Positions 1 to 64,000 of a DNA stretch of 64,000 nucleotides are shown piece by piece. The notes beneath the pieces were generated by a model. It was not told where the DNA came from. It was given only the letters and a program-made list of their open reading frames with translations, and searched no databases. Source of the stretch: Candidatus Aenigmatarchaeota archaeon. Lineage in GTDB: Archaea > Aenigmatarchaeota > Aenigmatarchaeia > PWEA01 > JACQIF01. How positions within the stretch are numbered: the first letter of the stretch is position 1; each line of letters opens with the position of its first letter. Position numbers and translations under genes: made by a program. The DNA lies in the NCBI GenBank assembly GCA_016432325.1, contig CP066684.1, forward strand, positions 785,090 to 849,089. The letters are read 5' to 3'.

Positions 1-201
1 CAGCGAGGAGCTGAGCAGAAAGGCGCCCAAAGATACAGATTTCCGTACGCTAAAGGCATATCTGCATAAAAGCGGTCACGTGATACTAATCAGGCGACGC
101 GATTTGGACGATTATGCCAGGAAACATCCAAAATAGACAGATGAGAAAATCGTTCCGCGAGCGCACCAAACCTATTTATCCGTGCACCGCAAGCTCTGGT
201 T

Positions 202-651
202 ATGAAACCCAGACCGATAGCCGCAGTTTCCATCACAGAAGCCATGGCTGTGAAGAAAGAAGCCGTGGAGAACTCGCTCAAGACGCTTCTGGAGGCCATA
301 AAACAGGAGAAAGGAATCGTCGTCAAAAGCGCCACCTTCGCCGAGGCCCTGCGCGTGGAGAAGCCCAGAAAGAACATTCCGGAAGCGTACACGCAGGTTA
401 TGGAGCTTGAAATCGAGTTTGAGAACCTCAAGAGGATGCTCAACTACACCATGAAATACGGCCCGTCCGCCCTCGAAATAATGGAGCCGAAGGAGATTAA
501 CGTGAACCTCAACGAGGCGCAGGAGATGGCCAACGAGATAATGGCGTTCATCCACCGCTATGCGGCGGCGGGAATAGGCGGCGTGGTTATCGTGCCAACG
601 AAGAAGATAGAGCAGCCGAAACAGGACGCGCAGAAAACGACTACAGGCTGA
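202..651 (+). CDS. hypothetical protein
   Basis: 149-aa ORF with protein-like composition; first ATG after in-frame stop at 142-144; no family recognised. Confidence 0.4.
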   Translation: MKPRPIAAVSITEAMAVKKEAVENSLKTLLEAIKQEKGIVVKSATFAEALRVEKPRKNIPEAYTQVMELEIEFENLKRMLNYTMKYGPSALEIMEPKEINVNLNEAQEMANEIMAFIHRYAAAGIGGVVIVPTKKIEQPKQDAQKTTTG

Positions 652-716
652 CTGTTTCATCGTGTCGCCGCAAGGGCGACTGGTGAAACAACAGTTTCAC
701 GCGATCGTTTCACTCC

Positions 717-1766
717 GTGGGCGCGCGACAAGCATATATTCATCGTTCCACAATCGTTTCACCGGCAGGTGTGTCCATGAAAGCCGCATACGTTATACCC
801 ATAATGATACTGCTGGTCATAGTCCCCACGCTGGCTGAGGCCAGACTGGAGTACATGGAAAGCAACGCGGTCATAAACTCCACAAAAATCGACTTTTCTG
901 TCAGGATAATATTCCAGGACGTTCCGGCAGGCACGTTCGAGTACCCGCTTTTCTACAAGGTCGACGACTTCCGCAGCGGGGGCAACATAGGCGGCGTTGC
1001 GTGCGAGGCCCAGAGGAAGCCGTGGGGCACGAACATCGCCTGCGATTTCACTAACGCGGAGCGCACGGGCAGGACGCTTGAGCTCCGCTACGAGACGACG
1101 GACCTCGTCGATATCGTGGACAACCAGCGCGTCTTTTCGGACAACATCCGTGCGCCAGACGATACGAAACGGCTTGTCGTGCGCACGTATCTTGCGCAGG
1201 GTTTCGTGCTGGTGGGTCCGGACAGCGGGCCTCTGCCTCCGTATACGCCTCTGGACGGAGTGAGCGGAACCGATGGCAGGGTGATATACGTCGTTTGGAA
1301 CAGGAACGAGACATCAAAGGGCGAGGGCGTTCCGGTAACGGTCGCTTATGAACGCGTTATACCGCAGGCGTCTTCTGACATACCGCTCCTTCTGGTCATC
1401 GGTTTCGCAGGCCTGATAGCCGTGCTCCTGCTTCTCATCCTCCTGAAGAGGAGGGGAACCGAACAGCCCGTTTCACTCACGCTTTTGAAGGAGGACGAGC
1501 GGAAAATCGTCGAATTCCTGAAGTCCCAAGGCGGGATAGCGAAGCAACGCGCCATCGTCGCGCACACAGGCTTCTCAAAGGCCAAGGTATCGAGGCTCGT
1601 GCGTGACCTCGAACTGCGCGGCCTGTTGGCTGTGAAAGGCATGGGCCGCGTCAACGAAGTGAAGCTTTTGGGTCCCAAAGACCAAAAAGAGGAGAAAACG
1701 GCTAAAACGCCTGTAAACGAGGTCAATAAGGCTCAGGAAGGGGAAATAAAGAAGGAAGATGTATAA
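717..1766 (+). CDS. membrane-anchored protein with C-terminal winged-helix (HTH) domain
   Basis: N-terminal hydrophobic segment (IMILLVIVPTLAEA), second TM helix (LLLVIGFAGLIAVLLLLILL), C-terminal wHTH-like stretch (IVEFLKSQGGIAKQRAIVAHTGFSKAKVSRLVRDLELRGLL); true start may be the internal Met near 777. Confidence 0.5.
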   Translation: MGARQAYIHRSTIVSPAGVSMKAAYVIPIMILLVIVPTLAEARLEYMESNAVINSTKIDFSVRIIFQDVPAGTFEYPLFYKVDDFRSGGNIGGVACEAQRKPWGTNIACDFTNAERTGRTLELRYETTDLVDIVDNQRVFSDNIRAPDDTKRLVVRTYLAQGFVLVGPDSGPLPPYTPLDGVSGTDGRVIYVVWNRNETSKGEGVPVTVAYERVIPQASSDIPLLLVIGFAGLIAVLLLLILLKRRGTEQPVSLTLLKEDERKIVEFLKSQGGIAKQRAIVAHTGFSKAKVSRLVRDLELRGLLAVKGMGRVNEVKLLGPKDQKEEKTAKTPVNEVNKAQEGEIKKEDV

Positions 1767-1921
1767 CAGTGTTATATCAGAAGCGCGTCAACGGCTTCCC
1801 TAACCGAAACCAGCCTTTTGCGTGTCTTTGGAACAATTAAACTATCAAAGAGGGGGTAAAAGACGGAAAAAGAACGGTTTATAGCGCTTCGTTAACCCCG
1901 AAGAAACCGTTTCACGTCAGG

Positions 1922-1930
1922 TTTATATAC
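1922..1930 (+). promoter_or_regulatory. TATA box (TTTATATA) of surface-protein gene promoter; long structured 5' UTR follows
   Basis: TTTATATA about 210 nt upstream of ATG 2139; 5' UTR contains perfect hairpin CAGTCCTG-N9-CAGGACTG (2093-2117) and SD-like GAGGTGA (2127-2133). Confidence 0.4.
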
Positions 1931-2138
1931 CACCCGAGGACTAATAGGCAAGCTTGGAAGCGGTCGGTAGGGTTACGTCTACCGAGTGTTTCCAAATAAC
2001 AGACGCGCGTCAAGAAGGTCTGACGAGACCTTACGTAACGACGTCTGGGCGCCGTTTAAACCTGGATAACGGGCAAATGGTGCTAAGACAAACAGTCCTG
2101 TAAAATCTGCAGGACTGAACGAATAGAGGTGAAATACA

Positions 2139-4385
2139 ATGCAACTGAGAAAACTGGCAAGCACTGCCGTCGGAGCCCTATTGGCCGGCGCAACGCTCGC
2201 TGTTCCAGCGCTCGGTGCCTCTTTGGATGACCTCCCATCGCCGTTCGTTTCGGACGGTGAGGCGGACTTCACCATAGTGGTAGGCGCGGACGCGAATGCA
2301 GCCGACATAGTAGGAGCCGTAGACATCGCAGCCAGACTCGGCGGTGAGACCGTAACAACGGAATCCGCTGCGGCTGGAGAAGGCCAGGAAGACGTCGAGC
2401 TCGGAGAGGTTCTCTCCACTGAGTTCGGCACAACCCTGGACGACGACGATGTAGGCGTGCTACAAGACACATCGATAGGTTTCGACAGCGAAAACTGGGA
2501 CGTCCACGACGAGATCCGTCTCGCTTCGACAGGCCCTGCTCTTGAAACGAGCTTGAGCTCGAACGAGGAGGACTACAAGGCAGCCCCGGTGATGGAGATA
2601 ACGGCAAAAGGCGACATCGCCTACTACTACCTGTTCGACGAGGCCATAAACCTCTCGGCAAGAGTAGACAGCGACACTGAGCTCGAGATAGACTTCTTGG
2701 GCAAGCAGCTGACCATATCGTCCATAACCGATGCCGACACAATGAAGGCCCAGGTAGGAGAAGAGATTGACTTGGACGCGGGAGAGTCCGCGACCGTTGA
2801 AGGCAAGGTTGTGACGCTGATACAGACCAGCTCCAGCGACGCCAAGATAGATGTCGACGGCACCACAGGCGTAATAGCCGAAGGCAGCACCAAGACAGTC
2901 AACGGCCTTGAGATAAAGGTGGACACCATCTTCGACGACGAAGGATCCGTGGACGACTCCGCAATCCTGATAGTCGGCGAGGACGCTGAAAAGACATACG
3001 ACAACAACGACGAGTACATAGACTTCTGCAGCACGACAGGAGGAGACGACGACTGCGACGAAGACAACCCTGACTGGGTGTGGGTTCTCAACGGCCTCAC
3101 AACCCTACAGAAGGGTGACGTCACGGCAGGCGGCGGCCCGACGATAGGCATACAGAACGACTTCGTCCAGGATGCGAACACAAAGGAACCGCTTCTGGAA
3201 GGAGAGACTCTCTGGCTGCCTCACGACTTTGCCAAGATAGCCTTCGAGGACTTGGTGGCCGACGACTTCGTTAAGGTGACGATAGAGTTCAACGACGCAA
3301 TCGACGTGTCTGACGCGGACTTCGGAGGCATCAACTTCGGAACAAGCGAAGACGGCTTCCTCATAACGGCCGACGTAGAGGAGTCGCTTGTGCTGGAAGA
3401 CCTTGCATCCGGATGGAACGCAAGCTACATCACCGCTGACGTGTCGACAGAGAAGATAGCCCTCATACTGAACGAATCGGCGATGGCTATACAGGTCTTC
3501 TACTGGGACACGAACAACGACGAAGTGCTGGCCGGAAACCTTTCGATACTGCAGGGAGCAGACGCCCTTGCAGCCGGTCTCGACAGGTTCGGCTTCGTGG
3601 ACTTCAAGGACACGACTGGTTCGACAAGAATGCCGCTGGCATTGAACATCTCGAACGAATCGGCGGACAACCAGTTCTTCCTGGGGTTCATGAACAACGA
3701 CACCGAAGTGGCGGACGAAGCGACAGACGACCTGTTCATACAAATGGGAACAGCTGCCCTGATTGACAGGGGAACAGGAACAGCCGCATTCGATTCGTTG
3801 GGCCCAGTGGTGGACGATTCGGAGACAGGAGAACTGCTGTACGGCAGGAGCTCCAACTCCACGGCACCGAACACCCTGAAGGTAGGCACGCGCGACGAAG
3901 ACCAGCTGACGGCATACGGCGTCAAGGTAGGAGACCCCGACTCCAACGGAGCATCTGACAAGGTGATCCTGTGGGTTCCGGGCGACCGCCAGGAAGGCCG
4001 CATAACCATCGGCTCTAGCGCAACGGTAACCGCGGCAGGCGAGCGCAGCGGACAGATAACAACGTCTGTCTCGAAGCTCGACACCGAAACCACGGCAGAG
4101 TCTGAGGGCAACCTCATACTCGTGGGCGGACCATGCGCCAACTCGCTGGTTGCGCAGCTTGCTGACGCAGACAAGTACGGCTGGACGTGCGACGAATCGG
4201 TAGCCTTGGGCGGAAGCGGATACACCATCGAGATAGTCGAGGATGCATTCGCTGACGGCCAGGTAGCCCTGATCGTTGCAGGCCAGAACGCAGACGACAC
4301 CCGCGATGCGGCATCCCGCGTACAGACCTTCGACACAGACGGTCTGACAGGAATGTCCGTCAGGACAGGCGTCTACGCAGCCTAG
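2139..4385 (+). CDS. secreted acidic cell-surface (S-layer-like) protein
   Basis: 748 aa; N-terminal signal peptide (LASTAVGALLAGATLAVPALGAS); very D/E/T-rich; C-terminal NLILVGGPCANSLVAQLAD motif typical of archaeal S-layer domains; strong promoter and long leader. Confidence 0.55.
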   Translation: MQLRKLASTAVGALLAGATLAVPALGASLDDLPSPFVSDGEADFTIVVGADANAADIVGAVDIAARLGGETVTTESAAAGEGQEDVELGEVLSTEFGTTLDDDDVGVLQDTSIGFDSENWDVHDEIRLASTGPALETSLSSNEEDYKAAPVMEITAKGDIAYYYLFDEAINLSARVDSDTELEIDFLGKQLTISSITDADTMKAQVGEEIDLDAGESATVEGKVVTLIQTSSSDAKIDVDGTTGVIAEGSTKTVNGLEIKVDTIFDDEGSVDDSAILIVGEDAEKTYDNNDEYIDFCSTTGGDDDCDEDNPDWVWVLNGLTTLQKGDVTAGGGPTIGIQNDFVQDANTKEPLLEGETLWLPHDFAKIAFEDLVADDFVKVTIEFNDAIDVSDADFGGINFGTSEDGFLITADVEESLVLEDLASGWNASYITADVSTEKIALILNESAMAIQVFYWDTNNDEVLAGNLSILQGADALAAGLDRFGFVDFKDTTGSTRMPLALNISNESADNQFFLGFMNNDTEVADEATDDLFIQMGTAALIDRGTGTAAFDSLGPVVDDSETGELLYGRSSNSTAPNTLKVGTRDEDQLTAYGVKVGDPDSNGASDKVILWVPGDRQEGRITIGSSATVTAAGERSGQITTSVSKLDTETTAESEGNLILVGGPCANSLVAQLADADKYGWTCDESVALGGSGYTIEIVEDAFADGQVALIVAGQNADDTRDAASRVQTFDTDGLTGMSVRTGVYAA

Positions 4386-4400
4386 AAAAACAACGTCGTT

Positions 4401-4438
4401 GGAGTCCGGGATTTAACCCGGCTCCCTTTCTCTTTTTT
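4401..4438. terminator. stem-loop plus oligo-T terminator shared by convergent genes
   Basis: GGAGTCCGGG-ATTTAA-CCCGGCTCC hairpin followed by CTTTCTCTTTTTT, between the surface-protein gene (+) and the GT-C gene (-). Confidence 0.45.
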
Positions 4439-4445
4439 AACAAAA

Positions 4446-5825
4446 TCAGCGTGAGCCCTGTATCTCATAGACGACAACGGCTTCCGGCTTGCCCCACTGG
4501 CTGAACGAACGGAGTTTCGCGTAGTGTTCGCGCGCGTACGCGGCCGCGTATTCAGGCACGACTGGTTCGAAGTCGTATATCAGCGCGTACCTCGCGGTTA
4601 TCTCAGAAAGGTGGGCGGGATCCTTCGGGAAGACGAGGACCTCCTTGCCCGCGAGCACTTCTATCCACGGGTTGACGGCATAGACCGATTTGTTTATGGC
4701 GCGCTCGCCCCCGGGAGGATATGCGGAAGAGTAGTACTCGGATAGTATTGCCCCCTCCGGAAGCGTCTTCAGATACTCCGCGGCCTCCCTGAGCGCCTTT
4801 CCGCCGTCAAAGTCCCCTGCCACCCTGTCATTCGCGGCAGAGAGGGACAGGGCGCACATGGCGACAACGCCGAGTGCGATGAACTGCCTGTTGTTGGGAG
4901 CGAGCCTCCACCAGCTGGCCGCGACCAGCGCGAAGGCCGGGAAGAACGCGACAAGGAACCGCACCTCCTTGTGCGTCTGCAGGCTGAGCGTCAGCACTGC
5001 AACCGCGCATATGGTGAGGAACAGGCTGGGCCTCCTGCGCGTCACTTCGAGAGTGGCGCCTGCCAGCACGGCCAGCGCAAGAGGCCCGAATGTCTCTGCG
5101 GCTCTCGCCGCGTAAAAGTACCACGGATCGGGCTGCAGGCCCGTGACTATCGTAAGGCTCGTCATGAGCCCTCCGAAAGGATTGCCGTAGTATGCGGTTC
5201 CGAGCAGGAAGAGGGGGATGAGGCCGACCAGAGAGCCGGACACGAACGCAGCCGCGGAACGCGGCCCGGACTTCTTCAGCAACCACAGTGCGTATATCGG
5301 AAACAGTATGCCTCCAGGATAGCGGGCCATGAAGGCGAGGCCCGTCGCCACGCCGGCCAGGAACGGGTGCGCGATTTTCTTGTGCCCGTAAAGGAAGAGC
5401 AGGGAAAGCGCGAAGAAGAAGGTGAAGAGGGGCTCTGTCAGCGTCTTGCTCTGGAAGAAGAGGAACTGGCTGAAGGATGCGAACACGGCCGCCGCCATAA
5501 GGCCTTCTGTCCGGCCGTAGACGCGCCTCCCCGCGAGGTAGACCAGCGGTATGGTTGCGAGCCCGAACAGCAGGACGACCACGCGCGACGGGAAGACTGT
5601 ATCAATGCCCAGAGCAGCCAGCACGAGAGGCAGAAGAGGCTGGCGGAACGACTCCACGGACGTGCCAGAGTACAGGGAATAGTGGCCTTCCATCAGGCCG
5701 TGAGAGAGGCCCAGATAAACGGCTTCGTCCCACCACATGCCCTCGTTGACAAAAAGGAAGGACGTCGAGTACGCGGCAGAAAGAACAACCACGAGAAGGA
5801 AGGCGTGGTCCCAGCCCAGTTTCAT
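4446..5825 (-). CDS. GT-C fold glycosyltransferase (GT39/ArnT/PMT-like, dolichyl-phosphate-sugar dependent)
   Basis: 459 aa polytopic membrane protein; N-terminal region resembles PMT/ArnT family (first loop after TM1 with WWDEAVY). Confidence 0.55.
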   Translation of the reverse strand: MKLGWDHAFLLVVVLSAAYSTSFLFVNEGMWWDEAVYLGLSHGLMEGHYSLYSGTSVESFRQPLLPLVLAALGIDTVFPSRVVVLLFGLATIPLVYLAGRRVYGRTEGLMAAAVFASFSQFLFFQSKTLTEPLFTFFFALSLLFLYGHKKIAHPFLAGVATGLAFMARYPGGILFPIYALWLLKKSGPRSAAAFVSGSLVGLIPLFLLGTAYYGNPFGGLMTSLTIVTGLQPDPWYFYAARAAETFGPLALAVLAGATLEVTRRRPSLFLTICAVAVLTLSLQTHKEVRFLVAFFPAFALVAASWWRLAPNNRQFIALGVVAMCALSLSAANDRVAGDFDGGKALREAAEYLKTLPEGAILSEYYSSAYPPGGERAINKSVYAVNPWIEVLAGKEVLVFPKDPAHLSEITARYALIYDFEPVVPEYAAAYAREHYAKLRSFSQWGKPEAVVVYEIQGSR

Positions 5826-5854
5826 TATTTATATCTCCCCTCCAGATTACACCC

Positions 5855-7117
5855 ATGATAGAGCAAATAATAACCTACTCCGCCCTGTATATATCCCTGT
5901 TCTTCTCTGTCGTCGTCCTGTTCACGCTGCTGTCCAACCGCGGAACGCTCCACTCGTATCCGACGGCGAAATCCCTGCCTTTCGTGAGCATCATCGTGCC
6001 GGCGTGGAACGAGGAGCGCTACATAGCCGCCACAGTGCGTTCGCTGCTCGGTCTCGACTACCCCAGGGACAAACTGGAGATCCTCGTCGTGAACGACGGT
6101 TCCACAGACCGCACGTCTGAGATAGCGAGGACCCTTGGCAGGCGGCACAAGAACCTGCGCGTGATAGACAAGCCCAACGGCGGCAAGGCCTCCGCGCTGA
6201 ATATGGGCGTCTCGCGCGCACGCGGCGCCATCGTCGCATGCATGGACGCCGACTCGGAGGTCCATCGGTCTGCGCTCAGGATGATGGTGGGTCATATGGA
6301 CAATCCGCGCGTCGCGGCAGTCACGTCCTCGATGAAGATAAAGAACAAGAACGCCAGCCTCATGACAAAGATGCAACACACAGAGTACTTGTTCCACATG
6401 CTGCTCAGGAAGGCGCTGTGCTGTCTCGACTGCCTGACAGTTGCCCCCGGACCCTTCTCTCTCTACAGGAAATCCGTCGTGCGCTCCGTGGGAGGCTTCG
6501 ACGACTGCAACCGCGTGGAGGATATGGACATGACGTTCAGGATACACCGCGCCGGCTATAGCGTCGAGAACGTGCTTGACGCGCATGTCTGGACCAACGG
6601 GCCGACGACGTTCACCGGCCTGTTCAACCAGCGCATGAGATGGTTCCGCGGCCTCATAGGAACGACGCTCAAATACAGGGACATGGTATTCAGCAGAAAC
6701 TTCGGCAACTTCGGCATGTTCCTCCTGCCGGCCAGCTCCGCCTTCGCCGTATTCACGTCCCTCCTGTTCATGGTCATCGTTCTCAAGATGAGTTATTCCA
6801 TAGCCGCGTCCCTGTGGAGCATGCATCTCATCGGCTTCGACTTGGCGTACGTCACGGCGGGCCTCAGGATGCCCGAGCTTTCGGTGCTCCTCGTCGACTT
6901 CAGGACGGCCATATACGTTGGCGTTTCCATGCTCGGCGTCTTGATGCTGCTCCTCAGCTACAGCAAGGCGCGCGAGCGCGTCAGGGACGGCGCGGCAGGC
7001 GTGCTCGGCTTCCTCCTCCTCATGCCCCTGCTGCTCTCCTTCTTCTGGACGCTGGCGATGTTCTATGAACTGACAGGCAAGCGCAAGATGTGGCTGCACA
7101 AGGGTGAGGCGAAGTGA
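5855..7117 (+). CDS. family 2 glycosyltransferase (processive, membrane-embedded)
   Basis: IIVPAWNEE...VVNDGSTD...CMDADS motifs (GT-A fold DxD), QRMRW-type motif (FNQRMRWFRG), multiple C-terminal TM helices. Confidence 0.8.
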   Translation: MIEQIITYSALYISLFFSVVVLFTLLSNRGTLHSYPTAKSLPFVSIIVPAWNEERYIAATVRSLLGLDYPRDKLEILVVNDGSTDRTSEIARTLGRRHKNLRVIDKPNGGKASALNMGVSRARGAIVACMDADSEVHRSALRMMVGHMDNPRVAAVTSSMKIKNKNASLMTKMQHTEYLFHMLLRKALCCLDCLTVAPGPFSLYRKSVVRSVGGFDDCNRVEDMDMTFRIHRAGYSVENVLDAHVWTNGPTTFTGLFNQRMRWFRGLIGTTLKYRDMVFSRNFGNFGMFLLPASSAFAVFTSLLFMVIVLKMSYSIAASLWSMHLIGFDLAYVTAGLRMPELSVLLVDFRTAIYVGVSMLGVLMLLLSYSKARERVRDGAAGVLGFLLLMPLLLSFFWTLAMFYELTGKRKMWLHKGEAK

Positions 7118-7788
7118 AACGCATGGACGGCAAGATACTGGCCGCGGCCTTCGCGGTGTCCGCCGTTCTCTTTCTCTCCGGCCTGGGCCTCGGCCTGTTG
7201 GTCAGCGAGGAGAAGGCCGACTATCTGGGCGCGCAGGTTGAGCAGGTCGATTCGGACATAGAGTCGTTGCAGCTCGAGTTCCTGCTTCTCGACACCATAG
7301 GCGAGAACGCCACGTGCCGGCTGGTGAAGGACAGGCTGCGCGAGGTCAACTCGCAGTCCTACGAGCTGGGCAACAAGGTCGGCGCGTATGAGGACAACGA
7401 GGAAGGGATCAACGGCGAGTCTCTGGACCTGTTGAAAAGAGCCTACTACCATTCGCTGATCAAGTACTGGATATTCAACAAGAAGGTGGAGGATGTCTGC
7501 GGGGAGAAGACCGCGAACATCATATACTTCTTCGTCCGCGATTGCTCCGCGTGCCAGGACCAGGGCGTTGTCCTTAGCTACTATAAGGAGGTCTTGGGAG
7601 AGAACCTGCTGGTCTTCCCGATAAGCGCGGACTTCGAGGATCCTTTCGTGCAGACGCTGAACGGCTACTACAACGTCACGAGCTATCCGGCCCTCGTCAT
7701 AAACGGGGAGAAGCACGAAGGATTCCTGTCCAAGAAAGAGCTTGGCGACCGACTGTGCCAGACCGGCCAGTCGCTTCCCATATGCTAG
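7114..7788 (+). CDS. membrane-anchored thioredoxin-like protein with CxxC motif
   Basis: N-terminal TM anchor, CSAC motif (RDCSACQDQ), overlaps upstream GT2 stop by 4 nt. Confidence 0.4.
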   Translation: MKRMDGKILAAAFAVSAVLFLSGLGLGLLVSEEKADYLGAQVEQVDSDIESLQLEFLLLDTIGENATCRLVKDRLREVNSQSYELGNKVGAYEDNEEGINGESLDLLKRAYYHSLIKYWIFNKKVEDVCGEKTANIIYFFVRDCSACQDQGVVLSYYKEVLGENLLVFPISADFEDPFVQTLNGYYNVTSYPALVINGEKHEGFLSKKELGDRLCQTGQSLPIC

Positions 7789-8213
7789 CCCGTCCTGTTC
7801 TGCTGGACGAGCTGTCTCAAATATTCCTGTTGCGCGGCAATCTGCTGCGCGCGCTGGGCCTTTATCTCGTCCGGTATTTCGTTCGTGACGGACGCGGACG
7901 TTATCGCGCCCACGTCCAGAGCCTGCGTCCATGCGATTGTGCGTTCGTTGTCAAAGTCGTACAGCTTCGCTTCCTGCAGGCAGAAGCAGTGGTCCGCGCC
8001 GTTGACGCGCGAGACGAATCCGTATTCGAGCCCCTTCAGGTCCGCCGTGTCTCCAAGAGCGCCGCAGACGGTCATGCACGCGTTCGTACTGCCGCTCGAC
8101 GGGAGCGCGACTGTTCCGCCGCCTGCGACATAACCGGCCGCGAGCAGGACGAGCGCGACGACAATAAGCTTGCCATTCTTTGCGAGCGCGTGCATTACAG
8201 TACCACAATCCAC
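7785..8213 (-). CDS. hypothetical exported protein
   Basis: 142 aa; hydrophobic N-terminal segment (LIVVALVLLAAGYVAG); no family recognised. Confidence 0.4.
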   Translation of the reverse strand: MDCGTVMHALAKNGKLIVVALVLLAAGYVAGGGTVALPSSGSTNACMTVCGALGDTADLKGLEYGFVSRVNGADHCFCLQEAKLYDFDNERTIAWTQALDVGAITSASVTNEIPDEIKAQRAQQIAAQQEYLRQLVQQNRTG

Positions 8214-8238
8214 TAGCCGTCGGCCTTGTATATAAACC

Positions 8239-9189
8239 TCACGCGTCCCTGACGCTGACCACGAACTTGTACGCGGACTCTCCTGTGCTCGGCGGCGTGC
8301 CCGGAGGCGCCTTGACCTTGAACGTAACGATCTTGGTGGCCTTCGGCCCTATCGTGGTCTGGGCCGGATAGAAGTCGCCCGTGTCGTTCGCGAACAGGAA
8401 CGTCCATATGCCGTACTTGCCGAATTTTGTCGTGTCGGTGTAATCGGCCTCGTTCTTAAGATAGAGTTCGACGCCAACCGATTCGTCTCCCTTCCTGTTG
8501 TACAGCTCTATGTCGTACGTTGCGTACTCGTCCGTCGGTGCGAACGTTTCAGGCGCGGACGACGAAACCGTAATGCACGACGCTCCGTCGCATCTCAGCG
8601 AACAGCACAGCTGGTTGGCGTACGTGCCCGGCGACGCCAGATGGGCGTTCGTTGTGCCGCCCGAGCCGCTCTGGAAAGAGACAAGCGCCGACTCAAACGG
8701 TTTGCAGGACGTGCGGATTACGCAGTTAAGCTCGTTGGCCGCGCTGCCTGCCTTGGTCGCGCGACCGCATGCTTGCCAGCCGTAGTTGCCCGTTCCGAAT
8801 GCTTCGGCATGCGCATTTGTGTAGTTGGATAATGACAGGATTCCGGATTCGTCCGCTCCGCATACGGACGCCTGGACGAACGAGGTTGTGTTCAACGTAT
8901 CGCAGACGACCTTGTTGGCGTACGCACCGTCGCCGGAAGGCCGCGCGCCGTGCGCGTTGTCAGTGCCGCCTGCGCCGTTTTGCAGCGTGAATATAAGGGA
9001 CTCGCCTGCGTTCAGGCCGCCTGTTGTGATTCTGCAATTGATGTCAGGCGTCGCTTGGCTGAATGCTTCGTCTGAGAACGTGATGAAGCCGACAAGAAGA
9101 ACGGAAGCGACAAACACCATCTTTAAAGCTGTTGCTTTAGACTTCCCTCGATGAGCCCTCTTCCAAGCTCGTGAAGCCTTTAAATCCAT
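8239..9189 (-). CDS. secreted repeat-containing protein
   Basis: 316 aa; N-terminal TM/signal (MVFVASVLLVGFI); internal repeats (GGTDNAHGARPSG / GGTTNAHLASPGT), many Cys. Confidence 0.5.
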   Translation of the reverse strand: MDLKASRAWKRAHRGKSKATALKMVFVASVLLVGFITFSDEAFSQATPDINCRITTGGLNAGESLIFTLQNGAGGTDNAHGARPSGDGAYANKVVCDTLNTTSFVQASVCGADESGILSLSNYTNAHAEAFGTGNYGWQACGRATKAGSAANELNCVIRTSCKPFESALVSFQSGSGGTTNAHLASPGTYANQLCCSLRCDGASCITVSSSAPETFAPTDEYATYDIELYNRKGDESVGVELYLKNEADYTDTTKFGKYGIWTFLFANDTGDFYPAQTTIGPKATKIVTFKVKAPPGTPPSTGESAYKFVVSVRDA

Positions 9190-9221
9190 GAACCGATTAT
9201 TGCTGGCCAGCCTTATAAACC

Positions 9222-9473
9222 TTGGGTGATTGGATGCGTGTCGTCTGCCTGTTGCTTGCGCTGGTCGTTCTGGTTTCAGGTTGCCTCGCGTCTCTTGACC
9301 CGTATTGCCGTTCCCTTGCGAACGAGCTGAGCGAGGAAGGCCGGGCGTGCAAGTGCGTGGGCATAGACGAGGTCAAGACGGGCGCTGACGTGAAACCGCT
9401 CTGCAGGTGCACGTGCGACGTCGGCGGCAACATCACTACAGTGGACATCGCTCGGACAACTAATCCTTCGTAA
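9222..9473 (+). CDS. small cysteine-rich secreted/lipoprotein-like protein
   Basis: 83 aa; signal-like N-terminus ending in SGC (lipobox-like), 8 Cys. Confidence 0.4.
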   Translation: MGDWMRVVCLLLALVVLVSGCLASLDPYCRSLANELSEEGRACKCVGIDEVKTGADVKPLCRCTCDVGGNITTVDIARTTNPS

Positions 9474-10584
9474 TCTCTCTTATCACTGTCGTTGCGTACG
9501 AACCTTTCTTGAGCTCAAATCGCAGCGTTGCCGAGCCTGACGCGGTGGAGAACGCAATCTTGGGGTATATCATCGCGCTCCTTATCGCGCCTTTCTGCGC
9601 CAGCTCTGGCATCTTCTGCACAAAAAAGTCCTCTTCTGTGACGCTCTCTTCTTCGAGCACCTTTCGTACGCAATGGTCGAACTCCCCCTTGCCGAGGCTC
9701 GTCTTGTATCCCGTCACGTGGGCAGGGAAGTTGGTTATTGTCTCCTTGCCTTCGAGGAAACGGGACAGCGCGAGATTGAAGATGTATGACTGGTACGCGT
9801 CGATGAACAGTTTTGCGAGTCCGAGAGGAAGCGCGCGCAGCGCCTGTATGGACCCGCCGCCTTCCGCGAGTACGGTCAGCAGCATCCGCTCGTATGCCAT
9901 TCCTCTCGGGAAATATTCCAGCGCGCGCTTGTAGTCCTTCTCTCCGGCCAGACGCCTTCTCGCGCTCCTCGCGTCTTCGGTCTCCCCTTCAAAATCCAGA
10001 GCGAGGTAATCGAATACCGCTCCGTCAAAGTCTCCTTTGATAATCTTCCTGCCGACGCGATGCGTGACTGGACGGTTGGCTCCGAACCGTTGCGGGCCGA
10101 AGAAGTTGGGAATTCCTCTCTGTTCTATTTCGTTTATGAGCACGCGCAAACGCTCGTCCGTCTCGCGGAGGCTGATCTTTATGCCACGAATCGTGACGGC
10201 GAATCTGTTACCAGCGAGTTCTCCCAGATGGATAGGCTCGCCGATCGGTCTGTGTTCAAGAACGCGCAACCCGCTCTCCTCTATTTTCTCTATGTTGGCG
10301 CGTCCGGGCACGGAAAACCACTGTTTCGTTATCGCGTAGCGGTCTTTCATTCCTGCGTACGCCACGGCGCGCCGCTTTAGGCCGAGCGCTTTTGCGATTC
10401 TCTGCGTTGTCTCGAAGGTGTCGAGCCCGCGTTTTTCGACAAACAGCGCGGTGAACGCGTCGCCCTCGGTGAACTCGAGAGGCATCTCTTCCACTACAAA
10501 GTCTTCCATCTTCTGCTTTATCTTGCCGCCTATGCCGGGCGCACGCGTCCAGTAGAGCAGTATGCCAAAATCCTTTTCATCCAT
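9460..10584 (-). CDS. truD: tRNA pseudouridine(13) synthase TruD
   Basis: 374 aa; GxKD motif (YAGMKDRYAITKQW), N-terminal GIGGKIKQ...DFVVEE typical of TruD/Pus7 family. Confidence 0.85.
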   Translation of the reverse strand: MDEKDFGILLYWTRAPGIGGKIKQKMEDFVVEEMPLEFTEGDAFTALFVEKRGLDTFETTQRIAKALGLKRRAVAYAGMKDRYAITKQWFSVPGRANIEKIEESGLRVLEHRPIGEPIHLGELAGNRFAVTIRGIKISLRETDERLRVLINEIEQRGIPNFFGPQRFGANRPVTHRVGRKIIKGDFDGAVFDYLALDFEGETEDARSARRRLAGEKDYKRALEYFPRGMAYERMLLTVLAEGGGSIQALRALPLGLAKLFIDAYQSYIFNLALSRFLEGKETITNFPAHVTGYKTSLGKGEFDHCVRKVLEEESVTEEDFFVQKMPELAQKGAIRSAMIYPKIAFSTASGSATLRFELKKGSYATTVIREITKD

Positions 10585-10614
10585 AGCGAAGATGAGAGAA
10601 GAAGGCTTATAATC

Positions 10615-11058
10615 CTAATTAACCAAGCCTTCGACCACCGCGGCGTCATGCTTTGCCGGCGCGCTCTCGGCCCACTTAATCGTCGCACCCTCGCTCCAAC
10701 GATAATCAAACTCGTCCCCTACACGCTGGGTCTTATAGCCTCCCCAGACGTCGAGCTTGTGTTTCTTGATGTCATAAAACGTGGAACCGACAGATTCGTG
10801 TACAACATGGTTCGCGTTTCTATACTGGTTATGGCCGTCTCCAAAGTATTGGCCTCCAGTCAAGAAAACGACCGTGTCCTCGGGCGAGCATCCTTTCTGC
10901 TTCCAGTTTTTCCACCAACCGTTATAAGAAACATCAACGCCGCTTCCGAGAGCCTTCGCGTCTATCTTCCTCACGATGTCGACGGCTTCGCCGAACTCTA
11001 TCCTGTGGTCGACTACCTTGCGTGCGCCTGTAAGAGCCTCTACGACGCCCTGAAACAT
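10615..11058 (-). CDS. hypothetical protein
   Basis: Track ORF 10615..11400 trimmed to internal Met (MFQGVV) because the upstream part overlaps the convergently oriented 11110..11919 gene; no family recognised. Confidence 0.35.
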   Translation of the reverse strand: MFQGVVEALTGARKVVDHRIEFGEAVDIVRKIDAKALGSGVDVSYNGWWKNWKQKGCSPEDTVVFLTGGQYFGDGHNQYRNANHVVHESVGSTFYDIKKHKLDVWGGYKTQRVGDEFDYRWSEGATIKWAESAPAKHDAAVVEGLVN

Positions 11059-11109
11059 GTAGTCCCATAAGGTAGTAACGTATTTAAGCTTATCTGCCGT
11101 TAGTGACGC

Positions 11110-11919
11110 ATGAAGGTATTGATGCTCGCGGACAATCACGGCGTGCAGGAATCCGTGGACGCGCAGATTGACGCGCTGCGCAAGTACAGCCTGTACGAAA
11201 GACCGAATCCGAAGAAAACAATTGTTCTGCACGAAGCGGTGCCTGAAAAGTGGACTGATTCCGTCGACCTCGAGCTCGCCAAGATGGAACGCACGTGGGC
11301 GGAACTCGGCCTGCCGCAGCATTGGGGACCGTCGGAACCGTACAAGGCGCTGTTCGGTTATCTGGGCGAGAATGGATACTCTCTCAACAATCTTGATCAT
11401 GTGGTGGAGGAAAGAGAAGAGTTGGCAGGCGATTTCCTAAGCATTGTTAGAGCCGCGAAGAAGCCTGACGCAGATATGGAAAAAATATCCCGCAGACTTC
11501 AGCATTCGAAGATGGAGATAGGCCCTCACAGGGAATACTGGTTTTGCACGCGGGTCGATGTTGCAGAAGACGAAGGCTACGAGACCGCAGTAGTCATAAC
11601 GCACCCGACTCACATCGATCCGGTTGCGGCTACTCTGACACGGTTCGACAGGCACGTTGTCGATACGAGATACAGAAACCGCGGACAGGAGGCCGCGCTG
11701 GGCAAAAAGGAGCGTTCCATACAGCTCCAGTACGCCAGACGGAGGAAGCTTACCACAACGAGGAGAGAGGCAGTCCCACTGGTTCCTGTCGTAGAGCTGG
11801 CGTGGGATATTGACAAGAAATTCAGGGAAAGCAGGATGAAGGAGATGGCGACCAAACATTCACGCCCCAGTCCGGTACAACGTCTCCCACGCTTCGTCGA
11901 TGCCGGCGACGAAGGTTAG
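11110..11919 (+). CDS. hypothetical protein
   Basis: 269 aa, protein-like composition; no family recognised. Confidence 0.45.
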   Translation: MKVLMLADNHGVQESVDAQIDALRKYSLYERPNPKKTIVLHEAVPEKWTDSVDLELAKMERTWAELGLPQHWGPSEPYKALFGYLGENGYSLNNLDHVVEEREELAGDFLSIVRAAKKPDADMEKISRRLQHSKMEIGPHREYWFCTRVDVAEDEGYETAVVITHPTHIDPVAATLTRFDRHVVDTRYRNRGQEAALGKKERSIQLQYARRRKLTTTRREAVPLVPVVELAWDIDKKFRESRMKEMATKHSRPSPVQRLPRFVDAGDEG

Positions 11920-11937
11920 GCGTGAGACAACTAAATC

Positions 11938-12282
11938 CTATTCCAGAAGCGACAGCCTTCCCGTGACCTCGTCTATCGTGGCTTCCGGAGCCGGGCCTAT
12001 CGCTACGCAAGTCGCCGTTCCCGGCGGCACTTCTGTCATGCCCGCGTCCTTTATCAGAGCCGCCGCGAGTTTCAGATTGCGTGCGCCTTGGTAAACGTCC
12101 ATGAGTTCCGTTTCAGAATTAACCTTCAGAACGACCTTCTTCGAGCCTTCCTTTTCCCAGCCCTTGCGGGCTACGTCACGGGCGTTTTTCCACGCCTGTA
12201 TCGAGGCGTGGGCCACCTGCGCGGCTATCTTGCCGCGGCTCATTCCCAGATCCGCGCGGACGACCATTACTTGTTTGTACAT
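11938..12282 (-). CDS. pth2: peptidyl-tRNA hydrolase, archaeal type (Pth2)
   Basis: MYKQVMVVRADLGMSRGKIAAQVAHAS...KVVLKV...AGMTEVPPGTATCVAIGPAP matches Pth2 family; start trimmed to internal Met. Confidence 0.85.
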   Translation of the reverse strand: MYKQVMVVRADLGMSRGKIAAQVAHASIQAWKNARDVARKGWEKEGSKKVVLKVNSETELMDVYQGARNLKLAAALIKDAGMTEVPPGTATCVAIGPAPEATIDEVTGRLSLLE

Positions 12283-12422
12283 GCAGTCGCTATGGAAGGC
12301 GTGGTTTATATCTTCAACACGGAAGACCCGAAGGCGCACGGTTATGTCAGGCTCGCGCTCGCTAGGCCGAAGCGATACGTCGCCAATGCGGCGAAAGAGA
12401 TTAATAGCTTTGTCTACAGTCT

Positions 12423-12947
12423 GTGACCATGAAACAGGCGACAGAGCGGATACGCCTCTTCAAGACTGTCAGGGACATCCCCTACCGTATAGCCGTTGGC
12501 AGCGAGCAGGACTACTGCTGTTCGACGAAGGCGGCAATGCTTGATAAACTGCTGCAGACCACCGGCCTGAGGAGCAGGCACATCGTATGCTATTTCAGGT
12601 GGGAGGATTTCGACATTCCGAAGGACATCATCGCGCTGCCACACGAAGACCCGGAGACACACGAGTATCTCGAGGTTTGGATACCCGAAAAGACGGCTTG
12701 GGCCAAGGTGGACGCCACGTGGGATTCGCGTATTCGAAACATGAAAATTCCAATAGCCGAGTGGGACGGATTGAGCGACACGAAACTGGCGGTCTCTCCT
12801 CTGAAAACACTCTCACCGGAGAACAGCACGAAATTCATCGACAACGAGACGCAAGACCGCGATGCGTATGAGGCCTACATGGAGAAGAACCGAGAGTTCT
12901 TCGTTGCATTGAACGGCTGGTTGGACTCCATGCGCAGACCGCTCTAA
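12423..12947 (+). CDS. transglutaminase-like cysteine peptidase domain protein
   Basis: Cys in DYCCSTKAAML, then HEYLEVWI...W..VDATW resembling the Cys-His-Asp transglutaminase-like core. Confidence 0.45.
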   Translation: MTMKQATERIRLFKTVRDIPYRIAVGSEQDYCCSTKAAMLDKLLQTTGLRSRHIVCYFRWEDFDIPKDIIALPHEDPETHEYLEVWIPEKTAWAKVDATWDSRIRNMKIPIAEWDGLSDTKLAVSPLKTLSPENSTKFIDNETQDRDAYEAYMEKNREFFVALNGWLDSMRRPL

Positions 12948-13771
12948 ACCTTCAGCGTCCCCAATATCCCAATAGAGAAGACGTCTCGCGTGCCAAGCGC
13001 GAGCCCGAGTATCAGCACGACTATCTTCAGCCACGTCCTGTATTCGGTCTCCTTCACGTCACGGTCGATGTAGTACAGCACGGGCCACACAACCGCGAGT
13101 TTCAGGACGAACATCACGGCTGGGCTGAGGCCCAGCGTTCCTATGAAGAAGTTCGGCAGGACGTGCTCCTCGACGAGACCGCTGTTGAACTGCAGCGCCG
13201 TGAACGTCGCAGAAGCGTCGAACATGTGCGCCCACAGGATGGCCGCGTTTTCCTTTGTCAGGTACTTCGGCAACAGCGACGACAAAACGTACAGCACCAG
13301 CGCCCACCCAAGCGCTATTCCCATGGCGATGGCCATGCCCCAGTAGTTGGCGACGAACGGAGAGAGGTACGCGAGGTCCGCGGCGATGAGCGTGACGCCT
13401 GCTGCTATCATGGTCTTGTGATACGGGACACTCCTCCAGCGCTGGAGAAGCAGGGCCGCATAGAATACGGCCAGCGTGACCGCGAACATTATCACGTAGA
13501 TTCCAGGGGTGCAGAATGCCGACGCGTATGGCCGCGCGGTAGCCAAGAAAACGTCTCCAACGCTCCTTGTCAGGCCGCCGAGGACTATGAACGGCAGAAG
13601 CGCATAAACGAACCTGCGGTCCACCCGGACGCGGAACGCCTTGAGCACGTGCGCGTACGTGAACCATACAGCGGCCACGAGAAGCAGGCCGTAGACTATC
13701 GTTGATGCAAGCGTGTAGTGAGAGCAGTACGAGGCTACGAAACTCTCATAAAAGAAATCCTGAAAGACCAA
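12944..13771 (-). CDS. polytopic membrane protein (DUF63-like)
   Basis: 275 aa, about 7 TM helices; family assignment from memory only. Confidence 0.45.
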   Translation of the reverse strand: MVFQDFFYESFVASYCSHYTLASTIVYGLLLVAAVWFTYAHVLKAFRVRVDRRFVYALLPFIVLGGLTRSVGDVFLATARPYASAFCTPGIYVIMFAVTLAVFYAALLLQRWRSVPYHKTMIAAGVTLIAADLAYLSPFVANYWGMAIAMGIALGWALVLYVLSSLLPKYLTKENAAILWAHMFDASATFTALQFNSGLVEEHVLPNFFIGTLGLSPAVMFVLKLAVVWPVLYYIDRDVKETEYRTWLKIVVLILGLALGTRDVFSIGILGTLKV

Positions 13772-13775
13772 CGGC

Positions 13776-14381
13776 TCACCACTCGCTCAGGGGCACAAAC
13801 CCTTCAGGCGCGCTCTTCTTCTCTTCCGCGTTCCGCACTTCATATTCGGGTTGCCTGCTGCGCCTGAAGCTGATGTCGAACGCCATAAGCGCCGACGCGA
13901 GCAGCATCCAGCCCGCGACGACGAACGCGTCGTAGATGCCCGTGAGGTAGAGAGCCGGCAGGACGAAGCCGTTCACGGTGACAGGCAGGCCGGCCAGCCG
14001 TCTGGTGAGATCGTAACGCGTCAACGATATCGCCGCAGCGATAAGGTAGAGCAGCGGCAAGACGAGCAGGAACGCGTTGAGCGCCAACAGCGTGTCCAGC
14101 ACGAACAAAGAAGGAGCGACTCCGAACGCGACGAGCGCGCCCATGGAGCCGAGGCGGTTTGAGAACTCGTCCCGCTTGTTCTTCCACGCCCATAACTCTT
14201 CGGCTGTATGAACGACCGCCGCGACCAATATCACGTATGCGGCGTTCGCGTCTTTCGATGCCGCCAAGAGAACGGCAAGGAAGCCGATCGACATGACAGC
14301 GGCCGTGGTGGCCTGTATCTGTTTCATAGTGAACCGGTCCAGATTAGATGCGTCTGATATAAAAGCTACACGCCCCTCCAT
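13776..14381 (-). CDS. membrane protein
   Basis: 201 aa, 5-6 TM helices; no confident family. Confidence 0.4.
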   Translation of the reverse strand: MEGRVAFISDASNLDRFTMKQIQATTAAVMSIGFLAVLLAASKDANAAYVILVAAVVHTAEELWAWKNKRDEFSNRLGSMGALVAFGVAPSLFVLDTLLALNAFLLVLPLLYLIAAAISLTRYDLTRRLAGLPVTVNGFVLPALYLTGIYDAFVVAGWMLLASALMAFDISFRRSRQPEYEVRNAEEKKSAPEGFVPLSEW

Positions 14382-14414
14382 AACACTTATAAGCGAATGC
14401 GCGGAAGTCCACGT

Positions 14415-14594
14415 ATGTCCTTATGCAAGAAGTGCGGCGTCCCGGCCAGAGGCTTCAAATGCGACATGTGCGGCGCAGAAACCCCGGTGCACGATGCGAA
14501 TCACTCCTGCGGAGCGAGACATCTGATGCCTAAATGCTCCACGTGCAACAAGGCCGAAGTTCTGTGCGGTTGCGCGACCAAGCGGCGCACGTAG
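14415..14594 (+). CDS. small zinc-ribbon protein (multiple CxxC)
   Basis: about 60 aa: CKKC, CDMC, CSTC, CGC motifs; start trimmed to second Met. Confidence 0.35.
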   Translation: MSLCKKCGVPARGFKCDMCGAETPVHDANHSCGARHLMPKCSTCNKAEVLCGCATKRRT

Positions 14595-15668
14595 TCAGGC
14601 CGTCATAACGTATAGCTCGTCTGCGCTGTACGCACGGTCGAATATCCTCACTTCGTCCACGAGCCCCTGATAGTTGTTGCCGTAGCCGCTGGCTACCTGC
14701 CAGAAGTTGTCCGACGGCGTCAGCACGCGCGGGTCGTTTACAGTGGCGATGAGAACGCCGTCGTAGTAGTATTTGCTTCTGGGGTTTGTCGTGTTGTCGT
14801 AACTGTAGACCAGATGGTGCCACGTTCCGCGCGCGTCAGAGACGTTTGCGCTTGCGCTCGGCCATCCGGCGCCTCCCCAGTAGAACGCCCACGCCAGGCT
14901 CGTCGCCGGCGCTGTCTGGTTGGACCATCCCATGGCGAACTCGAGCCTCGACGCCTGCGACGGGCCTACGACAACCCATCCCCGCGCCTGGGCCGGATGC
15001 GTGTTGGTTGTGATGTTTGACGGATTTGCCCACGCCTCGACGGTGAAGCGGTCGAATGTGCCGAGCTTGATTGTCATGTTGACGCCGTCTACAGGCGCGC
15101 CGTCTGTGTTCGTGAAACGGAGGGCCGAGCCGAACTTGCCGGTCGTCCGATTAGGAGAGCCGATGAGAGCGCCGTCGCGGCCGTTGCCGCTCGAGTCGCG
15201 CACGACAGTTCCGGAACCTTCCTCGAATCTGAGGTCCTGATAGGCGCCGTCTGCCGTGTCGAGTTCGATGTTTACGGAATCCGAGAAAGACGGACCCGCT
15301 ATCCTGAGGACGTGTTCCCCGCGGCCGCCCGCCCATAAACCTTTCACTGTTATTCTGCCTGTCGAACCCTCTGCGATATCTCCGGGCATCGAGTAGTTCA
15401 GAATGGTGCCGTCGATTGACACGGCCAGAGAATCTTTCTTGATGGATTGTACTCCTATGTTTCTCACAATGGCGTCTTGCTTTTCAACGCCATCTATCTT
15501 GAACGACGTGCCGAGCGCGCCGACCAGCTCCTGCGAACTCCTCTGCCCGGCTTCCGTTTGCGTTCCTGAAAGACGGCCGGTGAAGACCGTATACGCTCCG
15601 GCGAGCGAGAGGACTATGAGAACGAGAATTATCGAGGCAATTACAGGCGATATCCCCTTCATCACCAC
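14595..15668 (-). CDS. archaeal type IV pilin-like protein with LamG (concanavalin A-like) domain
   Basis: Class III signal peptide (MVMKG|ISPVIASIILVLIV), C-terminal LamG-like region ending in LVDEVRIFDRAYSADEL. Confidence 0.65.
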   Translation of the reverse strand: MVMKGISPVIASIILVLIVLSLAGAYTVFTGRLSGTQTEAGQRSSQELVGALGTSFKIDGVEKQDAIVRNIGVQSIKKDSLAVSIDGTILNYSMPGDIAEGSTGRITVKGLWAGGRGEHVLRIAGPSFSDSVNIELDTADGAYQDLRFEEGSGTVVRDSSGNGRDGALIGSPNRTTGKFGSALRFTNTDGAPVDGVNMTIKLGTFDRFTVEAWANPSNITTNTHPAQARGWVVVGPSQASRLEFAMGWSNQTAPATSLAWAFYWGGAGWPSASANVSDARGTWHHLVYSYDNTTNPRSKYYYDGVLIATVNDPRVLTPSDNFWQVASGYGNNYQGLVDEVRIFDRAYSADELYVMTA

Positions 15669-16198
15669 GGCACCTTCTTCGCCCCTATCTTGTAGCCGAT
15701 TAGGTTCGCCATCAGGTGTATTAGAGGCGTGAACGCGACTATCAAAACCATCGGCACGAAGCGCAGTTCCACGAACGCGTACGAGAGGGCGAACGCGCCC
15801 ACGACGAAATCAAGCTGGTCCAACAGCGGCACGGGCTCGCCGCGCGGGACGCCCCATCGTCTTTTCATGAATGACCCCACGAGGTCTCCTATCATGGCTC
15901 CCGTCGAAATGAGGAAAACGGAGAGCGGGCCCAGTTGCGGAAGCGCAACGCTTTTCGTCGCCGCGTACGCCGTCAGACCGGGCTGGTAGTATATCTCTAT
16001 GAAGCCGACAGCCGTGCCTATGAAGATTCCGAAGAGCGTGCCCTTCCATGTCTTGCCGCTGCCAAAGACTTGCCGCCCCCCGACCTTCGCTCCCATGTCC
16101 AAAGGCGTGCGCCCGCCTGCGAGAGGCGCGAAGGCGTTGGCGAAGTACGCGGGCAGGATGACCCACAGTCCGATTAGCAGGTCTACGGTTAGGGACAT
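15662..16198 (-). CDS. carS: CDP-archaeol synthase (CarS)-like membrane protein
   Basis: 178 aa, 4-5 TM helices, conserved KRRWGV...PLLDQLD region reminiscent of CarS/CdsA-type cytidylyltransferases. Confidence 0.55.
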   Translation of the reverse strand: MSLTVDLLIGLWVILPAYFANAFAPLAGGRTPLDMGAKVGGRQVFGSGKTWKGTLFGIFIGTAVGFIEIYYQPGLTAYAATKSVALPQLGPLSVFLISTGAMIGDLVGSFMKRRWGVPRGEPVPLLDQLDFVVGAFALSYAFVELRFVPMVLIVAFTPLIHLMANLIGYKIGAKKVPW

Positions 16199-16250
16199 GG
16201 AACAAGACGAACGAATGTGTTATAAATAGATTGTCCGTCAGGAAAGATCG

Positions 16251-16721
16251 ATGACAAAGCCGCGGCTTACGATTAGGAATCAGTGGGACGGTGTAGGGAT
16301 TCTCACCTGCGGAGGAAGGGCCGTCGAGGCGTCCCCTGTGGGATTGCCGGTCGAACAGACCATGGGTGAGATGGGGCGTCACAAGGGCGACGCCTATCTT
16401 GTCATCGGTCTCGGCCCTGTGCAAAACCGGTCCCGCGGGAACACGTACATTGTTCAGTATTTCGACGTTCCCAATGTGGAAGAGCTTCCTGTGACAAAAG
16501 GGGAACATGGAGTGCTAATGGCCAGTCTCAGGGAGCTCTGCGTTCCTTACTGCGGCATGTCCGGGCTTCGTGGACCGCGCACGCAGAGGACCATCGACAG
16601 AATGAGAGCCGGAAGGTCAAGAGACGTTGCCGTGGCAAAGCACAAAGAGTTGCGCCGCCTCATCACAGACGTGCACGGCACATCGCGCGGCCGATGGGAC
16701 TACTTCGGTTATAGGCTGTAG
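16251..16721 (+). CDS. hypothetical protein
   Basis: 156 aa; TATA-like GTTATAAATAG about 25 nt upstream; no family recognised. Confidence 0.4.
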   Translation: MTKPRLTIRNQWDGVGILTCGGRAVEASPVGLPVEQTMGEMGRHKGDAYLVIGLGPVQNRSRGNTYIVQYFDVPNVEELPVTKGEHGVLMASLRELCVPYCGMSGLRGPRTQRTIDRMRAGRSRDVAVAKHKELRRLITDVHGTSRGRWDYFGYRL

Positions 16722-16738
16722 CTTTTTGGGAATTCGTC

Positions 16739-17023
16739 TCACTCTTTTTCCAGATCATTGAGATTTTTCAGGACCTCGTTTCTATCAGACTCGTCTACGA
16801 ACATAGCCACAAGCTCTCTGGCAGATTCGAAATCGCGTTTAATTGTTTCTATGAACGCATCGTACACCGCCTTGTAGCCGCGGCTTCCTGCTATCTGTCT
16901 ATCGAAAATGAAGCCGCACCTGAGCCACAGTTCGTCTATCTTCTCGGGAGGCAACTTCATTATTCTTTTCGTTAATTCGTCTATTTCGTCGTTCGTGAAG
17001 CTGCTGGGTCCCATTTTCCTCAT
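16739..17023 (-). CDS. hypothetical protein
   Basis: Track ORF 16739..17191 trimmed to internal Met (MRKMGPSSF) because its 5' part overlaps an intron-containing tRNA gene. Confidence 0.35.
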   Translation of the reverse strand: MRKMGPSSFTNDEIDELTKRIMKLPPEKIDELWLRCGFIFDRQIAGSRGYKAVYDAFIETIKRDFESARELVAMFVDESDRNEVLKNLNDLEKE

Positions 17024-17054
17024 GCAACCGTCTCTTATATTTCGAATGTTGTTA

Positions 17055-17290
17055 TGGCGCCCCCGGTGGGAATTGCGTTCGGCCTTTCGAAGAGTGGCCG
17101 GAGTGCAGACACGGGTGTCTGCTTTCGAACCCACGACCCCAAGGTGTCTGCCTTTGCAGAAATCTGCAAAAACCGCAACCTTGTGCTCCATATGCTCAAG
17201 TCCGCAAAGGGACTTTTCGTGAACGTTTTTGCGCGTTTAGCCTATGCGCATTGGCGCAAAAAGGTTCTTTCCAAGCTGAGCCACGGGGGC
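17055..17290 (-). tRNA. tRNA-Arg (anticodon GCG) with three introns (D-arm, anticodon loop, T-loop 59/60)
   Basis: Hand-folded: acceptor GCCCCCG/CGGGGGC, U8G9, D-stem GCTC/GAGC, anticodon stem CAAGG/CCTTG, loop TTGCGG..A, T-stem GTGGG/CCCAC with TTCGAA then an approx 51-nt insert, encoded CCA; overlaps spurious track ORF 17054..17557. Confidence 0.6.
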
Positions 17291-17369
17291 TTTGTGCCGT
17301 TTAAATACCTTTCTCGGTCTACTAGACTTCCGCAACAACTATATAAAACGTCAAACGAAGTGGATCCGC

Positions 17370-17546
17370 ATGCAATCAACCGCGCAAGATACAATGTGCA
17401 CAACCTGTGGCAAGAGCGTCTTCGGAGCGTCGCAGAGCGTCCGCTTCCTGTGCCCGCGCTGCGGAGCCGCAGAGATCGTGCGCTGCAAGGACTGCCGCGT
17501 GCTCAAGAACAAGTACGCGTGCGGTTGCGGATTCACAGGACCATGA
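17370..17546 (+). CDS. small zinc-finger protein (4 x CxxC)
   Basis: 58 aa: CTTCG...CPRCG...CKDCR...CGCG; TATA (TATATAAAA) about 25 nt upstream, leaderless. Confidence 0.5.
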   Translation: MQSTAQDTMCTTCGKSVFGASQSVRFLCPRCGAAEIVRCKDCRVLKNKYACGCGFTGP

Positions 17547-17614
17547 GGGACCAGTAAATGCATGAAACTGCGGTTTCATATTTACTGCTCAGAAGCGTAA
17601 AGAGGGACAAGTAA

Positions 17615-18040
17615 ATGCCGGGAATGTTCGCTGCAAGGAAGCTCAAGAATCGAAGGCAACACCTGAGATGGAAGGAGGTAAAGTACAGGACGCGCACCCT
17701 GAAACTCAAGGAGAAGAAAGACCCGTTGGAAGGCGCCCCTCAGGCCCGCGGAATCGTGCTGGAAAAGCGCACGATTGAACAGAAGCAACCTTCTTCAGGA
17801 CTTGCGAAAGCCGTACGCATTCAGCTCATCAAGAACAACAAGCAGATAACCGCGTTCCTGCCGAGAGACGGCGCGGTGAAGCACGTGGACGAGCACGACA
17901 TCGTTCACGTTCAGGGACTGCACGGCTCGCAGGGCGGCGCCAAAGGCTCCCTGTGGGGCGTGAAGTGGGCCGTCTTCAAGGTCAACGACATAGCGCTCGA
18001 ACAACTCAGAACCGGCAAGAAACAGAAGCCGAGCAGGTAG
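17615..18040 (+). CDS. rps12: 30S ribosomal protein S12 (uS12)
   Basis: PLEGAPQARGIVLEK...AVRIQLIKNNKQITAF.P.DGA...DEHD typical of archaeal uS12. Confidence 0.9.
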   Translation: MPGMFAARKLKNRRQHLRWKEVKYRTRTLKLKEKKDPLEGAPQARGIVLEKRTIEQKQPSSGLAKAVRIQLIKNNKQITAFLPRDGAVKHVDEHDIVHVQGLHGSQGGAKGSLWGVKWAVFKVNDIALEQLRTGKKQKPSR

Positions 18041-18048
18041 GCGACACT

Positions 18049-18645
18049 ATGGACATGAAATTCTTCAACAAGTGGCCGGGAAACGTGGAAACGAAGGACC
18101 TCGGGCTCGCGACATACATGAACACTAAGCCAACGCTCGTCCCGAGAAAATCCCACGGTCGCCATGCCCAGCACCAGTTCTACAAGAGCGACGTGTCGAT
18201 AGTCGAACGCCTCATGAACCACATGTTCACTCCGGGCCACCGCGGCAAGCGCCACAAGTACACGTCGGGCCAGTGCTCGGGCAACTCTTTCACCAACTAC
18301 GAGAACGTCAAGAGCGCCTTCGGGATCATAGAGCAGAAGACAGGAAAGAATCCCCTTGAGATTTTGGTGAAGGCGATAGAGAACGCCGCTCTCCGCGAGG
18401 AGGTCTCTTCTTATCAGATCGGCTCCATGATAGCGCGAAAAGCCGTCATCACGTCGCCTCAGAGGCGCATCGACCTTGCGATGAGATTCATGGCGCAGGG
18501 CGCGTACAGTCGCACGCACGGCTCCAAGAAGGCGATTGCGCAGACGCTCGCCGACGAGATAATAGCCGCGTCCAACAACTCGAAAGACTCGTACGCGATA
18601 CAAGAGCGCGACCGCCTCGAACGCGAAGCAGAAGGGGCGCGCTAA
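18049..18645 (+). CDS. rps7: 30S ribosomal protein S7 (uS7)
   Basis: Follows rps12; track ORF 17953..18645 trimmed to ATG at 18049 (MDMKFFNKW); length and composition fit uS7. Confidence 0.85.
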   Translation: MDMKFFNKWPGNVETKDLGLATYMNTKPTLVPRKSHGRHAQHQFYKSDVSIVERLMNHMFTPGHRGKRHKYTSGQCSGNSFTNYENVKSAFGIIEQKTGKNPLEILVKAIENAALREEVSSYQIGSMIARKAVITSPQRRIDLAMRFMAQGAYSRTHGSKKAIAQTLADEIIAASNNSKDSYAIQERDRLEREAEGAR

Positions 18646-18681
18646 ACGCATTTTATAAGCCAGCCCGACGCAACCTTCCTC

Positions 18682-19299
18682 ATGTCTCTCCGCGACTACG
18701 AGAAGATCGAGCAGAAGATAACGAAGGAGGAGTTGCGAGAGCTGCATAAAATTTGGGGACTCACGCACAAGGACTTCACTGAAATCTTTGCGGCCGAAAC
18801 CCTCGCGCTGACGGGCAGTGTTTTGACAGGAGTTGTCTTGGCGATCTTCCTCAACAGACTCGAACTGGTACCGGCCTTCTTCATCGCTCTGCCCGGCTTC
18901 CTAGAGATGCGCGGCGCTGTCGGAGGCTCCCTCTCCGCGCGCCTCAGTTCCGCGATGTTCGTCGGTCATCTCAAACCAACGATCAGAAACAACCACATTC
19001 TCAGAGGCAACGTGTTCGCGACGTTCGTTCTGACAATTGTCGGCGCCCTCTTCCTCGGGCTCGTTGCTTACTTCATCGAACTCGCGCTCTTCGGCATAGC
19101 GTTCCCGCAAATCATAACCATCCTGCTGCTGGCGAGCGTCATCTCGAACCTCATAGAGATTCCGCTCACCGTCGCGACGACATTCGCTCTCTTCAAGCGC
19201 GACGTTGACCCGAACAACGTGATGGGCCCGTACGTCACCACCCAGGCCGACGTAGTAAGCGTGGCGAGCGTGCTGATTGCAATAGTGTTGATATTATGA
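18682..19299 (+). CDS. MgtE-family divalent cation transporter membrane domain protein
   Basis: 5 TM helices, DPNN motif (RDVDPNNVMGPYVTTQADV). Confidence 0.5.
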   Translation: MSLRDYEKIEQKITKEELRELHKIWGLTHKDFTEIFAAETLALTGSVLTGVVLAIFLNRLELVPAFFIALPGFLEMRGAVGGSLSARLSSAMFVGHLKPTIRNNHILRGNVFATFVLTIVGALFLGLVAYFIELALFGIAFPQIITILLLASVISNLIEIPLTVATTFALFKRDVDPNNVMGPYVTTQADVVSVASVLIAIVLIL

Positions 19300-19982
19300 G
19301 AAACCTGTTCAAGAGTCTGGCGAAGAAACCGAGGAGACGCTACCACCCTCTCCAGCATAAGATAAAGGAGAAACACGGGCTCTCTAAACGCACGGTCTTT
19401 TTCATGAAGGAGTACGGTCCGCACTCGCACGTTATGACGAACATACTCCGCGAGAGCGTTCCGATAGTGCTCCTGAGCGCGATCATCAGTTCTCTTGGAG
19501 GCGTTGCATTGGAAGATATGCGCAGCCAGTTTGCGATGGTGCTGCCTCTCATAATGATTGTTCCTGCCCTCAACCACATGGTAGGCAGCTTCGGCACCAT
19601 CGTCGCCTCCAGATTCACGACAGCGCTCTTCCAAGGCAAGATTCGCGAAAGGTGGTGGAAGATACACTTCCTGCACAGGCTCTTCTGGATGATGTTCGCG
19701 ATAGCCGTTGTCTCCGCAGTTTACGTTGCGTCCCTGGCCGCGATAGCCTCTCTGCTGCTCGGCAGCCCGATAGACGTCGCCGTCTACGAGAAACTCATAA
19801 TGACTACAATGGCCTCGGCTGTCTTGCTGACCGGCCTGATATTCAACATTTCCGTCGTCGGCGGCCTCTGGATATACAAACGCGGCGAGGACCCGAATAA
19901 CTTCCTGATTCCCATCACGACCGCGCTCGCGGACTTCGGTTCTCTCATCGTTTTTGCTTATCTCGTGACGGTCTTTTTCTGA
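19296..19982 (+). CDS. MgtE-family divalent cation transporter membrane domain protein (paralog)
   Basis: Overlaps upstream gene by 4 nt; EDPNNFLIPITTALADF motif; tandem paralog. Confidence 0.5.
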   Translation: MRNLFKSLAKKPRRRYHPLQHKIKEKHGLSKRTVFFMKEYGPHSHVMTNILRESVPIVLLSAIISSLGGVALEDMRSQFAMVLPLIMIVPALNHMVGSFGTIVASRFTTALFQGKIRERWWKIHFLHRLFWMMFAIAVVSAVYVASLAAIASLLLGSPIDVAVYEKLIMTTMASAVLLTGLIFNISVVGGLWIYKRGEDPNNFLIPITTALADFGSLIVFAYLVTVFF

Positions 19983-20034
19983 GCGACAAACGTTTAGCAG
20001 AAGGTTTAAATTCGTTGGCATCGCAATACAACAG

Positions 20035-20268
20035 ATGGGCGCGTCACATGCGTTGGACGGGATTCCAGAACGGATAGCAGATTTGCAGTCTGGCCTGAGG
20101 ACCACGAAACCGGACCATCCGCTCCTCGGACTGGTCTACGTACATGAGTCGGGCATCGGCTTTACCAAAGCGTTCCTGAAGCGCTATAGCGGCGACGCGG
20201 TGACGCAAGGCCTGCCGCAGTACGTGGCGGATCTGGAGAGGGCCGTCGACGCCCTGCCAGTATCTTAA
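20035..20268 (+). CDS. hypothetical small protein
   Basis: 77 aa; TATA-like GGTTTAAATTCG about 25 nt upstream. Confidence 0.35.
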   Translation: MGASHALDGIPERIADLQSGLRTTKPDHPLLGLVYVHESGIGFTKAFLKRYSGDAVTQGLPQYVADLERAVDALPVS

Positions 20269-20301
20269 CGAGCATTTAATCCTTTGCGCGCAAAGCGCAG
20301 T

Positions 20302-20532
20302 ATGCCGATAATCGTATCCATCACGCCAGAAGCTCTGGAAACAGGCCACTACACCCATGGAGGCAAGCTCGCCAAGGCGTGTCCTATGCACCCGTACGTG
20401 ATGGCCGGCAGCGAGAGCCTTGCCGTCCCCATAAGCGAAGCGACAGAGCGCAGGGGCCAATCGTACGCCACGAGGTACGTCGGCTCCGTATGCATGACGT
20501 GCGGCACGTGGCTGACGCGTAACGGTCACTGA
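20302..20532 (+). CDS. hypothetical small Cys/His-containing protein
   Basis: about 76 aa (trimmed to second Met); TATA-like GCATTTAATCC upstream; C..H...CxxC pattern. Confidence 0.35.
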   Translation: MPIIVSITPEALETGHYTHGGKLAKACPMHPYVMAGSESLAVPISEATERRGQSYATRYVGSVCMTCGTWLTRNGH

Positions 20533-20584
20533 CGCGAATAAGGCCTTTTTATACCTTTCCACCAACTCTTTCTGTTGATTTATC

Positions 20585-21322
20585 ATGCCGGTTATTGAAG
20601 CTCTTGTCGAAGGCGGGAAGGCCAGCGCAGCGCCTCCGCTCGGACCGGCTCTCGGCCCGGCAGGCGTGCCCATACCCAAAGTCATAGCGGCGATAAACGA
20701 GAAAACGAAGGACTTCGTCGGCATGCAGGTTCCGGTAAAAATCATAGTGCGCGATGACAAGTCCTTCGAAATAACCGTCGGAACGCCTCCTGTTTCTGCG
20801 ATGATTAAGAAGGAAGCGAAGCTCGAGAAACTCTCGGGCAAGCCGAAGACCGAGCGTCTTGCTGATTTGGCCATCGAACAGGTCATCAAGATAGCCAAGA
20901 ACAAGCTGGACGGACTTAATACCCGCCAGGCCCGCGCCGCGGTGAAGCAGGTAGTGGGCACGTGCGTCTCTTCAGGAATTCTCGTGGAAGGCAAGGATCC
21001 GAAAATCGTTCAGAAGGAAATAGACGCCGGCGCGTACGACGACAAGATTCTCAAATGGAAGACCGAGCTGAGCACAGAAGAGCTCAAGAGGCTCGACGAG
21101 GAGAAGAAGAAGCTCGTCGAGGCCGCGGCGAAACTGCACGCGGAACAGCGCGCCTCGGGAGAAGCGATACTCAAGTCTCTGGAAGGCAGGCCGCGCCACG
21201 AAATCGTCGCGAAGATGGAGGAAGCCAAGCTGCCGACGGACCTCATCAACGAGCTCGTGCCAGCGACGAAGAAAGCCGAAAGCGCCGCGCCTGCCGCTCC
21301 GGCCGCGCCGGCGAAGAAGTAA
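20585..21322 (+). CDS. rpl11: 50S ribosomal protein L11 (uL11) with long C-terminal extension
   Basis: N-terminal VEGGKASAAPPLGPALGPAGV...MIKKEAK matches uL11; about 85 extra C-terminal residues, K/E-rich, ending AAPAAPAAPAKK. Confidence 0.85.
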   Translation: MPVIEALVEGGKASAAPPLGPALGPAGVPIPKVIAAINEKTKDFVGMQVPVKIIVRDDKSFEITVGTPPVSAMIKKEAKLEKLSGKPKTERLADLAIEQVIKIAKNKLDGLNTRQARAAVKQVVGTCVSSGILVEGKDPKIVQKEIDAGAYDDKILKWKTELSTEELKRLDEEKKKLVEAAAKLHAEQRASGEAILKSLEGRPRHEIVAKMEEAKLPTDLINELVPATKKAESAAPAAPAAPAKK

Positions 21323-21331
21323 TCTCTTGGC

Positions 21332-22777
21332 CTACGAACTTTCTGGGGTGTTCCACACATCGACTCCTGACTTACCGGTCTCTCTGCTGGCGCGCCCCGC
21401 TTTGGACAGCTTGTCGAGCGTGGCCATCGCCCGCTGGCGGGAAAGTCCGAGTTCGTTGGCATAGAACCAAATAGGTTTTCCGGGATGCTTCTGCAACGCG
21501 ATTTCCATCGAGTCGAGGGCTGTCGGTGCGATGCTGAGTCTCCAACGATAGTCCTTGCTTTGCGGCACGCTCTCCTTCTCCTCAACGGTCGCATTGCCGT
21601 TCTGCATGTATAACGCGGCGGCGCCGAGAATCCTAGACACGCCGGAAGCATGGACGCCGTGCCTTTCCGCGAGCTCCTTCTGTATCGTCTCCACCTCTCG
21701 GATGTCGTTTGCAGAAAAGTTGATGTCAAGCAACGATCTATCAGACATTCCTATGCATATTCCGTTGTATCTGCGCAGAGCCATAGCCGCATGCTTCGCC
21801 GAATCCTCCGACTGCGCGTCCTTCCAGAAGTCCCTGATGACTTGCATCGGTGAGGTCCCGCCGTCGAACTCCGCCTCAAGGAATCTCTTGATGTCTTTTG
21901 GAACCTCTACAGAGAACGAAACCCTCTTCTCCATCAGGCGCTGTTCGTCAACGGTTGGCGTCACGTCAGGTGTTGGCGTTGCGTTGGACAGGGACACGCT
22001 GACTGCAAGTGTCTTCTGCGGATTCGGTGCAGGTTCAACCGCAACAGGCGCCGCTTGCTCCTTGCGTCCACCACCCGGCCTCAAGAAAAGACCCGTATAC
22101 TCTATTTCTCCCGCGTCGTGCATCTCTCTTAGAAGCGGTTCGCCTGCGCTTGCGGTAAGCCCAATGGCACGCAGCGCCGCAGACGCCATGCCGCCAGGAT
22201 GCTTCTCTGCATAGGATTTTATGGACGCCCTCGCGTCCTTGATGTCCTCAGGATTGTCCGGACGAACGGCGGCGAAGTACTTGAGAATCCTTCCCTCCCT
22301 CGTCCTCATCAGTTCGCCTTTGTTGAACAACGTTCTCAGTTCCATGCCGGTTTTTATCGGATTCACGTTGAGCCTAGCGGCATACGAATATGCGTCTTCC
22401 ATCGGATGCCTGCGAACGTCTGCGAGAAGGTTATCCCTGAATTCTATCGAATGCCTCGATCTTTGCTTTACAACCTTTTCCTTGCGCGGTTTGGGATGCC
22501 CGTTGCTATTACCGGAAAGACCGACAAGCTCGACGCCCGGTCGGATGAAATATCCTCGTCCAGAGTCGTCGCCTCCGTCCTTGTATCCGAGGATGCCGTC
22601 CCTTTTCAGGTGGTTCAGAGCGAACGTTGTTCCCCTGAACGGCGTGCCCAAGTCCTTCGATACCTGACCGGCAAAAACCACTCTGCCCTCTTCAAAATAC
22701 TCGAGAATCTTTCGCGAGAGAGAACTGTATCTTGAGATATCAAAGATTCTTTTTGTGCCGTTGCCGTTTTCTGACAC
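21332..22777 (-). CDS. DNA-binding protein with multiple predicted winged-helix domains
   Basis: 481 aa; three wHTH-like segments at N-terminus, middle and C-terminus; central Pro/Thr-rich linker. Confidence 0.4.
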   Translation of the reverse strand: MSENGNGTKRIFDISRYSSLSRKILEYFEEGRVVFAGQVSKDLGTPFRGTTFALNHLKRDGILGYKDGGDDSGRGYFIRPGVELVGLSGNSNGHPKPRKEKVVKQRSRHSIEFRDNLLADVRRHPMEDAYSYAARLNVNPIKTGMELRTLFNKGELMRTREGRILKYFAAVRPDNPEDIKDARASIKSYAEKHPGGMASAALRAIGLTASAGEPLLREMHDAGEIEYTGLFLRPGGGRKEQAAPVAVEPAPNPQKTLAVSVSLSNATPTPDVTPTVDEQRLMEKRVSFSVEVPKDIKRFLEAEFDGGTSPMQVIRDFWKDAQSEDSAKHAAMALRRYNGICIGMSDRSLLDINFSANDIREVETIQKELAERHGVHASGVSRILGAAALYMQNGNATVEEKESVPQSKDYRWRLSIAPTALDSMEIALQKHPGKPIWFYANELGLSRQRAMATLDKLSKAGRASRETGKSGVDVWNTPESS

Positions 22778-22868
22778 CCTAACCCCGTTTTCAATTGAAG
22801 GCAGTTTTATTTATACGTTCAGTCTCGGCGCGTACGCGCACTTCGTCTCTTGTCGTTGCACTCTATAT

Positions 22869-23339
22869 ATGGAACGCACGAAAATATTATTTCCGATGCA
22901 AGGACACCGCGCCGCGCCAGAGCCTCTTGTAGAGACGCTTTCAGGAGTCTATTCAGGCCACGTCGCAGAGGTCGTTACAGCCCTTGCGCCTGCCACAATC
23001 GGCGTCAACGCTCAGGCAATGGAGGCCACGAGACTCTTCCCGGAACAGCAAGTCTTTGTCACGATAGTCCCGCCGCGCGGCGTGCCGCGTTCCCTCATCT
23101 ACAAGGCCCAGTACGCTGTGCAACCGATACTCGTGCCTGAGAAGCTTCTGACAGAGGAGGACAGGAAACTGCTGCAACTCTACGCGCTGTCCTACGGCTA
23201 CGGCGTCCTTCTGCCGAGCGATCCGGTTTTTGGGCGCGTCAAGAACGGCGACGAAGTGATAATCAACACGCATGTCGACGAGGCGGCTTGGGGCGTGGCG
23301 CGCGTGCTGAAGGACCATTTCAAGAACCCGTGGACCTGA
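22869..23339 (+). CDS. hypothetical protein
   Basis: Track ORF trimmed to ATG at 22869 (MERTKILF); convergent with rtcA, 3' ends overlap about 20 nt. Confidence 0.35.
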   Translation: MERTKILFPMQGHRAAPEPLVETLSGVYSGHVAEVVTALAPATIGVNAQAMEATRLFPEQQVFVTIVPPRGVPRSLIYKAQYAVQPILVPEKLLTEEDRKLLQLYALSYGYGVLLPSDPVFGRVKNGDEVIINTHVDEAAWGVARVLKDHFKNPWT

Positions 23340-24363
23340 CCGTAGTTCCGTCCAGCTCGAGCCTCTTTCCAAGGAACGCTTCGATGACCACGATGTTCGT
23401 GCGCACGTGATTCGTGACTTCTTGCAGATGTGCCTGACCGCCGGACAAGGCGAGGAACGGGAGAATCATGTCAGAGGTCTGCCTGTCCGTTATGCATCCC
23501 GAGTCCATCGCTTTCAGAAGCTTTTCCGCGGCGCTCTTGCCCACGTCTTCTGCGCTCACGCTTTTTTCGCCAATCGCGTCCCCGCCGAGGACAGTGTGCT
23601 CGTACTCTGCGTAACAAACGACACCGGAGCCCGGGTTGTCTGATAGTTCGTACGAAACCTCGACTGTCGTGTCACGGCCTAGCGGTTTGAGCGCCTGTGC
23701 GGCTGCCGCGGCCTGCCTCTCCGCGACGCGCGCCCGCTTCAGTTCTGTCGAGGCCACGGAATAGACGTGTACTCCACGAATGAAACCGCGGTCTGTGAAC
23801 GAGACGGGTTTCCCGCGAGACATCGCCAAGAGCGGCGACGCGCCTTCCGGGGGATGCAGGACGAACGTCACGTCCGCGCCTCCCTTCGGATAAAAGCCTT
23901 CGCGTTTGACATCGAACTCTGTCCTGTAGCCGAACCGCTTGACAACAGGCAGGAAGACCCGCGTTATGTAATCCACGGGCGGGGCCCACTTGCCGTACGT
24001 CGCTCCGCCGCGGACGTGCACGTGTAACGGTTCTTTCAAAACGTACGGAACCAGCTGCAGTGTTTGGAATACGAGACCGACAGAACCGGCTGTCCCTATC
24101 TCAACATCCAGCGCGTCGCGCGTTATCTTTTCCGGAGCGAACGTCACTTCTGTGCTTCCAAGTTTTGCGCCAGTAACTTCCGCGTCGCACAGTAGCGCTA
24201 TGGCTTTGAGCGCCTCGAGGTGCTGCGTCTTGAGTCCGCCCACTTCGCGGCCGCCTCTGATGTTCGTCAGCCTGAACGGCGTCTTCGTTACGACCGACAG
24301 TCCTAACGCAGTACGGAGAATCTGCCCGCCGCCGGAAGAGCCGTCGAGTGAGATCATATACAA
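23320..24363 (-). CDS. rtcA: RNA 3'-terminal phosphate cyclase
   Basis: LDGSSGGGQILRTALGLS N-terminal motif and overall length typical of RtcA. Confidence 0.85.
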   Translation of the reverse strand: MYMISLDGSSGGGQILRTALGLSVVTKTPFRLTNIRGGREVGGLKTQHLEALKAIALLCDAEVTGAKLGSTEVTFAPEKITRDALDVEIGTAGSVGLVFQTLQLVPYVLKEPLHVHVRGGATYGKWAPPVDYITRVFLPVVKRFGYRTEFDVKREGFYPKGGADVTFVLHPPEGASPLLAMSRGKPVSFTDRGFIRGVHVYSVASTELKRARVAERQAAAAAQALKPLGRDTTVEVSYELSDNPGSGVVCYAEYEHTVLGGDAIGEKSVSAEDVGKSAAEKLLKAMDSGCITDRQTSDMILPFLALSGGQAHLQEVTNHVRTNIVVIEAFLGKRLELDGTTVRSTGS

Positions 24364-24447
24364 TAATACCCCGAACGATAATAAAGGCCGCCAGGGCGGT
24401 TTGCGCAGCTCTCGGTCTTTTTATTACTATCGTCGCATATATCGTCT

Positions 24448-25257
24448 ATGAACTCGAAACGAGAGAATTTCGAAAGATTGAGAACCCGGAGGGAATTGTG
24501 GGAGCTAAAACGCCGTGAACAGGCCTTTTATGAAGGATTTCCTAGAAGCGGGTCCGCCGCGACATTCGAAAGAGACGCTGTAGACACAGACACTATTAGG
24601 AGGCATCGCAGTAAACTAGCTTTTCCGCAGCTTGTGCATGCGCGCCTCGGCCTAGTTGAAGATTATTACGAACTCCTCGAGCACATGCAGTTTTTACAGT
24701 ACGCGAAGGCCGTCTTCGAGGGGGGCGCGAAAGTAAAGACCCGTGCAAAATATTTCACGAAACTGAACACGATAAACCCATCCACATTCCATCAGAGTCG
24801 GTATCCAGTTAAGGTCCATGAGCGGGGCTGGGGATACTCTGCGAATTCTAGCACAGATCAGGAAACGGTTGAAAAGATAGACCTTGAACTCGTACGTCTG
24901 GAAGCCAGACTGGACAAACACCCAGTCCGCGGCACGGTGCTGGAAAAAATACCCATCGGGACAAAGCCAATGTGGCGCGAGTATATAGCGGGGATGAAAT
25001 CTTCCGGTCGAATCGTACGCTTCCTATATGAATCCGAAGAGAAGAGGCAGGAAAGACTTGAAGAAATAAAGGATGCCGTGACTGCGAGATGGCGTCATGT
25101 AACCCCATCCGATCCTGAATCATATAAACGCTACAAAGGCGCCGTCTTTGGGTTGAAGAAAGAGGCCGCCCTAATAGGCGCGGAAAGGGCCGCAATATAT
25201 TTCGTTTCGGAATTCGAGAGGCAAAGGCGACAGGCCCCGCCTCTGCCCGACGCCTAA
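24448..25257 (+). CDS. hypothetical protein (low-GC gene)
   Basis: 269 aa; nucleotide composition visibly AT-richer than flanks (about 45-50% GC by eye); no family recognised. Confidence 0.45.
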   Translation: MNSKRENFERLRTRRELWELKRREQAFYEGFPRSGSAATFERDAVDTDTIRRHRSKLAFPQLVHARLGLVEDYYELLEHMQFLQYAKAVFEGGAKVKTRAKYFTKLNTINPSTFHQSRYPVKVHERGWGYSANSSTDQETVEKIDLELVRLEARLDKHPVRGTVLEKIPIGTKPMWREYIAGMKSSGRIVRFLYESEEKRQERLEEIKDAVTARWRHVTPSDPESYKRYKGAVFGLKKEAALIGAERAAIYFVSEFERQRRQAPPLPDA

Positions 25258-25299
25258 ACAAATGTCATTCTTATTTCGGCTCGTACAAAAACATATTCC

Positions 25300-25476
25300 A
25301 TGGAAGCTCTCCTGTACAACAGAAGCGGCTCGCCTGCTCCATGCGACTTCTGCGGCACGCCGATATCGGACTTGGGCCTCGGTTTCCACGACCACATAAA
25401 AACAAGCGAAGGCTGCAGCGCGCAGTACGAGGCGTGGCTCGAGCGCATCAAGCAGGACCATCCAGAAGGGGACTAG
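25300..25476 (+). CDS. small ORF (58 aa) with Cys/His motif, not in ORF track
   Basis: ATG 25300 to TAG 25474-25476; MEALLYNRSGSPAPCDFCGTPISDLGLGFHDHIKTSEGCSAQYEAWLERIKQDHPEGD. Confidence 0.3.
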   Translation: MEALLYNRSGSPAPCDFCGTPISDLGLGFHDHIKTSEGCSAQYEAWLERIKQDHPEGD

Positions 25477-25544
25477 ATAAATATTCGCTGCCTTCGACAA
25501 CGCCCAAGAGAGGGTTTAAATTGTTATCGTTGCCAACAAAGGGC

Positions 25545-26159
25545 ATGGCAACATCACTTCAGATGCTCCGAATAGAGCCTAAAATAGTTGGCGGTAAAAC
25601 GGTCATTCCAGCCTTCGAACTCGCCAACCAGATAGAGTTTCCACAGCAAAACGGTCGCTATCTGACAGCCGCAGAGCATCAGGCCCGCGGACTCGCGACG
25701 CTCGGCATGTTTCGCCACGCTTTCGATACTTCTCCATATTTCAAACAGGCCATCCACGCCCAGCGCGGTTGCGGCGAATGGACCTCGACCGCGTGGGAAG
25801 ACGGTCGTTACGTGCACGAAGGAGGCCGTCTCGTACGCGACGGAAACGCTTGGGAATACGAAGGCGGTACGCGCACGAAGGTGCGAATGCCTGAAGACGG
25901 CTGGGGACTCGAATACCATCCCACGCTTGGCGTTCCTACGAAAACAGGCGACAGAGAAGACGCCGTAGCGAAGTTCGGCCAGGACGCTTCATATTTCTTG
26001 GGCGACAAAGAAGGCTTTAGGCCCGTGATTCGGGGTCGCAGCCTCGGCGACCGCGGGCCCTTCGACGTCGGCGCGAGCTGTGGGCCTGGCGCCGGGAACT
26101 CGGTCGTTGGTGGTCGTGCGTGCCGTAGGTCAGGACTAATGAGATTGGCAAAGGAATAG
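25545..26159 (+). CDS. hypothetical Gly/Trp-rich protein
   Basis: Track ORF 25341.. trimmed to ATG 25545; TATA-like GGTTTAAATTG about 25 nt upstream. Confidence 0.4.
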   Translation: MATSLQMLRIEPKIVGGKTVIPAFELANQIEFPQQNGRYLTAAEHQARGLATLGMFRHAFDTSPYFKQAIHAQRGCGEWTSTAWEDGRYVHEGGRLVRDGNAWEYEGGTRTKVRMPEDGWGLEYHPTLGVPTKTGDREDAVAKFGQDASYFLGDKEGFRPVIRGRSLGDRGPFDVGASCGPGAGNSVVGGRACRRSGLMRLAKE

Positions 26160-26217
26160 ACGACATCATTTCAAGATATGGAATAAGAGAATAGACTCCA
26201 CCCCCAGTAAAAAGCAA

Positions 26218-27501
26218 CTAGACGTCAATCGTATCCCCGACGGCAGGCGCGACGGCGTCAAAGCCGTGCTCTTCCTTGAGCGCCGCGGCGAACTTCTTGG
26301 TGTCCTCCCCGTGGATGCAGACGACGCGTTCCGGATTCAACGTTTTGATGTAGTTCACGAGTTCGCTCCTGCCCGCGTGCGCAGAGAAGTCGAGCTTTTC
26401 AAACGGAACCTTGAGCTTGAACTCCTTCTTCTCCGTCTTGTAGACGCCTGTCTCGAGAAGCGCTTTTCCCGCGGAGCCTTCGGCCTGGAAGCCCGTCATT
26501 GCCAGATACGAGTTTCTGTCATCCTTCAGGTGTTCGAGGTAATGAGCGACAGGACCGCCGTTGAGCATGCCGGAAGTCGTGATGATTACGCACGGATGCT
26601 TCTTCTTGAGAATCTTCTCGCGCGCTTGGTTGTTCGTCACTTTCTTTGCTCTGGCGAACACGCGCTGGAGCATCTGCGGGTATCTCAGGAACTCCGAGTA
26701 GCGCAGGGCGATGGCCGTAGCGTCGCGGCACATGCCGTCCACGTATATCGGCACGTCGATGCCGTACTTTTCCAGCACGAGCAAGAGTTCCTGTGCGCGG
26801 CCGACTGCGAACGAAGAGACCAGCGCGACGCCGTCATTGTTCACGGCTTCGCGTATGCGCTTTATCAGGTGCTTCTCTGTCTCGTCGCGGTTCGGATGCT
26901 CTTTCGTTCCGTAGGTGGACTCTATTATCAGCGTCTTCACGTCCTCGCGCACCGGACTCAGGCCGTTCAGGAGCTCTGTCTTTTCGACCTTCATGTCGCC
27001 TGTGTAGACCACGACTCCTTTTCCTGTGTCTATCACGGCCTGCCCCGAGCCCGGGATGTGGCCCGCGTCGTAGAACATCACCTGCGAGTTGCCTATCTCG
27101 AACTGCTGGCCGTAGGCGACGCGAAACGCGTTGGCGTACATCGTGGAGACGTCCTTGGAGAAATACCCGATGCCGTGGCCCTTGATTTTGGCGAGCTTGA
27201 GGCTGTCCTTCAAAAGCAGGTCCATCAGGTCGAGAGTGGTCGCGGACGCATGCACCGGCCCTCGATAGCCGCGGTTGTAGAGAGAAGGCACGAAACCGCC
27301 GTGGTCCAGGTGGGCGTGCGAGACTACGACGCCGTCGAGTTTAACGGACGCCGCCATCGGGAACGCGGGCTGGTCAACGCCCTCCGCGCCTGTGACGACC
27401 TTTATTCCGTAGTCCATCAATATGCGTTCGCTTCCTGTGTCCAGCACGAATCCGGAACGGCCGACCTCTTGGGCGGCGCCGAGGCATTGTAACTTCATCA
27501 T
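26218..27501 (-). CDS. metallo-beta-lactamase fold beta-CASP ribonuclease (aCPSF2/RNase J-like)
   Basis: HAHLDHGG zinc-binding motif, beta-CASP region, C-terminal IHGE; TATA (TATATAAG on minus) about 30 nt upstream of start at 27501. Confidence 0.7.
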   Translation of the reverse strand: MMKLQCLGAAQEVGRSGFVLDTGSERILMDYGIKVVTGAEGVDQPAFPMAASVKLDGVVVSHAHLDHGGFVPSLYNRGYRGPVHASATTLDLMDLLLKDSLKLAKIKGHGIGYFSKDVSTMYANAFRVAYGQQFEIGNSQVMFYDAGHIPGSGQAVIDTGKGVVVYTGDMKVEKTELLNGLSPVREDVKTLIIESTYGTKEHPNRDETEKHLIKRIREAVNNDGVALVSSFAVGRAQELLLVLEKYGIDVPIYVDGMCRDATAIALRYSEFLRYPQMLQRVFARAKKVTNNQAREKILKKKHPCVIITTSGMLNGGPVAHYLEHLKDDRNSYLAMTGFQAEGSAGKALLETGVYKTEKKEFKLKVPFEKLDFSAHAGRSELVNYIKTLNPERVVCIHGEDTKKFAAALKEEHGFDAVAPAVGDTIDV

Positions 27502-27602
27502 CAAAATCCTGTGCGACGTTTCCCACAAGCGCTTATATAGCTTCTTCTTGAAGTCTTCTTCGGTGTCCCTGATGAGCAACGGCCTTTACGAGAAACGTCT
27601 TT

Positions 27603-28274
27603 GGCGTTAGAATAGGAGTTCTCGGAGGCATAGGCCCTGAAGCAACGGCGCTTTTCTACAGGAAGCTCATCCTGCGGCTGCAGAAGAGAGGCACGATACG
27701 GAGCAACGGCGACTACCCCCAGATAATCATCAACAGCATTCCGGCTCCGGAGCTGGTCGGCGAGATATCAGACGAACACCTCAAGCCGTTCGTTCGCGGA
27801 CTCAAAGAGCTCGACTCGTTTGGCGTTGACTTCATAGTGATGGCCTGCAACACGATACACCTCTTTCATGGAAAATTGCAGAAGGAAGTGCGCGCTCCCA
27901 TCCTAGACCTGCGTGTTGCCGTAAATAAGTCCCTCGAAAGACGCGGAGTGAGGAACGCCCTGATTATTGGGACGCCTAATACCGTGAAACGGAAATTATA
28001 CGGGTTTGGCGGGCGCCTTATTGAGCCTGACGCGGAAGAAACAGAACGCCTCGCGCAGGCGATTCTGAACTTCAACAGAGGAGTGGACAAGGAAGCCCAG
28101 GTCGAGATCACAAGGACAATCTGCAGACGCCATTTGGATAACGGCGCAGAAGCGGTCTTGCTGGCCTGCACGGAGTTCGCGGTGATGCTCGACGGCGAAC
28201 CGCAGACAATAAGCACAATAGACGTGTTGGTGGATGCCGTGATGGAAAAGTTCGTGTCTCCCACAAACGCTTAA
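27603..28274 (+). CDS. aspartate/glutamate racemase family protein; N-terminus lacks in-frame start (possible frameshift)
   Basis: In-frame translation from 27603 gives GVRIGVLGGIGPEAT...ACNT...ACTEF (both catalytic Cys motifs); nearest ATG (27572) is in the +1 frame and terminates at 27608-27610. Confidence 0.55.
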   Translation, partial: GVRIGVLGGIGPEATALFYRKLILRLQKRGTIRSNGDYPQIIINSIPAPELVGEISDEHLKPFVRGLKELDSFGVDFIVMACNTIHLFHGKLQKEVRAPILDLRVAVNKSLERRGVRNALIIGTPNTVKRKLYGFGGRLIEPDAEETERLAQAILNFNRGVDKEAQVEITRTICRRHLDNGAEAVLLACTEFAVMLDGEPQTISTIDVLVDAVMEKFVSPTNA

Positions 28275-28326
28275 ATACTTTCTTTGCGAATGGGGCTCAG
28301 GTGGACAAGATGGGTGAGGGCCTTTA

Positions 28327-28551
28327 TTGGTGGGTGCCTTTATCGCTTCTGGCGGTAATGGGCGGAACAGGAACAGTCGAGTAGAACAACCCTGTCTTGC
28401 GACTATTGCTCAAATCGACGACCGCGGGCGCATCTTCCTTCCAGCCATGCTCAGGAAGCGGTTGGGAATAGAAAGAGACGCGGCGTTCATGCTGATACTC
28501 GACCCGGACGGTTTCTTGGTGCTGATGCCAACCACGAGAGAGGGGAAATAG
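28327..28551 (+). CDS. AbrB/SpoVT-family DNA-binding protein (antitoxin-like)
   Basis: IDDRGRIFLPAMLRKRLGIE swapped-hairpin motif. Confidence 0.5.
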   Translation: MVGAFIASGGNGRNRNSRVEQPCLATIAQIDDRGRIFLPAMLRKRLGIERDAAFMLILDPDGFLVLMPTTREGK

Positions 28552-28552
28552 G

Positions 28553-28747
28553 ATGGGTCTTCTTGAATACATTAGGAGAGAGCTTATAGTTGGATGGCGT
28601 GTCTCGGAGCGGATGGGCGACGTTGATATGGTGTTGGCCCGTTACGGTGATTCGTGGGCTCTCGAGAAACTCACCGCGATGATGGAGGAGGAGGCCCTCA
28701 GGTACAGGCGCGAAACACGTGGGAGTTCCGAAAGCCTTAATAAATGA
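28553..28747 (+). CDS. hypothetical small protein
   Basis: 64 aa, starts 1 nt after the AbrB-like gene stop. Confidence 0.3.
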   Translation: MGLLEYIRRELIVGWRVSERMGDVDMVLARYGDSWALEKLTAMMEEEALRYRRETRGSSESLNK

Positions 28748-28760
28748 CTAAGGGAGAACA

Positions 28761-29228
28761 GTGAACATGGGTCTTGAAGTCGAGAAAAGGCTGGAAGAGA
28801 AGGGCATTTCGTACAGGCTCATAGAGCTTGAAGGGAGAGCCGTGTCTGTGAAAGATGTGCTGGCCCTTGCCAAGGAGAAGATAAAACTCGAAGAGGTGTG
28901 CAAGACTATAGTGGCGAAGGACGGCAAAGGCAACAGCTATGCATTCGTCCTCAAGGGCAACCAAAAGATAGACATGGCCAAAGCCGAACGTCTCGTAGGA
29001 GGAGGTCTCAGAATAGCGAGACCCGAGGAAGTGGAGGATGCCGCGGGCGTCGAGCCCGGCGCTGTGTGCCCGCTCCTGCTGGAGATTCCCATACTTGTTG
29101 ACAGGCGGGTCTTGGATACCGAAAGGATAAACTTCGGTTCCGGAGACCATCTGTATGGGGTGGAAATCTCGACGAAGGATTTGGAGAAGGTCATCGAGTT
29201 TCGCGTGGCGGATTTTGCGAAGGTGTGA
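28761..29228 (+). CDS. ybaK: YbaK/ProX-type aminoacyl-tRNA deacylase
   Basis: 155 aa; AFVLKGNQKIDMAKAERLVG...GAVCPL region resembles YbaK/ProX editing domain. Confidence 0.6.
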   Translation: MNMGLEVEKRLEEKGISYRLIELEGRAVSVKDVLALAKEKIKLEEVCKTIVAKDGKGNSYAFVLKGNQKIDMAKAERLVGGGLRIARPEEVEDAAGVEPGAVCPLLLEIPILVDRRVLDTERINFGSGDHLYGVEISTKDLEKVIEFRVADFAKV

Positions 29229-30598
29229 ACATGGACATGGAGAAAAGGATGGAACTGATAAAACAAGTAGGAGAGGAGATATTAACCGAAGAAGAACTAC
29301 GAGAACTTCTTGCCAAGAAACGCGATCCCATCGCCTACGACGGCTTTGAGCCTTCCGGACGCATGCACATTGCGCAGGGAATTTTGCGTGCGATTAATAT
29401 TAACAAGATGACCCGTGCCGGCTGCAAATTCAAGATGCTTGTTGCGGATTGGCACGCCTGGGCTAACAACAAGATGGGGGGCGACCTCGATGCGATTCAG
29501 ATGGTAGGCGAATACATGATAGAGGTCTGGCGAGCCAGCGGTATGGAACTGGACAACGTGGAGTTTGTCTGGGCCTCGGACCTAGCAAAGGACGACGAGT
29601 ACTGGAAAATCGTTATGAACGTTGCCCGCGCGTCGACGCTCAATCGTATTATACGCACCGCACAAATAATGGGACGATCGGAACGTGACACTCTCTCGGC
29701 CGCGCAGATACTCTATCCATGCATGCAGGCCGCGGACATCTTCTACCTGAAAGCCGACATAACACAACTCGGCATGGACCAGAGGAAGGTGAACGTTCTG
29801 GCTCGCGAGCTGGGGCCGTCGCTTGGGTTTTGGAAACCTGTTGTTGTTTCGCACCATATGCTGATGGGACTTGTGGAACCCACTACAAAACCACATATAG
29901 CTACAAGGCATCTGGATCTTCAGGGAACGTTGCCTTTGCCCAACGGAGGACAATTAAGAATAAAATCAGTTCCATCACAAAAAGGACTTTTACCAGTTTT
30001 AAACCATCCTGCCTATGGCGGCCGAGGATTTAGTGCAAAATTCTTTTACACTCCACCAAAATCAGTGACAGCGACAGAGGAAGAATTGTGGCAACGGGAA
30101 TTAACAAACCTTGATGGGATCGGGGTCAAACTTATATCTCTCGATCAAATGACAGGTGAAGCTCAGTTGGAAATAATTTCAGGACCTTCAGCAGAAGAGC
30201 GGGCGATGGCGATGAAGATGTCCAAATCGGTCCCAGACAGCGCGATATTCATGACAGACTCCGTAGACGATATTAGCGAGAAGATATCGAAAGCGTACTG
30301 TCCAGAAAAGCAGACAAACGAGAATCCGATTTTGGAATATTGCAGGCATATTATTTTCGGGTTGAACGAAGAGATGAAAATAAGCAGATCGGCCAAATGG
30401 GGTGGTAATGTAACGTATAGTTCATACGGTGAGCTTGAAAGGGACTATGCCGGCGGGAAGTTGCACCCAATGGATTTGAAAGCCGCCGTGATAAAATATT
30501 TGGTGAAAGCAGTCGAGCCGATACAAAAGCACTTCTCCAAGAACAAGAAAGCCGCCGAACTTCTGAAGTTCGTGGAAGGCGCGAAGGTGACCAGATGA
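29225..30598 (+). CDS. tyrS: tyrosyl-tRNA synthetase (archaeal class I) with large internal insertion
   Basis: GFEPSGRMHIAQG (HIGH-region equivalent), KMSKS, C-terminal KAYCPEK...LHPMDLKAAV; about 110 extra residues between HHMLMGL and KMSKS. Confidence 0.75.
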   Translation: MNMDMEKRMELIKQVGEEILTEEELRELLAKKRDPIAYDGFEPSGRMHIAQGILRAININKMTRAGCKFKMLVADWHAWANNKMGGDLDAIQMVGEYMIEVWRASGMELDNVEFVWASDLAKDDEYWKIVMNVARASTLNRIIRTAQIMGRSERDTLSAAQILYPCMQAADIFYLKADITQLGMDQRKVNVLARELGPSLGFWKPVVVSHHMLMGLVEPTTKPHIATRHLDLQGTLPLPNGGQLRIKSVPSQKGLLPVLNHPAYGGRGFSAKFFYTPPKSVTATEEELWQRELTNLDGIGVKLISLDQMTGEAQLEIISGPSAEERAMAMKMSKSVPDSAIFMTDSVDDISEKISKAYCPEKQTNENPILEYCRHIIFGLNEEMKISRSAKWGGNVTYSSYGELERDYAGGKLHPMDLKAAVIKYLVKAVEPIQKHFSKNKKAAELLKFVEGAKVTR

Positions 30599-30644
30599 AA
30601 ACGCGCGGCGTTTTCAAAGTTACCTCCAACGGGGTCGGTAACCG

Positions 30645-31913
30645 ATGATCGACATAGAACTCCTGAGAAAAGATGCGGACGCAGTGCGCGCGAATCTCGC
30701 GCGCCGCCACAAGCCCGAGCTGCTCGAACTGCTGGACTCGGTCATCGAGATGGACGAAAAATGGAGAAAGGCGCAAGGCGAACTGGACGCTCTGCGCGCC
30801 AAGCGCAACGAGCTCACCGAACAGATACGCAAGAAGAAAGACGCGAAGCTGATAGCGCAAGCGCGCGACGCCAGCGCGCATGTGAAGGCCCTCGAAGACG
30901 AAGTGGCGTTCCTCAAGCCGAAGCTTGATTTCGAGCTCTCAAAGATTCCTGTGATGCTGCACAAAGACGTGCCGGACGGAAAAGACGCGAACGACAATCC
31001 CGTCGTCCGTACGTGGGGCAAGCAGACAAAACCGAAATTCGCGCTCGCGTCTCATGGGGAACTTATCGAGGCTCTGGGAATCGGGGACTTCGACAGGGCG
31101 TCGGAGATCGCCGGACGCGGATTCAACTACATCATGGGCGACCTGGCTCTTCTTGACAGGGCGCTGCAGGCGTATGGAATTGAATTTCTGATAAAGAACG
31201 GCTTCAGGTTCGTCGAGCCGCCGCTGATGATAAGGAAGCGCCCGATGGAAGGCACAACGGACTTCCAGGCGTTCATAGACGTCCTCTACAAGATAGAAGG
31301 GGAAGACCTGTACCTCATTCCTTCGTCCGAGAACTCGCTCGTCCCGTTCTATATGGACCAAGTCATCGATGAAGACGAACTGCCGCTAAAGATAGTCGGC
31401 GTCAGCCCGTGCTTCCGCAAGGAGATCGGTTCGCACAGCGTCGACACCAAGGGTCTCTACCGCATGCACCAGTTCAACAAGGTCGAGGAAGTCGTAATCT
31501 GCAAACCCGAAGACTCGTGGAAGTGGTTCGAGAAATTGCAGGCGATAAGCGAGGATATTTTGCAGTCGCTCAAGATACCTTACCGCGTCGTCGACATCTG
31601 CACAGGCGATATCGGCTCGAAACAGTCGCGCCAGTACGACATAGAAGCGTGGTTCCCGCGGCAGGGCAAGTACGGCGAGATCACATCCTGTTCGAACTGC
31701 GTCGACTATCAGGCGCGCGGCCTGAACATGAAGTACGGCAAGCGCGGCGGCTCGCGCGCGTTCGTGCACACTCTGAACAACACGTGCGTCGCCACTTCGC
31801 GCATAATGGTCGCGATTCTCGAGAACTTCCAGAACGAGGACGGCACAGTCGACGTTCCGAAGGTGCTGTGGCCGTACATGATGGGACGGAAGACGATTGG
31901 GAAGGCGAAGTGA
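30645..31913 (+). CDS. serS: seryl-tRNA synthetase
   Basis: N-terminal coiled-coil, class II core with conserved SPCFRKE and NCVDYQAR regions. Confidence 0.85.
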   Translation: MIDIELLRKDADAVRANLARRHKPELLELLDSVIEMDEKWRKAQGELDALRAKRNELTEQIRKKKDAKLIAQARDASAHVKALEDEVAFLKPKLDFELSKIPVMLHKDVPDGKDANDNPVVRTWGKQTKPKFALASHGELIEALGIGDFDRASEIAGRGFNYIMGDLALLDRALQAYGIEFLIKNGFRFVEPPLMIRKRPMEGTTDFQAFIDVLYKIEGEDLYLIPSSENSLVPFYMDQVIDEDELPLKIVGVSPCFRKEIGSHSVDTKGLYRMHQFNKVEEVVICKPEDSWKWFEKLQAISEDILQSLKIPYRVVDICTGDIGSKQSRQYDIEAWFPRQGKYGEITSCSNCVDYQARGLNMKYGKRGGSRAFVHTLNNTCVATSRIMVAILENFQNEDGTVDVPKVLWPYMMGRKTIGKAK

Positions 31914-31918
31914 CGCGT

Positions 31919-32437
31919 ATGGAAGACCTTCACGCACGATGGCCGCATCGGTGGCTGACGCCGAAGGCTGTCGTGAAATCCTCTAGAATACACGGTTTGG
32001 GAATTTTCTGCGGGGGGGACATCGCCAAAGGAGAGACCGTTCTTGTTGCCGGCGGTGTAATAGTCCCGTGCTCTGAAATATCCGAGTATCGCAAGATAAT
32101 GGGCATCGATGTGGGCGCCCAGATAGACGACGACTTCTTTATATGCCCAACGAACAGGGAAGAACTTGAAGATAGGGGAGTTGTCAATCACTCGTGCAAT
32201 CCAAATATCGGCATGGTAAATTCAATATCGCTGGGAGCCTTACGAAAAATAAGAGCCGATGAAGAACTCGTAATGGACTACGCCTTCCACGAAACGTCGT
32301 TTGAGCCCTTCAAATGCAACTGCGGCTCCGCGAACTGCCGCGGCACGATAAGACCGACGGACTGGCGGCTGCCCGAACTGCAGAAGAAGTACGGCAAGTA
32401 CTTCTCGCCGTACCTGCAAAGGAAGTTCATGAAATAG
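31919..32437 (+). CDS. SET-domain protein (putative lysine methyltransferase)
   Basis: NHSCNPN motif and post-SET CNCGSANCRG; track ORF trimmed to ATG 31919. Confidence 0.7.
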   Translation: MEDLHARWPHRWLTPKAVVKSSRIHGLGIFCGGDIAKGETVLVAGGVIVPCSEISEYRKIMGIDVGAQIDDDFFICPTNREELEDRGVVNHSCNPNIGMVNSISLGALRKIRADEELVMDYAFHETSFEPFKCNCGSANCRGTIRPTDWRLPELQKKYGKYFSPYLQRKFMK

Positions 32438-33085
32438 TCATTTAACAAACTTGACTTTCGCTTCTCCGTCTTTCAACTCTACCACGCTCAAAGCCGTCGC
32501 CGTGTTAAGAATCGTCGTCTTGCCGACCTTGTAGATTCCTTTCGCCTCGTGTATGTGTCCGCACACTATAAGCAGGGGCTGGAAGTCGTCTACTATCTTT
32601 CTCAGGCCTTCGTCTCCTGCGTCCTCGTCAAAGCCCCACGCGGTAGCGAAGTCGGCCTTGGTCTTGTATGGGGGTATGTGGTTCACTATGATGGTTCGTT
32701 CAGGCTTGCAGCCCTTCAGGACGCTCTTCAGCACGTCAGAACGCAGATGGCGGAACGCGTAGACCAGAGGAAGAGAAAGATCCATCAGACCCACAATCGT
32801 GTAACCGTTCAGCTCGACTTTTTCCATCCCAAGCAGGTGGAAGGCCGGGCTGGCGAGCGCGACTATCTTGAGAAACTCCGGGTCATCGAAGTTCCCTGCA
32901 ACGACGTACGCCGGGACTCCGAGATTCGCTATGCCCTCCGCGACATCCTCGGCGCTGCCGTCTTCCCACGGATGGGGAATCATGTCGCCTGCGTACAGAA
33001 AGGCAGCGGGCTTCTCCTTCTTCACAACCTTCTCAAGACTCTTCGGCAGCGTGCCGTGGAAATCCGAGCCACATAAGAGTTTCAT
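32438..33085 (-). CDS. metallophosphoesterase (calcineurin-like)
   Basis: GDxHG-like N-terminus (CGSDFHGT), GD...GNFD, C-terminal GHIHE motifs. Confidence 0.7.
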   Translation of the reverse strand: MKLLCGSDFHGTLPKSLEKVVKKEKPAAFLYAGDMIPHPWEDGSAEDVAEGIANLGVPAYVVAGNFDDPEFLKIVALASPAFHLLGMEKVELNGYTIVGLMDLSLPLVYAFRHLRSDVLKSVLKGCKPERTIIVNHIPPYKTKADFATAWGFDEDAGDEGLRKIVDDFQPLLIVCGHIHEAKGIYKVGKTTILNTATALSVVELKDGEAKVKFVK

Positions 33086-33190
33086 CGAGCCTCACCATAC
33101 GCCTCGATGAGACTTTCAAACCGCAGTTTGATATGCTTCATACGTTGCCTACGTTCGCAGGTATAAAAAAGGTTGTTTCGTACGTAGCGT

Positions 33191-35233
33191 ATGGCGACGC
33201 TTGTCATCGCGGAAAAGCCCAAGGCCGCAGAGAAGATTGCCGCCGCGCTGGGAACGCCTAAAGCGTCAAAGAAGGGCAAGGCCGTTTTTTACGAAGTGCA
33301 GCACGACGGAGACACTATTTACGTCGTCCCGTCTGTCGGTCATATCTTTTCTTTAAAACAGAAAGGCAAAGGATGGACTTACCCAATCTTCGATATCGAG
33401 TGGCTGCCTTCGTTCGAGGTTTCGAAGAGCTCCAAGTTCACCAAAGCGTATTACGACAATCTGGCGAAGATTGCAAAGAAATGCAGCGATTTCGTCATCG
33501 CAACGGACTTCGATACGGAAGGTTCGGTCATCGGTTACAACATTCTTCGCTTCATCTGCGAAACGGACGACGCGAGGCGTATGAAGTTTTCGACGCTCAC
33601 GACGGACGAGCTCCGCGAGGCGTATGAAAGCGCGGGTCCCCTCGACACGCCGCAGATAGAAGCCGGCCTTGCGCGGCACGTGCTCGATTGGCTATGGGGC
33701 ATCAACGCGTCCCGCGCGCTTACAAAAGCCATAAACTCCGGCGGCAAGGGCTTCACTTTGATGAGTACGGGACGCGTTCAGGGTCCGTCGCTGAAACTGC
33801 TCGCAGATCGCGAACGCGAAATCCGCGCGTTCAAGTCCGAACCCTACTGGGACATCGAGGCTGACGTCGACGGTCCGTTGACCGTGTTCTGCGAAGAAGA
33901 ACACATCCCCGAAAAGGAAAGGACAATTGAGATAAAGGACGCTTGTGGAAAAACGGCCACCGTAGAATCGCTGGACAAAAAGGAGTACAAGCAAGCGCCT
34001 CCGACGCCTTTCGATCTGACGTCGCTGCAGATGGACGCCTACGCCGCTTTCGGATTTTCGCCTTCTGCGACGCTGTCGCTCGCGCAGTCGTTGTATACGG
34101 AAGGATTGATTTCGTATCCGCGCACGTCTTCGCAGAAACTGCCGGCGAAGCTCGGTCTTGAGCGTATCTTGAAAGCGCTGGCCGAGCAGAAAGCCTATGC
34201 GGCGCACGTATGCTCGCTTCCAACTCCTCTGCAGCCGAACGAAGGCCCGAAGAGCGACGCGGCTCACCCGGCGATACACCCCACTGGAGAAAAGCCCGCG
34301 GCGTTGACGGCAGACCAGAAAAAGCTCTACGACATGGTCGTTCATCGTTTCATCGCGACGTTCGCGAAGCCCGCGACGCGCGAAACCGTCAGGCTCGTGC
34401 TGGACATAAACGGCATCGCGTTCTCCGCGTCCGGAAACAGAACCGTGGATCCTCAATGGCGCGAGATTTACAAATTCTCGAAGCACAAGGAAGTCATTCT
34501 TCCCGCACTGACGAAGGGACAGGAGCTGAACGTTCTGGACGTTCGCGTTCTCGACAAGGAGACGCAGCCGCCGAAACGCTATACAGAAGCGTCGCTTGTC
34601 CACGAACTCGAGAAAAGGTCTTTGGGCACGAAAGCGACGAGGTCTGAGATCATCCGCACGCTCTACGAACGTTCATACGTCAAGGACAGGTCCATCGTTG
34701 TCACGGAACTCGGTCTCGGGGTCATAGGCACGTTGGAAAAGTATGTGCCTGAAATCCTCTCCGAGGAGATGACCCGTTCGTTCGAGCAGGAGATGGAATC
34801 TATAATGGAGAACAGGTCCACGAAAGAAAAGGTCATCGAAGGCGCGAAGAAGGAACTGACGACGCTTCTGGTGAAGTTCAAGGACCACGAGAAGGACATA
34901 GGCGCGGAGCTTGGTCCGCTGCTCGCCGAGACGCGCAAGCGTGCGTACACTGTAGGCCCGTGCCAGAAGTGCGGCGGCGAGCTGAAGATTGTGACAGCCA
35001 AGGCATCCAGGAAGCGCTTCGTCGGTTGTACAGGATATCCGAAGTGCGAATCTGGCTACCCGTTACCCCAGTACGGCCTGATAAAGACAGGCGGCGTGAA
35101 GTGCAAGACGTGCGGTCTGCCGACGGTCTTGATAATAAGGAAGGGCAAGAGGCCGTGGAACATGTGCATAGACCCGAAGTGTACGTCTAAGACGGAGTGG
35201 GGCAAGTCCAAGGATGCCGCGCAAACACCTTGA
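33191..35233 (+). CDS. topA: DNA topoisomerase, type IA
   Basis: TOPRIM N-terminus (LVIAEKP), active-site SYPRTSS, C-terminal CxxC zinc ribbons. Confidence 0.85.
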   Translation: MATLVIAEKPKAAEKIAAALGTPKASKKGKAVFYEVQHDGDTIYVVPSVGHIFSLKQKGKGWTYPIFDIEWLPSFEVSKSSKFTKAYYDNLAKIAKKCSDFVIATDFDTEGSVIGYNILRFICETDDARRMKFSTLTTDELREAYESAGPLDTPQIEAGLARHVLDWLWGINASRALTKAINSGGKGFTLMSTGRVQGPSLKLLADREREIRAFKSEPYWDIEADVDGPLTVFCEEEHIPEKERTIEIKDACGKTATVESLDKKEYKQAPPTPFDLTSLQMDAYAAFGFSPSATLSLAQSLYTEGLISYPRTSSQKLPAKLGLERILKALAEQKAYAAHVCSLPTPLQPNEGPKSDAAHPAIHPTGEKPAALTADQKKLYDMVVHRFIATFAKPATRETVRLVLDINGIAFSASGNRTVDPQWREIYKFSKHKEVILPALTKGQELNVLDVRVLDKETQPPKRYTEASLVHELEKRSLGTKATRSEIIRTLYERSYVKDRSIVVTELGLGVIGTLEKYVPEILSEEMTRSFEQEMESIMENRSTKEKVIEGAKKELTTLLVKFKDHEKDIGAELGPLLAETRKRAYTVGPCQKCGGELKIVTAKASRKRFVGCTGYPKCESGYPLPQYGLIKTGGVKCKTCGLPTVLIIRKGKRPWNMCIDPKCTSKTEWGKSKDAAQTP

Positions 35234-35271
35234 CATACCCGTTATTAATAGATTCGTCCTCTATCCGAAGT

Positions 35272-36135
35272 ATGCTATTGGACTTTGTCGTTGATGGCCA
35301 TGGCAAAACCAAGATCTTTGTCGAACGGCTTGAAACGCTTTTTGGTGCGACGTTTGTGGCGGCGTCACCGAACCACCCGCTGAGCCATGGAAAGCCTCTG
35401 GGAAGTTTTACCGGAGCATACGCGGCCAATCCCGTCAACAACGAGAAAATTCCTGTTTGGGTTGCGGCGTATGTCAGAGACGGAGCCGTCGCGGCCGTTC
35501 CCGCTCACAGCCAAGCGGACTATGTGTTTGCAAAGGAACACGGACTACCCATCAGAACAGTAATCGAACCGCTAACAGGCGAGCCTCAGCAAAATCCCGA
35601 ACTCCGACGCAGTATAGTCGCGCTTGTTGCAAATCCGCAGACAAACCAAATCCTCTCCATTAACTGGGGGCCGCAGGCCGGAGGCAATCTTCTCATAGGA
35701 GGCGGCCGCGAAGAAAATGAAGATCCCGTTGAGTGCGCTAAACGGGAGATAGCCGAAGAGACAGGGTATAGAGACGTGACGTTGGTCGCACAGTCCGAGC
35801 GCATCCACCACCGCTACTTTGCGCACTCGAAGAACAAGGCTCGCCAGATAGAAGCGATCGGCCTTTTCTTCAATCTGCAGAGCAACGAAAGGATAAATCC
35901 AAAACTAGAGGCAGACGAAGTTGGCAGGTTTAAAGTCGAATGGCTTTCCGAACCCGATGCGGCGGAACGGATCAGAGACGAACTCCATCGTTACGTGTTC
36001 GCCAAATTCATCAGGGACGAAGTTCACAGCGGCGAAGGCATCCTCATTAACTCCGGCAATTATAGCGGTATGAATTCGAGACAAGCCTGCGAACAGATGA
36101 CGAAGGACTTCGTAACCCAGATCGAACAGCGTTGA
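35272..36135 (+). CDS. chimeric protein: LeuRS-like linker segments flanking a Nudix hydrolase domain
   Basis: ETLFGATFVAASPNHPL and IPVWVAAYVRDGAVAAVPAHSQADYVFAKEHGLPI resemble bacterial-type LeuRS motifs; central Nudix box GGGREENEDPVECAKREIAEETGY; C-terminal ILINSGNYSGMNS resembles LeuRS segment after CP1. Confidence 0.5.
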   Translation: MLLDFVVDGHGKTKIFVERLETLFGATFVAASPNHPLSHGKPLGSFTGAYAANPVNNEKIPVWVAAYVRDGAVAAVPAHSQADYVFAKEHGLPIRTVIEPLTGEPQQNPELRRSIVALVANPQTNQILSINWGPQAGGNLLIGGGREENEDPVECAKREIAEETGYRDVTLVAQSERIHHRYFAHSKNKARQIEAIGLFFNLQSNERINPKLEADEVGRFKVEWLSEPDAAERIRDELHRYVFAKFIRDEVHSGEGILINSGNYSGMNSRQACEQMTKDFVTQIEQR

Positions 36136-36173
36136 GTAAAACGTTATTTATTCTGGACGCGCGCACGTAAAAC

Positions 36174-37826
36174 ATGCGCAAGGGAGTCTCGGCGTTGATA
36201 GTGTCCATATTCCTGGTTATCGTGACCGTTGCGCTCACATACGCGTTCCTCGCATGGTCGCAGAGCACGCAGCAGGAGATTCAGGAACGGGTCGGCGAAG
36301 GAGGCGAGCGCCAGACCGGTTCGTTAAGCGCAGGCCTCGCCGTCGTCGCAGTCGCAGACAACCAAATCTCGATAAAGAATACCGGCAGGAACGTCGTCGA
36401 GACGTCAAAGATAGACATTCTTATTGACGGCAAGAGGGCGGCGAGCGTCCCGGACCGCGCGAGCATAGGGCCGGGTCAGGTGGCTGTCGTGAACGTAACG
36501 AACTTCGTGCCCGGCGTGCGCAAGGTGCGCGTCTCCGGACCGCTTGGCACGTCTGACGAAACGCAGGAGCCGCTCCTGTATCCGGGCACTGTCGCCTTCT
36601 ACGACTTTTTGCCAGAAGACGAAGCGAGAGTCAAAGACAGCGCCGCAGGACACAACGACGGCGCGCTTAACGGGACGACTGAGCTTGCACTGCATTTCGA
36701 TGAGAGCCGCGGAGACCTCGCACAGGACGCGAGCGTGAACGCTAACGACGGGATTCTGAAGAACGGAGCAACGTGGACGTCGGGCGTGAGCCGCAGCGGC
36801 GTGAAGTTAGACGGTTCCAACGACTTTGTGGAGGTTTCACACTCCACATCACTCAACGCAGTCAACGCATGGACGCTCGAAGCGTGGGTCAACGCCGACG
36901 CTTTTGCAAGCGAGTCTTACATAATATCCAAGCAAGCCGCTGGGAGCGTACAGACACCTTACGGCATGGCAATCAAAGGCAGCGGCGGAACCCTGACGGC
37001 ATGGTACTACGATTCGGCATGGCGGGAAGTGCCCTATAGCTTTGCTTTCCAGCCCGGCGTTTGGTATCATGTCGCGGCGACCTTCGACGGCACGTCGATC
37101 CGCGTATACCTGAACGGAGAACAAAAAGCTACAGGAGCGTCAGGCGGTTCGCCTCCGAGCACAACAGCCCCTGTTTCCCTTGGGTGGTCTGGCGGATATG
37201 CCGATGCGGCGCATGCTTGGAAAGGCACAATAGACGAAGTGGCAATCCACACACGTGCGCTCTCGCCTCAAGATGTCAAAAAACGTTTCGACGCCAAGCG
37301 CGTTCTCTTCTCCGATTACGTTGACGGACCATTGAACTCGGCGCTGAATCTCGACGGGCGTTCGCATGTGCGCGTCCCGGATTCGCAGGCGCTTGACATA
37401 TTCTCCACCATAACCATGGAAGCGTGGGTGAGCCCCAAACAGTCGTCGGGCCAGCAAACCGTGCTCTGGAAGGAAGGCGCGTACGCTCTGTGGATCGACT
37501 CGGCGAACAGGATAACGGCCCGCGTCTGGCCTCAGGGAAGCAGCGCCGCGCAGATAACATCTGACGTAGCGTTAGGCGCGAACTCCTGGAGCCACGTTGT
37601 CGCGACAGCCGACGGAGAGACTCTCGAGATATACGTCAACGGCGCGCTCGTCAAGTCAGGCACCTACGCTGGGCAGATACAGCCCACGGAAACCCCGCTG
37701 TTCGTGGGAGCAGCGGACGCATCTCTGACGAATCCCTTTAACGGCGCCATCGAATACGCGGCCATCTACAAGACCGCGCTCTCCGCAGACCAAATAAACG
37801 AGATATACGACGCCGGAAAGGCCTAA
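36174..37826 (+). CDS. archaeal type IV pilin-like protein with two LamG-like domains
   Basis: Class III signal peptide (MRKG|VSALIVSIFLVIV); two concanavalin-A/LamG-like modules each ending in a motif like IDEVAIHTRALSPQDV / AIEYAAIYKTALSADQI. Confidence 0.65.
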   Translation: MRKGVSALIVSIFLVIVTVALTYAFLAWSQSTQQEIQERVGEGGERQTGSLSAGLAVVAVADNQISIKNTGRNVVETSKIDILIDGKRAASVPDRASIGPGQVAVVNVTNFVPGVRKVRVSGPLGTSDETQEPLLYPGTVAFYDFLPEDEARVKDSAAGHNDGALNGTTELALHFDESRGDLAQDASVNANDGILKNGATWTSGVSRSGVKLDGSNDFVEVSHSTSLNAVNAWTLEAWVNADAFASESYIISKQAAGSVQTPYGMAIKGSGGTLTAWYYDSAWREVPYSFAFQPGVWYHVAATFDGTSIRVYLNGEQKATGASGGSPPSTTAPVSLGWSGGYADAAHAWKGTIDEVAIHTRALSPQDVKKRFDAKRVLFSDYVDGPLNSALNLDGRSHVRVPDSQALDIFSTITMEAWVSPKQSSGQQTVLWKEGAYALWIDSANRITARVWPQGSSAAQITSDVALGANSWSHVVATADGETLEIYVNGALVKSGTYAGQIQPTETPLFVGAADASLTNPFNGAIEYAAIYKTALSADQINEIYDAGKA

Positions 37827-37917
37827 GGGACGATTGCGAGGCTCTTCAGGAGGAAGTAGAATATGACAAGTCCTAGAATAATCATCATCACTGTTAGCTG
37901 GTCGATTTTGAATTCCA

Positions 37918-38226
37918 TTATCCCACCCTCTCTTCGAGGTCCTTAAGACGGGGTTCTATGACGAATTTCAGATAACCCACAATATAAAAGGATAGCGCAG
38001 CTGTCAAGACGAGATATTTCTGCGGTTCGGTTAAGAAGCCAGTATAGAGTATCTGGTATATTATCCACAGGGTTGGCAGTACGAGACTTGCATACCTCAG
38101 AAACCTCTCCCATCCATTTCTTGGCATGGATAGCATGATTAGGCTTCTAATACTTAAAACAGGCACTACCACTGTGTACGAGAAGCCGCGCTTCTCGACA
38201 TGCCGGGAAGCGCCGTTCCCGTGCAC
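37918..38226 (-). CDS. small membrane protein
   Basis: 102 aa with 2-3 TM helices; start uncertain. Confidence 0.35.
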   Translation of the reverse strand: MHGNGASRHVEKRGFSYTVVVPVLSIRSLIMLSMPRNGWERFLRYASLVLPTLWIIYQILYTGFLTEPQKYLVLTAALSFYIVGYLKFVIEPRLKDLEERVG

Positions 38227-38240
38227 AGGGGTAATGACGT

Positions 38241-38891
38241 ATGAAGCAGCTTTTTGACGGAGTCTACGAAAAGAATGGCACGCTTCTCACGCTCAACGCG
38301 CGGCCGGGCCAGCGCGCCTATACGGAGAAACTCGTGAACGTCGGGAACAAGGAGTACAGAGAGTGGATTCCTTCCAAGTCGAAGCTCGGCGCGGCGATAA
38401 AAAACGGCCTGAAGACGTTTCCTTTCACGCGCGCTAGCGCCGTACTCTATCTCGGCTCTTCCACAGGCACGACGCCGTCCCACATCTCCGATATCGTCAC
38501 GGACGGGACTGTTTTCTGCGTTGAATTCGCGGAGCGCGTCATGCGCGAATTCCTGCATTTGGCCGAGCAGCGCAAGAACCTGGTCCCGATTCTGGCCGAC
38601 GCCCGCAAGCCTCAGGACTATGCGTGGGTCGGTTCCGTGGACGTCGTCTACGAGGACGTGGCGCAGCCGGACCTTGTGGAGATAGGAATCAGAAACGCCG
38701 AACGTTTCCTGAAGGACGGCGGTTGCCTGATGGTAGCGATAAAGTCGCAGAGCATCGACGTCACCGAAAAGCCGGGCGTTACGTACAAGGCGTGCGAACG
38801 CAAGCTGAGGGACGCAGGCTACAAGGTCGTTGAGACGATTATTCTGGAGCCGTACGAGAAGGACCATGCGATGATTGTGGCGAGGAAATGA
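38241..38891 (+). CDS. flpA: fibrillarin-like rRNA/tRNA 2'-O-methyltransferase
   Basis: 216 aa; YREW...VLYLGSSTGTT.SHISDIV...DVAQPD...FLKDGG...DVTE...EPYEKDHAMIV typical of archaeal fibrillarin. Confidence 0.85.
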   Translation: MKQLFDGVYEKNGTLLTLNARPGQRAYTEKLVNVGNKEYREWIPSKSKLGAAIKNGLKTFPFTRASAVLYLGSSTGTTPSHISDIVTDGTVFCVEFAERVMREFLHLAEQRKNLVPILADARKPQDYAWVGSVDVVYEDVAQPDLVEIGIRNAERFLKDGGCLMVAIKSQSIDVTEKPGVTYKACERKLRDAGYKVVETIILEPYEKDHAMIVARK

Positions 38892-38892
38892 T

Positions 38893-38998
38893 TGGTAGCG
38901 GGGGCACGATTTGAACGTGCGACCTCAGGGTTATGAGCCTTTAGCCAGCGTGCAAGAAGCACGTTGTCTGCGAGCACTCCAGGCTGCTCCACCCCGCT
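38893..38998 (-). tRNA. initiator tRNA-Met (CAU) with an intron in the anticodon stem
   Basis: Hand-folded: AGCGGGG/CCCCGCT acceptor with A1:U72, anticodon loop CUCAUAA, GG/CC anticodon-stem pairs, T-arm GCACG-UUCAAAU-CGUGC, encoded CCA; approx 28-nt insert between positions 29 and 30; TATA about 28 nt upstream. Confidence 0.65.
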
Positions 38999-39021
38999 AT
39001 GAAGTAGACTGAGAAAATAGT

Positions 39022-39624
39022 CTATTTAACCGTGTCGAACGCCCGCATCTCTGAAATCTCCAGAGCCAGCTCCGTTGTCGGCGCGGCGTCGGCTTTCGCG
39101 GGGCGGAACTTTCTTACGGCCAGTCTGAGCGCTTCGTCAGGACCAGTGTAGCCGCCGAAGCGCAACTGCATCTCCATAATCGGTTTGGCGGCCGGTGTGA
39201 ACGGTATGCCGACGCTTTTCAGCGTGTGGTATATCTCATCGAGGGTTTTAGGTTCGATTTCTGTAGCGTTGTAAGATGGCCTGAAGCCTGTCGCGCCTCT
39301 CTTATTGTAGACGTCCCACTGGTGGAACTTGTACTCGTATGCCTTGTCGTGCAGCTCTCCGGGCATGCCCTCGTGCTTCTCGGCCCGCGGGTCTTTCTCC
39401 ACGCATTCGATGGGCCCGTCTTCCGCGATGGATAATCTCTTCGCGCATTTGTAGACTTTGCTCTGCGATGCATCGAAGGCGCGGAGCCTGCGGCTGTTGG
39501 CTATGAAGGGAAGGCTCGGTCTCAGCTTCAGGCCATGGAACTCGTCTATCGTATCAAGAAGCGGGGTATCCAGAGGGTCAGCGATGTCTATCGGCTTGCG
39601 CGGACTGGTTGCCATGCGTTGCAC
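39022..39624 (-). CDS. hypothetical protein
   Basis: 200 aa; no family recognised. Confidence 0.4.
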   Translation of the reverse strand: MQRMATSPRKPIDIADPLDTPLLDTIDEFHGLKLRPSLPFIANSRRLRAFDASQSKVYKCAKRLSIAEDGPIECVEKDPRAEKHEGMPGELHDKAYEYKFHQWDVYNKRGATGFRPSYNATEIEPKTLDEIYHTLKSVGIPFTPAAKPIMEMQLRFGGYTGPDEALRLAVRKFRPAKADAAPTTELALEISEMRAFDTVK

Positions 39625-39718
39625 CAGAACGGTTTAATACCCAAACGGATAAATAGCCTTCATGTTCGCCCGTTCGCGTCATGGCTCCCGGAACGGGGAT
39701 AATGGAACCCGCGGTTCC

Positions 39719-40837
39719 ATGTTTGCCAGTTACCAGTCGTGCTTTTCGTGCAAGGCCCGCTATCGCGCGAACGAGCGCGTCTTCCGCTGCGAGCGCTGCA
39801 AAGGCTCGCTCTTGCTCGTGTACGACAGGCTGCCGCAGAGGAAGGCCGTGCGTTCGAAGGCCTTCGCGCTGACGCGTCCTCACCATTGGAAATACTGGAT
39901 GTTCTATCCTGTTAGGCGCGAGCGCGCCATTACGATGGAAGAGGGAGGCACGCCTTTGTTGCAGAGCAAGACGCACAACCTGTGGTTCAAATATGAGGGT
40001 GAAAACCCGACCGGTTCTTTCAAGGACAGGGGCTCTACAGTCGAGATAACGCATGCGAAGGAGTTGGGCGTCTCGCGCGTCCTGTGCGCTTCGACAGGCA
40101 ACATGGGCGCGTCCGTTGCCGCGTACGCTTCACGCGCACACATGCAGGCCGAGATATGGCTACCGAAAGGCACGCCTCCTGTAAAGACGCGACAAATAAA
40201 GGCGTACGGCGGACGCGTGGTGCGCTACGGGCGCACGTACAACGAAACACTTGAGAAGACGTTCGAGCTTGCGAAGCGCGCATATCTTGCAGGCGATTAC
40301 GCTTACAGACTCGAAGGACAGAAGTCTGTTGCGTTCGAGATTGCGGACCAGCTGAAATGGCGGGTGCCCGATTACGTGGTCGTCCCTGTCGGCATGGGCA
40401 CTCTTGCCTTCGCCACGTACAAGGCGTTTGCGGAACTCGAAGCGCTCGGCTTGACGAGCAGGATGCCGCGGCTCGTTGCCGTGCAGGCTGCCGGCTGCGC
40501 ACCTGTCGTTCAGGCGTTCGAAAAGAATTCGCACATGATAATACAAGTCAATAATCCGAGAACAATCGCGTCTGCAATCAACTGCGGCTATCCGAACTAT
40601 GGTCATGAGGTTCTGCGCGCGCTGCGCAAGACGAAGGGCTTAGCCGTGGCCGTTACTGACAAAGAAATCATTGCGGCGCAGCGCGCGCTTGGCAAGGAGG
40701 GAATTTTCGCCGAGCCCGGAGGCGCGGCTTCGTACGCCGGATTTTTGAAGGCGGGCTTGAAAGGCTCTGTGGTCTGCGTAGTAACGGGTTCTGGACTGAA
40801 GGATCCGTTTGCTGGCGCGAAGAGGCGATCAAAATGA
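39719..40837 (+). CDS. thrC: threonine synthase
   Basis: PLP-binding NPTGSFKDRG motif; N-terminal Cys cluster (CFSC...CERC); start trimmed to MFASYQ. Confidence 0.7.
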   Translation: MFASYQSCFSCKARYRANERVFRCERCKGSLLLVYDRLPQRKAVRSKAFALTRPHHWKYWMFYPVRRERAITMEEGGTPLLQSKTHNLWFKYEGENPTGSFKDRGSTVEITHAKELGVSRVLCASTGNMGASVAAYASRAHMQAEIWLPKGTPPVKTRQIKAYGGRVVRYGRTYNETLEKTFELAKRAYLAGDYAYRLEGQKSVAFEIADQLKWRVPDYVVVPVGMGTLAFATYKAFAELEALGLTSRMPRLVAVQAAGCAPVVQAFEKNSHMIIQVNNPRTIASAINCGYPNYGHEVLRALRKTKGLAVAVTDKEIIAAQRALGKEGIFAEPGGAASYAGFLKAGLKGSVVCVVTGSGLKDPFAGAKRRSK

Positions 40838-41280
40838 GCCAGGAACACTCCGCAGGCGCGATAATCTTCAGAAACGAGAACGGTCGGCGCGTCTATCTTC
40901 TTCTCCACTACATTTCAGGCCACTGGGACTATGTGAAAGGCCACATAGAGAAGGGCGAATCCCTGGAAGAGACTGTCAAACGCGAAACGATGGAGGAGAC
41001 GGGACTGAAAGACCTGCGGTTCGTGCACGGTTTCCAGCACAAGATACAGTACTTCTTCCGCCGTGGCCGGACCACTGTAACGAAGGACGTTGTTTTCCTG
41101 TTGGCCGAGACGCAAACCGCACGCGTAGTCGTTTCAGAGGAGCACAAGGGCTACGACTGGCAGCCTTACGCACAGGCGCTGGAGAAAACCACTTTTGAAA
41201 CTGCGAAATCCGTCCTGAGAAAGGCCGAGGAGTTCTTAAACGTGTACGGGAACCAGAAAGTTCCAGACAATATTCGTTAA
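40834..41280 (+). CDS. Nudix hydrolase
   Basis: Nudix box GHIEKGESLEETVKRETMEETGL; overlaps thrC stop by 4 nt. Confidence 0.75.
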   Translation: MSQEHSAGAIIFRNENGRRVYLLLHYISGHWDYVKGHIEKGESLEETVKRETMEETGLKDLRFVHGFQHKIQYFFRRGRTTVTKDVVFLLAETQTARVVVSEEHKGYDWQPYAQALEKTTFETAKSVLRKAEEFLNVYGNQKVPDNIR

Positions 41281-41412
41281 ACCCACGTTTTAAGTTTACG
41301 GTTGCCGCGGTAAATCGTTCCACGTCAGAGAAACGTTTCCACAGGAAATATACCCATAAATTAATCGGCGATTGACGTATATAGGGTTTTAAATGGTCGT
41401 CCCCCAGTTTAG

Positions 41413-41460
41413 GCTGTTCGAATGCCGAAACATTTGAACTTTTCGAACACGGTTCGAAAA
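41413..41460 (+). promoter_or_regulatory. cluster of TTCGAA palindromic motifs upstream of small membrane protein gene
   Basis: GCTGTTCGAA, TTTTCGAACA, GGTTCGAAAA within 50 nt; the same motifs recur at 44991-45031. Confidence 0.3.
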
Positions 41461-41482
41461 TACCCACTAGGGTGAAAAAACA

Positions 41483-41785
41483 ATGGCCATATTCGAGATA
41501 GGTGCATCGGCCGCGTCCACTGGTTTGAACCTTGGACTCGTGTTGCTGATCGTGCCGGTATTGGCCGAATGGGCGAAAGTCAGGAAGGGCTCTGAGAAGG
41601 CCTATGCCTGGATAGCCGCAGGAGGAGTATCGTTCATACTCGCTTCGGCTTTCGGGGCTTCGGGAACTCTGAGCACATATGCGGCCAGCGCAGCGTCGTC
41701 TGGCTGGCTCCTGTTTGACGCCGTCGGCTTCATATTGGTGCTGGTTGGCGCTCTGATGGCGTTATACAACTCCGTGAGCGGCTGA
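41483..41785 (+). CDS. small membrane protein
   Basis: 100 aa, 3 TM helices; SD-like GGTGA 8 nt upstream; oligo-T tract downstream. Confidence 0.45.
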   Translation: MAIFEIGASAASTGLNLGLVLLIVPVLAEWAKVRKGSEKAYAWIAAGGVSFILASAFGASGTLSTYAASAASSGWLLFDAVGFILVLVGALMALYNSVSG

Positions 41786-41894
41786 AACTTTTGAACATGC
41801 CGCGACACAAAACGCCGCGTTTTTCTTTGCTTCTCCATTTTTAACTGCCAATAGACGTACGTCTGCGCGACTTTATGGAAAGCTTTGAGAAAAA

Positions 41895-42062
41895 CTACTT
41901 CACGGACACCTTCATCAACGTGCGGTTTATCTTGCCGCACTTCTTGCAGAATATCTCCGTGCTGTAGGAGCCGTCGCCCGAAGGGCCGAGCTTCATGCCA
42001 GGAATGAGCACTTCGAGCTTCGTTTCGCCCGAACCGCATCTCTTGCAAACGAGGTTCTCCAT
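41895..42062 (-). CDS. small zinc-ribbon protein (55 aa), not in ORF track
   Basis: MENLVCKRCGSGETKLEVLIPGMKLGPSGDGSYSTEIFCKKCGKINRTLMKVSVK; CxxC-x26-CxxC; diverges from hemK-like gene around a shared TATATAAA. Confidence 0.4.
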   Translation of the reverse strand: MENLVCKRCGSGETKLEVLIPGMKLGPSGDGSYSTEIFCKKCGKINRTLMKVSVK

Positions 42063-42137
42063 CTCTAGTATCACAATAACACCCTGTCTCTTCTAAGGAA
42101 AGAGAGGTATATAAAGCTTTTCAGACCCATTAGAACC

Positions 42138-42701
42138 ATGCAAAAGGCGTATTTCAAAGGCTTTGGGCTGGAGATATTTGACACGGTTTACGCGCCACGG
42201 GAAGATACGGAACTGCTTCTTGACATTCTTGACGTCAAGCGTGGCGAGCGCGTGCTGGAGATAGGAATCGGTTCTGGCGTCGTTTCCATCGCGGCGGCCA
42301 AACGAGGCGCAGATGTGACGGGCGCGGACATAAATCCGGAAGCCGTCAGGTGCGCCGAGAGGAACGCAGAGACGAACAACGTCCGCGCCACGTTTTTGCA
42401 GAGCGACCTTTTCGCGAACGTCAGCGGAACATACGATGCAGTGCTGTTCAACGCTCCTTATTTGCCTGTTGCAGAAGACCCAATCTGGTCCGCGGGCGAG
42501 AATCTGGAGGTTTTGGAGAGGTTCGCGCAGGGATTGGGCAAACATCTGAGACCGGAAGGACGTGCGTTGGTCGTAATATCATCCTTGACAGGCATTGAGA
42601 AGGTCAAGAAGATGTTTGAGAAGAACGGATTCGCAGTTTCAATGGCAGGCGAAAGGAAGGTTCCAGGAGAGACGCTGTACGGCTTAAGAATAGAAACCTA
42701 A
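42138..42701 (+). CDS. HemK/Mtq2-family protein (release factor glutamine) methyltransferase
   Basis: SAM-binding LEIGIGSG and NAPY (NPPY-type) motif; TATATAAA 25-30 nt upstream, leaderless. Confidence 0.7.
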   Translation: MQKAYFKGFGLEIFDTVYAPREDTELLLDILDVKRGERVLEIGIGSGVVSIAAAKRGADVTGADINPEAVRCAERNAETNNVRATFLQSDLFANVSGTYDAVLFNAPYLPVAEDPIWSAGENLEVLERFAQGLGKHLRPEGRALVVISSLTGIEKVKKMFEKNGFAVSMAGERKVPGETLYGLRIET

Positions 42702-43492
42702 TTCTCTCCAGGCAGACGTTTGGTCATTTCCAGAGTGTTTACTATACCGTCCAGCTCCTTTTCCACGTTATCCGTCAGCTGGTTGAGGCGCGATATTGAA
42801 ACCTCATCGTATACGCCTACGTATCCCATCATCTGCTCGTCGAGTATCTTATCGAGCAGCTCGCTGAGATCGTTGTACAGGTCCATCTTTTCCGCTGTTT
42901 TGGCGTCTCTGGAGCTCTTCTCCACGACGCGCTTCATGTCAACTATCTCAAATTGCACGTGGAGAACTATGGCCGAGAACCCGGATTCCAATCGCGACAT
43001 CCTATCCAGTTCGTTGACCGTTTGCGCGGTCTCCCAGTCGGCTATCATTTGGTCCAGCTTGCCTAACTCCCGATCGTAATTATTCACAAACGCGCCCAGC
43101 CCCGGCACTTCTTCCCGCAGGGGATGCAGCAGAAGACGTTCCTTATAGTTGGCCAGCATATCTCTGCGAGTCTTTCTCAACCCGACGGAGAAATGCTTCA
43201 TCCCGTTTGCGAACGCGTGGAGTATCTTGGACAGCGGGTCCAGCCGTTCAAAACGCATCCTTTCCGCCTCGTCGGCAAGCGCGTTCTCCCGCAACAGATC
43301 TCTTATCTCAGTGATAACGACCCTGTAGAGCTTGTTGAGTTCATCCGAATGCTTGGCATACATGTCAAGATTGTGGGACTCGACGTCTTTGGACAGTTCG
43401 TAAAGCAGGACTCTGAGCTCGTCGTTCTTCTTGTGCATCTTCTGCAGGATAGACGCGGCTCGCTCATCCATTGTCTTATGCAGGATTCCCAT
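42698..43492 (-). CDS. hypothetical helical protein
   Basis: 264 aa, charged/helical composition; no family recognised. Confidence 0.4.
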   Translation of the reverse strand: MGILHKTMDERAASILQKMHKKNDELRVLLYELSKDVESHNLDMYAKHSDELNKLYRVVITEIRDLLRENALADEAERMRFERLDPLSKILHAFANGMKHFSVGLRKTRRDMLANYKERLLLHPLREEVPGLGAFVNNYDRELGKLDQMIADWETAQTVNELDRMSRLESGFSAIVLHVQFEIVDMKRVVEKSSRDAKTAEKMDLYNDLSELLDKILDEQMMGYVGVYDEVSISRLNQLTDNVEKELDGIVNTLEMTKRLPGEN

Positions 43493-43574
43493 GCGCCTAA
43501 TTCACAAGCGAAAGATATAAACCAGAGCCTCCGCTGTTCAAACAAAACAAAAGAAGAAAAAGAAAAACCCGCGC

Positions 43575-44219
43575 TCAGCGCCTTCTGCGACCCTTGTACT
43601 CGTCTTCGTAGCTCTTCGCGAGGTCTGCTACGACGTCCTTGAGTCCGAGGCCGAGCGCTATCGCCACGCCGAGACCGACCGCCGCTACCAAAATCAGCAG
43701 TATCTCGTCGACGATGAGCAATGGGATTCCTATCACCCGCAGAGCCACAGACAGGCCGAGGTACATCACCAGGAAGAAGATGATCTTTCCTGTAAGCTTG
43801 GAATAGACCGTCCTCGAGCTGATGAGCTCCTCCTTGAAGTAGATTCCCACGGCATAAGCGACGAGCATGACGATGCCCGCTGCTATCATGTCCGGCAGGA
43901 AGCCTACGACTGTGCCCACGAACGCCGCCAGGGCTGCTATGCCCAGCACGTCCGCGGACGCCTGTATGAACACCAGATAGACTACCCAGCGGACTATCAT
44001 GTCCAGGAAGTGCGAAACGCTCACCTTGATGTGCGCTTCCTTCCTGAGTTCCTTGTCCACGCCTGCGCGCGTCAGGAGCTCGTAGGTCACCCTACCCAGG
44101 GCTCTGCCGATGATGTAACCCAGTGCCAGCAACACGACTGCTCCGGCCAGATTCGGGATGAATATCGCGAAACTGGTCCAAAGGTCGGTGGCAATGCCTA
44201 CTAAAACATCGACTGCCAT
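43575..44219 (-). CDS. membrane protein with repeated conserved TM-helix motif (MscS-associated TM_helix-like)
   Basis: 214 aa; repeated LAGAVVLLALGYIIGRALGRV-type helices, C-terminal basic tail. Confidence 0.4.
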   Translation of the reverse strand: MAVDVLVGIATDLWTSFAIFIPNLAGAVVLLALGYIIGRALGRVTYELLTRAGVDKELRKEAHIKVSVSHFLDMIVRWVVYLVFIQASADVLGIAALAAFVGTVVGFLPDMIAAGIVMLVAYAVGIYFKEELISSRTVYSKLTGKIIFFLVMYLGLSVALRVIGIPLLIVDEILLILVAAVGLGVAIALGLGLKDVVADLAKSYEDEYKGRRRR

Positions 44220-44338
44220 AGGCTACGTGCGCAGGAGGGGTTATTAAAGCTTTCTGCGCGAGGCGCGGAAAGTTAAGAACGGATGTTTTTGAGCTTTCTG
44301 ACTGACGTGCGTTGTGGCCAGAGGTTCAAAGTCATTGT

Positions 44339-44524
44339 TGGTGGGCCCGCTGTGATTTTCTCATACGCCGGAAGGCGTACTTTCCCTAAAGGCTTTTGGA
44401 CGGAAATGTCCAAAAGGCTTTGAACACAGGTTTCCAACATGTTAGCTCGTTCTTCATCTTCGCTTCAGAAGCTTAGAGACGAGTCCCCAAGCTGGAGTCC
44501 TAAACCAAGCTAGACTACGGGCCC
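44339..44524 (-). tRNA. tRNA-Pro (GGG or UGG anticodon) with two introns (anticodon loop and T-loop 59/60)
   Basis: Hand-folded: acceptor GGGCCCG/CGGGCCC, D-stem GUCU/GGAC, anticodon arm CCAGC-UUGGGG..-GUUGG split by an approx 44-nt insert, T-stem CUGUG/CACAG with UUCAAA plus an approx 62-nt insert containing a 10-bp hairpin, encoded CCA. Confidence 0.65.
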
Positions 44525-44549
44525 AGTGGGAATAACGCCACAGACCAAC

Positions 44550-44559
44550 CATTTATACT
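44550..44559. promoter_or_regulatory. single TATA element (ATTTATAC) centred between divergent tRNA-Pro and tRNA-Ala genes
   Basis: TTTATA at 44552-44557 lies about 28-30 nt from the 5' ends of both divergent tRNA genes (44524 minus, 44583 plus). Confidence 0.4.
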
Positions 44560-44582
44560 TGTTTACCAGAACGTGCCTTCGA

Positions 44583-44831
44583 GGGCAGGTAGTCGTAGCA
44601 CGCTTTTGCGAAAAGCGTGGGCAAAACGACGCCACCTATGGGCAGGTAGTCTAGACAGCACACTTTAAAAAAAGTGTGGGCAAAACACAAATTGCCAGCT
44701 GGGAAAACGGAATGACGTCACGTTCGCAACGTGAAGGTCGCGGGTTCAAACCGGGCTTTCTTCCAAAGAAAGCACGGGTGCAAAGAAGGTAAGCCTTCCG
44801 GCACTCAACGGAAATCCCGCCCTGTCCACCA
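44583..44831 (+). tRNA. tRNA-Ala (CGC) candidate with T-loop intron and a large insert in the D-arm region
   Basis: Hand-folded: acceptor GGGCAGG/CCUGUCC with G3:U70, anticodon arm UCACG-UUCGCAA-CGUGA, T-stem GCGGG/CCCGC with UUCAAA plus 64-nt insert, encoded CCA; 5' module GGGCAGGUAGUC occurs twice (44583 and 44640); D-arm not resolved. Confidence 0.5.
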
Positions 44832-44863
44832 TTTTTATACTTTACACTCTGTACGTTCCTTGC

Positions 44864-44973
44864 GGACCCGTAGCTCAGGTGGTTAGAGCGCTGCTCTGAT
44901 AGTTGGACATCGATACGTTGATGTCCTTTTGGTCAGGCAGAGGCCCGGAGTTCAAATCTCCGCGGGTCCACCA
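44864..44973 (+). tRNA. tRNA-Ile (GAU) with canonical 33-nt intron after position 37
   Basis: Hand-folded: acceptor GGACCCG/CGGGUCC, D-arm GCUC-AGGUGGUUA-GAGC, anticodon stem CUGCU/GGCAG, loop CUGAUA|intron|A, T-arm CGGAG-UUCAAAU-CUCCG, encoded CCA; TATA (TTTTTATA) about 25 nt upstream. Confidence 0.75.
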
Positions 44974-44990
44974 CAAATTTCAAGGCAAGG

Positions 44991-45055
44991 ATTTTCGAAC
45001 AAAGTTCGAAAACTTCGAACCGCTGTTCGAAGACAGTTGAAACGCGAAGCGTTTC
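44991..45055 (+). promoter_or_regulatory. TTCGAA motif cluster plus GAAACGC-GAA-GCGTTTC hairpin upstream of small membrane protein gene
   Basis: TTTTCGAACA, GTTCGAAAA, CTTCGAAC, GCTGTTCGAA (44991-45031) then palindrome GAAACGCGAAGCGTTTC (45039-45055); TATA-like CTTTTATA follows. Confidence 0.3.
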
Positions 45056-45103
45056 TTGGGGTCCACCAAAACCTTTTATACAGGGAACGTCGATAAACTC
45101 ACC

Positions 45104-45439
45104 ATGGCACTGCCCGCTATCGTCTGGCTCCTCGTTACGGCAGTAAACCTCATAGTTGAAGTGCTGGCCGCCGTCATTGCGTTCAATATGAGCCGCAAGG
45201 TCAAAGGCGACCTTCTGCGTAAGATGTTTATAACCTTCGGAATTATCATACTTCTCAACACGGCGGCTGACTTCAGCACATACCTTGTCTTTCAGGTGCC
45301 GTCAATCCAAGCAGCCGCCGCCGCGGCGAGCTCACCCCACAGCGATTTTGTCGTTGTCTTCAGGCTACTGAGCAACCTCGCACTCGTCTATATGATGACG
45401 CGTTTCGAGGAGTTCAAGAAGCAGTTCACATTCGGTTGA
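45104..45439 (+). CDS. small membrane protein
   Basis: Track ORF (TTG start at 45056) trimmed to ATG 45104 (MALPAIVWLLV); 3 TM helices. Confidence 0.4.
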   Translation: MALPAIVWLLVTAVNLIVEVLAAVIAFNMSRKVKGDLLRKMFITFGIIILLNTAADFSTYLVFQVPSIQAAAAAASSPHSDFVVVFRLLSNLALVYMMTRFEEFKKQFTFG

Positions 45440-45471
45440 GCTTTATATCTCTTATTCTCAAACTGGACTTG

Positions 45472-45697
45472 CGCCTGGGTGGCTCAGTGGTAGCGCCTTT
45501 TTGCTGCGGCAAAAACCCGCGGGAATGCACGGAACAACGTTCCGGCACATCGGGAGCGCACTCCCGAATGAAATCCGCGCCGCGCGCCTAAAGAGCACCA
45601 GACTCATAATCTGGGGGTCGTGAGTTCGAAGCCTTACTGCCCGAGAGGGCGGTAAGTGAAACGCGCAGCGTTTCAGGAGTTACTCACCCCAGGCACC
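45472..45697 (+). tRNA. elongator tRNA-Met (CAU) with two introns (D-arm approx 100 nt, T-loop 59/60 approx 51 nt)
   Basis: Hand-folded: acceptor GCCUGGG/CCCAGGC, D-stem GCUC...GAGC separated by a highly structured insert, anticodon arm CCAGA-CUCAUAA-UCUGG, T-stem GUGAG/CUCAC with UUCGAA plus insert, encoded CCA; TATA (TTTATATC) about 27 nt upstream. Confidence 0.65.
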
Positions 45698-45733
45698 ATA
45701 ATTCGATACAAGAACGTTGTATATTGTCGAGAA

Positions 45734-46027
45734 CTACGCCTCTACCGCTCCTGAATCGAGAGCGGCATAGGGAACGTTGACGCGTAGCGCAAGCGTGTAG
45801 AACGCAGCGCTGTTCTCGCCGCGCTCTTCCCTGAATACGGCGCTCTGCCTTTCAAGGCCCTGGAGACACGATCTCACGTCTTTCGTTTCCCATCCCGGGA
45901 ATGCATCGTATATGGTTCTTTCCTCGACTTCGCCGTCTCTTGCGATTATGTTCAGAATCCAGCTCTCGATGACGGTCTTGCGTTTCTCTGTTGCGCCGTC
46001 GCGCGCGAACCGCGAGAACGTGTTCAT
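45734..46027 (-). CDS. hypothetical protein
   Basis: Track ORF 45734..46198 trimmed to internal Met (MNTFSRF) because the 5' part overlaps a better-supported small Cys-rich ORF. Confidence 0.35.
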   Translation of the reverse strand: MNTFSRFARDGATEKRKTVIESWILNIIARDGEVEERTIYDAFPGWETKDVRSCLQGLERQSAVFREERGENSAAFYTLALRVNVPYAALDSGAVEA

Positions 46028-46077
46028 CGCGTCCAGTTGGACAAGATAGGATTTATACGCGAGAGATAAACAGTCGT

Positions 46078-46209
46078 TTACTTCTTCGGCTTCGCCTTGC
46101 ACGCCCTGCAGCCGTCGCGGCCTATGCAGGAGAGGCATACCTGCGACTTGCAGGCAACGCACTCGTGCATCTCTCCGACGCGCTGGCAGGCTTCGCATGC
46201 GCCTCTCAT
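46078..46209 (-). CDS. small 4xCxxC zinc-ribbon protein (43 aa), not in ORF track
   Basis: MRGACEACQRVGEMHECVACKSQVCLSCIGRDGCRACKAKPKK; TATA (TTTATATC on minus) about 25 nt upstream. Confidence 0.45.
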   Translation of the reverse strand: MRGACEACQRVGEMHECVACKSQVCLSCIGRDGCRACKAKPKK

Positions 46210-46240
46210 AGAAATCACATTCGTAAATGCAGGATATAAA

Positions 46241-46420
46241 TCAGAACGTTTCCTCTTCTGACTCGTCTGGCGATGCTTCTGCCATCGTGGCGCGGCCGTG
46301 GCATATCTGGCAGCCGTAGTCCTGCAGGCACTCGGCGCACACGCGCGCGGCGCAGACCGGGCATTCGCGCAGCGTGCGCACTACCTCTCCGCAATGCTGG
46401 CATACTCCTGCCATGTACAT
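46241..46420 (-). CDS. small 4xCxxC zinc-ribbon protein (paralog)
   Basis: MYMAGVCQHCGEVVRTLRECPVCAARVCAECLQDYGCQICHG...; same Cys spacing as 46078..46209; start may instead be upstream Met at 46489. Confidence 0.45.
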   Translation of the reverse strand: MYMAGVCQHCGEVVRTLRECPVCAARVCAECLQDYGCQICHGRATMAEASPDESEEETF

Positions 46421-46569
46421 ATCACCTGCCGGACAAGACGCATGAAACCCGGGGGCTTCACGGATGCCTCGACACTCGCGTAGAAACAAAAATTCATGTA
46501 TTTAACCTTTCTTAGGCCGACAGTCGACGAATTTTTAGCTTAAATAAAGTTGCGCAGAAGACGACTCGT

Positions 46570-46645
46570 GCCGCCATAGCTCAGCTAGTAGAGCACCTGA
46601 CTTGTAATCAGGGGGTCGAGGGGGCAGAGCCCTCTGGCGGCTCCA
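46570..46645 (+). tRNA. tRNA-Thr (UGU), intronless, with non-canonical D-loop and T-loop
   Basis: Hand-folded: perfect cloverleaf with acceptor GCCGCCA/UGGCGGC, anticodon loop CUUGUAA, encoded CCA, TATA about 27 nt upstream; D-loop AGCUAGUA lacks GG, T-loop GGCAGAG replaces the usual UUCRAAU. Confidence 0.55.
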
Positions 46646-47461
46646 CTATCTCGCCAAGCCCTTGAACTTCCTGACGATGTAAGACGTCACGAAGAATGCC
46701 AGGAATATGGCGGCCAGCTGGACGCCTCCTGCGATGGCGCCGAAAGGCCTTCCTGCCCTCGGATAGAGCATCTCCTGCAGTCCGCTCATCAGCACGAAGT
46801 CGAGCAGCAGGACGCTGGACAGATAGAGCCGGTTGATAATCTCCTTGTCTTGCGGAGGCAGTCTCTGCCTGAACGTGTCGTAGTCCCTCTTTGACAGCCA
46901 GAAGAGGCCCGCGACGACGAGCATGTTGACCGCGATAATAGAAGCGCCGTATGCTGGAAGACCGGCGAAGAAGACGCTAACGGTGTAAGACGCGCCGACG
47001 ACAAACGAAACAATAAGGGCAAGCCAAGGCCCGGGCTGGTTCAACCGCACGCTTCTCTCCAGCACTGCTTCGAGGCGCGTCGTCGTGTCTTCCAGAATCC
47101 GGACGGCGCCTCCGAGGACGTGCAAAAAGACGAAGAGGAAAGACGCCTGCAGCGCTACAAGACCCAGCAGCATCGAGTCCGCGACGAGAGGCGGAGACAG
47201 GAGGTCGGCGACGACGCGCGCCAGCATAAAGACGAGCACGTAGTGCACGAGAGCCGACAGCAGGCGAGCGACGGTTCGGCCTTTCGAGGCGCTGATTTTC
47301 CTGAAGTGCGCGACGTGCGTCAGCGTGGTGAACGAAAACAGCATCGCGGCTGTCATGGCGATGGACGCGTAGAAATCCGTTACGCTGGAGAGTGCGAGCG
47401 TGCCGGCGACGACGGCCACGGCCAGTATGAAGACGTCTTTTCTCGTAGACTCCATGGTCAT
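46646..47461 (-). CDS. polytopic membrane protein
   Basis: 271 aa, about 7 TM helices; starts immediately after tRNA-Thr on the opposite strand. Confidence 0.45.
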   Translation of the reverse strand: MTMESTRKDVFILAVAVVAGTLALSSVTDFYASIAMTAAMLFSFTTLTHVAHFRKISASKGRTVARLLSALVHYVLVFMLARVVADLLSPPLVADSMLLGLVALQASFLFVFLHVLGGAVRILEDTTTRLEAVLERSVRLNQPGPWLALIVSFVVGASYTVSVFFAGLPAYGASIIAVNMLVVAGLFWLSKRDYDTFRQRLPPQDKEIINRLYLSSVLLLDFVLMSGLQEMLYPRAGRPFGAIAGGVQLAAIFLAFFVTSYIVRKFKGLAR

Positions 47462-47528
47462 GTTTTAAGGAGACCCGGATTTAAATCCAATTTCCGCCGA
47501 TCGCAGACCGGCGGACGTTTAAAACATC

Positions 47529-47879
47529 TCAGCCAATTCGCGGCGGGATGATGCGTTCCGTCTTGTTCTCCGTGTCAACTTCCACTATTGACTCAAAGAG
47601 CTCGACGAGCGTTTTCATGGAGACCACGACGAAAACCATCGCCAGAGTGAAGAACACGGGCATTATGTTCCACAGCTCGTTCGTCACGTCGAGACCCGTT
47701 ATTCCAAAATACGCCACGATTAAGTGAGAAGGCGGTCCGAACATCGCGGCGAGGAAGAGATAGGTCAGGCTCTGCTTCAGCCGCCCCGACGACCTGCGGA
47801 GAGCGTCGTATAGGAATACCGTGCCTATGAATGCGAGAACGACGCCCACGACTGTCAGATGCCATACGGTCAGCGCCAT
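47529..47879 (-). CDS. small membrane protein
   Basis: 116 aa, 3 TM helices. Confidence 0.4.
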   Translation of the reverse strand: MALTVWHLTVVGVVLAFIGTVFLYDALRRSSGRLKQSLTYLFLAAMFGPPSHLIVAYFGITGLDVTNELWNIMPVFFTLAMVFVVVSMKTLVELFESIVEVDTENKTERIIPPRIG

Positions 47880-47881
47880 GG

Positions 47882-48172
47882 TTATCCCTTCCCGCCCAGG
47901 CGCGATATTGTGTACATGCTATATGCCCACGTGGCGCCGGGTATCGCGTGGACGGCTATGAACACCGCCCATAAGGGGTCGCTGGTCTGGATGCCGGCGA
48001 AGCCGAGATACGCGGCGATGAGATTGTAAAGCATGTATGACGCATCCGTGTAGAGAAAGAAGACGAGTCCCGTTCTAAGCCTGCCGGTGGTCGCTCCTAT
48101 CGCCCGTCGCAGGAGAACCAGGCCATAGAGACCGATGAAGAACCCGACGACACTCAGCCACCAGAGAACCAT
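47882..48172 (-). CDS. small membrane protein (paralog of 47529..47879)
   Basis: 96 aa; shared LRR..G..GRL...L.F..........L..AY.G..G motif with neighbour. Confidence 0.4.
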   Translation of the reverse strand: MVLWWLSVVGFFIGLYGLVLLRRAIGATTGRLRTGLVFFLYTDASYMLYNLIAAYLGFAGIQTSDPLWAVFIAVHAIPGATWAYSMYTISRLGGKG

Positions 48173-48202
48173 GCGTATGGTTGGCGAAACCGACTTATAA
48201 AA

Positions 48203-48907
48203 TCATTCCAACACGTACTCCATTCGCTGGACGTCTTTCCCCTTGTTGGCAAGGCCGACTATGCGCACGCGGCCCAATTCTTGGAGGTTAGAGACGTGCG
48301 TGCCTCCGCACGGGCAGAGATCATAATCCTTTATCCTGATGAGGCGCAGTTGTTGGACGTTCTTCGGGATGCGTTCTATGTCGGTGCGCTGCGCGTTCGT
48401 GGCGTTCAGCGCGTCCTCCCGCGACATGTACTCTATGGAGACGGGCCTCTTTTCAGATATTAGCGCGTTCGCTCGCTGTTCGATGCTCCGCAGGTCATCG
48501 TCCGAGAAGTGCGCCGGTGCGAAATCTATGCGCGAGCGCTCCGGATGTATCTGGTTCCCCACCGTGGACGCCTTGAAGAGTTCCAGCACGACGGCCGAGA
48601 CGAGATGCTGAGAAGTGTGCATCCTCATGTTCGCGTGGCGGCGCGTCCAGTCGACGACGCAGTGCACGGAAACGCCTGCGGGAACGTTCTTGTCGACGAA
48701 GTGTTTGACTTGCCCTTTGTCTTTACGCGCATCCGTTACGTTCGCGGCGCCGCCATCGAATGTCATGGTCCCTGTGTCGTGTTCCTGCCCGCCGCCCGTG
48801 GGGTAGAACACTGTGCGGTCCAGAACGACCCAGTTCGGTCCGCTCTCAATTACGCGCGCGTCGCACTCGCGCAGATAGCAGTCGTTGAGATAGAGAAGGT
48901 CGGTCAT
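48203..48907 (-). CDS. alaX: alanyl-tRNA editing protein AlaX
   Basis: HTSQH and CPCGGTH zinc-binding motifs of the AlaRS editing domain; track ORF trimmed to MTDLLYL. Confidence 0.75.
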   Translation of the reverse strand: MTDLLYLNDCYLRECDARVIESGPNWVVLDRTVFYPTGGGQEHDTGTMTFDGGAANVTDARKDKGQVKHFVDKNVPAGVSVHCVVDWTRRHANMRMHTSQHLVSAVVLELFKASTVGNQIHPERSRIDFAPAHFSDDDLRSIEQRANALISEKRPVSIEYMSREDALNATNAQRTDIERIPKNVQQLRLIRIKDYDLCPCGGTHVSNLQELGRVRIVGLANKGKDVQRMEYVLE

Positions 48908-48911
48908 CGGA

Positions 48912-49163
48912 TCACCTGTATATGTTTTTCCTGTGCCCAAGAGAAAGGATAAAGACGACCTTCTCTTTATTGTCAAGCTTTGCCAATACGCGGTAGTCGC
49001 CGACGCGCAGTTTATAATCCACCCTGCCTGTAAGCCGTTCCAGATAGTGCGCCGGGCGGGAGGCGGCCCTTTCCAGACTGTCCAGGATGCGTTTGGCCGT
49101 GGCGTTGTCCAGTTTCCGCAGTTCGGAGACCGCCTCGTCGGAGAACACAAGCCTGAAGGTCAC
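48912..49163 (-). CDS. relE: RelE/ParE-family type II toxin
   Basis: 83 aa; C-terminal YRVLAKLDNKEKVVFILSLGHRKNIY typical of RelE/ParE. Confidence 0.7.
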   Translation of the reverse strand: MTFRLVFSDEAVSELRKLDNATAKRILDSLERAASRPAHYLERLTGRVDYKLRVGDYRVLAKLDNKEKVVFILSLGHRKNIYR

Positions 49164-49402
49164 CGTATCCCCAGCTCTTCTCTAATCTCCCGCAGCGTGC
49201 GGGTCCTTCCCCTCTTCACGTCTGCCAGGGCTCTTAGAAGAGAGGCTTTGAACTCGTCGGTATACTCTCCCTCATCGTCTCCCGAAGGAACGAGTTCCAG
49301 AAGAGCGTTCAGCAGCTCGTCATACGTTTCGCCCTCAGTTTCCTTGAGCCGCGCGAGCCTCCCCCTCGTCTCCCTGCTTATCTGTATTGTGGTGTAGGAC
49401 AT
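49160..49402 (-). CDS. type II antitoxin
   Basis: 80 aa; stop overlaps toxin GTG start (GTGA); acidic C-terminal half. Confidence 0.55.
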   Translation of the reverse strand: MSYTTIQISRETRGRLARLKETEGETYDELLNALLELVPSGDDEGEYTDEFKASLLRALADVKRGRTRTLREIREELGIR

Positions 49403-49488
49403 ATTATGGATATATTATACAACAACTATATAAAGGTTGCATTCGGAAGAACGCCCCCTTTAAATAACTTTCCACGCAAACGCTACCT

Positions 49489-49740
49489 ATGATGGCCGCG
49501 CAGGAGTATCGAAAGTTGTCGTTCGGAGCAGACGACTTGACCAAGCCGCCGAAGAAAGGGCTGTACGTCCCTCAGTTCAAGGTCGACGTTCCCCAAGGAT
49601 ATAGGTTTTACACCGGCGAGCCGCTCGTTTCACGGGTCGACCGCTGGGCCACTCTTGACATGAACGCCATGTTGGCCGAGGAGTACGGCGGCGTCTGGCG
49701 CCAGCCGAATATGGACGAGTGGGCCGCGTGGTCCGGGTAA
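49489..49740 (+). CDS. hypothetical protein
   Basis: 83 aa; no family recognised. Confidence 0.35.
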   Translation: MMAAQEYRKLSFGADDLTKPPKKGLYVPQFKVDVPQGYRFYTGEPLVSRVDRWATLDMNAMLAEEYGGVWRQPNMDEWAAWSG

Positions 49741-49750
49741 ATCGTATTAC

Positions 49751-50059
49751 GTGTGGTCTCACCTTAACCCGATGATAATAAAGAACGTTGGCGTCCTTCT
49801 GATGCCTGAAGCAAAGGACAGAAAACTGACGGGCGGGCAGATTAGATTTTGCGAGACAAGCGGGAACCTTCGTGAGGTTCTGTCGGCAGCCGATGTTAAA
49901 ACAAGCATTCCCTTCGCAGATTGTGGAATTGTATACGAAGATAATATTGCCCCCGTCAGGTCCCGCTGGGACGCTGGTGCGGGGCGCTTCGGCGCGGTTG
50001 CTGGCAGGCCCTCGAGCCGGATTGACGGGGGCGCCGCCACTTTCATGAGAGAAAAATAA
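49751..50059 (+). CDS. hypothetical protein
   Basis: 102 aa; no family recognised. Confidence 0.35.
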   Translation: MWSHLNPMIIKNVGVLLMPEAKDRKLTGGQIRFCETSGNLREVLSAADVKTSIPFADCGIVYEDNIAPVRSRWDAGAGRFGAVAGRPSSRIDGGAATFMREK

Positions 50060-50065
50060 AAGTCG

Positions 50066-52222
50066 CTAAGACGGTCCCAAGGACTTCTGTCCGTCTTCCA
50101 ACCCCTCCTTCGCATGCAGCTGCTTGTGAACGTCCGCGGCAAGCTTTTCACCGAGCAACGGTTTCAACTTTTCCAGAGGCGCGTCGCGTATTTTTGTCAG
50201 CGATGTCAGCCCGGCATTGTGCAGCGTCCTCGCACGCACGCGTCCTATCCCTTTTAGAGCGACGAGCGCAACGAGTTCTTCCTTGATGCCGTACTTTACG
50301 CGCACGCGGGCCTTGCGCAGTTCGCGCATCTTTTCCTTAAGTCCTGTCAGCAGAGCCATCTCTTCCGCGGCGTACAGCAACCAGTCCGCGGTTTCGAGGC
50401 GCGCACGCAGCTCGCCTGGCGTTGTGCCATACTCTTCAAGAAGCCAGTCTTCGCCCGCTTCGGACGCCCATGCGTCCAGAACAATCGCGCACTTCATTGC
50501 GTTGACGAAGTCGTCATACTCGCTGTCCCACGGTTCCGGCGCGCTCACCCCGCGCGATTCGGCTTCGGCCAATAGCGCCGCAACCTCGCCGTCCTTCGCG
50601 CGTCCCGGAGCCATCTCCCGCGTGTTGGCTATCATGAGAAGGCTGTCAAACACACTCGTGCACTTTTCCAATGTAGTCATCATCGAGAACGCGGTCTCGG
50701 GGTCGATGTAGAGCTGCGACACGCGCGTTCCAATCCGCGTGGCTTCGAGCCCTCCGTCACGTGTTATGAATCCCTGCTCTTCGAGTCTCGACAAGACGCG
50801 TTCGACTGTCGCACGTATCTTCTCCAATTCCTTATACTGGTGCGCGAAAAACGTTCCCTGCAAGAATTTCCACAGCCCCTCCTCTGAAGCGACGTGGGAC
50901 GCGATGAGCGCGAGCGCATGCATCCTCAGTATCGGCTCGACCCCGAGCTTCGAGAGTATCTCTTCTGGCTTTCCTTGTATGTACCTCTTGACAAGGTCGT
51001 GCGCTTCCAACTCCGAGCGCGCGAGAAGAACGGCTTCGCCTTCATTGTCGTACTTCGGACGCCCTGCCCGGCCGGCCATCTGGTGGTATTCGAGAACGGG
51101 AATGAAGACAGAACCGTACATGGGATGGAAGCGCTTGACGTCGCGTATGACGACGCGATATGCCGGGAGATTCAGGCCTGCCGCAAGTGTCGGCGTGGCC
51201 GCGATGACCTTGATTGCGTTCTCCTTGAAGGCGCGCTCGACAAGCGAACGCTGCGGCCCCGCGAGACCGGCGTGATGGAAGGCCGTGCCTTTGCGGATGC
51301 AGCGAGCGAGGCGCTCGCACTGTTTTGTCGGGCGCGAAGTGACGTTGAGAATGTCTTCTGCAAGCTTGGCGAGTTTCGCGCGTTCGTCGGCCTTCAACTT
51401 CGTTCCTATCGATTCTCCGCACTTCTCTGCGACGGATTCGGCGTTGCGCCTCGAGGACGCGAAGACGAGCGCCTGCTTGCCTTCGGCGACCGTGCGGTCG
51501 CAGATTTCCAATTCCACATTCTCTTCGTTCGCGAGTTTGAAGTCACGGTCGCTTTCGGGGAAGCGTACGGCTTCGCCGTCGTAAACGCCTTTGTAGAGGG
51601 CGACAGGCCTGTAGTCAGACGTTACGAGCTCTGCGTTGAGCCACGATGCCAGTTCTTTTGCGTTTGCTATTGTCGCGGACAGACCGATTATCTGCGGTTT
51701 GTATTCGCGCAGGCGCGTCAGCACGACTTCCAGCGTGGGTCCGCGCGTTTCATCATTCAACAGGTGCACTTCGTCTGCAACGACAAGACCGACGTTGAGT
51801 ATCCATGCAGGACTGTGGCGCAGAAGCGAGTCCAGCTTCTCGGAAGTGGCGACAATAAGGTCGTACGAGCCGAGCCAGTCGTCTGCGGTGTCATAGTCGC
51901 CCGCCGAGACGGCGACGCGCACGCCGAGCTTTTCATACTTCCTGAAGTCCTCGAGCTTTTCAGAAGCGAGCGCGCGGAGCGGAACGATGTAAAGGACTTT
52001 TCGCTTCTTTTCCAATATCATCTTGAGGAACGCGAGTTCCGCGATGAGCGTCTTGCCCGAAGCCGTCGGAGACGCTACAACAAGGTTCTTGCCCTGCAGA
52101 AGGCCTGCTTCTATCGCAAGTTTCTGCGGAGGATTGAGACTCGTGACGCCTCCCAGTACGAGCGTGCTGCGGGCTTCCTTGGGCAGTTCGAGAGAGTCGA
52201 CGTGCATGGTTTGCGTACGCAC
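50066..52222 (-). CDS. hel308: Hel308/Ski2-like ATP-dependent DNA helicase
   Basis: Walker A (ASPTASGKT), DEVH box, C-terminal helix-hairpin-helix-like domain; 718 aa. Confidence 0.85.
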   Translation of the reverse strand: MRTQTMHVDSLELPKEARSTLVLGGVTSLNPPQKLAIEAGLLQGKNLVVASPTASGKTLIAELAFLKMILEKKRKVLYIVPLRALASEKLEDFRKYEKLGVRVAVSAGDYDTADDWLGSYDLIVATSEKLDSLLRHSPAWILNVGLVVADEVHLLNDETRGPTLEVVLTRLREYKPQIIGLSATIANAKELASWLNAELVTSDYRPVALYKGVYDGEAVRFPESDRDFKLANEENVELEICDRTVAEGKQALVFASSRRNAESVAEKCGESIGTKLKADERAKLAKLAEDILNVTSRPTKQCERLARCIRKGTAFHHAGLAGPQRSLVERAFKENAIKVIAATPTLAAGLNLPAYRVVIRDVKRFHPMYGSVFIPVLEYHQMAGRAGRPKYDNEGEAVLLARSELEAHDLVKRYIQGKPEEILSKLGVEPILRMHALALIASHVASEEGLWKFLQGTFFAHQYKELEKIRATVERVLSRLEEQGFITRDGGLEATRIGTRVSQLYIDPETAFSMMTTLEKCTSVFDSLLMIANTREMAPGRAKDGEVAALLAEAESRGVSAPEPWDSEYDDFVNAMKCAIVLDAWASEAGEDWLLEEYGTTPGELRARLETADWLLYAAEEMALLTGLKEKMRELRKARVRVKYGIKEELVALVALKGIGRVRARTLHNAGLTSLTKIRDAPLEKLKPLLGEKLAADVHKQLHAKEGLEDGQKSLGPS

Positions 52223-52245
52223 AGAAGGTATTAAATCGTTACGGT

Positions 52246-52839
52246 TCAGAGGGGCCGCCAGTCGCCGTCGTCCGGGTGAAGCTTATCCCGCGCTTTTGCC
52301 ACGATGTCCTCGAATTCTTTATCTATTCTCCTGCAGGCTTCGTCCGTGGCCGCGTCGAACCATTTGCTAGTGTCCAAGAAAAGGTCCACTGCAGGCAGAT
52401 AGGCGTCGAAATTTTCTGGCAACGGCTCTATAGTTGCTCCTATAAAGATTCGTGTCATTCCAGAGTCGGGATTCTGGAGAGGGGATATTGTGACGTATGC
52501 ACCCGCTTTCGTGAGTTCCTTGTCGCGTGTTATACTCCCGTTCACGCGGGAGCCCAGATGCTTGGTTATCATTGCCAATTCCCTGCCAGTGAGCATCGAG
52601 GGCGGGGCTATCATGTTTGTTGCTCTGAATCTGTTAGAGACATACGGCTCTCCGGCCCCCGATCCACTGATGTCGAAGACTTGCGTGTTGATGGCGTGCC
52701 CTTCTCTGGCTGTTGCGTAGTCGCCCAGCGCGCCGATAAGAACGTCCCGGTACCCCGTATCGGATACGATTGGCCGGAGTTCTTTGAGCTTCGTCTTGGT
52801 CTTGGCCGAATCAAACACGACATGCGAAGCAGCTGCCAT
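52246..52839 (-). CDS. hypothetical protein
   Basis: 197 aa; own TATA-like elements in upstream gap; no family recognised. Confidence 0.4.
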   Translation of the reverse strand: MAAASHVVFDSAKTKTKLKELRPIVSDTGYRDVLIGALGDYATAREGHAINTQVFDISGSGAGEPYVSNRFRATNMIAPPSMLTGRELAMITKHLGSRVNGSITRDKELTKAGAYVTISPLQNPDSGMTRIFIGATIEPLPENFDAYLPAVDLFLDTSKWFDAATDEACRRIDKEFEDIVAKARDKLHPDDGDWRPL

Positions 52840-52936
52840 ACAATAACACCCAGCCGATTAAGGATGGAAAACTATTTAAACCGCTTGCGGCGTTTTAAAG
52901 TTACCGCGCCGAGCGCAGTAACTATTTAAGGCGCAT

Positions 52937-53545
52937 TTAGAGTTCCTTCACCGTAAACCTCCACACGTCTTCTATGCATTCGCGCAGCGTCTCGAGGTTC
53001 GCGTGGCGTGCAGGAATCAAGCGCGCCTGAATCCTGCTCTTGTGGCGTTCAAGCGCTCCGCACTCTTTCGCGAACGCCTTCACGGTTTCGCGCGGGCCGC
53101 CGAAGAATATGTGCTCTATGAGAGACTGGCCGAGCAGGACCTCGAAAGAGAAGCAGACGCCGTCCAGAAATTCGCTGCGCTGTTGCGAACGTACGCGCGC
53201 GTAACGCGAAGAAGACGAGCCGCCCTTCTTCGTGCGTCCGCGTATGAAATGGTGGCCGGTCTTGTACAGGACGAGCGAAGTGCCTTCGAAGAGGCCTATG
53301 GCATACTCGCCCATATGGACGAGTACAACCGCAATCTTTGGCCGCGACGCCAGATGTTCAGCGAGCATCGTGTTGCGCGGCGTTATCAGCTCGGGGCGCG
53401 GAGGAAAAGGAGGCTCGGCGAGGTAGCGCTTGTCGCCGGCGCTTACTGTGTATGCGACGCCGTCGAAAGAAACCTCGTGCGGGCCGAGCGCGCGCAAGAA
53501 CGACCCGAACTCACTGCGCTTCATCCGTTTTTTCATCAGAACCAA
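52937..53545 (-). CDS. eRF1-domain-2-like protein, possibly VLRF1/Vms1-type peptidyl-tRNA hydrolase
   Basis: 202 aa; RGRTKKGGSSSSRYARVRSQQ loop resembles the Gln-containing catalytic loop of VLRF1/eRF1-like domains; tentative. Confidence 0.35.
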   Translation of the reverse strand: MVLMKKRMKRSEFGSFLRALGPHEVSFDGVAYTVSAGDKRYLAEPPFPPRPELITPRNTMLAEHLASRPKIAVVLVHMGEYAIGLFEGTSLVLYKTGHHFIRGRTKKGGSSSSRYARVRSQQRSEFLDGVCFSFEVLLGQSLIEHIFFGGPRETVKAFAKECGALERHKSRIQARLIPARHANLETLRECIEDVWRFTVKEL

Positions 53546-54116
53546 AACCTTCTGTTCGCGGCACGTCTGGATGAGGCGCCGTTTGTGTAGCCGTGTTGGC
53601 CTGCGTTGCTTCCTCAGCCTCCTGCTTTTTGAACATTTCGATTAAGTCCTTGCGAGAGCTTATGCCGAAATATGACATGAAGTGGTCCGTGAGCTCGATG
53701 CGCTTTGAGCGCCTGTACTTCTCCGTTTTTATCAAACCGCGCTCTTCCAGGTCTTTGACGTAATCGTATCCGCGGTTGCCGATGGTCTTTACGATGTCGC
53801 TCTGCGTTATGGGTTGCTTGTATACGATAAGGGAAAGCGCTTTCAAAAGACCCCGAGACAAGTCCGCGTAGGGCGTCAGGTGCGCGACGCGCTGCGCGTG
53901 CGGTTTCTTGACGCGCATCTCGTAACGTTCGCCCACTTCCACAATCTCCATTCCTTTGTGCTCGGCCTTGTATTCCAGGATAAGCTCTTCTATGCACGTT
54001 TCGACCTCCTGTTCGGGAAGCTCGACTATCTTGGCTATCTCCTCGACGCTCAAAGGCCCGCTCGCCTGAAAAAGTGCGGCTTCCAAGAGAGCGCGTTTGT
54101 TGGTGTCCATTCTCAC
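53511..54116 (-). CDS. scpB: segregation and condensation protein B
   Basis: N-terminal LEAALFQASGPLSVEEIAKIV winged-helix typical of ScpB; directly downstream of scpA. Confidence 0.75.
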   Translation of the reverse strand: MRMDTNKRALLEAALFQASGPLSVEEIAKIVELPEQEVETCIEELILEYKAEHKGMEIVEVGERYEMRVKKPHAQRVAHLTPYADLSRGLLKALSLIVYKQPITQSDIVKTIGNRGYDYVKDLEERGLIKTEKYRRSKRIELTDHFMSYFGISSRKDLIEMFKKQEAEEATQANTATQTAPHPDVPRTEGFGSDEKTDEAQ

Positions 54117-54919
54117 TCCTCTTTCTTCGAATGCCGATCATTCGAAGTTTTCGAATCCTGCGATTCGATAGTCTCTGCTTTGCTGAAGTCTTCGTCCTCC
54201 TGTTCTTCGACGCGTGCTTCCTTGCCTTCGGAGACACGGACATATATCTCCTTGAAAGGCTCCTCCTGCTCGAGCGTGACGCGGCCGTCGTTGCTCATGT
54301 GCAGCACGCCGAGGAGCGATTGAACGATTTCGCGGCGCTCCCATTTCGTGACGAGCGACGAGAAGGGCATCGTGCCTGACTTGAGCTGTTCGACCGTCTC
54401 GGAGATGCGCGCGTAAAGCTCGTTTATCTTTTTGGTGACGTCGAAACCCTCGTCCGCTACGACCTCTTCCACGCGCTCGCGCGCCCGCTCGACCTTCACT
54501 TCCCTGCGCTCCTGCGTGCTGAAGGCCTTTTCCAGCGCGCTCACCAGCTCGTCCAGCGTGACGCGTCTTGTCGGAACGCGCTTGGCCGGAACCTGCAGTT
54601 CTGGCACCTTCGTTATGTCTATCGGCGGGCCCTGCGCTGCCGCGGCAGCGTTCCTCTGTTCCTCCTCCCACATGAGCACCTCGGCTTTCATGTGCAGAAG
54701 CACGGCAGCGATCATTATCAGGCGCGCGGGGACCTTGAACTCCAAAACGCCTGCTTTCGTTACGTAAACGCGAAACGCGTCGGCGAGCTTGACGACGTCC
54801 ACGTCCCACGGGTCCATTCCTTCTTCTCTTATAACGTATTCCAGAACCTCCTCCCAGGACGCTTCCTTGGACGCCAGGTCCACTATGCCGGCCTCGTCTA
54901 TCGTTGAATCCACCTGCAC
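54113..54919 (-). CDS. scpA: segregation and condensation protein A (kleisin)
   Basis: 268 aa; overlaps scpB by 4 nt; same strand as smc. Confidence 0.65.
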   Translation of the reverse strand: MQVDSTIDEAGIVDLASKEASWEEVLEYVIREEGMDPWDVDVVKLADAFRVYVTKAGVLEFKVPARLIMIAAVLLHMKAEVLMWEEEQRNAAAAAQGPPIDITKVPELQVPAKRVPTRRVTLDELVSALEKAFSTQERREVKVERARERVEEVVADEGFDVTKKINELYARISETVEQLKSGTMPFSSLVTKWERREIVQSLLGVLHMSNDGRVTLEQEEPFKEIYVRVSEGKEARVEEQEDEDFSKAETIESQDSKTSNDRHSKKEE

Positions 54920-54963
54920 AGCTTGGGGACCGAAATTATATATCCGCGAGACTCATTGCACCC

Positions 54964-55413
54964 ATGGGCAAAGGCCTGAGCGAACTCGTATCCGCAGTTC
55001 TGATACTGGCCTTTGCCATAGCCATAGCCGTCATCGTTTCCACGTTTTCCACCGGTTTCGCCAGGGAGAGCATAGGAAAAACCCACATCGAAGGCGAGCG
55101 GACGGCAGACTGCAACGGCGCCGGTCTGGACATACTGGCCGACAGCATTGCTTCCAGCGGCACGACGCTCTTCGTTACGGTTAAAAACACCGGCCTGCCG
55201 GACCTGACAAACGTTGACTTCGTCTACCGCAATACGACAGACTCGGCCTACCTGACAGTGGACATCAATGAAACGGTAGCTTCGGGCCAGATAAAGACGC
55301 TCCAGATAAAAGGCATAAGCAGCCCCATAAACCGCATAATAATGACGACCGGCTGTCCAGGGATAACGGACACGGTGGAAAACGTTTCCGGAACATTCGA
55401 GCCCGTGACCTGA
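54964..55413 (+). CDS. archaeal type IV pilin-like protein
   Basis: Class III signal peptide (MGKG|LSELVSAVLILAFAIAIAVIV); TATA (AATTATATAT) about 25 nt upstream. Confidence 0.6.
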   Translation: MGKGLSELVSAVLILAFAIAIAVIVSTFSTGFARESIGKTHIEGERTADCNGAGLDILADSIASSGTTLFVTVKNTGLPDLTNVDFVYRNTTDSAYLTVDINETVASGQIKTLQIKGISSPINRIIMTTGCPGITDTVENVSGTFEPVT

Positions 55414-55448
55414 AAAATACTTATATAGGCTGTCAGATATCTCTTTGC

Positions 55449-55937
55449 ATGCACGGTAAAGGCATCAGCCCTCTCATAGCGACCATCCTGCTCGTGGCGC
55501 TGGTGGTGGCCATAGCGGCCCTCTCGTCCCAGTTCGTCATAAACTTCCAGCAGGAGAGACAATCGGAGATAGAAAGCAAAGGGTCGCAGAGGTGCACCTT
55601 CACGGCCTTCGTCATAGATCCGGACAGCGTCTCCTACACGCCGGGCACCACGACGCTTTTGGTGACTGTGAGAAACACGGGCTCCGAGGACATCATAATC
55701 AAGGACATCGTGTACTCCAATACCACTTCCAGAATCCGCGAGGTGGCCGTAGCCACGAAGAGGAGGGACTACGGCACGATAAACGCCACGTACCCGCTCA
55801 AGCCGGGCCAAGTGGAGACCATACAGAACACGACCGTCGGTTCGAGACCCGAGGAGATAACGGTCACGACAGACTGTCCGGCGGCGACAGACACCGTGCT
55901 GAACGACACGACCACAAACAAGTTCAAGAGGATTTAG
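55449..55937 (+). CDS. archaeal type IV pilin-like protein (paralog)
   Basis: Class III signal peptide (MHGKG|ISPLIATILLVALVVAIA); shares C-terminal TTGCPGITDTV/TTDCPAATDTV motif with neighbour. Confidence 0.6.
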   Translation: MHGKGISPLIATILLVALVVAIAALSSQFVINFQQERQSEIESKGSQRCTFTAFVIDPDSVSYTPGTTTLLVTVRNTGSEDIIIKDIVYSNTTSRIREVAVATKRRDYGTINATYPLKPGQVETIQNTTVGSRPEEITVTTDCPAATDTVLNDTTTNKFKRI

Positions 55938-55971
55938 TCCAGTTCGCAGGCAGTTTACGGATACGTGCCGT

Positions 55972-58425
55972 TCAGTTGGTTGGCAGTTCTATCGCAACAG
56001 CCTTCGAAACGCCGTCTTCCATTGATATGCCGTACACGCGATCTGCGAGGCGTATCGTAAGGTCGTTGTGCGTTATGAGTATGAACTGGGCGGCGTTCGA
56101 ATACTTCTTTATCAGCTCCGCGACCTTCTTGCTGTTCCTCTTGTCCAGAGCCGCGTCTATCTCGTCCAGCACGTAGAACGGAGCGGGCTTGTACATCTGC
56201 ACGGCGAACAGGAACGCCAGCGCGGTCATCGTCTTCTCGCCGCCTGACATCGCGTCCAGGTGCAGCTCGCGCTTGCCCTCGGGCCGCGCCTTTATGAGAA
56301 GGCCGGAGCGTATGTCGGTGGCGGCCTCCAGTTCTATCGCGGCCTCGCCTCCGTTGAGGTCTGCGAATATCTGGCTGAAGTGCGTTGCAATCGCGCCGAA
56401 GGTCTCCATGAAGGCCTGCACGCGCTTGGCTTCCACGGACGCGGCCATCTCCAGAACGGCCGCCTTCTCGTTCTCTATGATGCCAACCTTCTTGCTGAGG
56501 TCCTCGTAGACCTGCTTGTGAAGCTCGTAGTCTTCTATGGCCTTGAGGTTGACCGCTCCGATTCGGTTGAGGCGTTCGAGGACGCGCTTCTTGTTGTTCT
56601 CCAGAACCTCTATTGTCCCTTCCGTATAGAAGTCGTTCTTCTCGAAGAATTCTACGAACGCCTCTTTCTCCACGTTGAGGTTGCCTATCTCCACCTCGTA
56701 TTTCGCGCGTTCGACGCTCATCCTGCCCATCTCGTTTTGCACGGCGAGCATCCTGTTGAAAGCCTCGTCGCGCTTCGCGCGCAGCGCGTCGATGCCGTCC
56801 AGGGTCTCCTTGAGCTTCTTCTCGAACTCGTTCTGCGTTAGTGTCGTGCGCTCCCTTTCGGCGAGTTCCTTGAGCTGTTTTTGAAGACGCGCGACGTCGG
56901 CTTCGAGGGTTTCCACCTGAGCCGCGAGCTCCTGCTTCTGTTTGGCGTAGCGGTTGCTCTCGTCGTCCCGCTTCCGCAGGAAGCCGCCTGTCATGGCGCC
57001 GCTCTTCTGCACGAGCTCTCCCTCAAGAGTAACCATGCGCGCGGCGCCGATGTGCCTGCGCGCCGTCTGAAGAGTGTCGACGACGACCGTCTCGCCAAAG
57101 ACGTGGCGGAACGCGGTTTCATACTTTGAGTCGTACTCGACAAGATTCAACGCGAAGTCTATTACTCCTTCATTGCCTATCAACGCCTTCGCATCCTTGC
57201 CGCGTTCGCGCACGTCGAGCTTGTTGAGAGGCAGGAACGTCGCGCGGCCTACTCGCGCGCCCTTCAGATGCTCTATGCATTCCTGTGCCGTCGCGTCGGT
57301 GTCGACGATGACGTCGTGCAGAGCGTTTCCTGCGGCGATTTCAACGGCGGTCCTGTACTGCTGGTCCGTCTTCATGAGTCCGGATACTGTCCCGTGCACG
57401 CCTTTCTTGCCCAGCGCGAGCACGGCCTTGGCGACGAAGTTGTCAGACACGACCGCCAACTCGTCGAGGCGCGCGATTTCGCGCTTCGCGTATTCGATTC
57501 TGTCCAGCTTTCGTTCCATTTCCCCTCGCAGGGACGCCAGTTTTTCTATGGCTTCCCTGTTGCCGGCGCGCATGGCCAGAGCGGTCGCCGTCCTCTCCTC
57601 CTTCTGCAGCTCGCCGACCTCTTTGTCGATTACGCCGATTTCCGCTTGTACGGTATCAACCTTTTCCTTCTCATTGCCTATGCGTTCGTTCACGTTCGTC
57701 AGGCGTTCACTGAAGAAGTCCAGCCGTCGTTTGGTCATCGAGGCGCGAATCTTGCGCAGGTCGTTTTCCAGAGTCCGGTACTCGCGCGCCAGCTCATCCT
57801 CCTTCTTCAGGTTCTCCAGAATCTTCCTCTTCTCGTTCAGGATGATGTGGGCCTCCTTGAGCTTCCCGTCGACCTTCGCTATTTCCTGCTCGGCTTTGAG
57901 TTTCTTGTCGTCGAACTCGGCTATGCCGGAAATCTCGTCTATTATCTGCCTGCGTTCGAGGGGGTTCATTTCGATTAGGTTCGTGATGTCTCCCTGCAGG
58001 ATGATGTTGTGGCCGTCTGCGTAGATTCCTGCGTTGGCCAACACGTCGACGACGCGCCTGCGGTTCACTGTCTCGTCGTTTATCCTGTATACGGACACGC
58101 CTGACGCGTTCACCTTTCTGGTGACCTTTATCTCCGGTGGTTCGCCGGGAATCGTTCCGTCCGTGTTGTCGACGTAGAGCGAGACGGCGGCATACTTGGA
58201 ACCCTCGCGCTTGCGGCCGCCCTTGAAGACGAGGTCTTCCAGCTTGCCCGCGCGTATGGTTTTCGCGGAGCGGATTCCAAGAACGAACACCACGGCGTCA
58301 AGAACGTTAGATTTGCCAGAGCCGTTAGGACCGCAGATTGCGTTGAAGCCGGAAGGGAATGGCAGGACAGTGCGGTTCGCAAACGACTTGAAGCCCTGCA
58401 TTACGATGCGGTCTATGCGTACCAC
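55972..58425 (-). CDS. smc: SMC (structural maintenance of chromosomes) protein, compact 817-aa form
   Basis: N-terminal Walker A (GPNGSGKSN), central hinge, C-terminal signature LSGGEKT and Walker B (FYVLDEIDAALD); GTG start. Confidence 0.85.
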   Translation of the reverse strand: MVRIDRIVMQGFKSFANRTVLPFPSGFNAICGPNGSGKSNVLDAVVFVLGIRSAKTIRAGKLEDLVFKGGRKREGSKYAAVSLYVDNTDGTIPGEPPEIKVTRKVNASGVSVYRINDETVNRRRVVDVLANAGIYADGHNIILQGDITNLIEMNPLERRQIIDEISGIAEFDDKKLKAEQEIAKVDGKLKEAHIILNEKRKILENLKKEDELAREYRTLENDLRKIRASMTKRRLDFFSERLTNVNERIGNEKEKVDTVQAEIGVIDKEVGELQKEERTATALAMRAGNREAIEKLASLRGEMERKLDRIEYAKREIARLDELAVVSDNFVAKAVLALGKKGVHGTVSGLMKTDQQYRTAVEIAAGNALHDVIVDTDATAQECIEHLKGARVGRATFLPLNKLDVRERGKDAKALIGNEGVIDFALNLVEYDSKYETAFRHVFGETVVVDTLQTARRHIGAARMVTLEGELVQKSGAMTGGFLRKRDDESNRYAKQKQELAAQVETLEADVARLQKQLKELAERERTTLTQNEFEKKLKETLDGIDALRAKRDEAFNRMLAVQNEMGRMSVERAKYEVEIGNLNVEKEAFVEFFEKNDFYTEGTIEVLENNKKRVLERLNRIGAVNLKAIEDYELHKQVYEDLSKKVGIIENEKAAVLEMAASVEAKRVQAFMETFGAIATHFSQIFADLNGGEAAIELEAATDIRSGLLIKARPEGKRELHLDAMSGGEKTMTALAFLFAVQMYKPAPFYVLDEIDAALDKRNSKKVAELIKKYSNAAQFILITHNDLTIRLADRVYGISMEDGVSKAVAIELPTN

Positions 58426-58549
58426 TTACAGGTCACCTCTTAGCGCACTGAGCCGTAAGTATGAAACAGCAGTTTCATGCATGAATGGAGTCCCCGATAG
58501 AATACGCGCCCTAACCTATAAAATCGCGTGGAACGGCGTTCCAGAACGC

Positions 58550-59242
58550 TCAAACCAGCACGACGTTGTTCCGAGTGTCCTTGCCTTCCCCGAATGCCAT
58601 ATTGTATCTTGCGCGGTCCAGATTGGTGACCATCACCCTCGATATATTGGGATCCGCTGTTACTGCCACGAGTGCCCTCTTGTCGAGCCCTTGATCGGCG
58701 TGATTCTTGTATGGCGTGAAACGCTCTATGGTGAGTGTCGTTTCCCTTATCGACGGTCGCATTGTTGCAGGAGTGCCGGCTTCGCTCTGGACAAGATACT
58801 GTATTCTGTCGTCTGTGAAATCCGCGTAGAAAAGTATTCTTGTACGGCCCGGGAAACTGTCCTCACAGCCGTTGGAGTTCACGCCTTTCATTGTGATAGA
58901 CGCCATCTTTGGGACCCGTGCTTCCCTTTGCATGCCACGAAGTTCGACCAACAAGTCGTCACCTGTCAGCGCGACCGTGTACAGATCGGGCTTCCCTTTC
59001 AGCGACCTGTCGAACACTTCTGTGAAGCCTGCCACGTTTGGAAGCCTGAGATGCGAGAGCTGCGCGTCTGCCGCCTTCATCATATCTGCGAATCCGCTCT
59101 TGTCGACGAACCTCTCTTCAGTCCCGATGTATTTTATCATCGACTCCGCTTGCGCACCAAGCTTTATATGCCTTACGGGGCGGCGCGAGGTAAGCTTAAA
59201 CATCGGTTTAAGCCTTTCGTTTCGCAAGCCGATGCCGAACAC
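58550..59242 (-). CDS. hypothetical protein
   Basis: 230 aa; no family recognised. Confidence 0.4.
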   Translation of the reverse strand: MFGIGLRNERLKPMFKLTSRRPVRHIKLGAQAESMIKYIGTEERFVDKSGFADMMKAADAQLSHLRLPNVAGFTEVFDRSLKGKPDLYTVALTGDDLLVELRGMQREARVPKMASITMKGVNSNGCEDSFPGRTRILFYADFTDDRIQYLVQSEAGTPATMRPSIRETTLTIERFTPYKNHADQGLDKRALVAVTADPNISRVMVTNLDRARYNMAFGEGKDTRNNVVLV

Positions 59243-59273
59243 CCTTTATCTATTTGTTCCGCGAGTTCGTTCT

Positions 59274-60092
59274 ATGCCAGCAAACTTCGGATATGCATAC
59301 GGCAAGGCCGAGGCCCTCTACAAAGCGGCCAAGACGCGCGAAGAGAAGATAGCGGCTCTGGAAGAGATGATAACAGCTTGCCCGAAGCACAAGGGAACAG
59401 AGAACCTGCTCGCCACGCTGAAATCGAAGCTCGCCAAGATGAGGGAGCAGAAGGAGACGAAGACGGCGAGGAAGAGCGTCACCGTAAAAAAAGAGGGCGA
59501 GGCGCAGATATGCATGCTCGGCCTGCCGAACTCGGGCAAGAGCACGCTGCTCGCGCGCCTCACGGGCGCGAAGCCCCGCGTCGCGGACTTCGAATACACG
59601 ACCACGCGACCCGAGGTCGGCATGCTGGAACACAATGACGTGATGCTGCAGCTCGTCGAGATTCCTTCCACATGGACGCCCGAGCTCCTGTCGATAGCCA
59701 GAAACTGCGACGCACTCGTGCTGCTCGTTGACGAACGAAAGGACAGGCGCATGCAAGAAAAGGAACTTCAGGACCTCGCAGAAAAACTGAAGGCCAAGAA
59801 TTCCATCGTTGTTAAAAACAACGACGATCCGGAAGAGATAAAACGAAGAATATGGATGGCGCTCGACCGCATACACGTCTATACCAAGACTCCCGGAAAG
59901 CCGAGGGACGTGCCTGCGATAACGTTTTCAAAGGGCGTAACAGTGCGCGACGTCGCCCAACGCGTCCACAAGGAGTTCGTCTCGCGCTTCAGGTTCGCGA
60001 GAATCTACGGCCCGTCTGCGCGTTTCGCGGGACAGACCGTGGGCATGGACCACGTTCTGAAGGACGGAGACGTCGTGGAGATTCACGCGTAA
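59274..60092 (+). CDS. DRG/Obg-like GTP-binding protein with C-terminal TGS domain (short form)
   Basis: N-terminal LLATLKSKLAKMREQ (DRG-like), P-loop GLPNSGKST, C-terminal TGS-like GVTVRDVAQRVHKEF...GDVVEI; track ORF trimmed to ATG 59274. Confidence 0.6.
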   Translation: MPANFGYAYGKAEALYKAAKTREEKIAALEEMITACPKHKGTENLLATLKSKLAKMREQKETKTARKSVTVKKEGEAQICMLGLPNSGKSTLLARLTGAKPRVADFEYTTTRPEVGMLEHNDVMLQLVEIPSTWTPELLSIARNCDALVLLVDERKDRRMQEKELQDLAEKLKAKNSIVVKNNDDPEEIKRRIWMALDRIHVYTKTPGKPRDVPAITFSKGVTVRDVAQRVHKEFVSRFRFARIYGPSARFAGQTVGMDHVLKDGDVVEIHA

Positions 60093-60122
60093 GATAAATA
60101 CTTTCGCCTCGCAAATAACCGC

Positions 60123-60455
60123 ATGCCCGAGCTACAAACGGTAGACAAGGCGAAAGTGCGTGCGTTCGTTTCTGACACCCTCTACGGGCTCGCTGCTCTC
60201 GAGATTGACCAGACCGAAGAGATGAGGAGAAACCTGAGAGAGAACGGGAGACGCGCCATAGAGGAGATGAAAAACGGAGATATACAAGACGTTCTGCCTT
60301 CCGATGCCATGCTCGACGGCATCAATGCCCACTACGGAAGGCTGGATAAACTATACGACGTTCTCGATGGAGGGGAAGAACCAGACCCCCGAGAAGTCAA
60401 GGAAATCCGTGAAGGAATTCACAGCTTCATCCGCAGACTCCACAAGTACACCTGA
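60123..60455 (+). CDS. hypothetical protein
   Basis: 110 aa; no family recognised. Confidence 0.35.
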   Translation: MPELQTVDKAKVRAFVSDTLYGLAALEIDQTEEMRRNLRENGRRAIEEMKNGDIQDVLPSDAMLDGINAHYGRLDKLYDVLDGGEEPDPREVKEIREGIHSFIRRLHKYT

Positions 60456-60485
60456 TTTATATCGTCTGTCGACCAAAAGTGTGAT

Positions 60486-60776
60486 ATGAGCTTCCACGAA
60501 GCGCTGATTCCGAACGCGACCACGCCACTGGCCAGCATACCGACTCTCGTCACGTTCGCTGTTTTCCTGGTGATAATCTACTTCGTCTACAAGGGGGTAA
60601 AGCTCGGCATTCACCTGCTCATCATGGCCGCTCTGGGCGGGCTGTTTCCCGTTGTCGCGAACCAGTATCTGGGGTTCAACCTGCCTGTCACGATTCAGAC
60701 GATAGGATTCTACGCGGCTGTGACTGCGTTTGTCTATCTGGTCGCCCACTTCGGAAGGAAGCTGGTCGGGAAGTAA
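60486..60776 (+). CDS. small membrane protein
   Basis: 96 aa, 3 TM helices. Confidence 0.4.
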   Translation: MSFHEALIPNATTPLASIPTLVTFAVFLVIIYFVYKGVKLGIHLLIMAALGGLFPVVANQYLGFNLPVTIQTIGFYAAVTAFVYLVAHFGRKLVGK

Positions 60777-60817
60777 TCAGGAAACCTTCTGTTTCAACTG
60801 TCCGCTCTTAGCGGCCC

Positions 60818-61474
60818 TCAAGAAACAACCGTCGCATAGTCCTTTCCTGAAACAAGAACGCGACGAACCTTTCCGTTTATCTCCAAAGCCTCGCCGAGTG
60901 TTACGTTTCCCAGAAAGTAGTCTATGTCCAAAGGTTCGTCCGTGAGCGTCAGCGAGACCTTGCCCTGCAGTTGAACGTTGCCAGTGAGGGGCGACGTCTT
61001 GAACTTCTTTGCTTCTGTGCCGTAAGCGCCAAAGGATGTGAGGGGCAGCCCGGACGCCTTCACCTTGACGGATGTGCGTCCTGTGTCAAGCGCGACTCCG
61101 TTGACGCGCACGCGGTTTGCGGAGCCGTCCAGCGTGATTTTCATCTCGTCCACCCGCAGCGTGCCGGCATAGTTTTCTACCGTAACGTCCGCCCCGTTTT
61201 CAGCGTCGACGCGCACGCCGTTGACCGTTATGTCTCCGGCATCGTACGCGAGCGTCAGGGAAGAGACAGGCGACCCGCTCAGGTCGAGGGGAGCGCGCGC
61301 GAACGAGCCAACTACAGTGACGTTACGGGCGATCTGCCCGTCTGAGAATACGTCCCGTGTTGTGTCTGCGAATCCCCCTATGTCAGAAGGCGAGGCGCCG
61401 AGCTGGTTCATTATGCCGAAGGCGAGAAGGGCCAGGCCGACGAGGACTGCAGCGAAGATGTGCCAACGGGCCAT
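60818..61474 (-). CDS. membrane-anchored beta-strand-rich protein (DUF4097/adhesin-like)
   Basis: N-terminal TM (IFAAVLVGLALLAF), repetitive V/T/G-rich beta-strand pattern; track ORF trimmed to MARWHIF. Confidence 0.35.
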   Translation of the reverse strand: MARWHIFAAVLVGLALLAFGIMNQLGASPSDIGGFADTTRDVFSDGQIARNVTVVGSFARAPLDLSGSPVSSLTLAYDAGDITVNGVRVDAENGADVTVENYAGTLRVDEMKITLDGSANRVRVNGVALDTGRTSVKVKASGLPLTSFGAYGTEAKKFKTSPLTGNVQLQGKVSLTLTDEPLDIDYFLGNVTLGEALEINGKVRRVLVSGKDYATVVS

Positions 61475-61516
61475 ACGACCACAAAGACTAAATACCCCGG
61501 CTCGATATTTAAGCAT

Positions 61517-62173
61517 ATGATCGATGTCGTCCTGATTCAGCCCGAACAGCCCGGGAACATAGGCGCTGTGGCGCGGGCCATGAAAAATTTCGGTTTTCAG
61601 GCGCTCGTTCTGGTGGACCCATGCGAGCTGACGGACGAAACGCGCGCCCAAGCGAAGCACGCATACGACGTCATAAAGAACGCGCGCATCCTGAGGAAAT
61701 TCGAGCCGAAGAAGTACGATTACGTCATAGGAACCACGGGGATAATGGGCGAAGGCCGGCCGTGCGTCACGCCTGAAGAGCTGAAGGCGCTCGTCCCGGG
61801 AGGCAAAGTAGCGCTTGTATTCGGCAACGAGGGAAGAGGCCTTTCGCGGCACGATATGGAGGCGTGCGACGTGCTGGTGCACATACCGACGTCAGATGCG
61901 TACGCAGTGATGAACCTCTCGCACGCCGCGGCGATAGTGCTATACGAGCTCTCGGGGGCCCATGGTAAAGAGGTATCGGGACGGAAAGAGAGGCGCGAAC
62001 TGGAGAAGGCCTTTATAAACATCCTTGATAATTTAGGGTATCGGAAAAAGGAGGACGCGGCCCGTGCGTTCGGACGTCTTGTGAACAGGGCTCCGCCGCG
62101 ACAGGACGAGGCTTCGACGCTGGTCGGGGTTTTGAAGCGCATAGAGAAAACGCTCAACGGTGAACGGTTATGA
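61517..62173 (+). CDS. SpoU/TrmH-family (SPOUT) RNA 2'-O-methyltransferase
   Basis: IDVVLIQPEQPGNIGAVARAMKNFG...LVFGNEGRGLS...HIP motifs; track ORF trimmed to ATG 61517. Confidence 0.7.
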   Translation: MIDVVLIQPEQPGNIGAVARAMKNFGFQALVLVDPCELTDETRAQAKHAYDVIKNARILRKFEPKKYDYVIGTTGIMGEGRPCVTPEELKALVPGGKVALVFGNEGRGLSRHDMEACDVLVHIPTSDAYAVMNLSHAAAIVLYELSGAHGKEVSGRKERRELEKAFINILDNLGYRKKEDAARAFGRLVNRAPPRQDEASTLVGVLKRIEKTLNGERL

Positions 62174-63366
62174 TGTACGCACAGATACCGACAGGAGACA
62201 CCCTGTTGCAGGTATTCTGGTTCGTCTTTTTCATCGGAATGTTCTTCTTCTACCCGCGGCTGCTGCTCTCCCAGACCATCTGGAAGATGGAGAAGGACCT
62301 CGCGGACCTCGAGAAGATGACCTCCGAATCGGTGAGGGCGCTGGCCAGAAAGATGAAGAAAGATTCGGACTCCAAGACGGTCGCGGAGATAACGGCCTTC
62401 CTCGACTTCTTCGCCCAGCCGCCTGTCGACATTGACCCGCGGGGAATAATGGCGAAGCTCGGAAAAACTATCAAGGAGCAGTTCGATTCGTTCACGGTCT
62501 TCGTCGAAGAGCATGCGGACGCCAAGGGCGTCGTCGAAAGGCGCAACCTCGAGGCGGCGCTGATAAACACGACAGGAGGCCACCAGATAGCGAAGGTCGT
62601 CCGCCACTATCTCGAAATCGTCAAGAAGTACAAGAATCTCCAGATCGCCATCATCATCCAGATGCAGATGCCCATGATACGGGACATCGCGGAGGCCGTC
62701 TCCAAATCCGTCAAGAGCCTTCTCGAGGGCGAGCCTGTCGGGGACGGAATCGGTCCGCTGGTCGTGGCGGAGATGATAGGGCCGTCGCACTACAAACACT
62801 TCAAGAACACGCAGATGGTCTACGCCGTCAAGAAAATGGACGGCAGGCGCGTCGTCTTCGTAAAGGCGGACGGTCCCGGAGCCGCCATAGGATACCCCGG
62901 AGAAGCGCTCGTGCCCCTGATAAAGAGATACAGGCCGTCGAGGCTGTTGACAGTGGACGCGGCCCAGAAGATGGAAGGTGAAACCACAGGCGCGGTCGCC
63001 GAAGGCGTTGGTGTCGTGATGGGCCCGATAGGAATCGTCCAGCGATTCGAAATCGAAGAGATCGCGACACGCATGAACATCCCGATAGACGCTCTCATAA
63101 TCAAGATGAAGGCCGAGGAGAGCATGTACACGATGAGCAAAGAGGTTTACGAATCCGTTCCAACCGTCACCGCTCTCGCCAAGAGAAAACTGCAGCGACT
63201 GCCTCGCGGACGCACGCTCATGGTTCTTGGCGTCGGGAACACGGTGGGCGTGGGCAACAACAAGAAGGAGCTGCGCGAAACCGAGACGCTTCTCAAGAAA
63301 GGCTTCAAGAAGCTTGCCAAGGAGGAAGCCGAACGCAAGAAAGAGAAGCGATTCTGGGAAAAGTAG
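62170..63366 (+). CDS. membrane-anchored conserved archaeal protein (DUF1512-like)
   Basis: 398 aa; N-terminal TM (VFWFVFFIGMFFFYP); overlaps upstream gene by 4 nt; family assignment from memory. Confidence 0.4.
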   Translation: MMYAQIPTGDTLLQVFWFVFFIGMFFFYPRLLLSQTIWKMEKDLADLEKMTSESVRALARKMKKDSDSKTVAEITAFLDFFAQPPVDIDPRGIMAKLGKTIKEQFDSFTVFVEEHADAKGVVERRNLEAALINTTGGHQIAKVVRHYLEIVKKYKNLQIAIIIQMQMPMIRDIAEAVSKSVKSLLEGEPVGDGIGPLVVAEMIGPSHYKHFKNTQMVYAVKKMDGRRVVFVKADGPGAAIGYPGEALVPLIKRYRPSRLLTVDAAQKMEGETTGAVAEGVGVVMGPIGIVQRFEIEEIATRMNIPIDALIIKMKAEESMYTMSKEVYESVPTVTALAKRKLQRLPRGRTLMVLGVGNTVGVGNNKKELRETETLLKKGFKKLAKEEAERKKEKRFWEK

Positions 63367-63408
63367 CCCGACGATAAGCATAATAAACGAACTTCTGCAA
63401 CGAATGCC

Positions 63409-63999
63409 ATGCGCATCACCTACGGCCTGATTATAGCCAACGTGCTGGCGTTCGTCGCGCTGGGGACGTTCGATCCTGTCCAGCAGCGCGCGCTTCTGGA
63501 AACCTTCGCGTTCTCCGGCCAGAACTTTCTGGGCGGCAGGCCGTGGACCGTATTGACTTCCATGTTCCTCCACGGCTCGCTCGTCCATATAGCGCTCAAC
63601 ATGCTCGCCCTGTTCTTCTTCGGCCACGCGCTTGAGCGCGAGGTTCGCTCGTCGGAGTACGCTCTAATCTACTTCGGCGGCGGCATTGCAGGGAACCTTC
63701 TTTCCCTTCTCGTGTTCCCCGCAGACCAGCTGTCCATCGGCGCGTCCGGCGCCATCTTCGCGCTTATAGGAGCCGCGATGCTGGTCAAGCCGTTCGATTT
63801 CGTGGCGTTCCCGTGGGTCGTCCCTGTGCCGATAATCTTCATCGGCGTAGTGATGATAGTGTCTAACGTACTTCTGTTCATCGCGCCTCCTGCAGGCAGC
63901 GACGTCTCGTTCGCGGCGCACGTCGGAGGCCTCTTCGCCGGTCTGGCCTATGGATTGCACAAGCGCGGATTCGTAAAAGGAGCGTTGCTCTTAGCGGCA
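63409..63999 (+). CDS. rhomboid-family intramembrane serine protease (3' partial, runs off window)
   Basis: Absent from ORF track because no stop within window; translation gives multi-TM protein with GASGAIFAL (catalytic Ser) and FAAHVGGLFAGL (catalytic His); TATA-like CATAATAAAC about 25 nt upstream. Confidence 0.65.
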   Translation, partial: MRITYGLIIANVLAFVALGTFDPVQQRALLETFAFSGQNFLGGRPWTVLTSMFLHGSLVHIALNMLALFFFGHALEREVRSSEYALIYFGGGIAGNLLSLLVFPADQLSIGASGAIFALIGAAMLVKPFDFVAFPWVVPVPIIFIGVVMIVSNVLLFIAPPAGSDVSFAAHVGGLFAGLAYGLHKRGFVKGALLLAA

Positions 64000-64000
64000 G

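Follow-up and report, generated by a model that had tools for sequence, protein, structure and literature searches.

Archaeal tRNA genes can be interrupted by non-canonical BHB introns, which were reportedly described by Marck and Grosjean in 2003 and by Sugahara et al. in 2008. The canonical intron at 37/38 lies one nucleotide 3' of the anticodon and leaves the 5-bp anticodon stem intact. In a BHB, cleavage falls after the second nucleotide of each bulge. The BHB rule specifies two 3-nt bulges that are separated by a 4-bp helix, with the splice sites inside the bulges (PMC4090602). EndA cleavage followed by RtcB ligation is the established archaeal pathway (PMC4090602; PMC3239211), and among DPANN, more frequent disruption of tRNA genes is reported in association with epsilon2 enzymes and with alpha4 enzymes that have an L3 loop (PMC3239211; PMC5829648). 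Published archaeal tRNA introns measure 11-129 nt, and the known non-canonical sites include 20/21, 22/23, 25/26, 29/30 and 30/31 (PMC4090602). A count in 217 archaeal genomes arrived at 673 non-canonical introns (PMC8450103), and such introns have been described mainly in Crenarchaeota/Thermoproteales, Thaumarchaeota, Nanoarchaeota and ARMAN (PMC4090602).

Initiator tRNA genes are disrupted in other ways as well. The tRNA-iMet gene of Nanoarchaeum equitans is split (PMC2237900), that of Thermofilum pendens is permuted and carries a canonical intron (PMC3218864), and tRNA-Lys(CUU) of N. equitans and Staphylothermus is split and joined at 30/31 (PMC3218864). A literature search, with the classical surveys (Marck & Grosjean 2003, Sugahara 2007) outside its reach, turned up no publication on tRNA introns of Aenigmatarchaeota.

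The locus studied here lies in a 64-kb window, the whole stretch of DNA that was analysed, from a Candidatus Aenigmatarchaeota (DPANN) archaeon. It is very probably a functional initiator tRNA-Met gene with a single intron that would be spliced via a BHB. Like the known non-canonical BHB introns, this one is short (28 nt), has two 3-nt bulges, a 4-position helix and the helices h and h', and sits at a listed site (29/30); it differs from them by its Aenigmatarchaeota host and by one C.U mismatch in the central helix. As in N. equitans and T. pendens, an essential, usually single-copy initiator is disrupted and would need EndA to process it via a BHB. Here, however, the interruption is a cis intron between colinear exons, and the break is at 29/30 instead of 37/38 (split gene) or 59/60 (permuted gene). 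The split tRNA-Lys(CUU) is likewise broken within the 5' strand of its anticodon stem, at a point shifted by one nucleotide, with a BHB across the junction, but it is a different isoacceptor whose halves come from two loci and are joined by trans-splicing. The evidence is best accounted for by an ordinary archaeal intron that proteins would splice out. The gene thus adds an Aenigmatarchaeota example to a known intron type whose mechanism is standard, and no new mechanism is revealed. Documented stem-interrupting, non-canonical BHB introns are extended to an essential tRNA in this phylum, which is a modest biological point; the most interesting by-product is the variation in intron position among the orthologous initiator genes of the clade.

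Gene anatomy and initiator identity

The tRNA-iMet(CAU) gene spans 38893..38998 on the minus strand of the window. It is 106 nt long, including the encoded CCA at 38895..38893, and its spliced form is called as tRNA-Met by ARAGORN. Read along the minus strand from 38998, it consists of AGCGGGGTGGAGCAGCCTGGAGTGCTCGCAG / ACAACGTGCTTCTTGCACGCTGGCTAAA / GGCTCATAACCCTGAGGTCGCACGTTCAAATCGTGCCCCCGCTACCA. The 5' exon (AGCGGGGTGGAGCAGCCTGGAGTGCTCGCAG, 38968..38998) covers standard positions 1-29 and contains A1, A11:U24 and the D-arm strands GAGC/GCTC. The intron (ACAACGTGCTTCTTGCACGCTGGCTAAA, 38940..38967) inserts 28 nt between positions 29 and 30, and the 3' exon (GGCTCATAACCCTG...CCCCGCTACCA, 38893..38939) supplies positions 30-76 with the anticodon CAT at 38935..38933. 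Removal of these 28 nt is the sole deletion that restores the cloverleaf. The resulting 78-nt tRNA-Met(cat) is a perfect cloverleaf in ARAGORN, and this cloverleaf is also the minimum-energy fold of the spliced form (-34.5 kcal/mol, ViennaRNA). The predicted junction reads ...GCUCGCAG|GGCUCAUAACCC; in a mature tRNA, CAGGGCUCAUAACCCUG would correspond to the 29/30 placement and CAGACCUCAUAACCCUG to a placement in the loop. Over 1760 nt that include the entire gene and intron, the window agrees at 100% identity with an independent Logan assembly of run SRR12113430, so the insert is no artefact of MAG assembly.

The gene carries A1:U72, A11:U24 (purine 11:pyrimidine 24), G29-G31:C39-C41 and a CUCAUAA loop. 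The combination of A1:U72, purine 11:pyrimidine 24 and three consecutive G:C pairs at 29-31:39-41 is the established initiator signature. A reading of the DNA made beforehand from its letters alone (the sequence-only reading) had named A1:U72, the G/C pairs of the anticodon stem and the CUCAUAA loop as archaeal initiator hallmarks. All of them can be read directly from the gene, whose spliced form is a tRNA-Met(CAU). That reading had also placed an insert of about 28 nt between positions 29 and 30, and not at 37/38, of a gene at 38893-38998. The coordinates are correct, with the gene on the minus strand, and the insert is exactly 28 nt long. An exhaustive scan over insertion points and D-loop lengths returned a single top-scoring placement, namely a 28-nt intron directly after standard position 29, with which the anticodon stem pairs at 5/5 positions.

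Two other readings concern what the tRNA is and where the insert lies. Were the gene an elongator tRNA-Met or a tRNA-Ile2 (CAU, modified to agmatidine) with a 29/30 intron, it would have the same anticodon, since CAU is common to all three species, and initiator identity is assigned from sequence. Against this, the complete signature of A1:U72, purine 11:pyrimidine 24 and GGG:CCC is present, and the exons agree with AGCGGGR...GGCTCATAACCC, the 5' end shared by nearly all archaeal initiators and the pattern by which homologues were retrieved; we regard an elongator or Ile2 identity as extremely unlikely. The insert could instead be a canonical 37/38 intron whose 29/30 placement is an artefact of alignment, and ARAGORN in intron mode (-i), which places introns in the anticodon loop only, does give a 28-nt anticodon-loop intron. 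This forced solution reduces the anticodon stem to C-G, A-U, G-C, A.C and C.C, so that two pairs and the initiator GGG:CCC signature are lost. Because the scan has one best solution and the loop placement is mismatched, the 29/30 position is exact and the 37/38 alternative is rejected; the BHB bulges, too, sit at 29/30, and a canonical intron has a next to negligible probability. Other kinds of interrupted gene were considered alongside the cis intron at 29/30. A split or permuted gene was ruled out, as both exons lie side by side and in their normal order in a stretch of 106 nt. Self-splicing introns of group I or group II have a ribozyme core of hundreds of nucleotides; the insert is 28 nt long, and the region has no Rfam match even at E<=10.

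Splice motif and proposed pathway

The sequence-only reading had suggested folding the precursor for a BHB as a check, and the outcome is positive, with a 3-4-3 geometry at 29/30. All elements of the motif lie on the minus strand. The outer helix h joins the two exons through G22-C32 and C23-G31. In the central helix, exon nucleotides 24-27 (TCGC, 38970..38973) face intron nucleotides 23-26 (GCTA, 38942..38945; -6..-3 from the intron end) as U24-A, C25.U, G26-C and C27-G, so that 3/4 positions are paired. The bulge at the 5' splice site comprises A28 G29|A(intron 1) at 38967..38969, with predicted cleavage after G29 (38968), and that at the 3' splice site comprises A A|G30 at 38939..38941, with predicted cleavage before G30 (38939). 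These two 3-nt bulges are on opposite strands and exactly 4 positions apart. The intron hairpin h' (38946..38966) is formed by CAACGTGC, a TTCTT loop and GCACGCTG and pairs at 7/8 positions: C-G, A-U and an A.C mismatch are followed by CGUGC/GCACG, closed by UUCUU. The predicted cuts G29|A and A|G30 yield the exact mature 78-nt cloverleaf. The predicted motif is slightly relaxed, given its C.U mismatch in the central helix. A BHB of equal quality arose in shuffled introns at a frequency of about 2e-4 (n=200,000).

The BHB uses nucleotides 22-25, which are the 3' strand of the D stem, and the BHB and the D arm are thus mutually exclusive. The minimum-energy fold predicted for the precursor keeps the D arm. 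Constraining the precursor to the BHB gives -30.6 kcal/mol versus -42.9 kcal/mol without the constraint, a predicted stability difference of about 12 kcal/mol. Since the BHB conformer lies above the minimum-energy fold, it would need protein binding or co-transcriptional folding.

From these features, we infer transcription, cleavage and ligation of the precursor and the type of enzyme involved. Transcription would be driven by a TATA-box promoter some 25-30 nt ahead of the gene. Precursor nucleotides 22-27 (the 3' strand of the D stem and positions 26-27) would then leave the D arm and pair with both the intron's 3' end and nucleotides 31-32, forming hBHBh'. In each bulge, EndA would cleave behind the second nucleotide. 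Once G29 and G30 had been joined by an RtcB-type ligase, the 78-nt product would regain the cloverleaf, its anticodon stem carrying the GGG:CCC pairs of an initiator.

The putative promoter is a TATA-like box (TTAAATAG, 39022..39029, minus strand) at -31..-24 from the mature 5' end; it shares bases with the stop codon of the upstream ORF 39022..39624. Three relatives (L001, L002 and L004) have a TTTAAATAG box at the same distance, and each of the window's two other tRNAs has a box of this type in front of it. On account of this conserved position and of the boxes at the other tRNAs, the box probably acts in the expression of the initiator gene.

A broad-specificity EndA would be expected, since the site is non-canonical and the central helix mismatched. 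By implication, the splicing endonuclease of the lineage would tolerate sites away from the canonical position as well as a mismatched central helix. Endonucleases of broad specificity have been described in other DPANN; the host described here is likewise a DPANN archaeon with non-canonical and multiple introns, and an enzyme of this kind (alpha4+L3, alpha-beta or epsilon2) is the one anticipated. Neither EndA nor RtcB was detected in the 64-kb window, about 7% of the 875-kb contig, by Pfam searches of about 45 ORFs and by tblastn with a M. jannaschii EndA query. Other RNA-processing genes are present in the window, namely RtcA (23320..24363, minus strand), TruD and a beta-CASP RNase (with further coordinates 9460..10584 and 26218..27579, both on the minus strand), as are genes for TyrRS, SerRS and PTH2. 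A Nanohaloarchaea MAG (L032) encodes an EndA homologue (2659..3189, minus strand; 37% identical to the M. jannaschii enzyme across 177 aa) about 3 kb from an initiator tRNA gene with a D-arm intron.

Initiator introns in other archaea and in syntenic relatives

One restrictive pattern, AGCGGGRTGGRGYAGNCNGG-N{20,50}-GGCTCATAACCC, was used to scan the GTDB species representatives. It retrieved 41 initiator tRNA loci with an intron upstream of position 30, and in 12 of them the intron (13-38 nt) is exactly at 29/30. These 12 loci belong to three Aenigmatarchaeota, one Woesearchaeota, two unclassified archaea, five Bathyarchaeia and one Thermoproteota MAG 'Kor1' (Korarchaeia-like), and all 12 have a 3-4-3 BHB with a fully paired central helix. 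In the remaining 29 of 41, mostly Thermoplasmata plus further DPANN, the intron lies upstream of an intact anticodon stem. Predicted 29/30 introns of initiator genes are thus seen repeatedly in both DPANN and TACK lineages. The sequence-only reading had called introns in initiator tRNAs uncommon. That claim is tempered by these 41 loci, 12 of them at 29/30, and by the published split and permuted initiator genes (PMC2237900, PMC3218864). Its suggested comparison with related genomes, on the other hand, bears out the site: in total, 15 other fetched loci (13 tabulated genes plus L047 and L048) have a 29/30 intron with the same BHB geometry, with compensatory changes.

Bulge sequences and the central helix were compared in 14 tabulated genes, the window gene and 13 other initiator genes. 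The 13 others share the BHB geometry of the window gene, their central helix is fully paired, and their introns (13-38 nt) are unrelated in sequence; the C25.U mismatch occurs in the window gene only. The 5' bulge is NG|A in 14/14. The 3' bulge has 3 nt and ends in |G30 in 14/14, as AN|G in 13 and as CT|G in L019. For a covariation test, 12 of the 29/30 genes were placed in a fixed-column alignment, in which 91.7% of the cells are paired versus 28-43% when the 3' partners are slid; the central helix reaches 97.9%. Both sides change in four pairs, at 24:i-3 (U-A/C-G), at 27:i-6 (C-G/U-A) and in h'. None of 500 shuffles reached the observed covariation score.

A metagenome scan with a clade-specific pattern found three loci, too few to be included in the covariation analysis, and two of the three show a second intron. 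These two, L047 (2959.., plus strand) and L048 (minus strand), are JGI metagenome contigs with initiator genes that combine the 29/30 intron with a T-arm intron, at about 59/60 in L047 and at about 53/54 in L048.

Thermoplasmata are usually described as intron-poor. Many Thermoplasmata species representatives, and the Methanobacteriota MAG L043, have a 28-35-nt intron in the D-loop region of the initiator gene. The loci with an intron in this region are L006, L007, L009-L012, L015, L017, L020-L022, L025, L033-L035, L038, L039 and L043-L045, and most introns of the Thermoplasmata type share a conserved ...CCTGAAAT tail. The Thermoplasmata D-loop-region intron appears to be conserved at the level of the lineage.

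Closer relatives of the window genome could be recognized by synteny. The tRNA-iMet gene adjoins a fibrillarin gene (38241..38891, plus strand), whose product is 100% identical to a protein from a Candidatus Aenigmatarchaeota MAG, encoded on an 875-kb contig. Relatives' contigs that encode fibrillarins 76-82% identical to that of the window share the order fibrillarin–iMet–PALP. L004 has a 24-nt intron at the same 29/30 site, unrelated in sequence and with a fully paired central helix. L001 (the same record as L023) has a 37-nt D-loop intron and an intact anticodon stem. L002 combines a 33-nt D-loop intron with a 236-nt intron at 37/38, which exceeds the quoted 11-129 nt range of archaeal tRNA introns, and its initiator gene (about 4631..4977, minus strand) is 347 nt long. 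The contig of L005 breaks off, and non-tRNA sequence precedes its 3' T-arm; this gene possibly carries a T-loop intron (59/60 suspected). Each of the four complete syntenic orthologues yields a spliced product of 78 nt, in which the cloverleaf is preserved by compensatory changes to the acceptor, anticodon and T stems. L002 and L004 have identical mature tRNAs with different intron layouts.

Across the five syntenic orthologues, including the window gene, the 29/30 intron occurs in two, and the two are unrelated in sequence. Together with the D-loop, 37/38 and possibly T-loop (59/60 suspected) introns of the relatives, the clade uses several of the known intron hot spots, and its orthologous initiator genes are a compact example of changing intron position. 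This variation resembles the intron turnover described for Thermoproteales. We raise tentatively, and with more doubt than conviction, that the Aenigmatarchaeota clade around the window genome is a comparable hot spot of rapid tRNA-intron turnover. If so, the initiator gene would be a tractable natural series on the gain, loss and movement of BHB introns, and this series could address whether DPANN endonucleases with an L3 loop license intron movement.

The orthologues also bear on whether the gene works at all. A 28-nt insertion could have broken the anticodon stem of a now disabled initiator pseudogene and stay in the transcript, while a second, intact copy serves the cell. The C.U mismatch in the central helix and a BHB conformer that is not the predicted minimum-energy fold fit such a loss of function, and the view is limited to a 64-kb window of the genome. 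The exons are nevertheless flawless, and relatives keep all stems via compensatory changes. The insert itself has a BHB with the correct 3-4-3 spacing, which is rare among shuffled introns, and the same site and geometry occur in the other fetched loci. The promoter box is conserved, and archaeal genomes usually have a single initiator tRNA gene. Decay into a pseudogene is therefore very unlikely, and we favor a functional gene whose intron is removed as proposed above.

Detection by standard tools and neighborhood of the gene

Default ARAGORN calls no tRNA anywhere in the 64-kb window, the initiator gene included, and the Rfam tRNA model at its gathering threshold misses the initiator gene as well. 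The only initiator tRNA gene visible in the window thus escapes both. In a permissive search, the unspliced gene gave a partial match of 13.5 bits to its 3' part (gathering score 29), a low score that is expected because the insert interrupts the stem. Since the two standard tools miss the gene, genomes of this lineage can appear to be without an initiator tRNA if annotation does not rely on BHB-aware tools. Scanning the entire window with Rfam below threshold, in search of other hidden tRNAs, revealed nothing new.

At the gathering threshold, Rfam reports two tRNAs only in the window, a tRNA-Ile (matched over 44864..44970) and a tRNA with the anticodon TGT. The tRNA-Ile(GAT) gene (44864..44973, plus strand) has a canonical 37/38 intron of 33-34 nt that contains a long hairpin, and at least two of the three tRNA genes of the window are therefore interrupted. 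Transposition of an intron within the window was checked by comparing the initiator intron with that of tRNA-Ile; there is no meaningful similarity (best local score 5).

The initiator intron was also inspected for a C/D-box guide, which was rejected given that it has no RUGAUGA/CUGA boxes. A weak sR23 match (12.5 bits, E=1.3) falls within the fibrillarin gene, on the other strand, and is attributed to chance. Directly upstream of the tRNA and on the same strand, the ORF at 39022..39624 (minus strand) encodes a 200-aa protein with no Pfam match. It is absent from this position in L001, and in L004 a gene for an HD-domain protein is found between fibrillarin and the tRNA.

The third tRNA gene (46570..46642, plus strand), with the Thr anticodon TGT, scores 56 bits with Rfam and is not called by ARAGORN. 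Its D-loop (AGCTAGTA) has no G18G19, and its T-loop reads GGCAGAG instead of TTCRANY. With both loops deviating, this tRNA lacks both partners of the usual tertiary contact between D-loop and T-loop.

Follow-up and report, generated by a model that had tools for sequence, protein, structure and literature searches.

The 64-kb stretch of Candidatus Aenigmatarchaeota DNA analyzed here (referred to below as the window) contains seven tRNA genes. All seven lie at the coordinates, and have the isotypes, that had been predicted from the letters of the sequence: an island of five genes (Pro, Ala, Ile, Met, and Thr), with Arg and initiator Met elsewhere. Six of the seven are interrupted, and the 11 introns are distributed as three in Arg, two each in Pro, Ala, and Met, and one each in Ile and initiator Met. 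The inserts span 27 to 100 nt. In silico removal of the inserts resulted in complete cloverleafs of 75 to 78 nt, all six of which were accepted by ARAGORN at default settings, which upholds the earlier count of interrupted genes. The original prediction gave no strand for the Pro gene, which lies on the minus strand. The features of the locus are listed below.

17055 to 17290, minus strand: tRNA-Arg(GCG) gene, 236 nt, three introns; the spliced form (78 nt including CCA) passes default ARAGORN
17192 to 17270, minus strand: Arg D-loop intron, 79 nt, immediately 3' of G18G19; strict bulge-helix-bulge
17146 to 17172, minus strand: Arg canonical 37/38 intron, 27 nt; strict bulge-helix-bulge (central helix 4/4, outer 5, inner 8)
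17072 to 17123, minus strand: Arg T-loop 59/60 intron, 52 nt; the outer helix is the T stem, 5 bp
38893 to 38998, minus strand: initiator tRNA-Met(CAU) gene, one intron; found with the ARAGORN intron option; the spliced form (78 nt) passes default ARAGORN
38940 to 38967, minus strand: initiator Met anticodon-stem intron at 29/30, 28 nt; near-strict motif
44339 to 44524, minus strand: tRNA-Pro(GGG) gene, 186 nt, two introns; the spliced form (78 nt) passes ARAGORN
44440 to 44484, minus strand: Pro canonical 37/38 intron, 45 nt; strict bulge-helix-bulge (central helix 4/4, outer 6, inner 5)
44356 to 44418, minus strand: Pro T-loop 59/60 intron, 63 nt; the outer helix is the T stem, and nt 54 to 56 pair with the intron 3' end
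44552 to 44557, no strand assigned: TTTATA/TATAAA element, 31 nt upstream of the 5' end of Ala copy 1 (plus) and 33 nt upstream of Pro (minus)
44583 to 44639, plus strand: partial tandem duplicate of the Ala gene 5' end (exon nt 1 to 12, first intron hairpin, GGGCAAAAC)
44640 to 44831, plus strand: tRNA-Ala(CGC) gene, 192 nt, G3:U70, two introns; the spliced form (76 nt) passes ARAGORN
44657 to 44708, plus strand: Ala D-loop intron, 52 nt; boundary equivalent at 15/16, 16/17, or 17/18
44751 to 44814, plus strand: Ala T-loop 59/60 intron, 64 nt; the outer helix is the T stem, and nt 54 to 56 are paired
44864 to 44973, plus strand: tRNA-Ile(GAU) gene, 110 nt, one intron; Rfam tRNA model, 57 bits
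44902 to 44934, plus strand: Ile canonical 37/38 intron, 33 nt; central helix 4/4, outer 5, inner helix beginning after a 2-nt offset
44974 to 45070, plus strand: trailer after Ile, in which the gene 3' end is present a second time (GGGGTCCACCA) along with intron-like hairpins
45473 to 45698, plus strand: tRNA-Met(CAU) gene, elongator type or Ile2, 226 nt, two introns; the spliced form (75 nt) passes ARAGORN
45493 to 45592, plus strand: Met D-loop intron, 100 nt; boundary equivalent at 20/21 to 22/23; weak motif
45631 to 45681, plus strand: Met T-loop 59/60 intron, 51 nt; the outer helix is the T stem, and nt 54 to 56 are paired
46570 to 46645, plus strand: tRNA-Thr(UGU) gene, intronless; Rfam, 56 bits; rejected by ARAGORN

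Four introns lie at 59/60 (Arg, Pro, Ala, and Met), three in the D loop (Arg, Met, and Ala), three at the canonical 37/38 position (Arg, Pro, and Ile), and one at 29/30 in the anticodon stem of initiator Met, a published non-canonical position (PMC4090602). This distribution agrees with what had been anticipated, namely, two or three inserts in Arg, Pro, Met, and Ala, a 59/60 insert recurring in those same four genes, and further inserts in the D arm and the anticodon stem. The spliced products carry the expected identity features, including the Ala G3:U70 pair and, read from the initiator sequence, an A1:U72 pair and an anticodon stem whose base has three G:C pairs. The exons of each gene are colinear in a single locus with one TATA element, and no split or permuted arrangement was found. 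A TATA box and an encoded CCA had been claimed for every gene; CCA is present in all seven, and the TATA hexamer starts at −30 to −33 in six (for Ala, as measured to the duplicated copy), while the Arg promoter is ambiguous, with candidates at −57 or −15.

A single TATA element serves Pro and Ala on opposite strands, and its spacing for Ala fits only the duplicated upstream copy of the 5' end. Most likely the duplicate is either a relic or a structured leader of 57 nt. It matches the D-loop intron of the Ala ortholog in the related contig L140 at 27 of 30 positions, and the duplication itself is absent from that ortholog. A reading of the 57 nt as a twelfth intron was rejected, the splice motif being present at 0 of 13 equivalent boundaries. 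The element GGGGTTATTAAAGCTT (44238 to 44253) was considered as a stranded old Pro promoter and dropped; on the opposite strand it stands at promoter distance from the start codon of an MscS-like gene.

Default ARAGORN found no tRNAs in the unspliced window, and with the intron option it found initiator Met and Ile only. A covariance scan of the loci had been suggested as a check on the tRNA assignments; with the Rfam tRNA model at the gathering score, it recovered two of the seven unspliced genes (Ile and Thr) and missed the other five. In the related contigs L031 to L033, Rfam, even at E ≤ 1, found none of seven intron-containing tRNA genes identified by structure. A structure-based scan of both strands of the window revealed no further tRNA genes with an encoded CCA. 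Since standard finders miss most of these genes, the tRNA counts used to grade DPANN bins, and inferences of "missing" tRNAs, will be wrong for this clade. Unidentified disrupted tRNA genes in DPANN were already suspected (PMC5829648).

Each junction was then scored for a bulge-helix-bulge, the motif expected there from the original prediction, or for a relaxed form of it (hBH, HBh'). Eight of the 11 junctions are strict (three) or relaxed (five), and three (initiator Met, Met D loop, and Ala D loop) are below threshold, with weak or unrecognizable motifs; for arbitrary positions in these precursors, the rate of any motif class is 1.9%. The strict Arg D-loop junction has a central helix of 4/4 and outer and inner helices of 3 each. 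The initiator Met junction (central helix 3/4, outer 2, inner 2 and then 5 past one mismatch) misses the motif thresholds, and the Met D-loop junction has a central helix of 2/4 with 4-bp helices on each side. Junction scoring found no recognizable bulge-helix-bulge at the Ala D-loop intron, which is the least certain of the 11. Its boundaries yield a canonical D loop, AGACGGAA, and the exon blocks on either side are conserved in L140 while the interior has diverged. Brute-force excision followed by ARAGORN was tried on the Ala D arm and discarded, as hundreds of alternatives were accepted without discrimination; the model adopted follows from the canonical D loop together with the L140 ortholog.

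For all four 59/60 introns in the window the outer helix is the T stem, and nt 54 to 57 pair with the 3' end of the intron, in Arg through three of four pairs. A set of 14 T-loop introns, 4 from the window and 10 from relatives, was assembled. Central-helix pairs numbered at least 3/4 in all 14 (mean, 3.36, versus 1.43 at shifted control positions), and nt 54 to 56 were all paired in 12 of 14, versus 6.8% of controls. The pairing covaries with the T-loop sequence: in the Thr gene of L033, GGCA pairs with TGTC. Introns at 59/60 and 37/38 both lie between the 6th and 7th nt of a 7-nt loop on a 5-bp stem; in its predicted pairing, the 59/60 intron repeats the arrangement of the canonical 37/38 intron. 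Nucleotides 1 to 4 of the loop would pair with the intron 3' end, thereby framing a bulge of 3 nt where the 3' splice site lies. The T-loop introns have no defined inner helix and would thus need an endonuclease of relaxed specificity. With this uniform geometry, the substrate requirements of the DPANN splicing endonuclease can be put as a clear rule that is open to testing.

Comparison with related contigs showed exons that are unchanged or carry compensatory substitutions and introns that differ in number and sequence. Exon conservation is perfect or near perfect although the proteins of the compared genomes are only 63 to 76% identical. Spliced Ile is identical at 77 of 77 positions to its spliced L031 ortholog, a 308-nt gene with three introns versus one here. 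Spliced Ala is identical to the spliced L140 ortholog at 74 of 76 positions, and the T-loop introns of the two are orthologous. The Pro orthologs in L140 and L141 have introns at both of the same positions, with compensatory T-stem changes, and in the L031 Met ortholog both the acceptor stem and the T stem carry compensatory changes. The window's Thr gene, whose T loop (GGCAGAG) and D loop (AGCUAGUA) are unusual, differs by compensatory stem changes from orthologs in L031 and L033 that contain three introns each.

Modules of 14 to 31 nt recur in the introns of nonorthologous tRNAs, at differing positions and in differing genomes. At E ≤ 0.01 there were 23 nonorthologous intron pairs, 8 of them at E ≤ 1e-4; across 30 dinucleotide shuffles the average was 0.7 pairs, and the stricter cutoff was never reached. 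A 26-nt module of the Arg D-loop intron (24/26) is shared with the L141 Pro T-loop intron, a 23-nt module of the Pro T-loop intron (22/23) with the L140 Ala anticodon-loop intron, and exact 12-nt and 17-nt modules of the Met D-loop intron with the L031 Ile T-loop intron. For one module, the sharing is in inverted orientation. The Ile trailer, probably a relic, matches the L031 Ile D-loop intron (27/31) and the window's own Met T-loop intron (17/18). A metagenome scan for the shared module AAAGTGTGGGCAAA(N)CAC gave 105 matches, which lie without exception in unrelated settings and fit a chance origin. A genome-collection scan with the Hel308 helicase found only relatives at ≤48% identity, without synteny. 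Their tRNAs are mostly ordinary (Rfam), and therefore the multi-intron habit is not general across the Aenigmatarchaeota loci fetched.

We put at about 90% the probability that these are functional archaeal tRNA genes of Candidatus Aenigmatarchaeota (DPANN) interrupted by eleven protein-spliced introns. The exon structure, junction motifs, promoters, and conservation among relatives are observed directly. In the proposed pathway, whose enzymes, order of cuts, and actual excision we infer, each gene would have its own TATA promoter, located some 30 nt upstream, its transcript would be cleaved by EndA, the tRNA splicing endonuclease, at bulge-helix-bulge motifs or their relaxed versions, and an RtcB-type ligase would then join the exons. 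The 3' end would be supplied by the encoded CCA. A tblastn search with an approximate M. jannaschii EndA sequence as the query gave no match in the window or in L031 to L033.

The interrupted genes could instead be decaying pseudogenes into which small hairpin-forming repeat elements have inserted and whose transcripts are not spliced to working tRNAs. The recurrence of the intron modules, one of which is present in both orientations, does resemble that of a repeat family, gene-end relics flank Ala and Ile, and a good splice motif is missing at some junctions. Decay is nonetheless very improbable: the exons are conserved at the protein divergence given above, their stem changes are compensatory, the insert positions are splice competent with motifs far above chance, every gene has kept its CCA and promoter (that of Arg being ambiguous), and other copies were not found within the window. 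Assembly error is the least probable explanation of all, even though the source is a metagenome-assembled genome, because the same architecture, with different intron sequences, occurs in independent assemblies from other samples (L031/L140, L033, L141, and L032). In addition, the divergence between the two Ala copies includes compensatory changes in the hairpins, and hence they are not a collapsed repeat.

A route of removal other than EndA at a bulge-helix-bulge, whether self-splicing or the trimming of separate pieces as in split or permuted genes, is favored by the Ala and Met D-loop introns and by several D-loop introns of relatives, which lack a convincing motif. We consider it about as improbable as decay. 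Group I and II introns have several hundred nucleotides and a catalytic core recognizable by covariance, and inserts of 27 to 100 nt are too small for either; an Rfam search to E = 10 across 44000 to 47000 matched no known RNA family to the introns. The exons are colinear in one transcription unit with a single promoter, and the remaining junctions fit EndA geometry. The introns had also been proposed as a source of structured RNA; hairpins form, but nothing supports a further function, and inspection by eye saw no clear boxes of C/D-box guide RNAs.

The gene structure itself, multiple introns within a tRNA gene, is of a known kind; its presence in the Aenigmatarchaeota lineage is new. Archaeal tRNA introns at positions 20/21, 29/30, and 59/60, up to three per gene, have been published (PMC4090602, PMC4033280). 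The intron density had been taken as a taxonomic clue, and it does point to an archaeon with a broad-specificity splicing endonuclease; proteins identical to the window's carry the name Candidatus Aenigmatarchaeota at NCBI. The accompanying statement that only a few lineages have such genes is dated, as intron-rich tRNA sets have also been reported in ARMAN and Asgard archaea (PMC4033280, PMC11291895). Multi-intron tRNAs and large-scale intron transposition are described for Thermoproteales (Pyrobaculum, Thermofilum, and Caldivirga; Sugahara 2008 and Fujishima 2010, via PMC4090602 and PMC4033280). The likenesses are up to three introns per gene, non-canonical positions including 20/21, 29/30, and 59/60, strict and relaxed bulge-helix-bulge motifs, and similar introns in different tRNAs at different positions; the differences are the recurring pattern here, in which the D loop, 37/38, and 59/60 each take one intron, and the module shared in inverted orientation. 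The lineage also differs, being DPANN (Aenigmatarchaeota) rather than Thermoproteota. ARMAN-1 and ARMAN-2 (Candidatus Micrarchaeum) have tRNA introns with an epsilon-2 endonuclease (PMC3239211, PMC5829648); they too are small-genome DPANN archaea whose multiple and non-canonical introns need a broad-specificity EndA, and they belong to a different phylum. The complete genomes of the Asgard Atabeyarchaeia and Freyarchaeia have introns in 92 to 95% of tRNA genes, several in over half (PMC11291895). By description they resemble the window in having a very dense set of introns, often several to a gene and at many non-canonical positions, and they belong to an unrelated superphylum.

A more tentative suggestion, which we think rather unlikely, is that the introns are a small set of currently mobile hairpin-module families that, in this Aenigmatarchaeota clade, colonize three tRNA loops (the D loop, 37/38, and 59/60), can insert in either direction, and come and go about as fast as species diverge. 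The window lineage would then have precisely removed at least five introns (three from Thr, two from Ile, one from Met, and one from Ala), and the duplicated Ala 5' end and the Ile trailer would be recombination footprints. The clade would in that case offer a natural setting in which insertions and losses of tRNA introns can be observed as they happen. The presence of introns at the same site differs between close relatives, and intron modules are common to different tRNAs; these are snapshots of gain and loss of exactly the kind that a review called for (PMC4033280).

The window carries seven tRNA genes, with eleven introns in total:

17055-17290, minus strand: tRNA-Arg, three introns
38893-38998, minus strand: initiator tRNA-Met (iMet), one intron
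44339-44524, minus strand: tRNA-Pro, two introns
44640-44831, plus strand: tRNA-Ala, two introns
44864-44973, plus strand: tRNA-Ile, one intron
45473-45698, plus strand: tRNA-Met, two introns
46570-46645, plus strand: tRNA-Thr, no intron

Default ARAGORN detected no tRNA in the unspliced window. Rfam at the gathering score detected two, Ile (44864-44970, its alignment containing a 34-nt insertion) and Thr (46570-46642), both at loci named in the original prediction, and iMet on the minus strand was gained once introns were allowed in ARAGORN. The four remaining genes were located by hand reading of the sequence; all four have a 7-bp acceptor stem, U8, a T arm, and NCCA at the coordinates that had been proposed. 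The minus-strand orientation of the Pro gene is hidden by its palindromic acceptor stem (GGGCCCG/CGGGCCC). In silico excision of the proposed inserts converted all six interrupted genes to sequences of 75 to 78 nt, which default ARAGORN accepted as Arg(GCG), initiator Met(CAU), Pro(GGG), Ala(CGC), Ile(GAU), and Met(CAU). Both the predicted gene positions and the interruption of six genes were therefore upheld. Thr, rejected by ARAGORN because its T loop is GGCAGAG, scores 56 bits against the Rfam tRNA model. Two structure-based scans of both strands of the window found no additional genes ending in NCCA.

The window is archaeal DNA, encoding among other proteins an S-layer protein, a Hel308-type helicase (with archaeal domain 4), and topoisomerase IA. 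It also encodes an alanyl-tRNA editing protein (AlaX) and a hypothetical protein (locus tag HYS81_05200), each identical to a database entry that carries the NCBI name Candidatus Aenigmatarchaeota and lies on a contig of 874,869 bp. Its G+C content is 53 to 60% throughout, and the same DNA is present in assemblies from run SRR12113385. A genome-collection scan for relatives returned distant ones only; further contigs were obtained through homologues of two proteins neighbouring the window tRNAs. An Rfam tRNA search at E≤1 gave no match in three of the relatives' loci, and the following genes were found by structural scan:

Contig SRR27109257_103764 (loci L031 and L140; AlaX 66% and MscS-like protein 76% identical to those of the window): Thr, 310 nt, three introns; Met, 190 nt, three; Ile, 308 nt, three; Ala, 265 nt, three; Pro, 163 nt, two
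Locus L033: Thr, 236 nt, three introns
JACQIF010000050.1 (locus L141): Pro, 195 nt, two introns
CP070662.1 (locus L032, a more distant archaeon): three genes of 141 to 260 nt, each with a T-loop intron

Spliced Ile is identical at 77/77 positions between the window and L031, and spliced Ala at 74/76 between the window and its relative; differences in Met, Pro, and Thr are mostly paired and preserve the acceptor, anticodon, and T stems. At the level of sequence, this settles that the inserts are introns of putatively working genes. In the Ala D-arm, the blocks GTCTAGAC and GGAATGAC are conserved between window and relative while the intervening sequence changes, which fixes the uncertain model of that arm. 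Rfam-found tRNAs in three AT-rich Aenigmatarchaeota loci (L007, L026, and L029) are only 69 to 75 nt long and thus lack introns, and the multi-intron habit seems confined to a higher-G+C subclade that includes the window.

Each junction was scored for a bulge-helix-bulge motif, coded as a central helix (the four nucleotides preceding the last two exon nucleotides, paired with intron positions −5 to −2), both cut sites in three-nucleotide bulges, and outer and inner helices to either side; alternative boundaries with an identical spliced product were allowed. This geometry was validated by the canonical Arg and Pro introns, which fit it perfectly. Three of the 11 introns (Arg D loop, Arg 37/38, and Pro 37/38) have the strict motif, and five (Ile 37/38 and all four at 59/60) have a relaxed motif in which two helices frame the 3′ bulge; among arbitrary positions of these precursors, only 1.9% reached any motif class. 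The other three junctions fell below the thresholds: iMet 29/30 has 3/4 central pairs and short flanking helices, the Met D loop has 2/4 between two 4-bp helices, and scoring of the Ala D loop gave nothing recognisable.

The proposed recurring insert at 59/60 proved real, with the 5-bp T stem as outer helix in all four cases in the window. The four intron nucleotides just before the last two pair with nucleotides 54 to 57, and the 3′ bulge consists of the final intron dinucleotide plus nucleotide 60. This is the canonical 37/38 geometry transferred to the other 7-nt loop with a 5-bp closing stem. Among 14 T-loop introns (four from the window and ten from relatives), all have at least 3/4 central pairs (mean, 3.36 versus 1.43 at shifted control positions), and nucleotides 54 to 56 are fully paired in 12, compared to 6.8% of controls. 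The intron end follows the T-loop sequence: TTCA and TTCG loops lie opposite GAA-type ends, and the Thr loops GGCA (L033) and TGCA (L031) lie opposite TGTC and GGTA, respectively. An inner helix is not defined at the 5′ splice site of the 59/60 introns, which makes them relaxed (hBH-type) substrates.

Archaeal tRNA introns are well described at 20/21, 29/30, and 59/60, with as many as three in one gene; relaxed motifs are cleaved only by broad-specificity endonucleases, and the lineages on record are Crenarchaeota (chiefly Thermoproteales), Nanoarchaeum, Methanopyrus, Korarchaeum, and ARMAN (PMC4090602, PMC4033280, PMC5829648). Two Asgard groups, with 92 to 95% of tRNA genes intron containing, were added in 2024 (PMC11291895), and incomplete tRNA sets in new DPANN genomes had led to suspicion of unidentified disrupted genes (PMC5829648). 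Full-text searches found no report of such introns for Aenigmatarchaeota. The intron type is therefore already known, and Aenigmatarchaeota are a lineage without an earlier report in those searches.

When 35 sequences of introns and flanks (2.5 kb total) were compared all against all, 26 pairs were similar at E≤0.01, 23 of them non-orthologous (8/23 at E≤1e-4); across thirty shuffles that preserved dinucleotide composition, the average was 0.7 pairs, and no pair reached 1e-4. The window Met D-loop intron has exact blocks of 12 nt and 17 nt in common with the T-loop intron of L031 Ile. Between the window Arg D-loop intron and the T-loop intron of L141 Pro, 24/26 positions agree, and 22/23 agree between the window Pro T-loop intron and the anticodon-loop intron of L140 Ala. 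In CP070662.1, a 260-nt gene (10713-10972) has two introns that each contain the 34-nt AAGAAAGCTTTTTAGAAAAAAGCTTTAGCAAAAA, along with a T-loop intron; this gene and its neighbours Ser(GCU) (246 nt) and Val(UAC) (141 nt), both with T-loop introns, are invisible to Rfam at E≤1. Convergence could explain some short matches, which are GNRA or UUCG-like tetraloop hairpins; the matches of 17 to 31 nt are not convergent. The same pattern, modules recurring across non-orthologous tRNAs, is found in Thermoproteales, where the published interpretation is intron transposition (PMC4090602, PMC4033280). A 19-nt module, AAAAGTGTGGGCAAAACAC, is shared in opposite orientation by the window Ala D-loop intron (44657-44708) and the Thr anticodon-loop introns of L033 (19 nt exact) and L031. 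Such opposite orientations relative to the host tRNA are hard to reconcile with purely RNA-level spread (e.g., reverse splicing). A metagenome scan for AAAAGTGTGGGCAAAACAC gave chance matches only.

Intron numbers in the window and its closest relatives are, respectively, 0 and 3 for Thr, 1 and 3 for Ile, 2 and 3 for both Met and Ala, and 2 and 2 for Pro. On a weak tree, loss in the window's lineage would be the simpler reading, because the three lineages are about equidistant (AlaX identity of 63 to 66% in every pair) and a Thr anticodon-loop intron is clearly homologous between L031 and L033 (38/42). Three further features adjoin the tRNA genes:

44583-44639: 57-nt partial tandem duplicate of the Ala 5′ end (exon nucleotides 1 to 12, first intron hairpin, and GGGCAAAAC)
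44974-45070: Ile trailer, with hairpins homologous to the relative's Ile D-loop intron (27/31) and the window Met T-loop intron (17/18)
46241-46420 and 46078-46209, minus strand: small Cys-rich protein genes adjoining tRNA-Thr

The trailer ends with a second GGGGTCCACCA directly before the next TATA box and resembles the remnant of an ancestral copy rich in introns. The TATA box predicted upstream of each gene was found for iMet, Pro, Ile, Met, and Thr, where a TATA-like hexamer begins 30 to 33 nt upstream of the mature 5′ end; Arg has candidates at −57 (common to a plus-strand ORF) or −15, and the Ala spacing fits the duplicate. The element at 44552-44557 lies at −33 from Pro (minus strand) and at −31 from position 44583 (plus strand), where the duplicate starts at exactly promoter distance; the functional Ala gene starts at 44640. 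The duplicate's hairpin resembles the Ala intron of the relative (27/30) more closely than it does the functional copy in the window, and the duplication is absent from the relative.

In the window tRNA-Thr(UGU) (46570-46645), the T loop GGCAGAG lacks U54 and U55, and the D loop AGCUAGUA lacks G18G19. Both loops are kept in L033 (3435-3670); L031 (9989-10298) has UGCAAAU and AGCCAGGA. Judged from these loops, the usual D-loop/T-loop contacts would have to be altered in tRNA-Thr. Small Cys-rich proteins (MxGVCQHCGEVVR..CPVCAARVC..C...YGC.IC.GR) adjoin tRNA-Thr in 3/3 genomes, namely, the window (two paralogues, the second shorter), L031 (about 10405-10580), and L033 (about 3775-3945). In the window, the Pro gene (44339-44524) and the MscS-like gene next to it point the same way, whereas the two are divergent in both L140 (5721-5883) and L141 (2014-2208); thus, the Pro gene was inverted in one lineage.

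Follow-up and report, generated by a model that had tools for sequence, protein, structure and literature searches.

How does an archaeal tRNA gene cope with a second copy of its own 5' end? The origin of interrupted, split and permuted archaeal tRNA genes is argued from few snapshots, and the locus described here, from a tiny groundwater archaeon of the Candidatus Aenigmatarchaeota (DPANN), adds one, in which part of a gene that looks as if it still works, exon plus intron, has been duplicated in tandem. It lies in a stretch of 64,000 nucleotides, the whole of which is called the window below, and it raises the question of which copy supplies the mature 5' end and what the other copy is. A processing question follows, namely how a leader of 57 nt would be handled where the other tRNA genes of the organism have almost no leader.

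Positions 44583-44831 were initially annotated as a tRNA-Ala candidate with a CGC anticodon, and this identity holds: read from its sequence, the stretch is a tRNA-Ala(CGC) gene with two non-canonical introns, one in the D-loop (position 15/16) and the other in the T-loop (position 59/60). The gene is compared below with its ortholog in L021, a 22.5-kb Logan contig found via a 76% identical copy of a neighbouring 214-aa protein. The version of that protein in the window matches, at 100% identity, one from an NCBI Candidatus Aenigmatarchaeota MAG, on an 875-kb contig. The promoter and the parts of the gene are the following.

44552..44557, + strand: TATA box TTTATA, the sole TTTATA, 26 nt upstream of copy-1 G1
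44583..44639, + strand: copy 1, degenerate head-to-tail duplicate of 57 nt (alignment and Smith-Waterman score; fold; degraded splice-site geometry)
44599..44619, + strand: hairpin 1 of copy 1, CACGCUUUU-GCG-AAAAGCGUG, 9 bp (read from the sequence; fold)
44640..44654, + strand: probable functional exon 1 (tRNA positions 1-15), GGGCAGGUAGUCUAG, 15/15 identical to L021 exon 1
44655..44707, + strand: D-loop intron, 53 nt, position 15/16 (fold z = -3.37; relaxed bulge-helix-bulge register)
44708..44750, + strand: exon 2, with the D-loop remainder, D-stem 3' strand, anticodon arm (anticodon CGC at 44725-27), variable loop, T-stem 5' strand and T-loop up to position 59; 41-42/43 identical to L021 (cloverleaf alignment)
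44751..44814, + strand: T-loop intron, 64 nt, position 59/60 (fold z = -3.20)
44815..44831, + strand: exon 3, with U60, T-stem 3' strand CCCGC, acceptor 3' strand CCUGUCC, discriminator A and encoded CCA; 17/17 identical to L021

The acceptor strands GGGCAGG and CCUGUCC contain the identity pair G3:U70, as read from the sequence, and the anticodon arm UCACG-UUCGCAA-CGUGA has a 7-nt loop with U33. The T-arm had been called clear, which is true of its stem (GCGGG/CCCGC) but not of the arm as a whole, since the 64-nt intron interrupts it; taking out 44751-44814 restores the T-loop UUCAAAU. The D-arm, said to be unresolvable by eye, becomes GUCU-AGCGGAA-UGAC once 44655-44707 are taken out, with U13-U22 as its sole mismatch. 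It was derived by reading backwards from the anticodon arm, which gives UGAC-G (22-26), and forwards from the copy-2 acceptor strand, which gives GUCU-AG (10-15). With copy 2 the conserved A14, G18 G19 and A21 are all present in the D-loop AGCGGAA, whereas copy 1, which reads GUC-G-UAG, has an inserted G that puts a U where the conserved A14 belongs. The spliced 75-mer, lacking both introns, is called tRNA-Ala(CGC) by ARAGORN, and RNAalifold with other tRNA-Ala(CGC) sequences folds it into a standard cloverleaf with a 7-bp acceptor stem, in which only 13:22 (U-U) is unpaired. The unspliced genomic sequence 44583-44831 gives neither an ARAGORN call nor a match to Rfam RF00005, the latter as expected with two introns outside position 37/38. 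At a relaxed threshold ARAGORN calls tRNA-Ala for nearly all splice-junction variants, and thus it cannot pick the junction.

The two introns share a common design, two hairpins enclosed by a 3-bp closing helix, and their folds have z-scores between -3.2 and -3.4. In the D-loop intron, the closing helix pairs 44656-58 with 44699-701 (CAG/CUG), hairpin 1 spans 44659-78, and hairpin 2 pairs 44679-83 with 44692-96. The splice sites were read in a bulge-helix-bulge register checked against the canonical tRNA-Ile intron of the same window, which gives the D-loop intron a central helix GUCU/GGAA, bulges AGA and AAC and an inner helix of 4 bp, and the T-loop intron a central helix UUCA/CGGA with the T-stem as outer helix. 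The initial annotation had pointed to bulge-helix-bulge motifs as a structure check, and both introns do fit a relaxed register, in which three of the four central pairs form and a helix of 4-5 bp flanks them on one side, but a generic scan for such geometry is non-specific (274 matches versus 236 in shuffled sequence), so that the splice sites rest on the cloverleaf requirement and on the ortholog comparison. A Pfam scan of 10 ORFs of the window found no endonuclease among them. A bulge-helix-bulge-like AGGU/ACCU cut at exactly 44639/44640 was dropped, as it is without flanking helices and expected by chance (about 0.2 by our own estimate, for a fixed cut site).

As judged by alignment, the repeated module is the 5' exon together with most of the D-loop intron, copied once in tandem. 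The sequence GGGCAGGTAGTC occurs at 44583-94 and again at 44640-51 (offset 57 nt, 100% identity), AAAAG(C/T)GTGGGCAAAAC occurs at 44611-27 and at 44670-86 (94% identity), and the local alignment of 44583-44639 with 44640-44707 has a score of 41, which is reached by 0 of 5000 shuffles (shuffle maximum 27); the tandemly duplicated 5' module of the initial annotation is thus confirmed. Tandem Repeats Finder at score 30 does not call it. The accompanying statement, which places both modules after a single acceptor strand and before the anticodon arm, is incorrect, as each module begins with its own acceptor 5' strand. Copy 1 consists of a pseudo 5' exon, GGGCAGGUAGUC-G-UAG, and an intron remnant, and it sits between the sole promoter and the intact copy 2, which runs from 44640 onward. 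Positions 44200-45521, the whole tRNA cluster included, have the same sequence (100% identity) in a second Logan assembly, L001 (SRR12113430), and copies 1 and 2 differ at several positions, which together make an assembly artefact very unlikely. A third match to the repeat, GTGGGCAAA(A/T)C at 15023 of the window, lies inside a coding region and was set aside as a chance match.

The boundaries of the duplication suggest how it might have arisen. An ancestral segment of about 61 nt, comprising tRNA positions 1-15 and nearly the whole D-loop intron, would have been duplicated head to tail, with the junction at a GGG microhomology (GGGCAGG / GGGAAAAC). The homology between the copies extends from position 1 through GCCA(C/G)CU and ends at GGG, a triplet that begins both the exon and the 3' splice region, and this shared end points to slippage or unequal exchange at the microhomology.

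In L021 the tRNA-Ala gene lies behind the same promoter, CATTTATACTT, and contains a single 5' module, D-loop and T-loop introns at the sites shared with the window, and a third, canonical intron (about 77 nt, anticodon loop), which is absent from the window gene (two introns versus three). The exons of the two genes are identical at 73-74/75 positions, while the introns are 73-81% identical (19-27% of columns differ), with 44/54 aligned columns identical in the D-loop intron and 52/71 in the T-loop intron. The closing helix of the D-loop intron covaries, being CAG/CUG in the window and CGG/CCG in L021, and the T-loop central helix UUCA/CGGA (3/4 pairs) of the window corresponds to UUCG/UGGA (4/4 pairs) in L021. 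This combination of conserved exons and diverged introns argues that a working gene has been kept in both lineages. Comparison with orthologous loci, which the initial annotation had envisaged, finds the hairpin conserved and the duplication absent, so the duplication would be either specific to the lineage of the window or lost in L021, the one outgroup. Among the contigs from five relatives of the neighbouring protein, the tRNA-Ala ortholog was present in L021 only. Homolog searches with two other flanking ORFs returned the query itself only, and a same-species look-up using a 111-aa protein gave no new variant. A scan of the genome collection with the 21-mer of the anticodon arm matched one gene of Nanoarchaeia and, beyond that, only bacterial tRNA-Ala(CGC) genes unrelated to this one; of two metagenome scans, the first had no matches and the second found 18 unrelated archaeal tRNA-Ala genes, 0 of them with a 5' duplicate.

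That the only TATA box precedes the first copy, as noted initially, is correct, and this gives the upstream copy a claim to be considered. On the other side of the box, 27 nt away, is G1 (44525) of the tRNA-Pro(GGG) gene, which diverges on the minus strand, and the box is apparently a bidirectional promoter common to this gene and to copy 1 of tRNA-Ala. It belongs to a repeat family, D2, ACC(A/T)TTTATA, that recurs upstream of tRNA-Ile and of a gene for the 111-aa protein. The spacing from TATA box to +1 is 24-28 nt in every tRNA gene that was read, whether in the window or in L021. By this measure a 57-nt leader is atypical here, the other tRNA genes seen having near-leaderless spacing. The same holds for a protein gene nearby, where the TATA box at 45075-80 ends 24 nt ahead of the ATG (45104) of the plus-strand 111-aa membrane-protein ORF, implying a leaderless mRNA.

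Nevertheless, copy 2 probably serves as the 5' exon of the working gene, and copy 1 would be a relic, a structured leader in need of removal. This reading follows from the identity of the copy-2 exon with the L021 exon, and from the U14 of copy 1 and its loss of the closing helix, as copy 1 is without the ACAG strand of that helix. When paired with the single 3' splice site, copy 1 forms 2/4 central pairs and an inner helix of 2 bp, whereas copy 2 forms 3/4 central pairs and an inner helix of 4 bp. When folding is left unconstrained, copy 1 closes on itself in a stem-loop of its own (-20.5 kcal/mol, z = -2.33), and it is copy 2 that engages the 3' acceptor strand (exon 1 with 44821-27 in the minimum-free-energy fold); constrained folds are isoenergetic, with -95.8 kcal/mol for the acceptor stem on copy 1 and -95.9 kcal/mol for that on copy 2. 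On the favoured model, transcription would start at copy-1 G1 or within 2 nt of it, given the TATA spacing. The splicing endonuclease and a ligase would excise the copy-2 D-loop intron and the T-loop intron at relaxed bulge-helix-bulge motifs, yielding GGGCAGGUAGUCUAGCGGAAUGACGUCACGUUCGCAACGUGAAGGUCGCGGGUUCAAAUCCCGCCCUGUCCACCA preceded by the 57-nt leader, and the self-folded leader would be cut off by a 5' processing activity, presumably RNase P. Copy 1 would then be a decaying relic and not an exon. Since the TATA box is placed for copy 1 while copy 2 is taken as functional, the model needs such an activity for the leader. Rfam detects no RNase P RNA in the 64-kb window.

The same spacing can be turned around. 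If copy 1 gave the mature 5' end of a leaderless transcript, a composite intron of about 110 nt (44598-44707), including the copy-2 exon 1, would be spliced out, the 26 nt between TATA box and G1 would match the other tRNA genes here, and the copy-1 G13 could pair with U22, where copy 2 has U13-U22. The equal energies of the constrained folds allow this, and there is precedent for life without 5' maturation, as Nanoarchaeum is free of RNase P and transcribes leaderless tRNAs. Additionally, Aenigmarchaeota are not listed among the phyla in which a survey of archaeal RNase P proteins found all five subunits (PMC4919917). Such a transcript would, however, carry U14 instead of the near-universal A14 and would be spliced at a site with the poorer central and inner helices, and the exon of the ortholog is identical to copy 2, not to copy 1, so we consider this arrangement unlikely. 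A broader version, prompted by the apparently near-leaderless transcription of tRNA genes here, is that the upstream copy is a real 5' exon or that both copies are used, with a decoy exon inside the intron of about 110 nt and either two tRNA-Ala isodecoders made by alternative endonuclease splicing or a maturation independent of RNase P; to this we attach a slim probability.

It is also improbable that the duplication inactivated the gene and left a young pseudogene, with GCG codons read by tRNA-Ala(UGC). The CGC isoacceptor is dispensable in many archaea and the long leader is abnormal in this genome, but the exons from copy 2 on differ from the ortholog at 1-2/75 positions, against 19-27% of intron columns, and the splice-site geometry is intact in copy 2 and in the T-loop intron. 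The copies might instead be attachment-site repeats of a mobile element integrated into the tRNA gene, given that tRNA genes and introns have been reshuffled between the window genome and L021 and that a tRNA-Thr 5' fragment of Caldiarchaeum offers a precedent (PMC3293823). This is very improbable, as the copies abut at 44639/44640 with zero sequence between them, the homology is continuous from exon through intron up to the junction, and no integrase-like ORF is present nearby; searching viral contigs for the intron motif and for exon 1 turned up chance matches or none. A split or permuted tRNA gene is ruled out by the single TATA box and the colinear exons.

Returning to the favoured reading, in which copy 1 is a relic, the hairpins of the two copies need an explanation, since they had been taken as paired through compensatory change under selection on RNA structure. 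The copy-2 hairpin is present, CACACUUU-AAAA-AAAGUGUG with 8 bp at 44659-44678; the initial count of 8/5/7 for stem, loop and stem differs trivially. A single pair has changed on both sides between the hairpins, stem pair 4, which is G-C in copy 1 and A-U in copy 2. The A-U form also occurs in the L021 tRNA-Ala intron, and the G-C form also in the D-loop intron of L021 tRNA-Ile, which starts CACGCUUU and finishes AAAGCGUGGGCAAAUC...GCCAG. By their sequences, this tRNA-Ile intron and the tRNA-Ala D-loop intron are one intron family, across which the hairpin is conserved with covariation. Given the G-C variant in the paralogous intron, selection in place on copy 1 is not needed, and the change may be a polymorphism of the intron family or the result of gene conversion. 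The double-sided change stands, but the selection drawn from it does not necessarily follow. Separately, the loop region of the copy-2 hairpin (44663-44674) has mutated to CTTTAAAAAAAG, a TATA-like sequence inside the D-loop intron, which could fire spurious transcription about 25 nt downstream.

Heavily disrupted tRNA genes are reported from several DPANN lineages (PMC5829648, Kaneta 2018), and multi-intron tRNA genes with non-canonical introns have been described in Thermoproteales, ARMAN-2 and other DPANN (Sugahara 2008, as related in PMC4033280; Kaneta 2018, PMC5829648). Like these, the genes seen here are interrupted two to three times, in the D-loop, anticodon loop and T-loop, by short structured introns; they would use relaxed bulge-helix-bulge motifs and are overlooked by standard tRNA finders; unlike these, the tRNA-Ala gene has an Aenigmatarchaeota host and a tandem copy of exon 1 and intron upstream of its functional 5' end. 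Thermoproteales are also known to have intron families common to different tRNAs (Fujishima et al. 2010, as summarised in PMC4033280), and the family joining the D-loop introns of tRNA-Ala and L021 tRNA-Ile resembles them, as does the likeness seen between window tRNA-Met and L021 tRNA-Ile, in the D-region intron of the former and the T-loop intron of the latter, although both cases are confined here to two genomes of one DPANN lineage. In Caldiarchaeum subterraneum a tRNA-Thr 5' fragment stands beside tRNA-Thr-II (PMC3293823), also an extra 5' fragment near an intron-containing gene, but it lies 1.8 kb away across a recombinase-encoding element, whereas the copies here abut with no element between. 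For permuted tRNA genes, tandem duplication of intron-containing tRNA genes is the standard origin model, and an extra 5' half is found in Ostreococcus (PMC3978253). The present head-to-tail duplication of intron-containing tRNA sequence is like this proposed evolutionary intermediate, except that only the 5' exon and intron are duplicated, the gene is neither permuted nor split, and there is a single promoter. We found no published account of an exon and intron duplicated back to back inside a single archaeal tRNA gene. The duplication is a small evolutionary accident in a fast-changing tRNA gene family, not a new kind of RNA.

The surrounding cluster has the same character. Rfam detects only its two simplest tRNA genes and ARAGORN none. 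Its other members are:

44340-44525, - strand: tRNA-Pro(GGG)
44864-44970, + strand: tRNA-Ile(GAU)
about 45473-45690: tRNA-Met, with multiple introns
46570: an intron-less tRNA

When 44864-44970 and 45473-45690 of the window are compared with 1243-1550 and 460-640 of L021, the tRNA-Ile gene has one intron in the window and three in L021, and one of these three, in the T-loop (GCGCCTTTTTGC...GCAAAAACCCGCGGGAA), has its homolog in the D-region intron of the window tRNA-Met. As the sequences read, intron content turns over fast between the two genomes, introns having been gained, lost and shared among tRNAs over a short evolutionary distance. Moreover, the tRNA-Pro(GGG) gene adjoins a mechanosensitive-channel-like gene in all relatives (L021, at 4720-4884, L022, L023 and L043), while its orientation, its T-loop intron (none in L043) and the surrounding gene order vary, and tRNA genes appear to mark rearrangement breakpoints.

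Directly 3' of the tRNA-Ile CCA lies a structured element of about 92 nt (window 44974-45068, + strand) that ends in GTCCACCA, so that 8 nt of the tRNA 3' end stand as a direct repeat on both sides of it. Its homolog in L021 (3455-3553, - strand) instead comes after tRNA-Ala, and the sequences downstream of the two elements are unrelated. RNAalifold on the two sequences gives a closing helix GGAU/GUCC and three hairpins with 3 compensatory pairs; the element may be mobile, or it may be a 3' counterpart of the 5' duplication. Finally, a pair of TTCGAA hairpins, UUUUCGAAC-N3-GUUCGAAAA and CUUCGAAUG-N5-CAUUCGAAG, has three occurrences in the 64 kb, intergenic or at gene ends, and looks like a dispersed hairpin-repeat family:

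41420-41470, - strand: TTCGAA hairpin pair
44985-45035, + strand: TTCGAA hairpin pair
54120-54170, - strand: TTCGAA hairpin pair
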